DNA from: Carcharhinus longimanus
Lineage: Eukaryota
Assembly: GCA_030264375.1 (NCBI GenBank)
Contig: JASCQW010000122.1
Span: forward strand, 43,467,313 to 43,531,312
Direction of reading: 5' to 3'
DNA length: 64,000 nt
In this document: piece after piece, positions 1 through 64,000 of the stretch
How the letters are laid out: each line of letters begins with the position of its first letter
Position numbering within the stretch: the stretch's first letter is position 1
Translations under genes and position numbers: made by a program
The notes under the pieces: model-generated
The model's database searches: none
What the model saw: only the letters and a program-made list of their open reading frames with translations
What the model was told of the DNA's origin: nothing

Positions 1-644
1 TATATTCAATCCCCCTCGCTATGAAGGCCAGCATCCCATTAGAACAATGAAATAACAGGAGGTAGCTCAGACATTACAATAGGAGTTAAATACAATACGT
101 AAATGTGGATGAATGATTGGCAGATCAGGCTTCATGCAGACAAGTATGAAGTATTGCCTATAGGAAGCATAATTGTTTACATACTCTGTATATCATGTTG
201 AAATAACGAAAAATGAAGTTGAAAGTGACCTCCTGAGTCTTAGTAAACTTGCAGTGTCCACTCGACACAGGCCCCTAATTGGATTCAGTCTAGTGGTTCT
301 TCCTAGCCCCATCTCCAGCACCTGACCTTCTATTTTACAGAAGCGCAATTAACAAAGCTAATAGAATACTGAAGAGATTTGCGTTCTCATGAGAACTTTG
401 CAAAATGCCATTCAAATATACACTTGCTAATTCTGGACATATTGAACTTTCTGTTAAAACACTTCTAAATTAAAGGACTCTTGCTCTTTAATGCTTTATC
501 ATTTTCATTGCACTGATTTTTTTCCTTCTTTCTAAAGGTGTGTTTATCTACAATTAATAAGTGGGTAAGAGAAAATGTCCATTTCTAAGTTGTATAAATA
601 GAAACCATTCATTGACCAATCGACTTATGAAAATAACAAAAAGA

Positions 645-795
645 AAAGCTTGGATTTTTATAGCACCTGTCATGACTTCAAGACGTCCCAAAACACTTCT
701 CAGCCAATTAAGAACTTTTGAAGTCTAGTCATTATTGAAATGCGGGGATAACTTAGCAATGACTAGATTATTTGTCATAATGATGTTGCTTGAGC
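645..795 (-). mobile_element. 3' fragment of a Deu-domain (SacSINE1-like) SINE
   Basis: ttatagcacc...gacgtcccaaa...cagccaat...cttttgaagt.tagtca matches the reverse complement of the recalled shark DeuSINE tail. Confidence 0.55.
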
Positions 796-959
796 ATGGT
801 GGGATAGTGATGTTATTGCTGGATTAGTAATCTAGAGACCCAGTGGACCACTGACAAGACAGATCCAGCAGAGATGGTGGTACAACAATGGCCTCCTTCT
901 GCACTGTTACAATTCTGTGATTTTACAGTCGGGAGGGAATAGCCCTGAGTCCTCAACAT

Positions 960-2750
960 CAATCCTGCACTCCACGAAGTCCCATGGCATCAGATCAAAC
1001 ATGGGCTAGGAAGCCTCCTGTTGATTACCATATATACTGCCACCTCCCCATGTCAGCTGATGAACCAGTCCTCCTCCTAAGATGTGTGGATTAGGTTGAT
1101 TGGCCATGCTAAATTGACCCTTAATGGCAGGGTGACTAGCAGGATAAATACATGGGTTACAGGGATAGGCCTGGGTGGGATTCTGTTGGTGCAGCCTAGA
1201 TGGGCCAAATGACGACCACCTGCACTGTGGGGATTCTATGTTGAACATCAGTTGGAAGAAGCATTGAGGATGGTGTGGAAGCAGAATGTACTCTGAGTGG
1301 GTCTGCGGAAGGTAGTGAGGAGAAAAACATGCTTGACTTCATCCTCACCAACTTGTCTGCCACTGTGTAAATCTGACAGTATTGGTAGAGGTGACTAATG
1401 CGCTGTCCTTATGGAGGCAAAGTTCTGTCTTCACATTGAAGATATCCTCCATTGTATTGTGTGGCAACACCGCTGTGCTAAATTGGATAGATTTCGAACA
1501 GATCCAGCAATTCAAGACTGGATAATCATGAAATGTTGTGGGCCAGCATCAGAATTGTACTCAACCAGAATGTGTAACCCCAAGCCCCAGCATACTCCTC
1601 ATTTACCATTACCAGCAAGCCAGGAAATCTGTCCTGGTTCAATGCAGGAAGGCGTGCCAGGAGCAACCATATTATTTGCATGCCCAGCAGCAAGTGATAG
1701 AGCTAAATAATTCCGTAGGAGAGGATCAGATCTAAGTTCTGCAGTTTTTCCATGTTCTGCAGTTTTGCCACATTCTGCTGTGAATGGTGGTGGACAAGTA
1801 AATAACTCCACTGGGGAGGAGGCTCCACAGATATCCCCACCCTCAATGATAGGGGAGATCAGCACAACAGTGCAAAAGACAAGGCTGAAGCATTCGCAGC
1901 AATGTTCAGCCAGACGTGCTGATCTACCTTGGCCTCCTCTGGAGGGTTCCAGCATCACAGATGCCAGACCTCAGCCAATTCAGTTCACTCCAGGTGATAT
2001 CAAGAAATGGTGAAGGCACCGGTAATTGCAAAAACTATGGGCTTGACAGTAGTACTGAAGGCCTGTGCTCTAGAACTTGCATGCCCTTCTCCAAGCTGTT
2101 CCAATATGTACAACGCTGGCATCTACCCACCAATGTGGAAATTTACCCACATATGTGCTGTACACTCACAGGACAAATCCAATGCAGCCAGTTACTACCC
2201 AATCACTCAACTCTCAATCATCAGTGACGGAAAGGGTCATCAGTAGTGCTATCAAGCAGCACTTGCTTTAGCAATAATCTGCTCGTGGATGCTCAGTTTG
2301 GGTCCCTGCAGATCCACTCAGCTCTTGACCTCATTTACAGCCTTAATTCAAACATAGACAAAACAGCTGAACTCCAGGGATGAAGTGAGAGTGACTGCTG
2401 TTGACGTCAAGGCTGCATTTGACTGAGTATGGCTTCAAGCAGTTCTAGCAAAGCTATAGTCTTTGGGAAACTTCTGCTGGATGCAATTGTACCTGGCGTA
2501 AAAGGAAGATGGTTGTGTTTGTTGGAGATCAATCATCTCAGCTCCAGGACGTCTCTACAGGAGTTTCTTAGGGTAGTGTCCTAACCCCATCTTTAGTTGT
2601 TTCGCCAATGACCTTCCTTCCATCATCCTGTTAAAAGTGGGTTTTTTCACTGATGATTGCAATGTTCAGCACCATTTCAAACTCCTCAGATGTTGAAGAG
2701 TTCATGTGCAAATGCAGCAAGATCTAGGCAATATCTAGGCTTGGGCAGAC
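960..2750 (+). mobile_element. Decayed CR1-group LINE ORF2 (endonuclease to RT), interrupted by an HE1 SINE
   Basis: RT remnants VRVTAVDVKAAFD*VW (about 2385-2435), GVS*GSV-like (about 2560-2585) and FTDDC (about 2647-2661); many stops and frameshifts. Confidence 0.8.
1075..1240 (+). mobile_element. HE1-type V-SINE, 3' half
   Basis: gattggccatgctaaattgaccctt V-domain and CR1-like tail ctgcactgtggggattctatg. Confidence 0.8.
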
Positions 2751-3369
2751 TAGTACTATGAGGCAGCAGTGCTTAACTACTGTGCCTCAGGAATAAAAAA
2801 AATCCCATTGAATCTTATCTGACGTTAGCACTAAACGTGAGAAGATTCTCGTCATCGTTACTTACCTCTCCTGACTTATCTTGGTAAGAAAGCAAAAGTT
2901 TGATTACTTGCTTTTCTTGGTTCTTTATGCATGATGCACTGTTAGGTAGCTGTCCACTCCCGGTGAGGTTCCCAGTCAGGTCACTTGAATGAAGCCATCT
3001 CTACATTTATGCACAAGTGGAATGTCTTAATGAATCTTCATTTTCTCAAACTGGCATGGAATGTACTCAGCACTATTCTGGTCAGATGCTTAGTTGCAAT
3101 ATCATCTTCATTCCCAGAAGGAATGAATTATTGATTTAACTTCTAATGAACTGAATAGAATCATCCTTATACGAGTTGGCCAATATCCCCCTTCAAGTAA
3201 ATTACAAATAAATCTTTAAAATGTTACCAATATAAAAGGGGAGTGAAGTATGCTGAAAAATTAATGGTGCTATTATAGAAATTGAGGAACAGTTTAAGGC
3301 AGTCAGCTGCTCAAGTCATTTTGGCTGTTGTAATCGATTGTGGCTGATTTGTTCCTTGACTCCAGCAGC

Positions 3370-3730
3370 ATTCTACCCCAACCAATCCCATAACCATCAA
3401 ATCAAAACTGTGCAGTCCTGCCATGTCCAGAGGTGAATATCAAATGACTAACCAGAGGAGGAGGTACAAATATCCTCAGTGATGATGGAACCTAGCATCT
3501 GATACAAAAGACAAGGTTGAAGCATTCGCAGCCATCTTCAATCAGAGGTGTCGAGAGAGTGACACATCTCCTGAGGTCCCAGCATCACAGGTTTCAGTCT
3601 TCAGCCAAATTGATTTGTTCTGTGTGATATTAGGTCGGTGAAAGTACAAAACGCTGCCAAGGCTGTGAACCCTGATGGACATCCTGGATGTAGGCTTGTG
3701 CTCCATAGCCAAGTTGTTCTAGCTCCTGCT
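3370..3730 (+). mobile_element. Second fragment of the same LINE family
   Basis: Parallels 1790-2100; shared aaaagacaagg(c/t)tgaagcattcgcagc and ccagcatcacag. Confidence 0.7.
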
Positions 3731-4539
3731 TAATTCTAACCATAATGCTTCCAGTGTCTGATCACCCTCACTGAAATCCTTTCCTATTCTCTAAAAGTCT
3801 TTCATAAACATTTCTCCTCCACTCCTAATTTTACATGTCCTTTCTAAAGACCTTATTGCCTAGAACATTTAGCCCAAAATCATAGTGGCTACTATACAAG
3901 ATTATTAATCTAAATTTCTCACTTTCATCTTAAGTTCTGCGCAGTGGTGTACAGAACTCTTATCTGTTTAACTGGTCCCACCTTGCCCATGTGTCCTATG
4001 AGTATATTTTTCACAATTGGACTTATCATTTTTGATGCTGATAATCAGTAAACTGCCATTTAGGTAATCTAATATGCTGTTTATCACTGCTGCTTAGTTT
4101 TAACAGCCAAGTTGTTAACTTCTGTTAACCTGGTCTGTTCCTGGGTGCTTTGTCATTTGTCACCCTTTGCATTTTGATCTTTGCTGTCTTTAATTCTCGC
4201 TCTTTAGGTTGCTATTATTCCTGATTGCGTTACAGTCATTCCACAGCTCTGGTTGTTTTTGTGGCTCAGATTATGAATCCAATTTAAATGGGATCTTCCC
4301 CATCCTAGCAATCCAATTTCTTGTCTTGATGTTGATGTCAGTGTCTACAAAATAGGGTCCCCTTACCTACTGTCTTTCATGTCATTCAACCATGTATTTA
4401 CTTTCCTGACTTATTTACCCTAAGTCCATTAGCACTTGGGGATGGCAATTTGGACACTTTCACCTTTGAAGGCTTGCTCTTTTATTTGGCCCTTTGCCAA
4501 GGATGGCTGGGATAGTGAGAGAAACAGTCCTGTTTCACT

Positions 4540-5430
4540 CATTTACAGGAGGAATAGGAGCAGGGGTAGTCCATTTGGCCCATCGGGCCTGCTCTACTTG
4601 TCAGTAAAATCATGGCTGATCTGATGTGACTGTAACTCCGCTTTTCTGCCTGTCCCTCATAACACTTGACTCCCTTGGTCAAAAATCTAACTAACCCAGC
4701 CTAGGATATATTCAATGAACCAGTTTCCACTGCTCACTGCAGGAGAGAATTATAAACACTAGTGATCCCCTTAGGAAAATAAATTCCCCCTCATTTCTGT
4801 TTTAAATGGGAGACCTCTTATTTTGAGGTCTCTGTCTTCTCTGTTCTGGATTTCCTTGACAAAGGAAAATGGCCTTTCAGCATCTATCCTGTCAAGTCCC
4901 ATTAGAGTCTTGTAGTTCCAATAAGGTCACCTCTCATTCATTCATCTTATCTCTACTGAGTATCTTGGAATCACAGAATTGTTACAATGGCAAAGGAGAC
5001 ATTTCATCCTCATGTACCCCTTACTGACTCTGCAGTTTGAAAAGCCTGTCTCTTTTACAGACCCGCCGTGTCGTCATATCTGGTTTAACTCCTTGCTACA
5101 CTAATTAGCACCACTTGACCCAACTGCTTTCAGGTGATTGACAGATAACTGTCACTCCGGGCGGTTCTCTGCTTAACAAGCTAGTCTAACTTATGTCAGC
5201 ATAATCATCTGTCTCTTCCACCTTCACCCCCCACCCCCCCACCCTACCCAACCCAACCCAACCTCCCACGTTCTGCTGACAGATCTGTTTAGCGTTCTGC
5301 AAAGGCAATCGTTTCATCCCAGGAGTCGGCCTAGTGAACCTTTTCTGAAGTGCTTCCAATGCCAATACAGTGTGTTCCTCCTTAAGTAAGGTGACCTAAA
5401 TGACATGCAGTACTCTGGGTGTCTTCTCCT
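4540..5430 (-). mobile_element. CR1 LINE 3' fragments with an internal insertion
   Basis: Typical CR1 3' end in reverse (aggaataggagcagg..ggccc) plus ORF2 C-terminal remnants. Confidence 0.65.
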
Positions 5431-5499
5431 TCCTATTTGTGAGTAGCCATAAGAGCCTGAGAGGCACTTTGGGCCTCATTACTGAAATGTCAGTTATAT

Positions 5500-5735
5500 T
5501 GACAGGGAGAGCTTCCCTGCTGCTATTTAAGATGGTGTGTTATTAACTGAAATTGGGAGAGCACAGAGCCTTTGGTTTAGTGCCTTATTTGAAAGATGAC
5601 ATCACCAATAGTTCAGCACTCCCTCAGCATTGCGCTGGAATTATTTTTTTTGTGCTCAGGTCTTTGGAGTGGGCCTTGAACTCGCAGGTATCTGACTTGG
5701 AGATGAGAGTGTGCCCACTGAGCCAGAACTGGTGC
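5500..5735 (-). mobile_element. Deu-domain SINE (SacSINE1-like), 5' part with tRNA-derived head
   Basis: gaaagatgacatcacc...cagcactccctcagcattgcgctgg...gtgctcaggtctttggagtgggccttgaac...ccactgagcca; minus-strand A box TGGCTCAGTGG and B box GAGTTCAAGGCC. Confidence 0.7.
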
Positions 5736-6444
5736 TGTTGGAATAATACCCTTTGCCTGCTTAACTAGGTCAGAATTTATCGCTGCCAAGATTGAAAATT
5801 CACTGAAATAAAACGCTAAATAGTGGATCAGTCAAACCCCCTGCCCAAGCTAAAAATGTCATTGCATTGTTTCGTGTTGAGACCTCAGCCTGTTGGATCC
5901 CACAACATTGGGAGAAAGGCATCAATGTTTTATGCAGTACAGTTAACCTCATTTGTTGTACAACTACATAATTTTGCAACTAAATTTTAATCACCTGGAC
6001 TGTTGAAATTGTAATCTATGTAGAATCTCTAGTCCACTTCCACTCTGAAGACTGAAGCAACTTCTGGAAGCTCAGCGTCACCTTCTGTGGGCAACTGTGG
6101 ATGGGCAATAAATCCAGCCTTACCAATAAGCTGCATATCCCACCATAATAAAAAGGACATCGTAAAATTCTATGCAAATTGCAATAAGCAATTTACTATA
6201 CTTGGAGCAATTATTGATCCCGTAAATATTGTGGAAACCAAGTAAAGCTTCCAGATTTCCGATTGTAAGAGGAACACTATTGTTCCTGTATTTATTTCCA
6301 CCGTTTATGGAACACTATTGCTTGGGTACATTGGTGTGGATGTTTGGAGTATTGATTGATCTCAAGTTGAGCATCTTTCCACACGTTTAATCAGATCTTA
6401 AGCTGCTCACTATCTCTCAAATCCCATCCAATGTGTACACAGAA

Positions 6445-7423
6445 TAATTTGGAACAAAGGCGGGCTCTTCAGCGCCTTGAACCTGCTCTGGTCTGTCAGA
6501 TTGTGACTGATCTTATTGTGGCCTCCGTACATTTTTCCTGTCTACCCCTTAGACCTTTTGACTCCCTTTTCAGTCAAGCATCTTTCTAACTATGCCTTAA
6601 AAGTATTGAATAACCCTGCCTCTGGGGAAGGGACTTCCCAGACTCCTATCTCTCTCCTCATCACCATCTTAAATTGGAGGCCTCCTATCTTAAACTATGC
6701 CCCTGAGTTCTAGTCTCCCCTATAAGGGAAAACATCCTCTCAGCATCTGTCTGTCAAATCTCCTCAGAATCTTATATGATTCATAGAACATAGAACACTA
6801 CAGCACAAACAGGCCTTTCGGCCCACTAGTTGCGCCGATCACTTCTATACCTCCTAAGCCATAGACCTATCTATAACCCCCAATCCCATATACTCATCCA
6901 GAAGTCTTTTAAAAGACCCCAGCGAGTTCACCACCACCACCACTGACGGCAGCTGATTCCATTCACTCGCCACCCTCTGAGTGAAAAACTTACCCATAAC
7001 ATCTCCTCTGTATTTGCTTCCCTGAACCTTAAATCTGTGTCCTCTCGTAGCGACCATTTCAGCCCTNNNNNNNNNNNNNNNNNNNNNNNNNNNNNNNNNN
7101 NNNNNNNNNNNNNNNNNNNNNNNNNNNNNNNNNNNNNNNNNNNNNNNNNNNNNNNNNNNNNNNNNNACCCTTGGGATATTCCAGTCGATGTTTGGGAAAT
7201 TAAAGTCTCCCATCACGACAACTCTGTTATTACTACATCTCTCGACATCTCAATAAGATTACATCTCGTTCTTTTAAACTTCAGTGGATACAGGCCCAGC
7301 CTGTCCTACCTTTCCTCATGAGATACACCCCTGCCTCCCCAGTCCCAGATATCTGAAAAGTGGACCTTCTCTGAACTGCTAACAAATTATGCTTTCTTAA
7401 ATAAGGAGATTGAAACTGTACAC
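6445..7423 (-). mobile_element. CR1 3' end with a nested younger CR1 tail (6782-7066)
   Basis: Minus ORFs TRGHRFKVQGSKYRGDVMGKFFTQRV and VQFQSPYLRK; (catagaa)n tail at about 6782. Confidence 0.8.
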
Positions 7424-9500
7424 CAGTGGTTTCTAAACTTTTTAAGTGCAAGATCCCTTTTAACATCAAAATTCAGGTAAAGACCTATTTTTAAAAATTA
7501 GGCTTTCCTAAAACTCCCCAAAATGTACTCCTATATAACAGTTATCTATTCTTAGTGTGACATTTGTGCTTTCAAACTATGAAGCGCTGTGAAGTCTGGG
7601 TTTTAGTTAAAGATGGCCAGTCTCATACAGTCCATCTGATGGACATCTGTAAGAAGAGTGCGATACTTGGACTTGATGATTTTCAGCTGGGAAAAAGCCA
7701 TCATCTCAGAGATATGTGGAACCAAAGTAGGCCTTCGCCTTGAGTGCAGGATGTAGGAAGAGGGTACTTCTCTTTGTTTGTAAGTCCCTAAAAGTCTTTG
7801 TCCCTTGACCTAGCTTTCAGCTCTGTCATTTTGCATAGTGATTATTTCCATGTCAAGTTCACTGTTTTGTTCTAAGACCTGCTGAAATTTTGCTGTCAGG
7901 TCTCCGATGTCTACTCGAAGAAAATAATTTGAGACAAACGTAATTTTGTTCTTTAACCGGGAGGACCACAGGCCCAGTTTCAACTTGAACATATTCACTG
8001 CACTGATCGTGTCTGACAAGTCTCTGTCCTTCCTCTACAGCTCATAGTTCAGTTCATTCAATTTTGCACTTGTGTCCGTAAGAAACGTCAAGATTAGCAA
8101 CCACACATTATCTGACAGCTCGCTGTACGCCTCATTCCTTGATTTAAGCAAGGTGCCAGTTTCAGGGAGAAGATCAAAAAGCTTCTGGAAGACTCCATTG
8201 TCGTAGTTGGCATCAGGCTTCTTGAGTAACGATTTGAACAAGTGAAGTTGCGGACCCCTGGCAAGGATTGAGTTGCTGATCTTGATGACAGTGCCATTAC
8301 ATGAGAAAAGTTAATAACCTTGCTTGCCACCGCTTGTTAGTGGATAGCACAGTGACAATTGGCAAAGGAGGGAAATTTGAAGGTGTTTTTGTGAAGTGCA
8401 ACAAAGTCTGCATTGACACCCAGCATTCACGGTGCACCATCAGTTGTGATACTGTGGATACTGTATTTTTCTCAGTCACATATCTTTTAAATTCATTGTA
8501 GNNNNNNNNNNNNNNNNNNNNNNNNNNNNNNNNNNNNNNNNNNNNNNNNNNNNNNNNNNNNNNNNNNNNNNNNNNNNNNNNNNNNNNNNNNNNNNNNNNN
8601 NGTCACATATCTTTTAAATTCATTGTAGACATCCTTGCCTAATATCCTCTGTTTGATTGGCAGGAGAGTGAGGAGGTTCTCCTTTGTTGTTGCATATTTG
8701 AATGCCATGTGAATGAAAACAGCAGGGCCGTATCTCTAATGTCTACTGACTCATCAAACTGCAGTGAGGAATATTCCTAGCCCAAGTCTTGGGTGGATTT
8801 GCTGAGGCACATCCTCTAACACCAATTCCACCCTTTTGGCTACTGTTAAAGTACCAAGTGGCATGCTCTTGTTGGCTCTCATAATTTCATCTTTGTTTTT
8901 AGAGTCTTTGAACAAGGTATCATCAGCAGCCATTAAAGCCTCCTTGAGAGCTTGTCCATCGGTGAACAGTTTCTTATGTTTTGCCAGCAGATGGCTAATG
9001 TGGAAAGAGTCTCTTTGCTATCCTTGCCTTTAGTCACATGTTTTGAGAAGAGTAACTGTTGAGCTTACAATATTCCCTTTAACTCCCAGCTTTCTTTGTC
9101 TGAATGGCACTGTTTAATGGGAAATTTTCTTGAAATTTTGCATGCATTGTCTTGTGATTAGGTTTCAAATTACTCCTTTTACTCAAGGCTACATACACTC
9201 TGTTGACAAATGAGACTAATTGTCTTGCCTACGACATTCATAAAAAGAAATTCACTTTTCTATTCCTGGTGGAAATGTAAGGTTTTTGCACTCTTGGATA
9301 ACCCTGACTTCTCACTCATCATTTTGTCTTCACCCAGCTTAATCTACCTTTTGGCAACTGCAGTAGAACAGCTAATGAGCAGGTTCACTCAGCATCACAA
9401 GAAGCCTGAGTCCCACATATTTTTGGCAACTAATGACAATTGACTTTTTGAGACTGCAGGATTGACCTGACGATCGTGATTGAGTGTTTGGAGACCGCAG
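7424..9500 (-). mobile_element. hAT (Buster/Charlie-type) DNA transposon with decayed transposase
   Basis: Imperfect TIRs CAGTGGTTTCTAAAC and (reverse complement) CTGCGGTCTCCAAAC. 8-bp TSD ctgtacac (7416-7423) / ttgtacac (9501-9508). Minus-strand remnants SLQFDESVDIRDTA, FLTDTSAKLNELN and FGSTYL. The flanks rejoin into a CR1 ORF2. Confidence 0.88.
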
Positions 9501-11600
9501 TTGTACACAATACTCTAAGTGTGATCAGCCACACTCCGTACAACTGTACGAAAACATTCCTACGTTTATACTCCATTACCCCTGCAGTAATTGTTAACAT
9601 ACCATTTGCACTCCTAGTCGCTTGTGCTACCTGTATGCTAACTGTGTGAGTCGTGCGCCAGGGCATCCAAATCCGTCTACCACAGAGTTCTCTCTCCATT
9701 CGTTTAATGTGCAACTTTTCTATTCTTCCTGCCAAAATGGGCCCACATTATACTCTGCCGCCCTCTCCACAATTTATTTTGATACCCATCTTAATGTCAA
9801 CAGCGCATTTAGCAACTTTACATTTCGTCTTTTCATCCAACTTATGGATTAAGATTGTAAATAGTTGAGACTCAACACTGATTCCTGTGGCACTCCAGTT
9901 GTAACATTCTGTCAACCCAAAAATGGCTCATTTATGCCAACTTTTGTTTTCTGTTGGCTAACCAATCCTCTCTATCCATGTTAATAAGTTACCCCCTTGT
10001 ACCAAGAGCTCTTATTTTGTGTAGAAATGTGTATGTGACACCTTGTCAAAAGCCTTCTGAGAATCTAAGTATACGACATTGCACAGATTCTCCGTTAAAC
10101 GTGTTGCTTGTTCCTTCCTCAAGAACTTCTAATAAATTAATCAATTCCTATTCCCCTTTCACAGAACCATGTTGACTCTGCCTGATTCCATTGAGATGTT
10201 CTAAATTCCCCACTATACCCTCAGCAGTCGATTCCAGAATATTCCCAATGACACGTTTCATTAACTGGCCTGTAGTTTTCTGCTTTCTGCCTCTCTCCTT
10301 TCTTCGATAGAGGAAGTTGCATTCACTATCTTCCAGTCAGATGAGAGTTTTCCAGAATCCAGGAAATTTTGGAAAATCAAAATCAATCTACTATCTCAGA
10401 AACCACTGCTTGACTCCAGGATGAAGTCCATCAGGAGCTGGGGACATTCCAGATTTTATTTTAATAACTTTCTTTATGACTGTAATTGTTTTAAGTTTCT
10501 CCCTCCCTTTCAGCTCTTGATTCATAATTATTTCTGATTTGATTTATTATTGTCACATATATTAACATACTTGCTTCTTGCGTGCTATACAGACAAAACA
10601 TACCGTTCATAGAGAAGGAAACAAGAGTGCAGAATGTAGTGTTACAGTCAAAGCTAGGGTATAGAGAACAGTCAACTTAATGCAAGGTAAATCCATTCAA
10701 AAGTCTGACAGCAGCAGGGAAGAAGCTGTTCTTGAGTCGGTTAGTATGTGACCTAAGACTTTTGTATCTTTTTCCTGAAGAAATAAGATGGAAGAGAGGA
10801 TGTCCAGTGTGTGTGTGGGGTCCTTAATTATGCTGGCTGCTTTGCCGAGGCAGCAGGAAGTGTAGACAGAGTCAATGGATGGGAGGCTGGTTTCTGGGAT
10901 GCTATTTGTACCTTCTACATTAAGGACAGATGCAAAATATTGTTCCATTCACCCACCATTTCCTTATGTTTTTAATTCTCTAGACACTTTAGAGGATAAC
11001 GACTCATCTTAGTTACTTTATTCCTTAATACCTGTGGAAATTCTTTACTGTGTATTTTTATATTTCTACCTAACTGACTTTCGTGCTTTATTTTCTCCCT
11101 AATTTTTTTCATCTTTCTTCGCTACATTTTGACATTCTGTCCAATCTTCTGACCTATCACTAATCTTCATGGAATCGTACACTTTTTCTGCTAATTTGAT
11201 TTAATCTTTAACTTCCTTCCTTACCCAAGGATGATCCATTCAATTCCTGGAGCCTTTCTCATCGGAATTGAGTGAGAATTTGTTGAATTTTATGAAATTT
11301 CTCCTTAAATGTCTGCCGCTGCATTTCTAATGGCCTATCCCTTAACCTAATTCCCAGGCCATCTTACTAGCTCGGTCTTCATACTCTCATAATTGCCTTT
11401 ATTTAAGTTTAAAACAGTAGTCTTAGACTGACTTTTCCCTCCCTGAAACTGAATGCAAAATTCACTTAAGTATGATCACTGCTACCTAGGATCACCTTAA
11501 CTCTGAGGTAGTTAATCTTGTTTCATTGCACATTACCTAGTAATAGCTCTCCTCCTTGTTCGGCTGGCTGTAGAACTTGCTGCTCTCAGAAACGGTCATG
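9501..11600 (-). mobile_element. CR1 LINE ORF2, continuation beyond the hAT insertion
   Basis: ANGMLTIT..MEYKRRNVFVQLY and DFQKAFDKV-like remnants (ccttgtcaaaagccttctgagaatc). Confidence 0.8.
10545..10892 (-). mobile_element. Rex1/Babar-type LINE 3' end nested in CR1
   Basis: SLPSIDSVYTSCCLGKAASIIKDPTH followed by TNRLKNSFFPAAVRLLN-like C-terminus. Confidence 0.75.
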
Positions 11601-11604
11601 AAAA

Positions 11605-11890
11605 TACCTCCTAGACATTTGCACTCTTCCAGCTGTGGCCTCTTGCACATCACTGATGCTCATCATTCCACCATTGATGACTGTGCCTTCACCTGCCTAG
11701 GTGTTGGCATTTCTTCATTAAACTTCTCCAACTCCTTTCCTTTTTCCTAAAATCTGACTCTTTGACTCAAGCTTTTGTTCAAGAGGCCTCATCTCGCTAT
11801 GTGTTTAGGTGTCAATTTTTGTTTGCTATTGTTCTCGTTTGAGATATTTTACTCTGTTAAAAGTGTTAAATAAATTCAAGTTCTTGTTTG
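11605..11890 (+). mobile_element. L2-type LINE 3' end
   Basis: ccaccattgatgactgtgccttcacctgcctagg and tail taaattcaagttcttgtt; homologous to 27330-27860. Confidence 0.6.
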
Positions 11891-12609
11891 ACCATTTGAA
11901 ATGAGAAGCATCTCTATCCCTACGTGTTTTCCTTGATGCGATGTTTAGTTTTAATCTAAAGTAGATTAACCACTGCGAATTTGGAAAGTAAATTTGCTCA
12001 TTAACAGCTGGTAACTAATGTAACTTGCTGCGTTTGTATCTTGTACGTTGATTTCTTTAAGGCACAGACAAAGTTTTAAGTGCACGCTTGTCACACTCCT
12101 GGTCAATGTGCATTGTTTTTGATCATCTGGCAATATTTTTTTGAGATTTTCAAACCTCATTTAAAAGCTTAATTCCCGATGTTTGCAGATTCTCGGTTGC
12201 CATTTAATATAAATCAAAGTCCAGCATCTTTTGAAATAATGACCTGCATTCTCTGCATCATATCTTGAACATTTACTTTTTTTAAGTGACCTTGCATAAA
12301 CTGCTGTTTGTACAAGATCACCAGTTTCAGCTTCACTTATGCACTGTGCAGCAGTCAGTGCAAAATACATACTGCTTTGTTTGGTTTAAATGTGTTGCAA
12401 AATAAATTGACCTCTTTCCAAATTATCGGCTGTTTACCTGCTCACAATAATATTCCAGTCGGGTCATCTCATGTCAACTCGATTTTCAAATCACAGGATG
12501 TAGGCCAGAAATCGACAAACGTCCACATAGATGTTGAGGAGCGGCTGGAAATGTTCTGACAGTATTGTCATCGTTGTGATAAACAATTAATTAATGGAAC
12601 ATCGGTCAA

Positions 12610-13290
12610 AGAGAGAGCAAAGTACAGCACAGGAACAGGCCTTTTGGCCCCAAGTCTGTGCTGATAATAATGACATAACTAAACTAAAAAGAAACATCCT
12701 GCCCTTACTCGGTCCGTATCCCCCTCTCGCCTCCCTATTCGTGTACCTATCCAAATGCCTCTTAAATGTTGCTAGTGTGCCTGCTTCCATCACCACCTCT
12801 GGCAGCGTGTTCCAGGCACCCACCACTCTGCATGAAAAACTTCCTCGCACATCTCCCTGAAACTTTCCCCCTCCCACCTTGAACATGTGCCCCCTTGGAA
12901 AAAGCCTCTGACTATCCACCCTATTTATGCCTCTCATAATTTTGTAGACCTCTATCAGATATCCCCGTCTTTCCAGTGAAAATAATGCTAGTTTGTTCAG
13001 CCTCTCCTCATAGCGAACACCCTTGAGACCAGGCAACATCCTGTGAACCTTCTTTGTATTCTCTCCGAAGCTTCCACGTCCTTCTGGTGGTGTGATGGCC
13101 AGAACTGCACGCAGTACTCCAAATGTGGCCTAAGCAAGGTTTTATATAGCTGCAACATAATTTCCTAATTCTTGTACACAGTGCCCCAGCTGATGAAGGC
13201 AAGCATGCCATATGCCTTCTTAACTTAGCCACCTGAGTTGCCCCTTTAAGGGAACCTGCACACCCAGATCCCTCTGTATGTTCCTCTTGA
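12610..13290 (-). mobile_element. CR1 (HER1-like) LINE 3' portion
   Basis: ORF 12587-13039 LPGLKGVRYEERLNKLALFSLERR...LIEVYKIMRG, plus RPHLEYCVQFW in an alternate frame. Confidence 0.88.
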
Positions 13291-14462
13291 GTATTTTCAC
13301 TGCCCTGCAGGGTATATTGTTTCCGCTTTCTGTACAGGACTAAATCACAACAAATATAGCCTATTCTGATTGTGTGTCGAAGTATTACAATAACTAAGGG
13401 GACTGGTGCACATCTAGACTGCATTATATAAATGTGTGTCTAATAGTAAGCTACCATTGGTGTGGCTAAATTGCACCCAGTGGCCCATTTGTGTGCCATT
13501 CTCGTGATGCAGCATAATGCTTGGGTTATTGTAAATTGTTCGTATGGGACTCAAGCCACAATATTTAATGTGATTTTATTCAAAATGCAGCTGTTTTGTC
13601 ATTTCAATGCTCCTTAAGATGATATGAATTGTGTTACTCCTATGGTCAACTCTGACCTAGCTGGAATTCTTTAAAGCAGATTTAAGTCTCAATTTGAGAT
13701 GGACCTTGAGTTCCAGGTTTCTGGTGCGTGCTGTGCACCATCTGAATATTGCGCACCTATCAGCAAGCCTCAAGGAATTTCTCCCCCCCTCACTCAACTT
13801 GCAGCAGCCCTCTACATTGTACACACAGAATAAAGAACTGTTTCGGTAGGTTTCAGCTAAGAATCAAATATATCAGGAAAGAGCAGGCATTTTGTTTTTG
13901 ATCGTGATTTGAACTCAATTTTAGATGTGTTCACCTGCACTATTATTTTTCACTCAATTTGCTGCAGTGAGTAAACTGGCATAAATCCAGATAAATTGGC
14001 AGGGCGAGGGTGGGGATATGAAGAGAGGGCAGGGGGCTGATGGTGCAGACTTGTGGCCAACTTCTGAGTGGCACAAAAATCCCAGGAAATGTGATGACAT
14101 GAGTAACAGTTTACCTCACTTAAGTTACAATTACCTGAATCCAGTGCTGCAGATGCAGAATTGTAATGGCTCAAGTCTCCAGGAAATTCTAAGCCATTGG
14201 GCTGGACTTGCCAACGGTGCCCAACTTGGAATCGGAAAATCCCGCTCGAGGTCAACAAAACTTTCCCTGGTCTGTCCCTCGCCCGCTACCATTCCCATGG
14301 TAGGCAAATGGGAAAATTCACCCATTATCTTCAGGAAAGGTCGTATGTTTTGTTCTATTGTCATTACAGATTCCTTAGCAGAATTTCTGGGGAACTGGGA
14401 TTTTGGTAACGTTCTTTCACAGGTGGTATGGTAATTTAAGCACTTAACTTCCTCTGAGTATC

Positions 14463-14599
14463 TCAAGCTTGATGTACCCGGGGCCTTGAGCTGGATTCAG
14501 TTGGCTTTTGAATTTCGTTTTTGGAGCAAGTAAGGAATGGACTTGGGGTTGCCTGGACCGTTCTGAGCATTGGCTTTATAACTTTAAGAATGGAGTTAA
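14463..14599 (+). mobile_element. Third, 5'-truncated copy of the U2-derived element (upstream of exon 2, presumably intron 1)
   Basis: TGGATTCA...TTTTTGGAGCAAG...GAATGGACTTGGGGTTGCC...CTGAGCATTGGCTTTATAACTTTAAGAATGGAGT aligns colinearly with the 3' two-thirds of the 62350-62545 copy. Confidence 0.75.
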
Positions 14600-15669
14600 G
14601 AGAAGATATCTTGAAGTTCATACCCTCAGCTGAGGAATTGTTTGTTTTCAATTCAGTAATGATATTTACCACGGGTGGAAACACTCTAGTTCATTATGTT
14701 TGTCAACTATGTGGCTGACTACCTGTTAATTATAATGTAACACTGAAAACAGTATGAGAAATATATATATAAAATTCAGAATTTGCAGATTGGATGATCT
14801 ATTCTTTTTTATATATATTTTGTGTATATGTGTGTGTAGTCAGTTAAATTGTTTATAACTGCAGTGGAATCAAGTCTGACTGTTATGGAGTCCTACAAGT
14901 GCAACATACAAGACACTTTAGCGATCTAACTGCTAGTGAGCGCAGAGTACTGATTTTGGACTCGAATGAATGGGTGGAAGGATAAAAGTGTGGAACATGT
15001 TTTGGCAGTGCATCAGTGAGCAGAGTCTCAGTAATGGATGAACCACAAAACTTGAAATGTTTTGGAAAGACATTTTGGATTCAACATTATGTAGCTTTCG
15101 TTCCCAGTGTGCTCAGCTGGGCAGCACATCTCAAGAGTATAGTCATTGAATCATCCTCGGGTAACTTGTTACCCATTCATGTGCCAACAGTGTAGTCATT
15201 GAGTCTCTCATGATTCATTCAAATGCTAGCTCCTACAAATTCACAGTGATACAAATCAGGCATTTATCCTTTAGTGATGGAGAACTGGCACCAAAATAAT
15301 CCCTACGAATGATGCAATAGCACTTTCAGCTGGGTTGTAGTTGTGCTATTTTGAACATTTATAAAATTGGTTACTGCAAGCTTTGATTATGATGTCTAAT
15401 TTCTAATGTATGTAATATTCAGACCCAACTGAGAACATCCTGCAGTTAAATTGGGCTTTTTAACACAGTGGCAGAGTGGAAATGAATGATGGATAGATGC
15501 TAGGAGAGGAACTAATGGGTTGAACATGAGAGTGCATGCTGAGACAGGTTTTGAGAAAACATTTGAAATGTGGATGGATTGAGCAAGTGGGAGATGTTTT
15601 GGGGAGTGTAATCTCAGTTCCAGGCCTTGATAATTGAGAACTCTATAGCTAGTGTTGGTATGGAATAGG

Positions 15670-15820
15670 GTATCTTAACAAATACATGAATAGGTTGGGA
15701 ATAGAGGGATATGGTCCCTGGAAGAATAGAGGGTTTTAGTTCAGTCAGGTAGCATGTTCAGTGCAGGCTTGGAGGGCCAAAGGGTCTGTTCCCGTGCTGT
15801 AATTTTCTTTGTTCTTTGAA
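15670..15820 (+). mobile_element. CR1 3' terminal fragment
   Basis: ggagggccaaagggtctgttcccgtgctgta...ttctttgttctttg tail. Confidence 0.7.
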
Positions 15821-16455
15821 TTGAGAGGACGTTATAAGCTAAAGTTTGAGTAGCACTTAGAGTCCACTGCTCTACCATTTAGATTTTTTCTGGAACATTT
15901 CAGAAGTTGCATTGCAGTTGTCTTCACTATCATCATTAATTTCAGTTATGCACAGATTCTTGCTTTCATAGCATCAAATATTTTTGATGTTCTTCAAATT
16001 GTTTTGTAAATTTACTTCAGTTGAAATTGTTCAGCCTTTGATTGTCCAACATAACTCCAGCCTGGTCAGGATCAACTGCAGCTGTTTTATGACAACCACA
16101 TGAGATCCATTTGATCCCAAGGAGCAGTATTCTGGAGCAGCATGCTTTTCTAGAAAGTCCAGTGATGAAGGGTAGAAGTGGAACCAATCTTTACAAACCT
16201 TTATTTCCAGAGATGCACATTTCAAAACATACAACTCTTAACCCAAGCTCAGTTTCAGCCTGTTCCTATTAATACCACTTTTGAAAAACCAAACACAACT
16301 AAATGCCCCATTTGAAAAAGGCACAAGTGACTCACTGTAATGAAACAAACCAAAACTTAATTCCAATTAAACTGCTCCTATTTATAAGAGCACAACTAAA
16401 TCCCCGTTAATACCTACTATTTGCATTCAGTTACTGTCAAAATTTTTCAGAAATT

Positions 16456-16789
16456 TCATAGAAACCCTACAGTGCAGAAGGAGGCCATTCGGCCCATCGA
16501 GTCTGCACTGAGCACCATCCCACCCAGGCCCTATTCCCATATCCCTATTCATTTATCTGCTAATCNNNNNNNNNNNNNNNNNNNNNNNNNNNNNNNNNNN
16601 NNNNNNNNNNNNNNNNNNNNNNNNNNNNNNNNNNNNNNNNNNNNNNNNNNNNNNNNNNNNNNNNNNNNNNNNNNNNNNNNNNNNNNNNNNNNNNNNNNAA
16701 CTCCACACAGACAGTGACCCAAGCTGGGAATTGAACCCAGGTCCCTGGAGCTGTGAAGCAGCAGTGCTAACCACTACTACTGTGCCGCC
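16456..16789 (-). mobile_element. HE1-type V-SINE (gap inside)
   Basis: tRNA head in reverse (gaattgaacccaggtccctgg...gcagtgctaaccac) and a CR1-like tail. Confidence 0.85.
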
Positions 16790-17387
16790 GTAACTCCATT
16801 TACATAAAATATACAGTTAAAGAGGATACTCAAATCGTTTGATGTCTTGGGCTGCTGAGGTGCATATCTTGGAGCTCAGGAGCCACGTATGAAGTCTAAA
16901 TTCATGCTCTTATTAATTGTACTGTTTCAAGTTATTGATACTAACACCTTACCATTTGGTTTAGGATCTTTCCACCTTTGCAAACACTTAGGATTGCAAA
17001 TTCAAACAGAGCAATTAACAAGAACATTGTGAACCACTACCACGTAGCCTGCAGGTTGATGTTTGAATATCCGTGCTCTATCACAGTTGCTACGTCGACA
17101 CTGATGCGACTATACTAGGATGTAGTGCACACCTACAGGATGTATTGATGCCAGCCAGATAGAAAGTTACTCTGAAATTAGTTCAGACTTTAGTTAAACA
17201 GAAAGAAGCATCAAAAAGCAGGGAGAAACTTTTGATCATTTTGTTGGGACATGATTCAAATGGCCCTTTCTTCTTGAATTATGAAATATTACTTTTCTGG
17301 AGTATGGTTATGCCGATGCTGACCCTCTTGTCATCGTAGGAATTAATAGAAGGTTCCTCCATTGACGATCCTTGCTGACAGCCACAT

Positions 17388-17650
17388 TTACTTTACTTAT
17401 TAGTCACAAGTAGGCTTACGTTAACACTGCAATGAAGTTACTGTGAAATTCCCCTAGTCGCTGTTTGGTTACACTGAGGGAGAATTTAGCGTGGCCAGTG
17501 CATCAGCACGTCTTTCAGACTGTGGGAGGAAACCAGAGCACCCAGAGGAAACCCACGCAGATGTAGGGAGAAGGTGCAAACTCCACACTGTGACCCAAGA
17601 CTGGAATTGAACCCAGGTCCCTCGCACTGTGCGAACGACTGTGCCACCCA
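17388..17650 (-). mobile_element. HE1-related SINE with alternative tail
   Basis: Same head and V-domain; tail ttattagtcacaagtaggcttacgttaacactgcaatgaagttactgtg. Confidence 0.85.
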
Positions 17651-17820
17651 AAGCTATTCAAGCTCGAGGCTGCCATAACTTGCTCGTTGTTGCACCAATC
17701 CCAATTGAATTACCATTTCCTTTTGTGTCATTGCTTATAGTTCCCCAAGTTTTNNNNNNNNNNNNNNNNNNNNNNNNNNNNNNNNNNNNNNNNNNNNNNN
17801 NNNNNNNNNNNNNNNNNNNN

Positions 17821-18209
17821 GGTCTACACTGACCACAATCCCACCCAGACCCTATTCCTGTAACCCCACATATTTACCCTTTCATCCCCCTGACACTAGA
17901 GTCAATTTAGCCAGGGCAATCAACTGAACCTGCACATCTTTGGACTGTGGGAGGAAACTGGAGCACCCAGATAAAAAAGTAAAGTTTATTTATTTATTAG
18001 TCACAAGTAAGACTTAAGTTAATAGTGTAATGAAGTTACTGTGAAATACCCCTAGTCGCCACAGTCTGGTGCTTGTTCGGGTCAATGCGCCTAATCAGTG
18101 TGCAGACATGGGGAGACCGTGCAAACTCCACACAGACAGTCTCCCAAGGCTGGAATTGAACCTAGGTCCCTGGTGCTGTGAGGCAGCAGTGCTAACCACT
18201 GTGTCACCC
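17821..18209 (-). mobile_element. HE1-type SINE with a nested tail of the alternative type
   Basis: HE1 body split at about 17970-18100 by the aaagtttatt...gaagttactgtgaaa tail. Confidence 0.8.
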
Positions 18210-18974
18210 GGATGCTAATATGCAATCAATTAACATGTTTATCTGAATATTATGGTTCTGCCATTTAGTGGCGATGGTACTCCATCCATTTACATTCCAA
18301 ATATTCCCATATCTTGTCAGAATTGAGGCAGGAGAATTGTGTGACACATAAACAACAGCATAGGCTTGTTGGGCTGAATGGCCTGTTCAAGTGCTGTAAA
18401 TATTTTCTAATGTATTATGTTACTAAGCTGTCAGGTTGACATACCATTCTGAAAGTAAAATTGTGTACTTTGATGTGCTCTTTCACAGAAAAAGTTTTAA
18501 ACTGTGACTGAAGTTAAACTCAGAATGTCATTAAGAGGGGAAATTAAAATTGATATCCTTTTTATAATGCTTTTGGGGTTGATGACACCTGGATTACAGT
18601 CATATTGCTCTCCACCCCACCACCTCCTTGACCCCCATCCTTTTATATTTATTATCTCAGGCTGTTGAAATTGAGGAAATTGGCTATAAAAGTAGAATAG
18701 TAGTTAGATCTAGTTCACAGTCAAAGGGGGGGAATATGATTTTGGTGTTTGGAAGGTGCTTTCATTCTATGGAAGGAAAAAAATCTAGGATGTAAGCAGC
18801 CTTATTGTTGACCTGCCTTGAAACAAAGTGCAGAATAAACATGCACCTGTGTATAAAAGTAACTGAACAAGTACTTCCTTCAGGAATTTTATGCACTACT
18901 CTTTCTTATTGACATTCTTCTTTCCCAACTGATGCACTTGGAAGGATGTACCAACATGTATACTTTTACATAAA

Positions 18975-19219
18975 GTGGCAGGGTGGCACATTGCAGGGTT
19001 ACAGTGCCAGTGACTTGGGTTCAATTCTCAACTTGGGTCAAAGTCTTGTGGAGTCTGCACGTTTCCTTGTATCTGCGTGGGTTTTCTCCGGGTGCTCTGG
19101 TTTCCTCCCACAGTTCAAAAGACATGCTGGTTAGGTGTATTAGCCATGCTAAATTCTCCCTCAGTGTACCTGAACAGGTGCTGGTGTGTGGCAACTAGGG
19201 GATTTTCACAGTAACTTCA
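18975..19219 (+). mobile_element. HE1-related SINE with alternative tail, running into a gap
   Basis: gggttcaattc B box and ccgggtgctctggtttcctcccacagt V-domain. Confidence 0.85.
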
Positions 19220-20007
19220 NNNNNNNNNNNNNNNNNNNNNNNNNNNNNNNNNNNNNNNNNNNNNNNNNNNNNNNNNNNNNNNNNNNNNNNNNNNNNNNNN
19301 NNNNNNNNNNNNNNNNNNNNNNNNNNNNNNNNNNNNNNNNNNNNNNNNNNNNNNNNNNNNNNNNNNNNNNNNNNNNNNNNNNNNNNNNNNNNNNNNNNNN
19401 NNNNNNNNNNNNCGGTCACTAGGAAATGGTATTCAAAGTAAGATTTGCCACTCTAATCTGAAAAGAAAGATAAATATTTGTCAGTGAGTTTCACCAAATG
19501 AACATTTATAGTCTAGTACTTTTGAAATTGATCTTTCTGATAATCTGTTGACACTGATTTAGACAATCCTGTTTGGTTGGAAGAAAGGATTAAACTTTTC
19601 AAAAACTCAGCAGATTGTTTTTCTACTTTGTACTCTAAAGTTCATGGTCAGCTGGCAATGAGGCTATCTCATTGCATACTATCTGATCAACCACAGGAAT
19701 GCAGCTAATGTCATGAATTTCTTCTGCATTGTGTTGAGGTACTTCTTACCCTTTTTAATAACTGCTCAGTAAAATTTGAGAGAACAATGCGTCTGACACT
19801 TACAGACATTTATTGTTTCAGAATATGCATCCGAGTCCTACATCTGGAAACCTGAACGCTAAACGTTTCTCTGAAATTGTGAAAAATGCTTGTCCAAAAC
19901 TGTCACGTTACCTCGCCTTGAAGTAGACCCAGGTTCCTAACTGAAGTGAAATTTGTATCCCTCTTTACCTCTCTGTCTTTATGTAGCATCCACGGTTGTC
20001 TGAAGGT

Positions 20008-21110
20008 TAGAGTCATAGAGGTTTACAGCATGGAAACAGGCCCTTTGGCCCAACTTGCCCATGCCGCGCCTTTTTTTTTTAAACCTCTAAGCTAATCCCA
20101 ATTGCCCACATTTGTCCCATATCCCTCTACAGCCACCGTACCCACATAACTATCTAAATGCTTTTTGAAAGATAAGATTGTACCCGCCTCTACTACTACC
20201 TCTGGCAGCTTGTTCCAGACACTGGCCACGCTCTGAAAAAGTCGCCCCTCTGGACACTTTTGTATCTCTCCCCCTCACCTTAAACCTATGCCCTCTCCTT
20301 TTAGACTCCTCTACCTTGGGAAAAGATATTGACTATCTATCTTGTCTATACCCCTCATTATTTTGTCGATCTCTATAAGGTCACCCCTCAGCCTCCTACA
20401 CTCCAGAGAAAAAAGTCCCTGTCTATCCAGCCTCTCCTTATAACTCAATCCATCAAATCCCGGTAGCATCCTAATAAGTCTTTTCTGCGCTCTTTCTTGT
20501 TGAATAATATCCTTTCTATCATAGGATGACTAGAATTGCACACAGTATTCCAAATGTGGCCTTATCGATGTCTTGTACAACTTCAACAAGATGTCCCAAT
20601 TCCTGTATTCAGTGTTCTGACTGATGAAACCAAGCATGCCAAATGACTTCTTCACCACTCTGTCTACCTGTAACTCCATTTTCAAGGAGCTATGAACATG
20701 TACCCCTAGATCTCTTTGTTCTGTAACTCTCCCCAATGCCCTACGATTAATTGAGTAAGTCCTGCCCTGGTTCAATCTACCATTTGTCTAAATTAAACTC
20801 CATCTGCCAATTGTCAGCCCAGTGGCCCAATTAATCAAGTTCCCATTGCAATTGGAGATAACTTTCTTCACTGTCCACTATGCCACCAGTCTTGGTGTCA
20901 TTTGCAAACTTACTAACCACGCCCTTATATTCTCATCCAAATCATTAATATAAATGACAAATAACAGTGGGCACACCGCTGGTCACAGGCCTCCAGTTTA
21001 AAAAAACAACTTCAACAACCACCCTCTGGCTTCTGTCATCAAGCCAATTTTGTATCCATTTAGATACCCACCCTGGATCCTGTGAGGTTTAACTTTGGGC
21101 AACAACCTAA
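20008..21110 (-). mobile_element. CR1 LINE 3' portion
   Basis: ORF 20530-20775 EQRDLGVHVHSSLK...LYKTSIRPHLEYCVQF; KFANDTK (FADD) motif near 20890-20915. Confidence 0.88.
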
Positions 21111-21849
21111 CACTAACCCTGTCAGTGTTCCTAGCACTGGAATTATTCTATGAATAATTGATAAGGCAAATGATTTGCTTTGACAGAAATGATGTTGTAA
21201 AGAAAATCTGGAAATTCACTTCGCTGTCAGAAAGGGGTTGGATTAGTGTGCTGTTAATTACCACTTTTTTGGGGAATTAAAACAATTTTAAGGAATAGCA
21301 GAATAGTAAGGAGATGTACTTTACTTCAAACATAGAGGAAAAAGGACAGGAAGAGAGCATTCAGCCCTTTGAGTTACATTCATTATGATCGTGGTTGATC
21401 ATCCAATTCAATTGCCTGATACCCCTCCCACCCCCACCCATACCTTTGACCCCCTTCGCCCCAAATGCTATATCTAACTGTTTCTTGAAAACATTCAATG
21501 TTTTAGCTTCAACAACTATCTGTGGTAGCAAATTCCATAGGCTGGACACTTGAGAGAAGAAATTTCTCCTCAAAGTGCTGGAAATACCTAACATGTCTGG
21601 CTACACCCGTGGAAAGAGAACATGAGTTTCAGTTTCATAATTGCATATGACTGTTCTCCAGAGCAAAGCCAGCAATTTTCTATTCACCCATTAGTTGCCC
21701 AGATAATTGAATTCTTTGTTCCATTCATGAACTGCCTGGGGTTTGAGTCCATGTGTGATGGTATTCACGTTAGGGAATAACAGGATTTTGACTCGCAAAT
21801 GATGAAGTGATAATACGTGTCCAAGTCTGGGTATTTTTGAGACTCGGAA

Positions 21850-24800
21850 GAGAACCTAATGTTCCCAAGGAAAGAAAGACTCCACAAAATCTGTGGCTAA
21901 CTAAGGAAGTTAATGATATCAAATTGAAAGAAAAGATGTACAATGGTAGACCAGAGGATTGGGAAAAGTTCAGAAACCAGAAAAGGATGACTAAAAGAAC
22001 AGCGTATGAGGAAAAAAACTGGCAAGAAATATAAAAACACAGTAAAGGTTTCTACAAGTATGTAAAACATGTATGTGACCATTGGTCTCTGGAGGATGAG
22101 ATTGGGGAATTAATAATGGAAATAAGGATTGCCAGAGATTTTTGATCACGTATTTTCTATCTGTTTTCAAGTGGAGGACTCAAAAACCATCCCAAGAATA
22201 GTAGACAATCAAGGGATGAAAGGGAGGGAGGAAGTTAAAAGAAACATGATCACTAGAGGAAAAAATATTGAAAAAAAACCCAATGAGACTAAACGCTGAC
22301 AAATTTCCTGGACCTGACGATTTATAACTTTGAGTCTTAAAGGAAGTGACTAGACATGGTGTTTGTATTGGCCATAATCTTCCGAAATTGCCTAGATTCT
22401 GGAAAGGTTCCAGCCGATTGGAAAACCGTAAATGTTGCACCACTAATTGAGAAAGGAGGGAGACAGAAAGCAGGAAGCTATAGGCTGGTTAGTCCAAAAT
22501 ACTAGAATCCATTATTAAGGAAGATATTTAGAAAATCATTATACAATTAGGCAGAATCAACGTGGTTTTGTGGAAGTGTTTGACAAAATGATTAGGGTTC
22601 TTTTGAAGATGTAACCAGCAGGATGGATAAAGGGGTAACAGTAGCCAAAAGGCATGTAATAAAGTACTGAATAAAAGGTTATTGAATAAGAGGTCATGGT
22701 ATTGGGAATAGTATATTGGAATAAATAAAAGGTTGACTAACTTAGGAAGCAGAATTGGGCTAAACGGGTCATTTTGAAGATTGGCAAACTAATAAATGAA
22801 ATGTCAGAGGGATTAGCACTGGGACTGGGATATTAGTTTGTGAACTAATATCAGTTATTTTGATAAGGGGACCAACTGTAGTATAGCCATATTTGCTCAT
22901 GATACAAAGAAGGATAAGAAAGCAGATTGTGAGGAGGATGCAGAGAGACTGCAAAGTGATAAAGATAGGTTAAGTCAGTGGGCAAAAAATTGACAGATGG
23001 AGTATAATGTGGGAAAACTTTAGCAGGAAGAATAGAAAAACAATATTATTTAAATGGAGACAGAATTCTGTGGAATACAAAGGGATTTGGGTGTCTTTGT
23101 ACATGAATCACTAAGTACAGCAAGTAATCAAAAAGGCAAATGGGACATTTAAAAGTAGGGAAATATTTCTAAAAAAAACTAAAGGGCAATGATGATATAA
23201 CACCCAGAGTGTTGTGTACAGTTTTAGTCTCCTTTCTAAGGAGCATATGCTTGCACAAGCTTCAGAGAAGACTCACTAGGCAGATTCCTGGGTTGAAGAT
23301 GTTATCTTATGAAGAAAAGTTGAGCAAGTTGGGCCTACATTCATCAGAGTTTAAAAGAATGAGAGGTCTTTATCTTATCAATAAATAAAATTCTCACAGA
23401 GCTCGGCAGGGTAGATGCCGAGAGGTTTTTCCTGTTAGATGCAGGGGTGGAAGGCAGGAATGGTCGCATCTAGATCAGGGGGCAAGATGTAAAGATAAAG
23501 GATCTCCTGTTAAAGGTGGTGATGAAGAGGAACTTGTTCTCTCAGGATCACTAATCTTTGGGATTCTCTCCCGTCGAGAGTAGCAGAGTTTCTGAATATA
23601 TTCAAGGCTAAGTTAGACAGAATTTTGATCTACAGGGGAATCGGGGGTTCAGAAAGCCACAGTGAGATCAGCCATAATCTTACCAAATGCCAGAATGAAC
23701 CCGATGGATTGAAAGACCTATTGTATCTCTTTCCTGTGATCCCCTTGCCCTTGAGTTGTGGAGGTCATGGGCGATATGGTGACAGTCAGTCTTGAAGATG
23801 GTGCTGCAGCCACCATGCATTGATGAATGGGATGAATACATAATGTAGTGAATTAGATGATGATCAAGCATATGTTGCTTTGTCTTGGATGGTATTGACC
23901 TGCAATTATACTTGAAAAGTTTAAGGTTGATAAATCCCCTGGACCAGATGAACTTCATATCAGAGTATTGAAATAGGTGGCTTGAGAGATATTAGATGCA
24001 TTGGTGGTTATCTTTCAAAATTCTATGGATTCTGGAAGGGTTTCTGTGGATTGGACAGCAGAAAATGTAATCCCACTATTTAAGAAAGACGGGAGAATGG
24101 AGAACTACAGACCCGGAATTAGTCTGACATGTTACAATCTGTGATGCGGGATGTGGTAACTGACATTTAGGAAAGAATGGTAAAATTGGGTAGAGTTGAT
24201 GTGGGCTGGAATGGTGCATTTGAATTATCAGAAAACATTTGATAAAAGTCCCACGCAGGAGGTTTGGAAATAAAACTAGAGCACAAGGGTTATGGTGAAA
24301 TATACTATTATGGATTGAATACTGATTAACAGACAAAACAGAGTGTGGGAATAAACTTATTTAAACGTACTTAAAATTATTCTCAGGATGGCAGACTGTT
24401 ACTAGTCGGGTACTGTAAGGAACTTTGCTACGTCCACAGCTGTTTGTACTGTATGTAAATGACTTGGATGTGGGGATCAATTGTAGTATTTCCAGCTTTG
24501 CTGATGACTCCAAACTGGATAGGAGCCTAATTTGTGAGGAGGGTACAAGAGGCTTCAAGTGAACCTTCGTACACTAAATGAATGGGCTAGAACACGGCAG
24601 TTGGTATATACTGCAAATAAGTGTGAAGTTATTTACTTTGGTAGAAAAATAAGAAGGCTGAGTATTTCTTAAATGGTGAGAGTTTGGGAAGTGCAGTTAT
24701 CCAAAGGGACCTGGGTGTCCTTGTTCATGAGTCAGTAAAGGCTAAACTGTAAGTACAGCAAGCAATTAGGAAGTTACATGCTATGTTGACCTTCATCGCA

Positions 24801-25350
24801 AGGGATTGAGATACAGGAGTAAGAATGGCTTGCTGCAGTTATATAGAGCCTTGATGAAACCTCACTTGGTGTATTGGTCCCTTAATTGAAGGAAGGACAT
24901 ACTTCCCATAGAGAGAGTGCAACAGAGGTTCACCAGATTAATTCCCGGGGTAGCAAGATTGTCTTGAAAAGAGATTAAGGGAACTGGTCTGTATTCCCTA
25001 AAGTTTTCAAAAATGAGGGGTGACCTCATGGAAAATTAACAAGTGACAGGGTGAATTTAAATAAGATGTTACCCCAGGTTGGAACCAGGGATATGATCTT
25101 AAGGGGGAGGCCAATTAAGACCAAGCTGAGGAGGAATTTCTTCACTGAGAATGGTGAATCTTTAAACTCTATCCCAGTGGGCTGTGGAAGCTCAATTGTG
25201 AAGCACGTTGGAAGACAGAACTCAATAGATTTCTTGAATCCAATGACATCAACAGATATGGGGATAGTGTGAGAGATTGGCGTTGAGGTAGATGACTAGC
25301 ACTGAACAAGTTGAATGGTGGAGAAGGGCTACTCCTGTTTCTGTGTTCTT
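21850..25350 (+). mobile_element. Two consecutive decayed CR1 ORF2 copies (about 21850-23740 and 23900-25350)
   Basis: PGPD, WKTVNVAPL.EKG and FADD-like motifs each occur twice, with CR1 3' tails at about 23730 and 25345. Confidence 0.8.
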
Positions 25351-25939
25351 CAGCTTTCCAAAAAGGGGTAAATAAAGAAAATAGAAAATCTGTGGTACAA
25401 AAATACAGTCAAAGATCTGCTTCTAAAATCTACACAAAAGTCTTTTGGCTGGAAGTTTATCTTTCCAAGGACGTTCACATTGCGTGGTCTTTCTCTTTAA
25501 TAATTAATATGTTTACGTGAATCTTCAAATGAAACAATTTGGATGTTGATGCCTTGGCAGTAGTATTGTCCTTTAAACCTTCGTTCTTGATGTTCCAGAT
25601 AAGAACGTGTTGACCCTAGATGGAAGAGAGTTCATGGGCTCCATGTCCACTAATCAACTGTGGTGTGGTTGATAATAAAAACAAAGACAGTAACTAGTGG
25701 GAAGTGGTGGTTGTGCAAGTAAATGTTATTGACAAATTATTCAAGCAAAACAAAGCTGAAATGAATGTGATGGTTTTTAGGCTGCATTTACTCTAAAATT
25801 GTGACATTGGTCCAAAGCAGTTTTGTTTTACTCATGTTAAGAAGTTGTGCTTTACGGTCATCTTTCTTTTATTTGCTCCAAAGCTTACTCAGACTGTGGG
25901 TTTGGATTATGCTTCTCAGCAGTGGTGCGAGTGAAAAGT

Positions 25940-26520
25940 ACATTGTCTTAATCCCAACCATTATGTTCCATGTGGGAAACCTGTACTTCTCTTGTCCTGG
26001 ACAACCACGTGTACAGAAAGTGTCATCATTTGGAGGGGCTCAAACTCTGGCTTTCAGAGCTCGAGCAGCAGCTGACGTCACTCCAGTGCATCTGTGAGAC
26101 TTGCTCCATGAATAGCACATCTCTAGAGGCGGCCACTGTATAACTTAACAGTATGCAGGCAGACTATCAGACACACCAAGCAGGTAGTGTAGACACCCCC
26201 TGAGTGCATCTCCAACTGGCATTCAATAGTAAGAGCAATGGTTCCTCAGGGGACTGTGCCAGAGCCAAGTCCGCAGCACCTCGGCTGGCTGAGATTTACA
26301 GAGGGGCCAGCTGTAGGATGATTGGGGAAGCAATAGTGATGAGGGATTCCAAAGATAGTGATATGTAGGGACACTTCTGTATTTGCAGTTGTGATTCCAG
26401 GATGTACATTTCCTCCCTGATACCACGATGAAGGTTGCTACTCAATGTCTGCTGATCGGTCTGAGAAGGAAAGGTTGAAGTGCTGGAGGTCACGGTCCAT
26501 ATCAGTACTAATGACCAGCA
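25940..26520 (+). mobile_element. CR1 ORF1 remnant (zinc finger, coiled coil, SGNH esterase)
   Basis: Fragments NHVYRKC..LSELEQQLTSL, AIVMRDS (GDS motif) and EVTVHISTND (HIGTND motif) across frameshifts. Confidence 0.7.
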
Positions 26521-26686
26521 GAAACTGGCTTTTGTTTCATGAAAAAACGGGAGCACTTGCTTGCATTGACCAGTTGAAAAGTGATATTTATTGATATTGC
26601 TTCTGATATCAATGTGACAGTCCAGATTCTGAATGTCCTATGCTGGTCACACCATAATCTGTGCATAATTCTTGTTTTCTTTGCAG

Positions 26687-27039
26687 CTTTCCCCTGGTTT
26701 GGAATGGACATTGGTGGAACTCTTGTCAAACTTGTGTATTTTGAGCCAAAAGATATCACAGCTGAAGAAGAGCAGGAGGAAGTGGAGAATTTGAAGAGCA
26801 TTAGAAAATATCTGACCTCGAACATAGCTTATGGGAAGACAGGGATTCGCGATGTGCACCTGGAGCTGAAGAACTTGATCATGTGTGGACGAAAAGGGAA
26901 CTTGCATTTCATCCGCTTTCCAACGCATTCCATGCCTAAATTCATCCAAATGGGTAGAGATAAGAATTTCTCTAGTTTACACACTACAATGTGTGCTACA
27001 GGAGGTGGTGCCTACAAATTTGAGGATGATTTCAGAATG
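26687..27039 (+). CDS. PANK1: Pantothenate kinase 1, coding exon 2 (353 nt, phase 1 to phase 0)
   Basis: Translates as [45 protein letters not shown]...[16 protein letters not shown], with the DIGGT ATP-binding motif of type II PanK. Acceptor cttgttttctttgcag| and donor ATG|gtatgt. [18 protein letters not shown] and [15 protein letters not shown] match PANK1 as recalled. Confidence 0.96.
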
Positions 27040-27329
27040 GTATGTTGTAGTCATGCAACCTAATTCATGTGAGGAAACGCAGAATGTAACTTGGCGGACT
27101 GAGACACCCTATCACATCTCCCTCTTTGTGACTTTTTCTGTTCTAGTAGGAAAAATGTTGACTGTTTTCAAGCCACTCTTCATAAAAGTCTGTCCCCATC
27201 CATGTTGCTAATGTTCCTTTTGTAACTGGGTAATTAAAACTGCATGCAATATTTTAACCTCAATCACTTATTGTACAAATTCAACTTTTATTTTGGTTTT
27301 TGTTTGTTAGCACCCTATTTCTCTCCATT

Positions 27330-27860
27330 AAGAGTTTTGCTCCTGTCTCAGCTCATTTGCTGCTGAAACACTCATTCATATCTTTGTTACCTCTAGACTT
27401 GACCATTTCAATGCACTCCTGGCTGGTCTTCTACATTCTGCCTTCTAGCTTGAGCTCATCCAAAATTCTGCTATTTATCTTAATTCGCAGCAAGTCCCAT
27501 TCACCTATCACCCTTGTTCTTGCTGACCTACGTTGCCTCCCAGTAAAGTAATATCTTGATTTTAAAGATTTTCCTTGTTTTCAAATCCTTACATGGCCCT
27601 GCCATTCCCTATCACTGTAATCTCCTCCAGCCTTGTATGTCTCCGAGATATCTGCATATTTCTAGTTCTGATCCCTCGTGCATCCTGAATTTTAACCACT
27701 CCAACATTGGTGGCCATGCCTTCAGTTGCCTAGCCCCAAGCTCTAAAATGCCCTCTCTATGTATCTCTGTCCCTTTGTCTCACTTTCCTTCTGTGGTTTT
27801 GTGCCCTGTTTTATATTACTCCTATGAAGTGCCTTGGAATGTTTTGTTACAATTTATGTA
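27330..27860 (+). mobile_element. L2-type LINE 3' portion
   Basis: AETLIHIFVTSRLDHFNALLAGL and HSPITLVLADLRCLPV remnants. Confidence 0.8.
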
Positions 27861-28187
27861 ATGCTTCCAATGCATGTCTTAACTACATGAAGTAGTTTTA
27901 ACAGATAAACGTTTACATTTGGATTGGCGCATCTGTTTCTTTTTGATTGTATTTGTAACAAAAGATCTGGATATCCTTTGTGAATTAATTTTCAAGTCAA
28001 CAGGGGTAAAGTACATTTATTACTGTGGTATATCATATAAACTTTATGTAGAATAGTTCTCTTCGCAAAATAATAAAGAAGTATACCTGGCTTAGTTGGA
28101 AAAGTTCATATTATACATTACAGTTTTGAACTTTGTACTGTTCCTTGGACAAGTGGTTCAGATGTCTGTTTATTTGCTGTTTTCCAG

Positions 28188-28441
28188 ATGGCTGACTTGC
28201 AGCTTCACAAACTGGATGAGTTGGACTGTTTAATCCAAGGCCTTCTTTATATTGATTCCGTTGGGTACAATGGTCAGTCTGAGTGCTACTATTTTGAAAA
28301 ACCCACTGACCCTGACCAGTGCCAGAAAAAACCATATTGCTTAGATAACCCTTACCCAATGTTGCTGGTCAACATAGGTTCAGGGGTCAGCATCCTGGCT
28401 GTTTATTCCAAAGACAATTACAAAAGGGTGACTGGAACCAG
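28188..28441 (+). CDS. PANK1: PANK1 coding exon 3 (254 nt)
   Basis: [26 protein letters not shown]...[30 protein letters not shown]. Acceptor tgttttccag| and donor AG|gtaagc. The frame joins exons 2 and 4. Confidence 0.96.
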
Positions 28442-30571
28442 GTAAGCACATAGAGATCCATGATCGTGTCACATTGATGTTTGCATATGTATAATGGCAG
28501 ACTGATAGATTTATAATTTTATGCATGACTGTGTATTTTGCATGCCAATTTAAACCCTAGCATGGCTTATGTTTGACTATTGTGCTCGCTGTAAATTGAC
28601 TTACTGAATTGGAAACAATGTGGTGGTGTCACGTAGGAAAAGACGGAAAGGTCCTATCGCAGCAACAGACACATGATACACAATGACAGGCCTAACTCTG
28701 TGAGTTCAAGTATTTTAATCTGGCTTTTTTTCCCCCACAATTTTCTGCATGTAGGCTGTGGGCATTGAAAGGAGATAGATGGAGGGGCATCACAGCCAAA
28801 CCTGATTCTATGCCCTCCCATTGTCTACAAGGATTGCCATGTAGCAGTCTTGCTCATAGCTGATTCTAGACCCATGTACTAAAGCTAGTCCCTGTTAACA
28901 GGAAAATCACCATCGAACAAAACTGTACACTGGGGCAATTTGTTTTATACGAATCATTTGTACATTTTCTACAGACCTCTAAAGGAACTTGGTTTCAGTT
29001 CTTTTTAATGCCATTGAACTCTGCTTAATACTGTCAGTCAATATAATGAGGCTTTGGCAATTTAGCAAGCGTGTACTTGCATCAAGTGCCCAAATGAAAA
29101 GGCCAGCAGAGGGAATGTATAGTCAACTTATTTTAATACTAATGAATTAACTTCTTACATGTTAGTTCAAATTGAAGTCATATGTCACCTTACTGTTATA
29201 TTTAAATTGCTTCATTCAAGCTACTAGATTTTTTTTTTCCAAGCAAAAAAGCAATTTTGAATTTTAAAAATAGACTTTTAACATGAAATAATTTGCAGAA
29301 AGGTTAGAAGCATCTCATTTTTTGCAAGAATGGTTTCACACATTCGCAAGTAATAGTAAAAAAACTAACATTTCACAACACTTTAAAGGTCCCATAGAAA
29401 AACAAATACCACTTGAAGTGGTGTTATTTTTCTATAATGACCGCATTTATTTTTTTCAGTGTTTCCAATCAATGAGTTTGTTCCTAACACTGTGAAATAT
29501 ATAACCATATTAATAAAGCTTAAAAGATAAGAAAACTTTCAAAGCTTAGTTGTAAAAGTCAGCCATTTAATGTTAAAAGTGTCTCTCTGATATTCTTGAC
29601 CAGACAGACCTGCTGTTGTGCCCACTCAAGCTTGAGGCTTAAGCCTGGCCTTGAGTGAAAAGTCCAGCAAGCAGCGTGGGCAACCCCTACATTTGGTGAC
29701 TCCATCCCACTTGGGACATTCCTCCACCAAGGCCTCAGATTCTAATTCCCCACCCAAGGTTCTTGACCCATTCATGTTGCGCTTTGGGAGTCTGAAGTTT
29801 TTTCATGCTGAAGAAATGTTTTTTAAAAACGTACAAAATTTTGGACTGATCAGGCCTCCATCTATGGAACCATAATTTTCCACACCATATTCATCTGCAA
29901 CAATGAACCCAATATCTAAGCAAAGGGAGTTCATTGTAAGTGAGCAAAAAACTAATTTTCTGAGCAGTTGACAGTGATCAGTGTGGTCTTATTGTCAACG
30001 TGTACGTTCGAAGATCCCTGTAGTTAAATATATTTCCTCAGGACAACTGGCCAGGTAGAGGCAATAGCTTATACAAACTGGTATATGTGGTTAACTGTCA
30101 ACAAAACACACTGTTTCAGCTGAGAGAGGGTGTAACTGGGCCTTTAAGTTTTGTAATCATTGTAAAACACTTAGTTACTGATTCTTTAGTTACTGATTCT
30201 TGACCCTCCACCTGGTTGCAAGCAAATATTCCTGATCACCTTTGCCTTCCCTACTCCCATTTCCTTTCAATCCTTTCTTTTTTCATTTATCCAATCAATC
30301 AAATCTTGCTGTCATTCTACCTCAACTACGAACCGTAGAAGTGACCCTTCACAGCCTCACAATTCACTGTTTAGAAAATGTCCCTTCCCTTTGATCTAAC
30401 TTGCATTTAATTTGTATTTATGGCTCTTCATTCTAGATTATGTAACTATTGGAAACAGTGCTTCCCTCTAATGTGTGCCATCCTTTTTCACTAATTTTCA
30501 AAACTTCCTATGAAAGCACTCCTTCATCCAACAAAGAAAAGTTTTTTTTTCATATCTTATAGGAGGCAGCA

Positions 30572-30970
30572 TCATAGAACCATAGCAAATTATAGTGCAA
30601 AAAAGAGGCCATTCAGCCCATCATGTCTGCATCAGTTTAGGAAAAAAACTAGCTGCTCATTTTAATCCTATTTTCCAGCACTAGGTTCATTGTCTTGCAG
30701 GTTCCAGCACTTCAGGTACAGATCCAGGTATCTTTTTAATTAGTTGAGCATTTCTACTACCACATAGGCAGTAAATTCTATACATCTACCATCCTCTGAG
30801 TGGAAAAAGCTTTCTCTCATGTCCCCTCTATTCCTTCTACCAACTAACTATCTTAAGTCTGTGCCCCTTGATAATTGATCTCTCAGCTATGGGAAACAAG
30901 TCTTGTTTAGTCTGTCTAGGTCCCTCCAATTTTGTACACCTCAATTAGGTCATCCCTTAACCTCCCGTGG
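30572..30970 (-). mobile_element. CR1 3' end
   Basis: catagaaccatag tail, gaggccattcagccc hairpin and ORF2 C-terminal remnants. Confidence 0.7.
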
Positions 30971-32022
30971 ACCTCAACATCGCACGTAGCAATCTGAAAG
31001 TCTTAGCAATGTTTCATGTTGCTTTATTATAACCTCTTGGCTTTTACATTCTTTACCATCTGAAAGCCAGAAGTCCTTTAGTTTACTTGGCAACCTTAGG
31101 TATTGATGTTCTGTAAACTTCCTCAGTAAATCCCAATCCCTTCAAAATTATTGGGCTTTCAGTAAGTGTATAATTACCTTCTTTTTAATCATTTCAAATG
31201 GCTAAGATAACCTAACAAAGATAGGTCATCAAAACTACGTTCTTTTACGTTCATATGGATCAGTGGCACATGGTATATAATACCTGTGGGTTCATTTACC
31301 ATCTGAGCCACAGAGGAATGGGAACTATGACTTGTGATTCCTTGTGAGTTTTGACCTAGAGCATTGACTTCAGTCATGGCGCAGATACTTATTTTTGCTG
31401 GATTGTGAAGAGACGTTTCTCCTGTCAAGTGTTGTTATTTGTTAATTACCCAATGGTAAGGACAGTCTCCTGAAGCTTAGTCACTTCATGAATTCATGGA
31501 GGATCTCCTTGGAGCATTTCCTGAAGTTATCCTGTCCTAGCAGTTATTATTGTTAGTGAGAGCATAGTTTTGTCGTCTAGTGAATAGAATGGGCATTACC
31601 TGATCTGTTTGCCTTTTGAAACCCTCCTTGCATTTATTGTATGCAAGTAACTGTCAGTACATGCTGCAATAAGAATCCTTTTTCACAATTGGGCCCTTAT
31701 CTCTCAGAATACATACTTCTGTTTCATCAATTAGTCAATCCATTTTTACATCTTGTAGTTTTCACATTGCAATTTGAAACCATTTCTTCCTCATGTTCCA
31801 GAAGATTATCTCTGACAATACAACACAGAAATCAAAATCTTCAATTCCATTGTGCAACAAATGCAAGGCTTCAGTTGCAGAATGCTGACATAATCTGTTT
31901 TAGGCATAAATAATCAAGTGTTTAGTTAGAATCTGCCAAAGTACACAAGGGAATTGTGTCACATTGGCACTGTTTAGTGTGTTGCCAAATCCATTTGAAC
32001 ATTGGTTCCTTGGTTGATTGCA

Positions 32023-32172
32023 GATGTGGAGTTGCTGGCGTTGGACTGGGGTAAACACAGTAAGAAGCCTCACAACACCAGGTTAAAGTCCAACAGGTTT
32101 ATTTGGTAGCAAAAGCCACTAGCATTCGGAGCGCTGCTCCTTTGCCAGGTAAGTGGGAGTTCTGTTCACAAA
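32023..32172 (-). mobile_element. Penelope-like element terminal fragment with mutated hammerhead core
   Basis: Close match to 35378-35501. The minus strand reads CTGGCAA-A-GGAGC AGC GCTCC-GAAT-GCTA-GTG followed by AATAAA. The Penelope assignment is inferred from the hammerhead and polyA layout. Confidence 0.6.
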
Positions 32173-33151
32173 GTATCTTTATATGCCTTCATAAATATTG
32201 AGAGCTGACATCAGTTCTTAAGGCTCCTTGGTGAGTTTGAACAAAAAATTGATTTGTTTAAAAAAAACAGAATCAGCAGCTTGTACCATTCCTGAGGGGG
32301 AAAAGAATGCACAAACAAACTTGCATTCACAATGGTGCCTTGCATAACCTCAGGAGACCTAAAGCATTTTAATTAAAGCTCCAACTGGTTTAATGACACT
32401 TCTGTTTCCTTGACTTGGCGGTGTCGTTTTAACAAGATTTCCCCTTCTGATTGTGTTAAAAAGTCAGCTGTGTTCAAAACAGAAACTAAAAGTGGACTCA
32501 GGGACTGTTAAAACAACAAGGAATTGAGGGGGAAAATAAACGCAGGGCACAGTAGCACCGTTCTCGGGGGTTACTGTATCAACTATCTTTTCTCACAGCT
32601 TGTCTCTCTGCATGTAACCTGAGCTCTCATTAAGCCCTCTGGACAAAAGGGTATAGATCATGCTGCAACATAGCTGCCAACAGGATCTACAGCAATGAAA
32701 CCTGCATCAGAAAACAGGACAGCAGGCCTTACCTGCTCATGTTACTGATGCCGCCAGCCTAGGAATCAGTCACACAAAGACTATTTATAACAAAACAAGG
32801 ATTCTGACAATCCCCGTATTAACTAGAAGATACAACGTCTGGTAGAACTTGTTTCTGGCAAGAGTCAAAAGGCCAGCAGACTTGACATAAACCAGCGGGA
32901 TTTCCTTTGTCCCCGACAGAGTATCAATATTGACCCTTTCCTCGTTATAGCGCAATGTGGATTATAAATTCCAAATATTAAAATTAGACCATGCTGAATT
33001 TGGTTGAGAGACATACATCAGATATTCAGTTCTCAGAACCAAACTCAGCCCAAACAGTTTTGATATCTGCAGAATATTTTGTTTCCAACTCGTGTGATTA
33101 ACTCAACATTCCTTGTTAGCACAGATGGGTTTGAAACATTTTAGTGCCTTC

Positions 33152-33418
33152 AGTAACTTCATTGCAGTGTTAATGCAAGCCTACCTGTGACTAATAAATA
33201 AACTTTACTTTCTACATCTTTGGATACTAAGGGGGAATTAGCATGGCCAGTCCACCTAATCTGTACATCTTTGGAGTGTGGGAGGAAACCGGAGCACCTG
33301 GGAGGAAACCCACGTAGACATCGGGAGAAAGTGCAAATTCCACACAGTCACCCAAGGCCAGAGTTGAACCCAGGTCCCTGGCGCTGTGAGACAGCAGTGC
33401 CAACCACTGTGCCACCCC
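33152..33418 (-). mobile_element. HE1-type SINE (33220-33418, minus) abutting a plus-strand tail fragment (33152-33205)
   Basis: gtgggaggaaaccggagcacc V-domain and tRNA head in reverse. Confidence 0.85.
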
Positions 33419-34939
33419 TAAAGTTTGAAAATTGATCACAGATCTAACTTATTCCCACTTATCCCCTTGCACAAAGGGCAAATTCCTTACTGAGTTTTTT
33501 TTTCTGTTTAATATTGTTCATTTACTATGTTAAAGATATGCTGTAATTAAAAATTGTTATTTATTTGTTTGATTAATTGTGCTGCCACGCTAAAAGCATT
33601 CAGCATTCTTCGTGCTGTACAGCTGAAAAAAATAATAATGGTCAAGAATGCCAGGGAGTATTTGATTATCTTTAAATGAAACTTTTGACTACTGGTACAG
33701 TTGTAATTGATTGAAATATTTTTTGTCGAGGTTAACTGTCATCTGATAACTGCTCTAATTAAACAAACTGACTCGGTAGGCAAAACCTGTTCTAGCAGCT
33801 CATTTATTAATGCTTTGAGGAAGATTTTAGGCAGGACAGTGCAAAGCACAGCTTGCATTCCAGTAGCAAAAACCTTCTGTTAAATCATTACTCATACGAA
33901 AGGGTATGGCCAACAAATGCAATTCATCCACTGCTCAACTTCCCGCAAGTNNNNNNNNNNNNNNNNNNNNNNNNNNNNNNNNNNNNNNNNNNNNNNNNNN
34001 NNNNNNNNNNNNNNNNNNNNNNNNNNNNNNNNNNNNNNNNNNNNNNNNNNNNNNNNNNNNNNNNNNNNNNNNNNNNNNNNNNNNNNNNNNNNNNNNNNNN
34101 NNNNNNNNNNNNNNNNNNNNNNNNNNNNNNNNNNNNNNNNNNNNNNNNNNNNNNGGGGAAGGAGGTCAAAGTGTTTGTACCTCAGTCCTGCGACCCTTGG
34201 CCAGAGCATTTCTTCGTTTCAGCGCAGACAAGGCAGGTGCAGAAAAGGACTGCTGCTGGCTTCTAACTCTGCTGGCTGATCACTGCAACTGATGGTCAGA
34301 GCACATATCTCATTGGGATCAGCCAGCTCTGTTGTCCCAGTGGCGCCTCTTCCAAGCAGCACAGAGCAACGAAAGGGACACCAAGAAGAGCATCTCAAGC
34401 TCCTCTGGGAAGAAATCTAAAACTCAAACTGGATCGATCTCCAAGGCACTGGAGAAGCCAAGGGTGGTCAGGGGGTCATGGTATCTGCTTGCAGGCAGGT
34501 CAGCAATGAAAAGATTCTTGATGCAGTGGAAACACGGATCTAGGGGAGGTGGAAACGTGCAGAATGGGAGCTGGAATGGGTGCAATGTAGTGAGGCACAC
34601 TGCTAGGAAGTGCTGATACACTGTAGGATGAATCTCATTCTCTCGTTAGCCATATCAGTTACTCCCTCTCTCTTATAGGAACGAATTGGGTGGGAAACAT
34701 CACCATCTGTCAGGATTACAAATGAGATAAATCACAAGCACATTTGTAGTCCCAAAATGTGACAGGATGGCAAACAAATTTTTTGAACAATTACAAGCTA
34801 AGCCAGGCAAAGTGTATAATCAGTGTAACAATTACTGGATTATGCAGAAACTGAAGAAGCAGTATTTTAGTTTGAAACACCACATGACTGAACAAAAGTC
34901 AGCATCTTTTTTTGCATTTAACTTTCTAGAGATGGCCCA

Positions 34940-35147
34940 CAAAAATCTGAGGACATGTACCAACAGACTCAAGAATAGCTTCTTTCCTGCTGTCAGGCTT
35001 TTGAAAGGTCCCATCATATATTAAGATGACTTTTCTCTTCACCCTACCTGTAATTGCAACACTATATTCAGCATCTTCTCCTTTCCTTCTCCCCTATGCA
35101 CTCGATGAACAATATGTTTTGCCTGTAGAGCATGCAAGTAACAACTG
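34940..35147 (+). mobile_element. Rex1/Babar-type LINE 3' end
   Basis: KNLRTCTNRLKNSFFPAVRLL; same family as 10545-10892. Confidence 0.7.
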
Positions 35148-35377
35148 AACATAGAACAGTACAGCACAGGAACAGGCCCCTGGGCCCACAATATTGTGCC
35201 AAACATGACCCTAAATTAAACTAATTCCTTTTGCCTGCCCTTGGTCCATATTCCTCTATTCCTTGCATATTCATGTGTTTATCTAAAAGCCTTTTAAACA
35301 CCTCCAGCATATCTGCCTACACCACCATCCCTGGTAGTGCATTCCAGACACCAACCACTCTGTGTAAAAAAATCTTG

Positions 35378-35501
35378 ATGTGGATATGCCGGCGTTGGAC
35401 TGGGGTAAAAACAGTAAAAAGCCTGACAACACCAGGTTTAAGTCCAACCGATTTATTTGATAGTAAACTCACTAGCTTTCAAGGTTACCCCCTTCGTCAG
35501 G
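35378..35501 (-). mobile_element. Penelope-like terminal fragment with minimal hammerhead ribozyme core, truncated by a gap
   Basis: Minus strand CTGACGA-A-GGGG GTAA CCTT-GAAA-GCTA-GTG then AATAAA; inserted at the end of a CR1 3' fragment (35148-35375). Confidence 0.6.
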
Positions 35502-35959
35502 NNNNNNNNNNNNNNNNNNNNNNNNNNNNNNNNNNNNNNNNNNNNNNNNNNNNNNNNNNNNNNNNNNNNNNNNNNNNNNNNNNNNNNNNNNNNNNNNNNN
35601 NTATTGAATGGCGGGGCAGGCTCGAGGGGCTAGATGGCCTACTCCTGCTCCTATTTCTTATGTTCTTATGTTCTTACTGTGAATGCAGATAGTCAGCTAT
35701 ATCATGTACGAAATAAGCCAAATCCTTGTTTGTATATTGAGACCAATGTTTTTACTAGAAACCAACTCTGCTCAAGAGAAGCAATTAATCTCATTAAAGC
35801 AACTCATCGTGTTTGCAGCTAACATAGTTGCTCACACCCTGCCTCTACAGATGTCTGGTAAGCTGGGACTGTTCTCTCCTGGTTCCATTTTTAGTTATAC
35901 AGGTAGCCAAAATATCAGCTGCAATTGCTTCACTTCACACTCGGCCCCACGAATTGATC

Positions 35960-36725
35960 CTTGGCCTCTCCATTTCTCATCTAAAAGCTGCCCGTTAGCA
36001 ACATCATCTGAAAAGACAGCATTCATTTTCACAAGTACACTGACGATATGCAGTTTGACCTCACTATTACCTCTCTCGGTTTCTCTACTGTTGCTAAATT
36101 ACCAGACTGCTTATCAAAACTATAGTACTGTATGTGCAGAGATTACCTCCAGTTAAATACCGGGAAGATACTAGCCATTGTTTTCAGTTCCTACTGCAAA
36201 CTCCATTTCCTAGCTGACGTTATACCTGAAAGTGCTCAGATTAAACCAGTCTGCTTAAAATCTTGGTGTCATTACTGACCTGCGATAAATCTCATTCGTG
36301 CAATCGCTAAGAGTATCTAGTTCAACTCTAACTTAGCCCCCTGTCTCAGTACAGTGCTGCTGAAATCTACATTCATGCCTTTGTTACCTCTCGACTTGAC
36401 AACAAGCACTTGGCTGATCTCCCAATTTCTACCCTATGCACATTTAAGGCCAGTTGGCTCCCAGTCCCACTCATTTATCACCCCTGTGACCTACATTGGT
36501 TCCTGGTCAAGCAGTATCTTAGTTTTAAACCCTCATTCTTGTCTTCAAATCCTTAAAATTATCTCCCCACGCCTTTCCATCTCTCTACCTTTAGTTTACA
36601 CCTGTGCTTAAGCAAGCCTGTATATATAATGCCTCCTTATGTTGCTAGGTGCAACATAGTGCTCCTGTGGAGTGCTTTGGGATATTTTGTTATGTTTAAG
36701 AAGCTCTGCAAATGTAAGTTATTTT
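35960..36725 (+). mobile_element. Decayed L2-type LINE
   Basis: YTDDMQ (YADD) near 36035-36055, IHAFVTSRLD near 36370 and an L2 tail aaatgtaagtt. Confidence 0.7.
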
Positions 36726-36802
36726 TAATAAAGGCAGTTATGCTGAATGGTTTTTATCTGCATTTGCTTCACAACTAATGTTTTTTTTTTCCCCCTTCTC
36801 AG

Positions 36803-36979
36803 TCTTGGTGGAGGAACTTTCCTCGGCCTTTGTTGTCTGCTTACTGGCTGTGAAACCTTTGAAGAAGCTTTGGAGATGGCAGCAAAAGGAGACAGCACTA
36901 ATGTAGATAAATTAGTTAAAGATATCTACGGAGGGGACTATGAGCGGTTTGGCTTACTGGGATGTGCGGTAGCTTCCAG
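36803..36979 (+). CDS. PANK1: PANK1 coding exon 4 (177 nt)
   Basis: (S)[58 protein letters not shown]. Long polypyrimidine tract plus ag acceptor; donor AG|gtaaga. Confidence 0.96.
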
Positions 36980-38027
36980 GTAAGAGCCAACTGAGTAACC
37001 TATTTGCATTCATGTGACAGGGTAGGGATTTGCATCGCATTGAAACTGCTTGGGGCTGGGAAGATGCATAGCCAACTGCACTGTTTTTATATCCTCAAAT
37101 TCCCATCGATTGTGCGTGCTACTTCTGTAGTTTTTAATAAGTTCTTGAGCATTTTTGAGATCTACCTCCTCCTGTTCACAGCCTGCAACTCACCATCAGG
37201 AGAAAGCATGGCAGCAGATAAACCCTGCCTGACTTTTCTTTGCAAGCATTCTTGCTGGTCCTTGAATGATTTGGTTCAATTTGAAGCTTTGCTGGGCCTT
37301 GACTAACACACTGGTTGATGACAGATTCAGGGCTTTAAATTTGCTGCAGTTGGCATCACATAGTGTTCCCAGTTAGCCTTTTTCTATTGTTATTTGGCTC
37401 AAAGATTTTGTTGCAAGTTACTGGAAATGCAAGCTGATAGGAAACGGGCGACTGAGAATAATATACATTTGGTACAGAAGAAGAAATGGCTTGTTTGAGT
37501 TGAGGGAGAGGGATAAAAGGAAGAAAACTATCTTCAAATTTGCAGTCTCTCAACGATTTTCTGCTTACGGAAATGTGACTGCACTGTCGCCTTTAATTTG
37601 TTCAATTTTGGGATGTAAAAACATAAATCTGGGAATTGAAAAGGTACAGATAGTGTTAAGTACCAGCCCTACGACATGGTAAATTAGCAGTTAATGTGCA
37701 AATACAGAAACTTCGTGCATCTTATGGGGGAGCTGAGAGTAAGCTGCTGTTTTCACAGGGCTAACAATAGAGCAATGTAAATAGTCTATCATTTTATGCT
37801 GATTCACATTTAACAGTGGAATCTCTCCCTTGCCACAAGTTGCTGGACAATTCACACAATCATGGTTAGACCCATTTGTTTGTTTTTCTTTGCTTTTTGA
37901 GCAGGTAGATGCGAAACTTGTGCAAGTGAGAGGAAGGTAGGTTACTATGCCTCTCACTGGATTATCGTGAGGGGAAGGGATGTTACTGCATGTTTCTTGG
38001 GTTATAGTCAGAGGGAGGCAGGTATAA

Positions 38028-38325
38028 GTTTTTTTTTTAAAGTTTATTTATTAGTGTCACAACTAGGCGTACATTAACACTGCAATGAAGTTACTGCAAG
38101 AATCCCCTAGTCGCCACATTCCAGTGCCTGTTCGGGTACATTAAGGGAGAATTTAGCATGGCCAATACACCTAATCAGCACGTCTTCCGGACTGCGGGAG
38201 GAAACCGGAGCACCCGGAAGAAACTCACGAAGACGTGGGGAGAACATGCAAACTCCGCACAGACAGTGATTGAAGCTGGGAATTGAACCCAGGTCCCTGG
38301 CGTTGAGGCAGCAGTGTGCCTCCAT
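38028..38325 (-). mobile_element. HE1-related SINE with alternative tail
   Basis: Complete head, V-domain and tail ending in a poly-T run on the + strand. Confidence 0.88.
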
Positions 38326-39614
38326 GTCGGTTACTGTGTTTTATTGGGTTATAGTTAGTGAAGGCGTGGCAGATTACTGTGTGTTTCACTGGATTATAGT
38401 TAGGGAGAGGAAACAGGGTTCCTGCAAATGTACCTCTTATCTGCTTCAGCACTTAAACTAAACATAATAAATAAACATCAGGTTTTAGAGGTGCATTTGT
38501 TTGAATAGAGCCCCACTGAACATTTTCATAGCTCTGATATTGCTGTTTTTTTTTGTGACCTACCCATATTTTATTTTTATTCAGTATGAGTAGATGCTTT
38601 TGGCCTTCATTGACTAAGTTGCTCTAGGAAGTAGGTGACAAGGCACTTTCTTAAACTGCTGCATTTAACAGTCCAATAAATGGAGTGGTTTGTTCCGCCG
38701 CTTTGCAGGAAAGTTCGAAATCAATCATTTTGGTGTCTGGCTGACATCACTTAAATGACAGGCCAGGAGTGGGCAATTTCCATCCTTAAAAACCAGTTAA
38801 ATCTTTTTACCATCTGACTGACAGCTTTCATGGTCACTTCTACTGATGTAGTAACCTGCCACGGTGAGATTGGAACTGGTTTATCGATTCTTGATCTGGA
38901 CTACAAGTCAAGTAACATCCCCATAACATTATGGTACTGCAAAGTGAACCATGTTGATTAGAATTTTGTTGTAGTCAGTGAGAGTCTATTATCGTTGAAG
39001 CTTCTCAAATTGTGTTAATTACTTCCAACAAGCCCCTGGGTATTTTTGTGATGGTATCTTTTGCATGTTTAAAATGGGAAGCAAAGCCAACTTGCCTCTA
39101 TATTTAGTGATTCACCTGCCATCCTGATCCCAAGCTGTATTGCTGGACAGCTGAAGTGGCACAGATTAGAAACAGAAGGAAGTTAGAGAGTGCTAGTATA
39201 TTAAGCAGCAAAAGGATTTAAATAGCAATGTTCAATCATGTTATTGGAGGCATATCATGGACTGCTGAACAGTGGAAAGGAAATTGAGGGTGACATTTGT
39301 AGACCATTAAAGATGCAAGTATTAGCAACCAAGTTACAAGAGTAGATTTTAATTAGCTGGTAAATTAGAATATGGAATATGATTAATTGAAGGGAGGAGG
39401 TTTCTTTTTGCAGAGTATTCAGAATGATTTTCTGAGTGAAAACTCCAACATGGAAGGAACCTGGTTTTATGTGATGAACTGGAGCAAGCAGACCACCTGA
39501 AACTAGGGATACATTTGGAGAAAGAGTGACCACACTATAACTACTATGACTAGAAAAAGAAAATGAAAAGTTGAGGACATGTAAAAGAATAACTTGGTGA
39601 GGTAAATACAGAAA

Positions 39615-42530
39615 CATTTACAGTACATAAGCTATTCAGCTGGTACAGTTCTCCACTGGCTGATAAGAGGATGTCCAGCCTAAACAAGTCAGCCTTTCTG
39701 ACTTTGTAACCGTTAGTTAGGGCACTTGAAGTGCATATCCAAGTTTTTCCTTAAATGTGATGAAAGTTTCTACCTTTTAGCTCCCATTCAGGCAGGGAGT
39801 GCCAGATTTGCATTCCTCTCTGACTGGAAAAGCTTCTCATCAAATCCAGTCTGATCTTCCTGCCATTAACCTCAAATTAATGTCTCCTGGTTATTGAATT
39901 CTCTGTAAATAGAAATGGATTCTACCTATTTCCTACCGGGCACTTAAATTTATATATCTCAATTAATTCTCTCCTCAGTGACTTCTGTTCCAAGGAAAAC
40001 AAGCTCTGCCTGTCCAGTCTTTCCTAATAATTGGAATTTTCAATGTCCTCGTGGTTTCCTCCCTACCCTTTTTAGTGTGATCATATCCTTCCTGTAATGC
40101 GATGACTGGAACGGCATACAAATCTCTCGTTGTGGTCTGACCTAGTGTTTGATGTCATCTCGTTGCTCCTATNNNNNNNNNNNNNNNNNNNNNNNNNNNN
40201 NNNNNNNNNNNNNNNNNNNNNNNNNNNNNNNNNNNNNNNNNNNNNNNNNNNNNNNNNNNNNNNNNNNNNNNNTCTGACCTAGTGTTTGATGTAATCTCGT
40301 TGCTCCTATTCTCTAAGCCTTGGCTAATGAAGGGAAGTATCCTGTATGTCCATTAACCACCTTATCACCAGCCCTGCTACTGTAGCTTGGATTATTAGGC
40401 TAGTGACCTAAGCATTATGTCTTAAGTATCCTGGATTACTAGGCCAGTAATATAACCACTACCTTACTGTGCCCAGGATTATTAACTGAGTGACGTAACG
40501 ACAATATTAATAATCCATGGAAGAACAATGCAACAACAACAACTCTTGCACTAGTTTACCCCGAATTATCAGTCCTGAAACATGACTGTTACACTATTGT
40601 ACCCTTGTACAGTGAGGGAGAAAGTTGCTTTAAAAAGAAGGACTGAAATGTTGTCTGCAGGACCATTAATAGCAAGAGCCAAGGTTAAAGTTGAGCCACT
40701 AAGAAATGGAGCAAATTTGTAGTGGAGAATTAAGATATAGCAATGTAAATAAGAAGTTAGCTTTCATAAGAGAGATGACTATCACAAATATATGAATTAG
40801 GAACAGGAGTCGCCTATTTGGTTCTTCAGGCCTGCTCTGCTTTTTCATAAGGTCATGGCTGGTCTGATGTAATCTCAACACCATATTCCCACCTACCCTC
40901 TACAACCTATTCCAACACTGCTTTTCAAAAATTTACCCACCTGTGTCTTAAAAGTACCCAAAGACTCTGCTTCCAATGCCTTTTGAGGAAGAGACTTCTA
41001 AAAATTCACAGTCCTCAGACAGGATATTTCTGTTCATCTTCATATTATATGGATGACCCTTTATTTTTAAACGGTGACCCCAGTTCTAGATTCTCCCATG
41101 AGGAAACATTCTCTTCATATCCAACCTGTCAGTCCCCCTCAGAATCTTGCTCTGAATCACTTCTTTGGTGATTGCAATTTTCTTGAGTTTCTTCCAATTC
41201 CTGATTTACAGCTATTTCTGGGATGTTTCTTGTATCCTCTGGAGAAGACTGATTTTAAAAAAACAATTCAATCTACCTGCCATCACCTTATTTTCTATTA
41301 TTCGTTTTTGATAGTCTGTCTAATCTTCCTACCTGCCACTCCTTTTGCATAATTATATGCTTCATCTTTCAAGTTGATATCTTTTAACTTTTTTATTTAA
41401 CTACAGATGGTGGATCCGCCCCTTGGAATTTTTTTCTCGTTGGAATGTACCTATTCCGTGTATTCTGAAACATCCCTTTAAATGTCTGCCACTGTATCTC
41501 TATGGACCTATCCTGCAACCTAATTTGCCAGTTCACTTAGCTAGCTCTGCTTTTGTGCCCTCATTTAAGTTTGAAATACTATTCTTAGATGCACTCTCCT
41601 CTCTTAAACTGAATGTAAAATTCAGTCTTGTCATGAATGCTGCTAGCTACGGGCGCTTTCATTATAAGATCATTAATTAATCCTATCTCATTGCTCAACT
41701 CTGGCCCCAGTATAGCCTGCTTTCTGGATAGTGCCAGAACATGCTATTTTAAGAAACTATCCCAAAAACATTCCATGATTTCCTCATGCCTTATACACCA
41801 CTCCCAAAAGTGACTTCTTGCCTGTACAATTTTCATTTCTACTCAAACCACACCTACATCCTGATGTCCTGAACCTGGGTCATCTCTCTCTGTTGTCTGA
41901 ATACTATCCTTAGTCTAGAGAGCCCCGCACATCTTTTCCTAGCTTCCTGCCCTTCCTAAATTTGACGTGCCCTTCAAATGTTCAGATTCTAATCAGTCAC
42001 CCTGTAGCAATGTCGCTGTAATGGTGATCACATCATACTATTTTATTTCTATTAGCACTATCAGTTCATCGGCTTTGTTTCAAATGCCTACGGACACTGA
42101 GATATAAAGCTTTTAGTTTTATTCTTCTTATTATTTTTGTAATCTTTAGCACTACCTACGAATTTGTCCTCTATGTCCATGCCTATTGCTGCCTGTTTAT
42201 CATTTTCCACATTAATATCTTTCTCTCATGTCATGTCTCTGTTTGATTTAACACAGCTTTCCAAATTTGATCCCTTCTGCCCATTGTTTAGTTTAAAGCC
42301 CTCTCTACTTTCCTAGTTATGCAGCTTGCTAGTGCATTGAGCCCAACATGGGTCAGGTATAGACCAACCTAACAGTATTGCCGCCACTTTCCCTAGAATT
42401 TGGTGCCGTTGAATGAGAGCCCACTTCTTCCACACCAGTCTTTGAGCTATGCATTCATCGCTCTAATTTTATGTACCCTATGCCAATTTGTATGTTGTTC
42501 AGGTAATCTGGAGATTATTCTCTTTAAGGT
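39615..42530 (-). mobile_element. Cluster of decayed CR1 fragments
   Basis: CR1 3' ends at about 39615 and 40795, followed by ORF2/ORF1 remnants in reverse. Confidence 0.65.
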
Positions 42531-42809
42531 TGTAGCATTGTGAAAATTTGAGTGTTAAATGTTTGTGGAAGTTATTCAAGGATAGATGATCGGAAACAAG
42601 TTACTGTAGCACAGGTTGGACAAATCATTAGATACTTGTGGCTTATCTCTGAGGAAACTGAGAGAAGCTAGTAAAGATCTATCCGAGGACTTGACTACAA
42701 CTTTCAAATATTTTGTAGAAAAGACACCTGTGCCAAAACAAATGTAATGACCCTTTCCAGAAAATTAGACACAATAACTGTCAGACTTTATAATTTATTA
42801 TAAGTTATA

Positions 42810-43714
42810 ATAAATCATTGTTTGAGCAACCTGGTAGAATTATTTGAAGAAATAATACAGCAGCTAGATAACAGAAATGCAGTGGATTTGGTTTTAACAT
42901 AATTTCAAGAAACAGTTGACAAGGTAACACGTGAGAGACTTAATTCCATTATTTTTACTCTAAGGGGAAGCGGCCGCATGGATAGGGAGATAGTTGACGA
43001 GCACAAAGCAATGGGTATGGACAAAAGGAAGTTAGATTGGAAAGATGTGGTGAGTTGTATTCCACAGCATTTTGCATCCAAGCTACTCTTATTTATCAAA
43101 AATATGAATGATCGTAGAATCCTGCAGTGCAGGAGGAGGCTATTTAGCCTATTGAACCTACAATGACAGCAATCCCATTGAGGCTCTATTCCTGCAATCC
43201 CGTGTATTTGTGCTCCTAATCTCCCTGACGCTAAGGAACTGTTTAGCATGGCCAGTCCACCTAAACTGAAGATCTTTGGATTGTGGGAAGAAACTGGATC
43301 ACCTGGAGGAAACCCATGCAGACAATCACCCACAGCTGGAATTGAAGATTCCTTGAGCTGTGAGGCAGCAGTGCTAAGCATTGTGCCACCATGACTCCCC
43401 TAACTAGTCTAGACTTTCTAATTGATGGAACTATATCGAGATTTGCTGATACATTTAGGGGAAGGGGGAGTGAAAAATTGTTGTAAGGGATGTGAAATAC
43501 TTCAGGAGAACAGTCAATTGACTAGCAGGATGGCCAAATAAGCAGCAAGTAAAAGTCATTGTAGAAAATGGGAAGTAAAACTACTTGTAATCGAGAATAG
43601 GACAACAGCACCTTAAGATAGGAAGAAGTTGGATAGAATAAAAGAGCAAAGAGTCCTTGTGTGATATTACACAGAGCATTCAAGACAACCGGACAAGTAT
43701 TTTAGCCCATTTAA
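42810..43714 (+). mobile_element. CR1 RT fragment, continuing at about 48170-48500 after the LTR element
   Basis: AVD..FQETVDKV (frameshifted) and RFAD motifs; resumes with DIEYK after the 3' LTR. Confidence 0.65.
43113..43392 (-). mobile_element. HE1-type SINE nested in CR1
   Basis: Head gcagcagtgctaagcattgtgccacc and CR1-like tail tagaatcctgcagtgcagg. Confidence 0.8.
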
Positions 43715-44660
43715 TATAATGCCCAGTAAACGCATGCCATGTTCATAATTTCCAAATAGGAAATTTACTTTGTGTGGAATCGTTTGGAACTGACTTTTCC
43801 TTCAAAGTGGGCAGTATGTGCTGAAAAAGATGACCACTGAGGGTCATCTAATCTGACCTGTGAATTAAAACTCTCACAAGGACAAAAGGGTACATTCCAG
43901 ACTAAGACGTGTCAACTGACCGTATCCTGAGACCATCCAAATGACATTCTTGAGTTGAGTGAGTCTCTCTGAAACAAAGATGGTGATTGTCTCAACTTTC
44001 CCTTAGAATGAATATCTTCAAACATTAAATCAGGTTGTGGCTAATCAACCTAGGACTAAACCATATTTGGTAAAAGAAGCTGAGAAGCGACAGATGGTAG
44101 CCGCGTTGATCTCCCTTTTAATCTTAAGGTGCTGACTACAGAAAGACACAGCAGAAGCAGAAAAACTGTAACATCGTAAGGTCTCCAAGCCTGTTCCTTT
44201 CTGGTCCACCAATATTGCCAACTGACCTTCTGGCAACAGGACTACAGGTAACTAACTTTGTGAACTGCAGAAAGTCCATCTCTTCGAGAGAATCCTGAAA
44301 AACACATTGGGGCATAACTCTGGCGATTCCAGTGACCTAAATTACACATCAGGAGTGAAGACATTCTTTCCATCAAGTCTGCAAAGTGTGTTTTCCAACA
44401 GGACAATCACATGGATTATGAGCTATTTTTGTTTATACCTTGTAAAAGTGCACTATTCTCTTCAACTGTACTTTCCTTGTGCTTGACTGTGTGAGTGAGT
44501 GCTCTAGCACTAAATTTTGAATTGAATGTGCAAATAAACAAAAAACTTACTGCTGGTTAATCAATTGTTCACATGTTTGGGTTAAGAAACACACCCACCT
44601 TCTCAAGCTAACTGATCAATGGACAGTAGGGTAGGGAAATGGGATCAGTAGTGTTCTAAA
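43715..44660 (+). repeat. 5' LTR
   Basis: Colinear with 47189-48165; shared blocks include ctcacaaggacaaaa, gattgtctcaact, tcttcaaacattaaa, tattctcttcaactg and cttctcaa(a)gctaactgat. Confidence 0.8.
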
Positions 44661-47188
44661 AGAATTGGGAACTGCATCTGNNNNNNNNNNNNNNNNNNNN
44701 NNNNNNNNNNNNNNNNNNNNNNNNNNNNNNNNNNNNNNNNNNNNNNNNNNNNNNNNNNNNNNNNNNNNNNNNNNNNNNNNNNNNNNNNNNNNNNNNNNNN
44801 NNNNNNNNNNNNNNNNNNNNNNNNNNNNNNNNNNNNNNNNNNNNNNNNNNNNNNNNNNNNNNNNNNNNNNNNNNNNNNNNNNNNNNNNNNNNNNNNNNNN
44901 NNNNNNNNNNNNNNNNNNNNNNNNNNNNNNNNNNNNNNNNNNNNNNNNNNNNNNNNNNNNNNNNNNNNNNNNNNNNNNNNNNNNNNNNNNNNNNNNNNNN
45001 NNNNNNNNNNNNNNNNNNNNNNNNNNNNNNNNNNNNNNNNNNNNNNNNNNNNNNNNNNNNNNNNNNNNNNNNNNNNNNNNNNNNNNNNNNNNNNNNNNNN
45101 NNNNNNNNNNNNNNNNNNNNNNNNNNNNNNNNNNNNNNNNNNNNNNNNNNNNNNNNNNNNNNNNNNNNNNNNNNNNNNNNNNNNNNNNATTTAAACAGGT
45201 TTTTAACAGGTAATTTCTTACCTGTCTCTCTGCTCCTTCACTCGTCTGCTCCAGCGATGACTGACATATTTTTAATAGCCTTTTAGAAACTTAAGAGCAA
45301 GTTAAAATGGCCTGAAGAAATTTGGACTCTTCTTGATACAGCGCTGAATAACAAGAAAAGGCTATGTGGTTTATGTTTTCTGAAGAAAGCTCTTGAAACA
45401 GAGTAAACAAGAGGTGTTTATGAATTAGTAATGGAAGCACACCACCAGAGATAAAGGAACACTCATTTAAAGCCCACTTGAAAATGAAACGACTCTCATT
45501 CAACTGGTGGGTAAATGTGTTCAAAATTGACCCCACCTATAAAAGATTGAGAGAGGCACTTTGGCTGGAGGAGTTCAAAAATTGCCTCCTCACTGGCCTT
45601 AAAAAATGTAGAGAGACAAGGAGTTCAAATGCCAGAGGAGCAGCCATCATAGGTGGTGACTTTAGTTTAACACAAACCTTTAACACAAAATAAGCTGACA
45701 TCTAGCAACTCTTACAGGCTACAGATGGTTGTAGACAAGCAGAAGTGGTCTGCAGAGGAAGGAACCTGGCTGATAAACCAGCAGATTACACCCAGTGCTT
45801 TTTCAGTGTGAAAAAGTCTAAGCATGCTCCAAAAAAGATCAACAGATTGTGCTGCAGCCAAGATACTGTCTGTAGGCATGGAGGTGGTGGATATGTGCTG
45901 CAATGTACCTGAACATCAGAGGAAAATGACTCCTTTTATATTCCAGGCACCGAGAAAAGGGAGAACCATTCTTGGGGATACAATTGTCTTCAAGTATCAT
46001 GGGTTTACTAAATGTTTCTTTAGTTGAAATTCATCTACTTGGTAAGTTGGTCACTATGTATTGATGGTCAGGGTCATTCCAAGCTAACCAATGCGGGAGG
46101 TCAACCTATTGCTGTGAAATTATTTGGCAGGTGTCAGACACTTTGTGCAGGGGAGGTGGAGTTGGGGGAGGGATGATTGAGGTCCACAGCAGTCCCACGG
46201 ATCTCGGGTAACTGAGGAGAATAAGTGAAATTCTACACTGCTCAAAAGGACGTCCCAAAAGTCCCACATGAATGATGGGACCAGTAAGGATTATGAAGGC
46301 TGAAGGAAAACTAGTAGAATTTCAAGAGGCCAAAATGGAGCCAGAGGAAGGTAAAGATACTGGGATTAAAAAGTGCCAAGTGAATGGTTGGCAGAAAGTA
46401 TCCTTGGTTCCCAAAAAGGGAAGCAAGAAGGAAATGCTTCACCTAGTTTAAATTCACAAGGGGGTGCAGCAGAAGCAGGACAGCCACTTGTGGTCAATAG
46501 TATCCCACAGGACATTGGTCTGATTGAGAGAAAACCCATCCCAACATAAAGGCAAAAGAAAAAGTAATAAATGCACCTCACGATGAACAGCACTTGTGAA
46601 CACCACAAGGAAAATAAGTCACATTATTGCGAACTTGTCCACTGGAGAATCAAATTGTCCAGTTCAAAAATCAAAGCAGGCTGAACTTAGAACTCACGAA
46701 GGAGAATAGCAGAAATTCACATCGGACAAACCTTGGAATAGAAAAGATGTCTCCACAACAACCTGTTAAATTTGACTCCTTCAGGGACAAATTTGAGTTT
46801 CCACAGAGCCTAAAACTCTCCAAACATTACATGTCTGCTGATCGTAATATCCGAACACATACAAATAGATGTTGGTGAAAATCCAACTCTGCTTGATAAT
46901 ACCTAACCAGCATTTAAAAAGTGGGAAAGTAGAAAGGGCTCTGGGTTTTCTGAACAGAAGCCATTCTAGGACCCAACACCAGAAGAAATTCAGTTATAAT
47001 TGTACCTCATCTAAAAAAAAGACAGTTTGAAGCAGAACAATGGCTGCTGCAGGCAAAGTCAGCGGTATTAATTATAAGAGTGTATGAATGTCCAGAATAT
47101 ATTAATTATTTCTCTTGCTTTACCTTAAAAATGATGTTATTTAAAAAATGGAATCAAGGTTTCATTTTTTCTTCCCATGCAGTGATGA

Positions 47189-48165
47189 TGTCATGCCCAT
47201 AAAGGCATCTCATATTCATAACTTGTAAAATATAAACTTTTACTTGGTGTGTGATCTTTCGGAACTGATTTTTCCATTAAAATGGACGGTATATGCTGCA
47301 AAAGACGGCTGACCTGATCTGTGAATTCAAAAACTCACAAGGACAAAATGTTGCTCTCCAGACTAAAAGGTGTTAGCTGCCCATATCCTGAGAGCTTCCA
47401 AATGGGTTGAGCTGAATGGGTCTTTCTGAAACCAAGGTGGCGATTGTCTCAACTCTCTTCAGAATGAATGTCTTCAAACATTAAACAAGGTTGTGGTTAA
47501 TCAGCCTAAGACCAAACTACATTTTGTAAAGGGAGCTGTGAGAAGCCACATGGTAGTGCAGCCATGTTGGTCTCAGTTTTGATCTTGAAAGTGTTGACTA
47601 CATAAAGATATAGCAGTAGAAGAAAGGACAGTAACATGTATGCCTTGAGAACCGAAGACTGAACATCTCCAAGCCTATTCCTTCTTGGGTCCAGAACTAC
47701 TATCAGCTAACCTTCTGGCATCAAGACAACAAGGGACATCTTTGCGACCTGCAGAAGTCCAGCTCTTTGAGAGAACCCTGAAAAACACTTTAGCACATGA
47801 CTCTGGCTTTCAAGTTAACTGAACTGTGCTTCAGGAGTGAAGATATGTTATCTATCAAGCTGACAACATACGTTTTCCAGAACAGGACAGTGACACAAAT
47901 TGTAAACTATTCCTTTTGTTTCTAACTTGTAGAAGTGCATTATTCTCTTCAACTGCACTTCTCTCGTGTGTGTTTGTGTGTTCGGCTGCATGAGTAAGTA
48001 CCATCACATTAGATTTCAGTATGCGTGTGAATAAACAATCTTACAAAAAGCTTGCTGCTGATTATTCAAATTGCCCAAGCACTTAGGAGTTAAGAAATAC
48101 GCACATCTTCTCAAAGCTAACTGATTACATTCAGCAGAGAAGGAAATAGAGATCAATAGTGTTCT
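47189..48165 (+). repeat. 3' LTR
   Basis: Starts TGTCATG; direct repeat of 43715-44660. Confidence 0.8.
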
Positions 48166-48983
48166 CTCGTGCTGTGCATTATATAGAGATATAGAATACA
48201 AAAAGCATGGAGATACAGGAATCTAACACTAGTTAATGGTGCTGTATGCAGTTTTAAGCACATAATTGTTGAAATTATATGCACTCAATGGAAAAGATTC
48301 ACTGGGGTATTACTAGAGATGAAGAGCGATTTTTGAGAAGTTGAGACTTTTTTCTGTCAGAACTGAAGTTAAAGACCAAAAGGTCTTCAAGATTACAAGA
48401 TTAGAATGAAGTATAAGTGACCCTTTCCTTCTGGTTCGTGAAATAAAGTGGACAAGTTATGGTACAAAGAATCAAAGGATGAATTTGAAAAAGTCTAGTC
48501 ACAGTGGGACTCATGGGACTGAGTAGTCTACCCTTGTTCATAACATATCTGTGTGTTAGTATGGAGGAAAGTATTGTCACAGACCTGGTGTACTGTAACA
48601 TTCTGTTGTGATTTTGAGAGTTGATAGCGAATCAGTTGTGAAGCTACTTTTGTTTTGGGGAAAATCAGACTTCAGATACACCATGGAATTGATTTTGACC
48701 AGATCGAGTGCAAGTGTTTGGAAATGTGTGTATAACAGTCCAGATTGGATTTGTCCAATATTTGCATGTTCTGTCTGCTTTTGTTTATATGGTCAAGCCA
48801 CTGGAATATCAGTGGATAACCTCTCTCTGATTTGAAGACTTGAGACATGGGTAGGCTAAGTAGATTTTTAAAATGTGAAATAACCTGAATAGCCATCTTT
48901 TTAAATCAAAGTTTGAGCAATCAGAAATAGTTTGAAGGTTTCTCCTCATGTCTTCAATCTTTGCTTTTTTTAAACTCCTACAG

Positions 48984-49107
48984 CTTTGGTCACATGATGA
49001 GTAAGGAGAAGCGTGATTCCATCAGCAAGGAAGATTTGGCCAGAGCAACGCTGGTCACTATCACAAACAATATTGGATCCATAGCTCGCATGTGTGCACT
49101 GAATGAG
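48984..49107 (+). CDS. PANK1: PANK1 coding exon 5 (124 nt)
   Basis: Not in the ORF track; read manually as (S)[41 protein letters not shown]. Acceptor ctcctacag| and donor GAG|gtaagc. Confidence 0.96.
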
Positions 49108-49807
49108 GTAAGCACTTGTTAATATAGATTACTTTGTTTGGTTACATTATTTATCAATTGCAGTAAACTGAGTCTCAGCTACAGGTACATCAGAGGTAAT
49201 AAAGTCTCGATGCCGAGCTAAAATGCAGCCTATTTGTAATTTGGATTTATTTTGTTCAAGTTGTCTGTTGGTTCAATTTTTTCTTGGTGGCACTAAAATT
49301 CACACTTTATTGTGTTGTTGACATTGCAAAATTCAAATTGTTGCATATTTCAAATGAATTAGCACCAGAAGAAACTGATTTAAAATTAGGCTACGATGTT
49401 ACTTTTTGCATACTGTTGATATTCAGAAACATAACTGGAAGGTTCATTTTTTTTTGTTACATGACATTGTTCTTGTGTTTGTTCAAATCATTCCCGTTTA
49501 CAGCGAAGAAAGCCCATGCTAGGTCATTAATCCAAATCATGGAGGGTCAGATGCCAGTGACTAATCAATTTGTTACTTTTTTTTGTCAGTAACACAGAGT
49601 TGGTTATTCTCTGGGGGCTGCCAAATAATCCAGGAATATCCTCGACGTGGAATACCAAAGGGTTGTCAAAGGCAACCTCTTTATAGACTTGCAGGGATAA
49701 TGTCAGCTAACTTGTTTTAAAACCATCGATTCTAAAACTGTTATCGTGTGATCTTTGTATCATATGCTACTACCCCAGTGGATGACAATGTCACAGTGCG
49801 CACAAAA

Positions 49808-49998
49808 GATAAAGACAAAATACTGCGGATGCTGGAATCCGCAACAAGAACAGAAAATGCTGGAGAAGCTCAGTAGGTCTGACGGCATCTGTGGAAAGAC
49901 AATAGAGCCAACATTTCGACTCTGACCCTGAGTCTGGACGGAGCTCAGCTCTGACAAAGGATCACCCAGACTTTCTCCAGCATTTTCTATTTTTGTCA
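49808..49998. repeat. Fold-back repeat with terminal inverted repeats; related pieces at about 21570-21685 and 61925-62010
   Basis: acagaaaatgctggagaa ... ttctccagcattttctattt inverted pair, with an internal ctctgacaaagg...cagac degenerate hammerhead-like motif. Confidence 0.6.
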
Positions 49999-50224
49999 TA
50001 GCACATACACTTGTCCTGCAGTGGAAATGAAGTGCAATTTATGGAAAGGATATGAAAATACTGGATAACTATAAACATCACATCTTTGCAGAATGAATGA
50101 AGTGTAGACATTTGGCCCCTAATTAGCCAAAATTCTTACGCTAATGCTTTGCTTCTTAAATTGCAGTAACAGAACACTACACGCTAACTTAGCATTCTTT
50201 TGTGGAATCCTAGTGACTTAATCT

Positions 50225-50520
50225 AAACCATGTGTCAGCCTCCGTCAAATAGAATACATTCCCATGGTGCAGTCTTTGGTTTTAAGCTAATTTTCTGAGT
50301 ATATCATGTGTTGCTTCCTGCAGTTTCCCCTCCATTGCGGAAAGTAACAATCATAGTAAGCCTTAGGGAAGAATGGGAGGTGGACCAGATCTTTTCCTCA
50401 CCAGCTGGACTAAGATCATCATGCTGATCCAAGAATATGAAATGATAAATACCAGTACTTACCTGACAGGGATGGAATCATGATCAAGCAGGGCTTTGAC
50501 ACTCTCCTGCCAGTTAAGTA
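50225..50520 (+). pseudogene. U1 snRNA-derived fragments directly upstream of the U2-derived element
   Basis: 50456-50492 TACTTACCTGACAGGGATGGAATCATGATCAAGCAGG is 29/37 ungapped to the U1 5' end. 50502-50520 is an inverted U1 5' end (17/19). 50306-50343 ATGTGTTGCTTCCTGCAGTTTCCCC...GGAAA resembles the U1 stem II/III region. Confidence 0.65.
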
Positions 50521-50619
50521 CACGATCAGACAAGTTCATCTCTCGGGCTAGGATAGAGTCAATGATCAGGGTAACCGATGAGGTTTAACCGAGACGTTAC
50601 CTGATGCAATTTTTCAAAA

Positions 50620-50775
50620 CCATCTCAGCCTTTTGGCTAAACTGAAAAACCAGGTCAAGCCCAAGATGGGGTGCAATGCCTCATCTTGTCAGCTTGGATC
50701 TTGTTTGTCTCCCTTGTCGGAACCATGGATTAGATTCAGTTTGAATTTGCTTTTCTTTTTGGATGGAATAAAAAT
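50620..50775 (+). mobile_element. Second copy of the U2-derived element (PANK1 intron 5)
   Basis: TCTCAGCCTTTTGGCTAA at 50623-50640 matches U2 stem I. 50655-50701 is 45/47 identical to the reverse complement of 62472-62518. The copy ends just after a TTTTTGGA motif. Confidence 0.8.
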
Positions 50776-50989
50776 TTGTGGAAAAAAACCCCACCAATAA
50801 TGGTTTAACTTTGGCAGGGGAGCGAAGCCTTGTTGCAAGTGATATTTCTGCAGAACGTAAGAAGCACCTTTTTAAAGTGTTTGTGATTTTTCTCTTCCCC
50901 CACTCAACCAAAATAACTCGGTTTCACATCAAAGATCCACCTATGATTTCGAGGCTTACGAGTCATCCTCAAACTCTTGCCTTTGTTTC

Positions 50990-51790
50990 CCACCTCCTTT
51001 GTTCTTCTTACGGCAATGGGCCATTCAGTTCCACCATTCACCGTGGCTGATCTGTATCTCGGCTCCATTTACCTGTCTTTGCTCCGCATCTCCTACTCCC
51101 TTTACTTGAAAAATGCCTATCTTTTGTCCCAGAATCCACAATGTATCTGGGGAGATATCTTCATATTTTCAGTGCTTTCTGATCTTGCACCAGTGTGGCC
51201 TAACTCACCAGCAATGTCATCTGCGCTCCTAATCTCTCTTCGTTAGAAATATTCTAATTTATGTTTCTTTGGTCTAGGGTGGATAAACTCATACTCTTCC
51301 ATGTTGAACTCCATCTGCCATAATTTGGTCCATTCACTTAATCTACCTATGGCCCTCTTTAACTTCCTGAATCTAGCTGCACAACTTGATATCATGTTCA
51401 AATTTGGATATGCAATGCTGTACCTTCTTTTAATCAGTTAATGTACATGGTGAAACATTGAGGCGCAGAGACAAATCCCTGTGGGAATATCACTTGCCAC
51501 ATGCAGCTAATCAGGGTGAATTAATTTCTCTCCTTTTTCTATGTTCCCTCTCTCAGTTGATTAATAATCTATGTCATATCATATTTGCTAAATATTTTGT
51601 CCCAAACCTGATCAAATATCTTCCTGAAGCCCATCCAGCCAAACATGTGTTGTGTCCACCACGCAAGTGACCTCCTCCGAAATTTCAACTAAATTGATCG
51701 AATGTGAAACATCTCTTGACATCCATTCTGACTGTCTTCCATTAGTTCATTCTTGTCCACATGCCTTGGGATTCTCTTCCAGAACTTAAC
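50990..51790 (-). mobile_element. Decayed CR1 fragment
   Basis: ggccattcag tail hairpin and catgttgaactccatctgcca (WQMEFN reversed). Confidence 0.65.
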
Positions 51791-52720
51791 ATTTACCATT
51801 CATTAGTGATTGTGTAAGGGATCACTTCTGCATCCTCCCCCTGGCTGATGTAGCATGCAGGAGGAGCGTCTCGGGAATCCTACTGTCTACACCATCCATT
51901 ACAAGTTGTTTTTTAGCTGTTGCCATAAAGCTTCCCACAGTGATCACACTGTTTTCCCCTAGGTAGCTGATGTTGTTGCCCCAATTTTAACTAAATTTAA
52001 AAGTTCTCACTTGGCAAAAACTGGAAGGGAGGAGACAGCTAAATTAGGGGCAGTGTCTTAGTCAGTGATCCTGCTATATTTCTTCACTCGTCCAGGTATT
52101 GAGCAAGCTACGAGGATACCCTGCAGGAAGGAAGTAGGTCCTTCTTTAAATATGTAGCCTGGGTCCAGATGTGCAACTTAAGTTGGAGACCTGCATGAGG
52201 GAACAGTGAAAGCCTCTCCATCATGTCACATCTGTTGGAGGGTGATCATGAACCAGTGTTTCCCAGACACGCACTTTCTTATTAAGGTCTTCAATAGGCT
52301 TGAATGAGTGGGAGTGTCTCAGGATTTGCTTTTACATCCGATTTCACAGTTCCCTAGCTGCAGCCTCAAATTCTAACCATTGCCTGTTAGCCAAGTCCAA
52401 ATAAGACTCTGAAAGATTTATTGAAATAAGGCCTGGCTGCCTGCATTGCACCCACCATTCCTCTCCTCCCGTACACACTCCCATTAAAACAGGGGTTACT
52501 TTTCCTAAAGTTTGGATGAAGGTTTTGTGCAAGTGCAGCAGTATTTGCATTAATGCCACACGCCAAAAAATTGAAAAAATTTGAGATTTTTTTTACTCTG
52601 TCGCGAAAGACACCAAAGTATAAAATCATCTAGAATAACGATGATGTTTACATGGTTTATCTAAAAAAAAATCCAAGCTGAAGATCTTACGAAACGATAA
52701 CTGATCAATCATGATATGTT

Positions 52721-52801
52721 CTCTGTGCTTTGAGCTTCTTTACAGTGTTGCCTTGTAGCATGGAGATCAAGCAGCATTGTACAGGGCTATCAAAGTGCAG
52801 G
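52721..52801 (+). ncRNA. MIR107: pre-miR-107 hairpin in PANK1 intron 5; mature 3p arm 52770-52792, 5p arm about 52733-52755
   Basis: AGCAGCATTGTACAGGGCTATCA is the miR-107 sequence (miR-103 ends TATGA). The 5p arm is AGCTTCTTTACAGTGTTGCCTTG and the basal stem ctgtgctttga/tcaaagtgcag pairs. miR-107 in PANK1 intron 5 is the known vertebrate arrangement. Confidence 0.98.
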
Positions 52802-53927
52802 GACAGGCATCTTGAACTCAGTGCTGCAAGTTTCCTGTCTGTGTTGCACCAACCATCGCTTTTTGTGAGGAAACATTCGATCTGGACTTTTGTATTATAA
52901 TTGGTGGTTTAAGTGCCTGTGTACATCAAAATGAATTAAACAGACATATTTATAACACAATGCAATGGCCTATTACTATTGTACTATTAAGATTCAATGA
53001 TAATATTGAGCCAATTGAAAATGAATGTTGTTGGATATAGTCTTTAAAGTGTGAAAGATGGAAGTTTGTTCTTTCAAAAGCTTCTGGGATTTGGTCTTGC
53101 TTACGTTGTGATTAGTATGATTCCAATTCAAAACATTGGCCTCAAAATAATGGTCTGAAGCTATTTTGCAAATGCTTAACATGTTTGTATTAAATTCCGT
53201 AGCCCAATATTTTAATGTTCACGTCAGGCTGTTTTAAAACTAGTTGTGATAAAATAGCAGACGAAGAAACTACACAAATGCATCAAGTGCTTATACATTA
53301 ACTTCCATAGTTTATGTTCTGGGGGTGGGGATAATGGAAAGGTTTGCAAGGTGCACTGTCTTCCAAATAGTTGAGTGGAATATTTGGTGAACCAAAGCAT
53401 TTTATCATGTTTTGTGGATGGGCAGAAAAGGAATATGTGTGAGAGATAAGGAAGTGAGCCCCCTTTTTACACTGCTTTTGAAAATACAACAAACTGGAGA
53501 TTAGGGCTCCTCTTTCTCTCCCTTAAGCAGACTCATCCTTAAGTTATAGTTCCATGGCCTGTAAATGGTGCTGGGAGGGATGGCCATTCTAAATATGCAA
53601 CCCTAGACATAAATATCAGTATGTCGTTAGACCGAGCTGTACCTTTCCAACCCTTGGATGCAGTTTTCTATCGGGTCTGGAACAGAAGCCCTGTCTATTA
53701 TTTTCTCCCCCACTCCATCTGCACCTGGTGACACTAAGTCCAGGTGTGCCCTTGCCAGTCTCTTGGTTGAAAGCCTACGCTATGCCGCTCAGAGACAAAG
53801 TAAAGGATCTTCCTAATCTGATTAACTCAACATCTCACAGCTTGATTATCCAGTAGAGGTTTCTGAAAATTAATTACATTGTTTTTTTTTCTTAAATCCT
53901 AATTTTCTCTATATGGCCTTACTGCAG

Positions 53928-54053
53928 AACATCAACAGGGTGGTGTTTGTTGGAAACTTCCTGCGAATCAATATGGTCTCCATGAAGTTATTAGCATACG
54001 CTATGGATTATTGGTCCAATGGGCAACTGAAAGCCTTGTTCTTGGAGCATGAG
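53928..54053 (+). CDS. PANK1: PANK1 coding exon 6 (126 nt)
   Basis: [42 protein letters not shown]. Acceptor ccttactgcag| and donor GAG|gtaagc. Confidence 0.96.
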
Positions 54054-55435
54054 GTAAGCCTCTGTAATACTGTTGGGTTGTGTATAGCTGAATATATCTA
54101 AACCAGAGCAAGGTTTTGCCACCTGATTTAATTAATTGAGCCAAGCAAAGTCACTTAACATAGAAATTCATGTCAAGGAGGATGCATGGTGTAAATCTGT
54201 GATGTTGGAATAAGGTTATTAAATTAATTAGACTGGAGTTTAATTTGCCAAATACATGAATGAACGTGGAATCTTAAATCCAGGTATTACCACTGTATAA
54301 GGGTGGATGCAACAAGGTCATAATTTTTACAGTCATCATATCAGGCCCCAAGGTAGCTTGGCAAGTGCTGTAAATTTCACTGATATCAAGTATCACACCA
54401 GTAGATGGAGCCGTCAGCATAATGTTATTAGATCTGTGGGAAGTCACAACAATGATTCTGCTTCTACCTTGACTCCACATACAGCATAACAGTCCGCTTC
54501 TGTCAGAAAGTAAGCAACTGTTTTCCATCCCAGGAGGTCAGCAATGTGTTTACACAGCTGAGATGCTGCAAAAAGCAAACACACAAAAGTAAAGGCCTGT
54601 CAGTTATAGTAACTCAAGTGTATCTTCTGACAGTGGTACATCACAAGATTTTTAAAAAGTTACACTTGGAGAAAGCGAATAACGTGTCTGTGGAAGCAAA
54701 AGGATGCATTTAGAAATTGAAGTTTGAATTGTCGGGAGTATGAGCTGACGTTGCAAAAGTGTTCTGTAGGCAAACTTGCATGAGTTGCATGACAGGAATT
54801 GAAACGGATAATTAGAACCACGTTATTTGCGTAACCAATTCTGCGCTGCTTCATAGACCTCTAACTTGAAAAAACTTGCCAAATATCAGCTTGCTGCTAG
54901 GACCGAAACCCTGCAAACCATATCTTTGGACAAAATATAAACCACTGCATATACAGCCAAAGAAACCACTAAAACTCATCATCACCTGCCAACTCCCATC
55001 TGCTAGATATTGAAGATACCCTCTGATAAATTGTAATCTACCCTCGCTAGTTGAACAGATAAGTGAGTGCCCGTAGAGAGGGATGCCTGGGTGAAGTAGT
55101 CACCGTACTATTGTGCCTAAGGCCTGGCCATTGTGCAGCAAAATGTGCATTGAGCATATTCTGAATTTCCAAGATACCTCTTCCTATCTAACCTGCTGTC
55201 AACAGTAAAAATCCCTGCAAAGCCAGACTGTAGCCCCAGCACCGACAACTCTTCCCTCGCACATCATGTTGACCCACGACAAGGACACACTGCATTCAAA
55301 ATGGTCAAAGCCCATTCACAGGGTGTTAGGAGCTTCCTTTTCTCTTTCTACTCAACAATTTTTGCTCCAATGCCCTTTAATGAAACAAAAAACAGATCTG
55401 GTAGTTTATTTGATCTGTGCATATACCATAGTTTT

Positions 55436-57035
55436 TATGGAATCGTGGAATTATTCCAGTGCAGAAGGAGGCTATTCACTTGTCATGTCAGAGCCAGCTC
55501 TCCAAATATATAATTCCTTTTGTGTCACTTCCCCACCTTTTCCCTGTAACTCTGCACATTTTTCCCTTTCAGATAAGTGTAATTACCTTTTGAATGCTTC
55601 AATTGGACCAGACTCCACCGTACTGTCGCCAGTGTTTTCCAGACCTCCATCATTCACTGAGTGAAGAAGTTATTTCTTGTGTCGCCTTTGCTTCTTTTTA
55701 GTGTAAATCTGTTCCCTCTAGTTTTTGACCCTTCCATGAGTAGAGACAGTTTCTTCCTATCTACTCTGTCCAAACCCCTCATGATTTTGAATACCTCTAT
55801 CAAATTTCCTTTCTGCCTTCTCCAAGGAAACCTATTCTAACTTCTCTAATCTATCTTCATAACTGAAGTTCCTCATTGCTGGAGCCATTCTCACTCATCT
55901 TTTCTGTACCCTCTCCAATGCTTTCGCCTCTTTCCAAAAGCATGGCGCCCAGAACTGGATGCGGTACTTCAACTGAGGTCAAACTACAGTCAACATAATC
56001 TCCTTGCTCTTGTATCCCAAGCTCCAGTTAATAAAGCCTGGGGTACTGTATACTTTATTAACAGCTCTCTCAACTTGTCACCTTCTTCAATGATTTGTGC
56101 ACGTGTGCACGCAGGACCCCTTCTTTTCAGAGCTATACCCTTTGTCTGATATTGTGTCTGCATGTTCTTGCTATCAATGAATCACTTTACATTTCTCAAT
56201 CTGCCATTTCTCTGCCCACTCCACGTCATTTAGAACTACTTCTGAATTTCTCCACTATCCTCGCAATGTTCCCAAGTTTCGTATCATCTGCACACTTTGA
56301 AACTTTGTCTTGTACATTGAGATCTAGGTCATTAATGTACATCAGGGAAAGCTAGGGTCCAAAAAGTGTTCATTTAATGTCTCAGCTATTCTCATTCCAT
56401 GTGTAAATCCCCTTTTTAGTCCCTAATCAGCTCTGCACCTTTTACCATCCTTTTACTATTTATATGTCTGTACGAAACTTTGGGATTCCCTTTTATGCTA
56501 TTCTCTTTTCATATTCCTCTTAGCTTCTCTTTTTGCATTTTCACTTCCCGCTCTGAACCTTTTGCAGCCAGCCTGGTTCCCCAATGTATTATCCACCAGC
56601 TTTTGTCAAAAGCACACAACTTTTTTCTTCATCTTAATCTCAATCATTTTTGTCATCCAGGCGGCTCTAGATTTGTTTACTCTCTGTCGCTTTTAAGAGA
56701 TTATAGCTTGACTGTGCCCGAACCATCACTTCTTTGAAAGTTTCTGTTATTGAGCTACTGTTTTTCCTGCTGACCTTTGATTCCAACTTATTTGGCTCAG
56801 GTGCATTCTTACCTCACTGAACTTGGCTTCCTCGAGTTAATTATTCTTACCCTGGGTTGTTCTTTATCCTTTTCATAGCCAACCTGAACGTTATGATACA
56901 ATGATCAAAGCCCTCTAAGCATTCTCTTACTGATATTTGATCCACTTGGATCACCTCATTCCCAAGAACCAGATCCAATAACGCTTCTCTTCCTACTAGC
57001 CTGGAAAAATACTGTTGCAGAAAATCTCTGTAAAC
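55436..57035 (-). mobile_element. CR1 LINE fragment
   Basis: atggaatcgtggaa tail, YRIQFWAP (reverse of ggcgcccagaactggatgcggta) and CADDTK (reverse of tttcgtatcatctgcaca). Confidence 0.8.
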
Positions 57036-57317
57036 ATTGACTGGGATGATAATAGTGTAAATGGCAGGAGGCTCAAGGGTTCCTAGACTATGTTAAGATA
57101 AAGAAAGATTTCTTTTGTATGTATGTTGATCTATTTTTGTCGGTGTTGAAATGAATGTCATACTGCTGAAATTGTTTGCTAATAATCTGAATAAACCCTT
57201 TTTTAAGTATAAATTGCACAATCATGTGGTGAAATGTGGGATTGTTGGCATTTTTTTCTCCTAACAATACAATTGGAAGGATGTACCAATCTCTATACTT
57301 TTACGTAAAGTGCTAGA

Positions 57318-57548
57318 GGTGGCAGGGTGGTACAGTGGTTAGCACTGCTGCCTCAAAGCACCAGAGACTCCGGTTCAATTCTGGCTTCAGGTCACTGTCT
57401 GTGTGGAGTTTGCACATTCTCCCTATGTCTGTGTGGGTTTTCTCCCACAGTCTAAAGATGTGCAGGTTTAGTGGATTGGCCAGGCTAAATTGCCCCTTAG
57501 TGTAAAGGGGAATGATCTCCTTCTGCACTGTAGTGATTCTATAATTCT
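57318..57548 (+). mobile_element. HE1-type SINE, internally deleted
   Basis: ggtggtacagtggttagcactgctgcctca head, B box ggttcaattc, and tail ctgcactgtagtgattctata. Confidence 0.85.
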
Positions 57549-57847
57549 CTGAGAAGTTTGCTTAGGAATTCACTGTGGAATAGTGAATGGTGTCTCCGAT
57601 GTGAGTGGATAAAAATCATTTTCAAATAAGAGCGGGAAAGGAGGAAAAACAAGATAAATAAATCAAGAGAAAGATAATTTCAAACGCTTGACTTTTAATC
57701 TCGCTGACACAGGTTTGGCTCGGATATTTTGCGTATCTGTGACAGGGATTACTGTAATTTGCTGTGTATCGTTGAATAATTGTATGTTTTTAAAATATCA
57801 TCCTTGGGAAAAACCACCATCCTATCTGTTCCCTCTTCATCTTGCAG

Positions 57848-57907
57848 GGTTATTTTGGAGCAGTTGGGGCACTGCTGGAATTACTGAAGATGACAGATAC
57901 CCACTGA
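57848..57907 (+). CDS. PANK1: PANK1 terminal coding exon 7 (60 nt including TGA)
   Basis: GYFGAVGALLELLKMTDTH* after acceptor cttcatcttgcag|. The C-terminal KMTD is PANK1-like. Exons 2-7 sum to 1094 nt and stay in frame. Confidence 0.94.
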   Translation, partial: GYFGAVGALLELLKMTDTH

Positions 57908-58034
57908 GGAGCAGAGAAGGTCACAAGAATCGACCGATTGTTCATATTTTTAAAAGCTACTGTCCAGAAATTAGTGCCGGAAAGGAACCCGTCTAACTAA
58001 ACGGTTAACTATTTAGTTTTCACATCAGGTTAAG

Positions 58035-58040
58035 AATAAA
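58035..58040 (+). terminator. Candidate proximal polyadenylation signal AATAAA
   Basis: Canonical hexamer about 130 nt after the stop codon; the downstream element is weak. Confidence 0.3.
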
Positions 58041-59584
58041 TTACTTACTTTGCAGCACTGTGGTGCTGCAATGAGACTCATTTCTAAGGGAAGTAAAACA
58101 ACCTCCTGTTGTATGTAGTGTACATATTTTAAACAGTGTGCAAGATAGCCAAAACCCACTGGTTTTATGTATTAATATTTGGAAATAATTTCTGTATAAA
58201 TGTGGACTGTCCTGAATCTCTTCTGGGATGTACTGCCTTGTGAATGATCAAACTGTAATGATTTGAGTATTATTTATAAAACCACTTGGAAGATTTGTAT
58301 TTTTATGTCATTTTGCGACCTGTCCTTAGTTTCATTTGAAACTACAAAGCTGGAAATGAACCTGTTAATAGTGTAGCTCATTGATTTTGTTGCCTTTGTA
58401 AAACTGTCCTGTGTAAGTATTTATAAAGGATGACCTTCCTTTGAACACGCACAAGTAGTGACCGTGGCTGATCTGATGTCCAGCTTGAAAGCCTATGCTT
58501 TCTTGATGTGCTGATGTGTTTGGATGAAGGTGCTTGTCTGGTCACAACAAGAAGTTTTCTTTGTGTGAACACTTGTCTCGATGACGTATGTAAGTGAAGG
58601 TACCTTTCCACGACTGTGGGAATCTTGGATAATATTTGTTTTTTTTTTAAGAAAAACCACTTCATAAAAACTACTGTATGATGGGAAAATTGTCAAACTG
58701 CAAAACATTGTACTGTGACAGCTCGTTGTCTGATATTTCAGAATTGTATTTGAGCAAAAATTCCCATTGCTGTACTATGCATTTTGAGGCAGGTACTGTC
58801 AGAAATTCCTGCTGACAACCTGTGGTGTGCAGTATACCTGACCGTTGAACTTAACTACAAAACTGGGAAAAAAAACCTGCTGGTGTTGTCGGTACATGTG
58901 GGTTAAGAATTGGCTTTTTTGTGGAAGATATTTCACATTCCATTGATACTGCAATGTTTTTGACACAATGACTTCAGTTTTATTGAGGGCCTTTTAAAAA
59001 TGATTAACACGAGAAATGTCCTTTCTGGTTTCCATGATGGCAGAAGTTGTTTGGCTTTGGCTGTGTAACATTGTGCTGGATTTTAGTTAGAACAATCTGT
59101 CCGTTCTGGTGAAACTGTTCATTTCCCAACTTATGTATGTTGATCTATTTAGTTTAATTTCAATCTTGAGCTTTAAATGCTATTGTAACTAGTCACCCTA
59201 TCTAATATTTTATCTTGTTTTACATTGAGTTTTTTTTAAAAAAAGACATGATTATTAATTAAGCACCATTTATCAGCATTTTCAAGTAATCTTTTTAAAT
59301 TCACCAACAGTGTGATATCTATTTATCTGTCTATAGCTTGAAACTAAGATAGTGTTCAGCACCTTCTCTGAAATGTTTCTGTCTACTTTTGCCTCAATTA
59401 TATCATGGGTCCATTCTGCAAATTTAGCTTAGCTATATACTTTTGGTAATCAATTTCCTCTAAATCTGGCACATGGGGGGCTCAGCTCTGGTCCATAGGG
59501 AGTGCACATCTCAGTTCTGATTTCACCATTTATGGAAACTGACTTCATATGTGTTCAATGAACTAAGTTCACCACCAGCATAGG

Positions 59585-60510
59585 ATTAATCCTGTTGAAT
59601 CAAAAAGAGTGAGCACCCTGAGACAAGCTGGGATAGATTTTTTGCCGATTTGTATATTTTTTTCTTCAATTCAAGAAATGATATATTTGGAATAGCACTG
59701 AAGGACGCCATTTGGTCCGTTGGATCCATATTGGTACATGTTGCCCATCCGTAATAATTGCCATTGTGAAAGTGGTGATGAGACATCATCTTGAAGCACT
59801 GCAGATAAAGTGACACAAGTGCAGCCACACTGCTGTTGGGTACGAATTTTGATCCAGCTATGAAAGATCTGCATTATATTTCTGGGTCAAAGGGGTGTGG
59901 GACTTGGAGGTGGCAGTGTTCCCATGTGTCTTTCTAGGTAGTAGAGGTTGTTTGCAGCCTTGCCAAATTGCTGCAGTGCAGCTTGTAGATGGTACGTATT
60001 TCTGCGACTGTGCAGCAGTGGTGGAGGGGGTGAATATTTAATGTGGTGAATGGTGTGCCAATCATGGGCTGCTTTGGATAGTGTCGAGCTTCTTCGGTAT
60101 TGTTGGCTGCACTTATCCAGATAAGTGGAGAGTATTCCATCACGCTCCTGACTTGTGCCTTATAGCTAAATGGTGGAAAGGCTTTGAGGAGTTAGGAGAT
60201 GAGATATTGTTTTAGAATTTCCAGCCTCTAACCTCTTAAAGTTTACAGCATTTATGTGACTGGTCAATGGTAACCCTCCCAAGATGCTGATGATGGGACA
60301 GTCAGCGATGGAATTGCCAAATTGACACTGCATACCAAGAGGTGGGAGAGAGGGTTATTTTTTGAAGATAGTCATTACCTGGCACTTACAGTGTGAACGT
60401 TACTTGCCACTTACCAGCCCAAACCTGAATTTGTGCTGCATGCAGGCACAGACTGCTTCATTATCTGAGGAATTGCAAATAGAAATGAACACTGCAATCA
60501 TCAGCGAACA
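59585..60510 (-). mobile_element. CR1-group LINE fragment (family of 960-2750), antisense within the probable 3' UTR
   Basis: FADDC (reverse of gcaatcatcagcgaa, about 60494-60508) and YKAQVRSVMEYSPLIW. Confidence 0.75.
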
Positions 60511-60673
60511 TAAGCTGAAATTATAACACTAATTGAAATGTGTTTAACAGTGTGTATTAGTGATTCTTAGTCTGTTTTATGTTGTTTGTAGAAGTCCACA
60601 TTGTGTACAAAAATGGAACTGTACAGTGTGTATTCTAACCCAATTGGGAAAGGTGATAAAATTTACATTTTGA

Positions 60674-60679
60674 AATAAA
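60674..60679 (+). terminator. Candidate distal polyadenylation signal AATAAA
   Basis: Canonical hexamer with upstream TGTA elements (about 60586-60633) and downstream gtatgtctgattt...tttttattttt. Confidence 0.6.
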
Positions 60680-60994
60680 GACTCAAGGTATGTCTGATTT
60701 CAAATCGTAGCATTTTTATTTTACTTGAGAACTACAGCTTTATTGTCGGTCACCCACATCATTCAGGCATTGAGGAATGGATTGACTAAGTGTGGTAAGG
60801 TCTAACCAAGTTGAAATACATCAGCAAATGAAGAGTGAATGAAAGGAACAACCAGGGTGTAGGTTATCGCAGCATGTTGCAGGAAAAGGATTTACTGCAG
60901 AAAATATCAGAAGCTTTAAAGAAACAGCCCTTCATACTTCAATGGGAAGTGACATGGCTGAACTATCAGAACAACCACCAAGCCCCAGATCTTT

Positions 60995-61810
60995 ATAGGA
61001 ATAGAGTAGGTCATGGCCTGTTCTGTCTCTCGTTCAGTCGGTTTATGGTTATTCTGTGATCAAACTTTACATGCCTGTCTTGGCTCCATATCTCTTAATA
61101 CCTTTGATTTGGCAAAAATCTTTGCATCTCAGATTTAAAATTAACAGTTGATTTGAGCAAGTTGTCAACTGCAGAAGCCAGTTTCAAATTTCTACCACCC
61201 ATCCTTTGTGTGTAGAATGCTTCTCAACTTCCCTCCTGAGTGGTCTGACTCTAGCCATGTCCCTGAGTCCATGTTGACCCAACCGGTGNNNNNNNNNNNN
61301 NNNNNNNNNNNNNNNNNNNNNNNNNNNNNNNNNNNNNNNNNNNNNNNNNNNNNNNNNNNNNNNNNNNNNNNNNNNNNNNNNNNNNNNNATGTTGACCCAA
61401 CCGGTGGAGATCATTTCTCTATATACTCTATTCATTTCACTTAATATTTTGAAGACTTTGATTTGATCACTCCTAGTCTTCTGAATTGCTGGCAGTACAA
61501 CACTAGTTTGTGTAATCTCTTCTTATCTTTTCCCTTGGATTGCAGGTTTCTGGTAAATCTATGCTGCCCTCCCTCTAAAGCCAAAGAGACCTTTCTAAGG
61601 TGTGGCACTCAGAACAGGTCTCAGTACTGCAGGTATGGTCTAACCAAGGGCTTTGCATATCTGTTGGATGACTCCTAACCTCTAGTATTCTAGTCTTCTG
61701 AGTATAAAGGCCAACGTTCCATTTTTGATTTCTGTACATGGACCTCAGGTCTCTTTGGACCTCCACTGCTTTCACCATTTGGAAAGTACTTCGATCCATC
61801 ATTTATATGA
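60995..61810 (-). mobile_element. CR1 3' fragment
   Basis: ataggaatagagtagg tail; VEVQRDL and LVRPYLQY remnants. Confidence 0.75.
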
Positions 61811-62124
61811 AAATTCATGGTTAATGTAACTGTAGTTTGTGCAATTACAGGGCTTGGAAAGTAAACTGTGGATGTGAAAATGGGGATTTTAAATTTGAAT
61901 GCATCAGAGTACTTTGGGGAACTGTTCTGAAAATCGACTCAACGTTAATCGTGTTCTCCTCAAATGCTGCCAGACCTGCTGAGCTTATCCAGCATTTTCT
62001 GTTTTTATTATTACAAAAATGCTCATTGTGAAACCACATCATTACAGCAATCCAACATTGTGATTTTCCAATAGATTAGACAACTAAGGTTTGTGGATAA
62101 GAAAGCTATAACAACTTCTATTCA

Positions 62125-62845
62125 GATAGTGCCTTCAATATAATAATACTTATAAAAGTTCTTCATAGGCACATCATAAAATTTAACACAAGCACACAGA
62201 GATATGGCAGATGCCCAATACCTAATCAAAAAGCTTTTAAGGAGTGTCTTACAAGAAGAAAGAGAGGTAGTGAAGTTTGAAAAGTGAGTTCCAGAGCTTA
62301 GGACCTGGGCAGCTGGGAGAATGGCCACCAGTGCTGGAACAATTTAACATTTTTTTACTCCATTTTTAAAATTACAAAGTCAATGCTCAGATGGACTGGA
62401 CAAACCCAAATCCATTCCTTGCTCCAAAAACCGATTTCAACATTCATTTGAATCCAATTAAAAGATCCCCGAGATCCAAGCTGACAAGATGAGGCAATGC
62501 ACCCCATCTTAGGCTTGATCTTGGCCCAAAGGCCAAGAAGCAAATGGCCAGAATTAGAGGAATGCAGACAGTTTAGAAGGCTGGAGGAGATTCCGAAATG
62601 GGGAGGGGTGAGGGCATATGGAGGAATTCAAGAGCAAGGATAAGAATTTTAAAATTGGAGTGTAACGCTTCTCAATCTGGAGCCGTTATAGAGCAGCAAA
62701 CACAGAAAATGATGTTAGGATATGGGCAGCAGAGTTTTGGATGACTTCAAGTTTGCAAAGCAGAACATGCAAAGCTCCCAGGGAAGTATTGGAATGATCA
62801 AGCTTAGATGTAATAGAGGATGAGTGTTTCGGCAGCTAATGAGTG
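62125..62845 (-). mobile_element. L2-type LINE 3' portion interrupted by the U2-derived element
   Basis: Reverse complement of the L2 family at 27330-27860 (gagttccagagcttagg...ggccagaattagagg...tcaagcttagatgtaatagagg). Confidence 0.75.
62350..62545 (-). mobile_element. U2 snRNA-derived dispersed element (SINEU-like or retrocopy of a variant U2), near full length
   Basis: The minus strand begins TTTGCTTCTTGGCCTTTGGGCCAAGATCAAG, 26/31 ungapped to U2 nt 1-31. It continues with TCTTGTCAGCTTGGATCT (U2 stem IIa-like) and TTTTTGGAGCAAGGAATGGA...GTCCA...GCATTGAC (Sm site/stem III-like), then a short A tail. It interrupts an L2 fragment. Confidence 0.8.
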
Positions 62846-63827
62846 GCAGTGAATATTGGTAACAACATGAGCTACAGTAACAACATTTGTGAAGTTCCTA
62901 GACGTTGACGTGCTCCTCCGATGAAATTACTACCTTGACGTTAATTTAATATTAATCGCTAGGAGGCAATGCAATGTAGATAATGGGAAATTCAGGGATC
63001 AATGATACCAGAGTAAACAGCAGCACGTAACTGGTATAATGTAGGTTTACTGTTGTACTAATTACAGCAAATATTGTTACAGATAATTAAACATTGATAT
63101 TATTTACAACTCTACTTACATACACAAAACAACTGTGTGTTTACCTGACAGTTCTCCCAATAGCTCTGGCCAATTTCTTTCCACTTTGATGTGTGTGCTT
63201 GAGTGATCCAATGCTGACTGTCATTAATTGTCATCATCTGTTGAATATTTTTTTGGGTGGATCCGAATCATATTGCGGCCCCAGGAGCTGACCACTGGGG
63301 AAAGCCTGCTTGCCCAGATTATGGTGTAAACCTGTACCACTTCAAATTCCTGCAGTAACAGTATGCAAATCTTGCATCTCTGTTAGACAACTCTGACAGA
63401 GTTGTGGTGATTTCTGTTTGCCGCTGTGTTTTGTAATTCAATGGGTCCCTTTTGCTCCTGGTGTTAATTATGACAAACATTACTGTAACCCAGTGAAGCT
63501 AACCATCCTTGCTGCCATTTTATGGTGTGACTGCCTGTATTTACATGAGTACTTAGTGGGTGTCATTGTAGAAGTAACATCAGCTGAACAAGTAGCTCCA
63601 AATCCAACCAATTCTGAATTTGCACAGCTAGAGGAACTTGTATTTCCTTCATGAAACATTTCACTCCTTTCCTACACTGTTAAAGCTGCCTTGGATTACT
63701 TTCTACAGCCTACTCACACTGTCAGGTGCTATGCATGCAGATGCCAGAGTTGGGACTTAGGATGTTGAAATGCAATTTTCACCATGCTAACAAGTATTTT
63801 GGAGACTGCTCACTCCCTGGTTTCCAT

Positions 63828-64000
63828 TATAGAATCATAGAATCTCTACAGGGCCATTCAGCCCATCAAGCCTACACTGACAACAGTTCCACCCTGGCCC
63901 TATTCCTGTAACCCCCACATAGTTACCCTCTTAATCCCCCTGACATCCCCCTAACTCTAAGAAGCAATTTAGCATAGCCAATCAACCTAATCCACACATT
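63828..64000 (-). mobile_element. HE1-type SINE 3' part, running off the window
   Basis: atagaatcatagaa tail and caatttagcatagccaatcaacctaa V-domain. Confidence 0.8.

Follow-up and report, generated by a model that had tools for sequence, protein, structure and literature searches.

Near one end of the window (the whole stretch of 64,000 nucleotides of shark DNA analysed here) lies a minus-strand element resembling U2 snRNA, and the question that it raises is whether it is a decayed pseudogene, a copy of a variant snRNA or a member of a dispersed retroposon family and, in the last case, how such a family could arise from a U2 gene. An earlier note had proposed a high-copy, SINEU-like family from masters that were no longer canonical U2, with retrocopies of a variant U2 as the alternative. 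The element (62544-62350) matched positions 1-192 of the Rfam model RF00004 with 34.6 bits and E=0.0028, a significant value although the score is below the gathering score of 46 (true U2 genes reach up to 188 bits), and its proposed start at U2 nt 1 was confirmed against the best U2 gene of the genome (L031, 188 bits). Including its tail, this copy of what we call family A and its surroundings have the following parts.

62340..62544, minus strand: full-length family A copy of the single-head variant, a U2-derived retroposon with an A-rich tail (Rfam U2 E=0.0028; family profile 170 bits)
62514..62544, minus strand: head from U2 nt 1-31 including stem I (62538-62519), 26/31 match to the genome's own U2 gene L031
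62473..62520, minus strand: 48-nt extended hairpin, in whose outer helix a duplicated unit of U2 nt 24-31 pairs with what used to be the 5' strand of stem IIa (supported by covariation among families A, B and C)
62485..62511, minus strand: inner stem, tightened, an ungapped homolog of U2 nt 22-48, the branchpoint-interacting stem-loop (alignment and folding energy)
62424..62432, minus strand: Sm-site remnant, a T run preceded by G, not A
62390..62417, minus strand: stem III homolog (the segment from the Sm site onward aligns to U2 95-170, 0/500 shuffles; pairing predicted)
62360..62386, minus strand: 3' end from stem-loop IV with the loop deleted (alignment through older subfamilies)
62340..62359, minus strand: AGTAAA, resembling a poly(A) signal, and A/T-rich tail (AATAAA in older and sister families)
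62546..62800, minus strand: host LINE fragment, L2-like, 5' side (homologous uninterrupted sites in 5 loci)
62190..62339, minus strand: host LINE fragment, L2-like, 3' side (homologous genomic copies)

This copy is 89% identical to the family A column majority and belongs to a single-head type found in 14 of 84 family A copies. Stem I, the Sm-like T run (62432-62424) and stem III, which had been recognised before, are present, and the loop of the inner stem (62501-62495, minus strand) is without the branch-pairing GTAGTA. The segment described earlier as stem IIa-like does resemble that stem in sequence, but its partner strand has changed and it now pairs in a new outer helix. The element was also said to interrupt an L2, and this is the case if the host fragment is what we take it to be: both flanks match other genomic copies, and whereas a blastn search for an empty site gave none, nhmmer later gave five uninterrupted sites holding approximately 17-35 nt that are absent here. 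About 25 nt of the L2-like host are accordingly gone at the insertion point (a target deletion), and no target site duplication (TSD) was found at this copy. There are no tRNA genes in the window, and the window copy, the only one scanned, contains three internal T runs and no match at two or fewer mismatches to the Pol III B-box motif.

Family A is abundant. Its 3' 20-mer, which older subfamilies also carry, gave 2,658 genome matches (1,278+1,380) with at most two mismatches, compared with 3 (2+1) for the reversed control, and correction for a divergence of 6-15% leads to an estimate of approximately 3,000-6,600 copies. These counts, together with derived characters that are linked among copies, bear out a high-copy SINEU-like family whose masters had already departed from canonical U2. 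Only a handful of copies, the lack of a significant RF00004 match or true U2 genes with the same sequence had been named as observations that would speak against it; instead, copies run to thousands, the RF00004 match is significant though sub-threshold, and the true U2 genes of this genome differ in sequence from family A. A sample of 57 stretches of 10 kb, placed arbitrarily (483,284 non-N bases), contained five elements, namely one of family A, one older A-like copy, two of a sister family B and one of a sister family C, and extrapolation from these five sampled elements suggests about 24,000 members of the A/B/C group genome-wide (95% interval 7,600-55,000). The sampled density predicts approximately 0.6 elements per 64 kb. 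The two additional copies that the earlier note had reported in the window are real (nhmmer E 5.6e-14 and 1.8e-11), but three copies in 64 kb is a density above the genome average.

The mean identity to the column majority is 90.5% (K2P 0.10) in thirty A copies picked by similarity. When 40 of 4,605 candidates were scored, the closest match to a near-majority A copy was 90%, and no conserved cluster was seen; considering that even the closest match is so divergent, family A looks extinct, whereas family B is younger (95%). Sampled words of one A copy were present at 32-74% in seven organisms. Contigs of organism B (~99% alike) and organism D (~90-94%) cross both junctions of the window insertion, indicating that this insertion predates those splits, and reads of organism C accumulate over the element but do not do so over the unique flank.

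We examined how much of family A can be traced to U2. The A majority without its head aligns to the genome's own U2 39-170 with a score of 84.7, compared with 30.6±5.3 for shuffled sequences (reached in 0/500), and the family is colinear with U2 from nt 1 to approximately nt 184, with stems I, IIb and III and the branchpoint-interacting stem recognisable. A search with an older A-like copy brought up intermediates between U2 and family A. The subfamily majorities are 78% (A0, n=4), 75% (A1, n=14) and 69% (A2, n=9) identical to U2, in a classing that left 31 of 61 copies in no class, and the tree joining U2 with A0 is weakly supported except for the clade containing the window copy. In the 95 copies that were scored out of 119 loci, old and new states go together across hairpin, stem III and tail (p 4e-9 to 1e-12), a pattern expected from successive masters. 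The 3' end, which the earlier note had regarded as non-U2, turns out to derive from U2 stem-loop IV by deletion of its 8-nt loop, followed by AATAAA or AGTAAA and an A/T tail; this origin is visible through the older subfamilies, while the alignment of A alone is not significant (157/500 shuffles as good). Branch-site loop, stem IIa and loop IV have been lost, and the Sm site is mostly degraded, with the A before the T run retained in 8 of 48 scored copies. Judged from these alignments, family A is derived from U2 almost end to end, and the older subfamilies form a graded series from the genome's own U2; by eye, stem IIb of the core agrees with the L031-type paralog and not with the L032/L034 types.

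Several divergent U2 and U1 paralogs are present in this genome. A number of loci (several of L035-L051) are dispersed U2 pseudogenes of the L031 type, mostly with the same ~40 nt of 3' flank, the same end point and no A tail, which suggests that they are copies of a 3'-extended pre-U2. Variant U2 genes form two groups (L046, L047 and L048; L033 and L058) on short contigs with shared flanks. The members of the former group have kept the 5' domain without most of stem-loop IV and are possibly a transcribed variant cluster.

The 48-nt hairpin is present in A, C and, twice, in B, so that the three families, which have a common core, represent one hairpin lineage. In 36 copies chosen out of the 104 found, pairing holds in 92.7% of cells, and both sides have changed in 5 of the 10 inner pairs; this pairing percentage and the covariation score were reached in 0/500 shuffles and slid controls were far lower, a result that is not a probability because the copies are related by descent. 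The inner 27 nt align ungapped to U2 nt 22-48, and the folding energy of the inner stem is -13.1 kcal/mol versus -2.1 kcal/mol for the U2 segment. An interpretation of the hairpin as a 24-nt insertion in place of the branch site was dropped, since it corresponds to the stem of U2 nt 22-48, with duplicated head units in front of it. The loop forms a series from TGTAGTA through TGTAATG (the commonest form in older copies, 6/18) to TGCAATG (26/57 A copies), and the branch-pairing GTAGTA was found in none of the 57 scored hairpins and none of 60 heads. Two stem changes, A30G (53/57) and U43A (55/57), predominate, with both counts inflated by the pattern that picked the hairpins. In the accessible part of a published study on human cells, both changes are described as stabilising the stem, and hardly any or no reporter splicing was obtained with U43A and with the double mutant, where low expression is a confounding factor (PMC13019295). 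We infer that the masters may have been selected for structure while splicing function was lost, and the hairpin might have been favoured in them for RNA stability or for recognition by the LINE machinery.

Family A is ~205-225 nt long, family B ~300 nt and family C ~300-330 nt, and all three have A-rich tails. Family B consists of a U2 nt 1-40 head and ~260 nt (2,272 first-look candidates), and family C has U1-derived heads and a U4 piece before the same core (920 candidates). All 30 C copies match the genome's own U4 nt 23-48 with at most 7 mismatches in 26, whereas random pieces never had fewer than 10, and 13/30 C copies match nt 4-46 of the U1 paralog L205 within 14 mismatches, versus 0/60 controls; a second C head type resembles the U1 paralogs L203/L204. 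A degenerate version of the U4 piece can be made out by eye in B, but it does not score against U4. At least five divergent full-length U1 paralogs (among L201-L206) have compensatory-looking differences, and two of them match C subtype heads. Four C copies (L179, L191, L194 and L197) contain tandem U1 head units or 48-nt hairpins (up to three), and the hairpin variants still pair. At another locus (L059, reverse strand, ~980-1118), a sequence that we take to be 5S rRNA-like adjoins the U2 head of a B copy at the U2 nt 39 site, and this B copy is interrupted by another repeat.

The other two copies in the window belong to families A and C, the latter within an intron of PANK1, whose exons are on the plus strand between ~26.7 and 54 kb (138/184 plus-strand frames scanned).

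14479..14600, plus strand: 3' half of a family A copy truncated at the 5' end (100 bits over family profile positions 109-223)
50456..50788, plus strand: family C copy in a PANK1 intron, with head units from U1, a piece of U4, a core from U2 that stops shortly after the Sm site, AATAAA (50767-50772) and a tail
50456..50555, plus strand: two units derived from the U1 5' end (50456-50507 and 50517-50555; local alignments to the genome's own U1 genes)
50571..50596, plus strand: piece of U4 nt 23-48 (24/26 to the genome's own U4 gene L213)
~26695-27039, 28185-28439, 36801-36977, 48982-49107 and 53913-54056, plus strand: PANK1 exons

What had been given as a copy at 50620-50775 is therefore a genuine member of the group, but only the 3' half of a longer family C element that starts near 50456. 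Its U1 units are weak (score 50 versus a shuffle maximum of 45.1) and clear in other C copies; an Rfam search of 50300-50900 reported no U1 or U4, and both parts were identified by alignment to U1 and U4 genes of the genome itself. One PANK1 exon is 99% identical to a catshark protein and 98% to a stingray protein, and at most 93% to the other matches listed, which places the genome among the elasmobranchs. A mir-103/107 precursor (Rfam 95.3 bits) is located at 52723-52800 on the plus strand inside the gene, and PANK1 is the known host of mir-103/107. The window also contains a pair of direct repeats of ~950 nt with 71% identity (43719-44657 and 47193-48165).

Marks of insertion were examined in A and B. 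The 5' ends of A lie at U2 nt 1-19 (65 scorable of 84 copies); no common upstream flank beyond nt 1 was found among 23 listed or 30 pattern-picked copies, and no common downstream flank among the 30 pattern-picked copies. TSDs of at least 10 were detected in 6/28 B copies versus 0/400 controls, and in 3/51 A copies versus 4/400 controls, the excess being weak for A. Keno and Utopia are LINEs that target U2 genes, with the junction resuming at U2 nt 39 (PMC4640811 and PMC6136364, in the parts available). Among 10 genome-wide junctions of an A run with U2 nt 39, three belong to family B, three or four to LINE 3' ends of one family and none to A, the remainder being a U2 head, one unassigned case and one chance match. 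Addition of L060 brings the B junctions to four, which are on two U2 paralog types and thus represent at least two insertion events.

The partner LINE, labelled Tx1-type by domain architecture and target rather than by phylogeny, has RVT_1 and zf-RVT domains, and many of its relatives carry an AP endonuclease. Its 3' motif has 718 exact matches, and no full-length copy with a 5' end was recovered from 20 loci, which are truncated or gapped. Of 30 unselected LINE 3' ends, two lie within 40 nt of a full B (no more than 0.009 expected); none of the 30 abuts U2 nt 39, implying that the site specificity of this LINE is loose. The tandem L150/L151, an assembly-gap duplicate, was left out of neighbour counts. 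A B-type head surrounds one copy of the LINE, with 9 nt duplicated (U2 nt 29-37), and L281 is an array of the order LINE-B-B. No LINE 3' motif was found in the flanks of 84 A copies, four of which have another family member within 250 nt; one older A-like copy sits between two LINE 3' ends. A and the LINE have no common 3' sequence beyond an AATAAA-like motif and an A tail. Considering that B and the Tx1-type LINE both abut U2 nt 39 and adjoin each other far above chance, mobilisation of B by Tx1 is likely, and the LINE that moved B may also have moved A. The possibility that A and B are Keno 3' UTR fragments was ruled out because the 3' end of the LINE differs in sequence and B possesses a U2 head of its own. 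A separate locus (L233, G000:C32 ~64,139,000-64,140,900, minus strand) has a nested order of LINE 3' end, U2 39-186, spacer, U2 1-37, A run, U2 39-58 and LINE fragment, and may be what is left of a U2 gene array that was invaded more than once.

Several of these findings go beyond the earlier note, namely the sister families, the modules from U1 and U4, the gradation among subfamilies, the tightening of the stem and the association with Tx1. We consider it quite probable that family A is a dispersed family that arose from the U2 gene of the shark lineage, likely an extinct SINEU-type retroposon whose masters would have had an external snRNA promoter, been polyadenylated and been mobilised by a Tx1 (Keno-like) LINE. 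Masters behind an external snRNA promoter (U2 or U1) would give Pol II transcripts starting at nt 1; these would be polyadenylated through AATAAA/AGTAAA, presumed to act as the signal, and retrotransposed by a Tx1-type (Keno-like) LINE, and heads might be renewed either through template switching or when copies insert into U2 genes. Comparisons of flanks among copies revealed no master locus behind an snRNA promoter. A more far-reaching version, which we put forward tentatively and hold to be somewhat less than an even chance, is that A, B and C belong to an independently born elasmobranch class of U2/U1/U4 mosaics that renews its promoter via insertion into U2 genes and acts as a stable, splicing-dead carrier RNA. 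A copy carried by a Keno-type endonuclease to U2 nt 38/39 would land behind the U2 promoter and be transcribed with a U2 nt 1-40 head, while the masters would lock the branchpoint-interacting stem shut (A30G, U43A) and erase the branch-pairing loop, which is also the target of the LINE.

The copies might instead be retropseudogenes of a functional shark-specific variant U2-like snRNA, for example a regulatory or decoy snRNP RNA, and not a selfish SINE. Their near-U2 length and start at nt 1, the compensatory changes that keep stems (and so point to a source RNA under structural selection) and the several divergent U2 and U1 paralogs in the genome agree with such a source. However, the loss of the branch-pairing sequence from all 57 hairpins and the chimeric U1/U4/U2 sister families with their duplications disfavour this alternative of the earlier note, as do the eroded Sm site (A before the T run in 8/48), the deleted loop IV, A tails and poly(A)-like signals unlike mature U2, and the 90% best match without a conserved cluster (40 scored of 4,605), and we regard it as unlikely.

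It is also conceivable that A is a SINEU-type retroposon moved by another LINE (L2/CR1 or L1) and that only B was moved by Tx1. Partners of CR1/L2 usually need a LINE-derived tail on the SINE, and A, derived from U2 up to the poly(A)-like signal, leaves no room for one. Direct A-Tx1 junctions are missing (0/10 junctions, 0/84 flanks), the window copy is inside an L2-like fragment, and L2 and CR1 are the prevalent LINEs of the elephant shark according to the available text of PMC5381603, all of which would suit another LINE; nevertheless, the descent of A, B and C from one hairpin lineage and the older A-like copy nested in Tx1 ends make this quite improbable. Least credible, and in our judgment hardly tenable, is that the copies are processed pseudogenes of ordinary U2 that decayed independently, or LINE 3' ends truncated at the 5' side. 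Ordinary U2 pseudogenes do occur in the genome, but the copies are ~90% identical to their own majority while subfamily majorities are 69-78% identical to U2, their duplications and substitutions are shared and linked, no common sequence continues upstream, and the Tx1 3' end is a different sequence.

A SINEU-type origin of these shark families would have several implications. A second, probably independent radiation would make snRNA-headed SINEs recurrent wherever a U2-associated Tx1 LINE is active, and the surviving intermediates make it possible to trace stepwise how a U2 gene turned into a mobile element. The B insertions at the U2 Keno site provide a testable model of promoter capture which, if true, would answer how SINEUs are transcribed. 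The U4 module broadens the known sources of SINE parts, and the covarying stem offers a natural experiment on the branchpoint-interacting stem-loop of U2. On the practical side, A/B/C repeats will inflate the snRNA annotation of shark genomes, and insertions common to several organisms could be used as phylogenetic markers.

No description of a shark SINEU or of a U4-derived SINE part was found in the literature searched, a scope that left most subscription journals, Repbase and Dfam outside, and no shark SINEU is named in the accessible portions of PMC5381603, PMC5786205, PMC4758252, PMC5753468, PMC5499810 and 10.1101/2025.02.02.635956. Relative to U2 itself (RF00004), A no longer has the loop for branch pairing, stem IIa or loop IV, has largely lost the Sm site and has gained shared derived changes and an A tail. 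Like Keno and Utopia, B and some local copies of the Tx1-type LINE have a 3' junction that resumes at U2 nt 39 (PMC4640811 and PMC6136364, as far as their available text goes); unlike them, the shark element is non-coding and ~200 nt long, and the local LINE is mostly dispersed (0/30 unselected ends at U2).

The closest known system is SINEU, which, in the available text of Kojima 2015 (PMC4494074), was defined from and found in crocodilians only and linked to Tx1-Mar, with its transcription left open. The shark families have the features of this class, namely a U1/U2-derived head, a length below 500 bp, a 3' A tail, a high copy number with a common structure and marks of retrotransposition, and the absence of an internal Pol III promoter and the presence of internal oligo-T are the same in the window copy, the only one scanned. 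Sharing of a target with Tx1 is seen for B, whereas A gave 0/10 junctions and 0/84 flanks, and a single repeat target of the Mariner-N4_AMi type was not observed for A among 30 pattern-picked copies. Within the parts of PMC4494074 available, SINEU-3 resembles A in being a monomeric U2 derivative that has the U2 5' end and a poly(A) tail and lacks a Pol III promoter, in its old copies, which number thousands (~89% to the consensus there versus ~90% here), and in a proposed mobilisation by Tx1. It differs in its ~50-bp internal deletion, its 3' ~40 bp unrelated to U2 and the location of 90% of its copies in Mariner-N4_AMi, whereas A has no common flanks, short duplications, U2-derived sequence up to the tail and a tightened branchpoint stem, a distinction made from the published description, not from sequence. 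SINEU-1 and SINEU-2, as described there, resemble B and C in the recurrent 5' gain of U1/U2-derived heads, in partial duplications and in a mixture of TSD, target deletion or no change. In contrast, the same description gives SINEU-1/2 only U1 and U2 parts and an insertion in a DNA transposon, whereas the shark families include a U4-derived module, their heads match the genome's own U1 paralogs and B inserts at the U2 Keno site. Because the parts match the genome's own paralogs, an independent origin is favoured, and on present sequence comparisons the shark families are probably a SINEU-type radiation independent of the crocodilian one.
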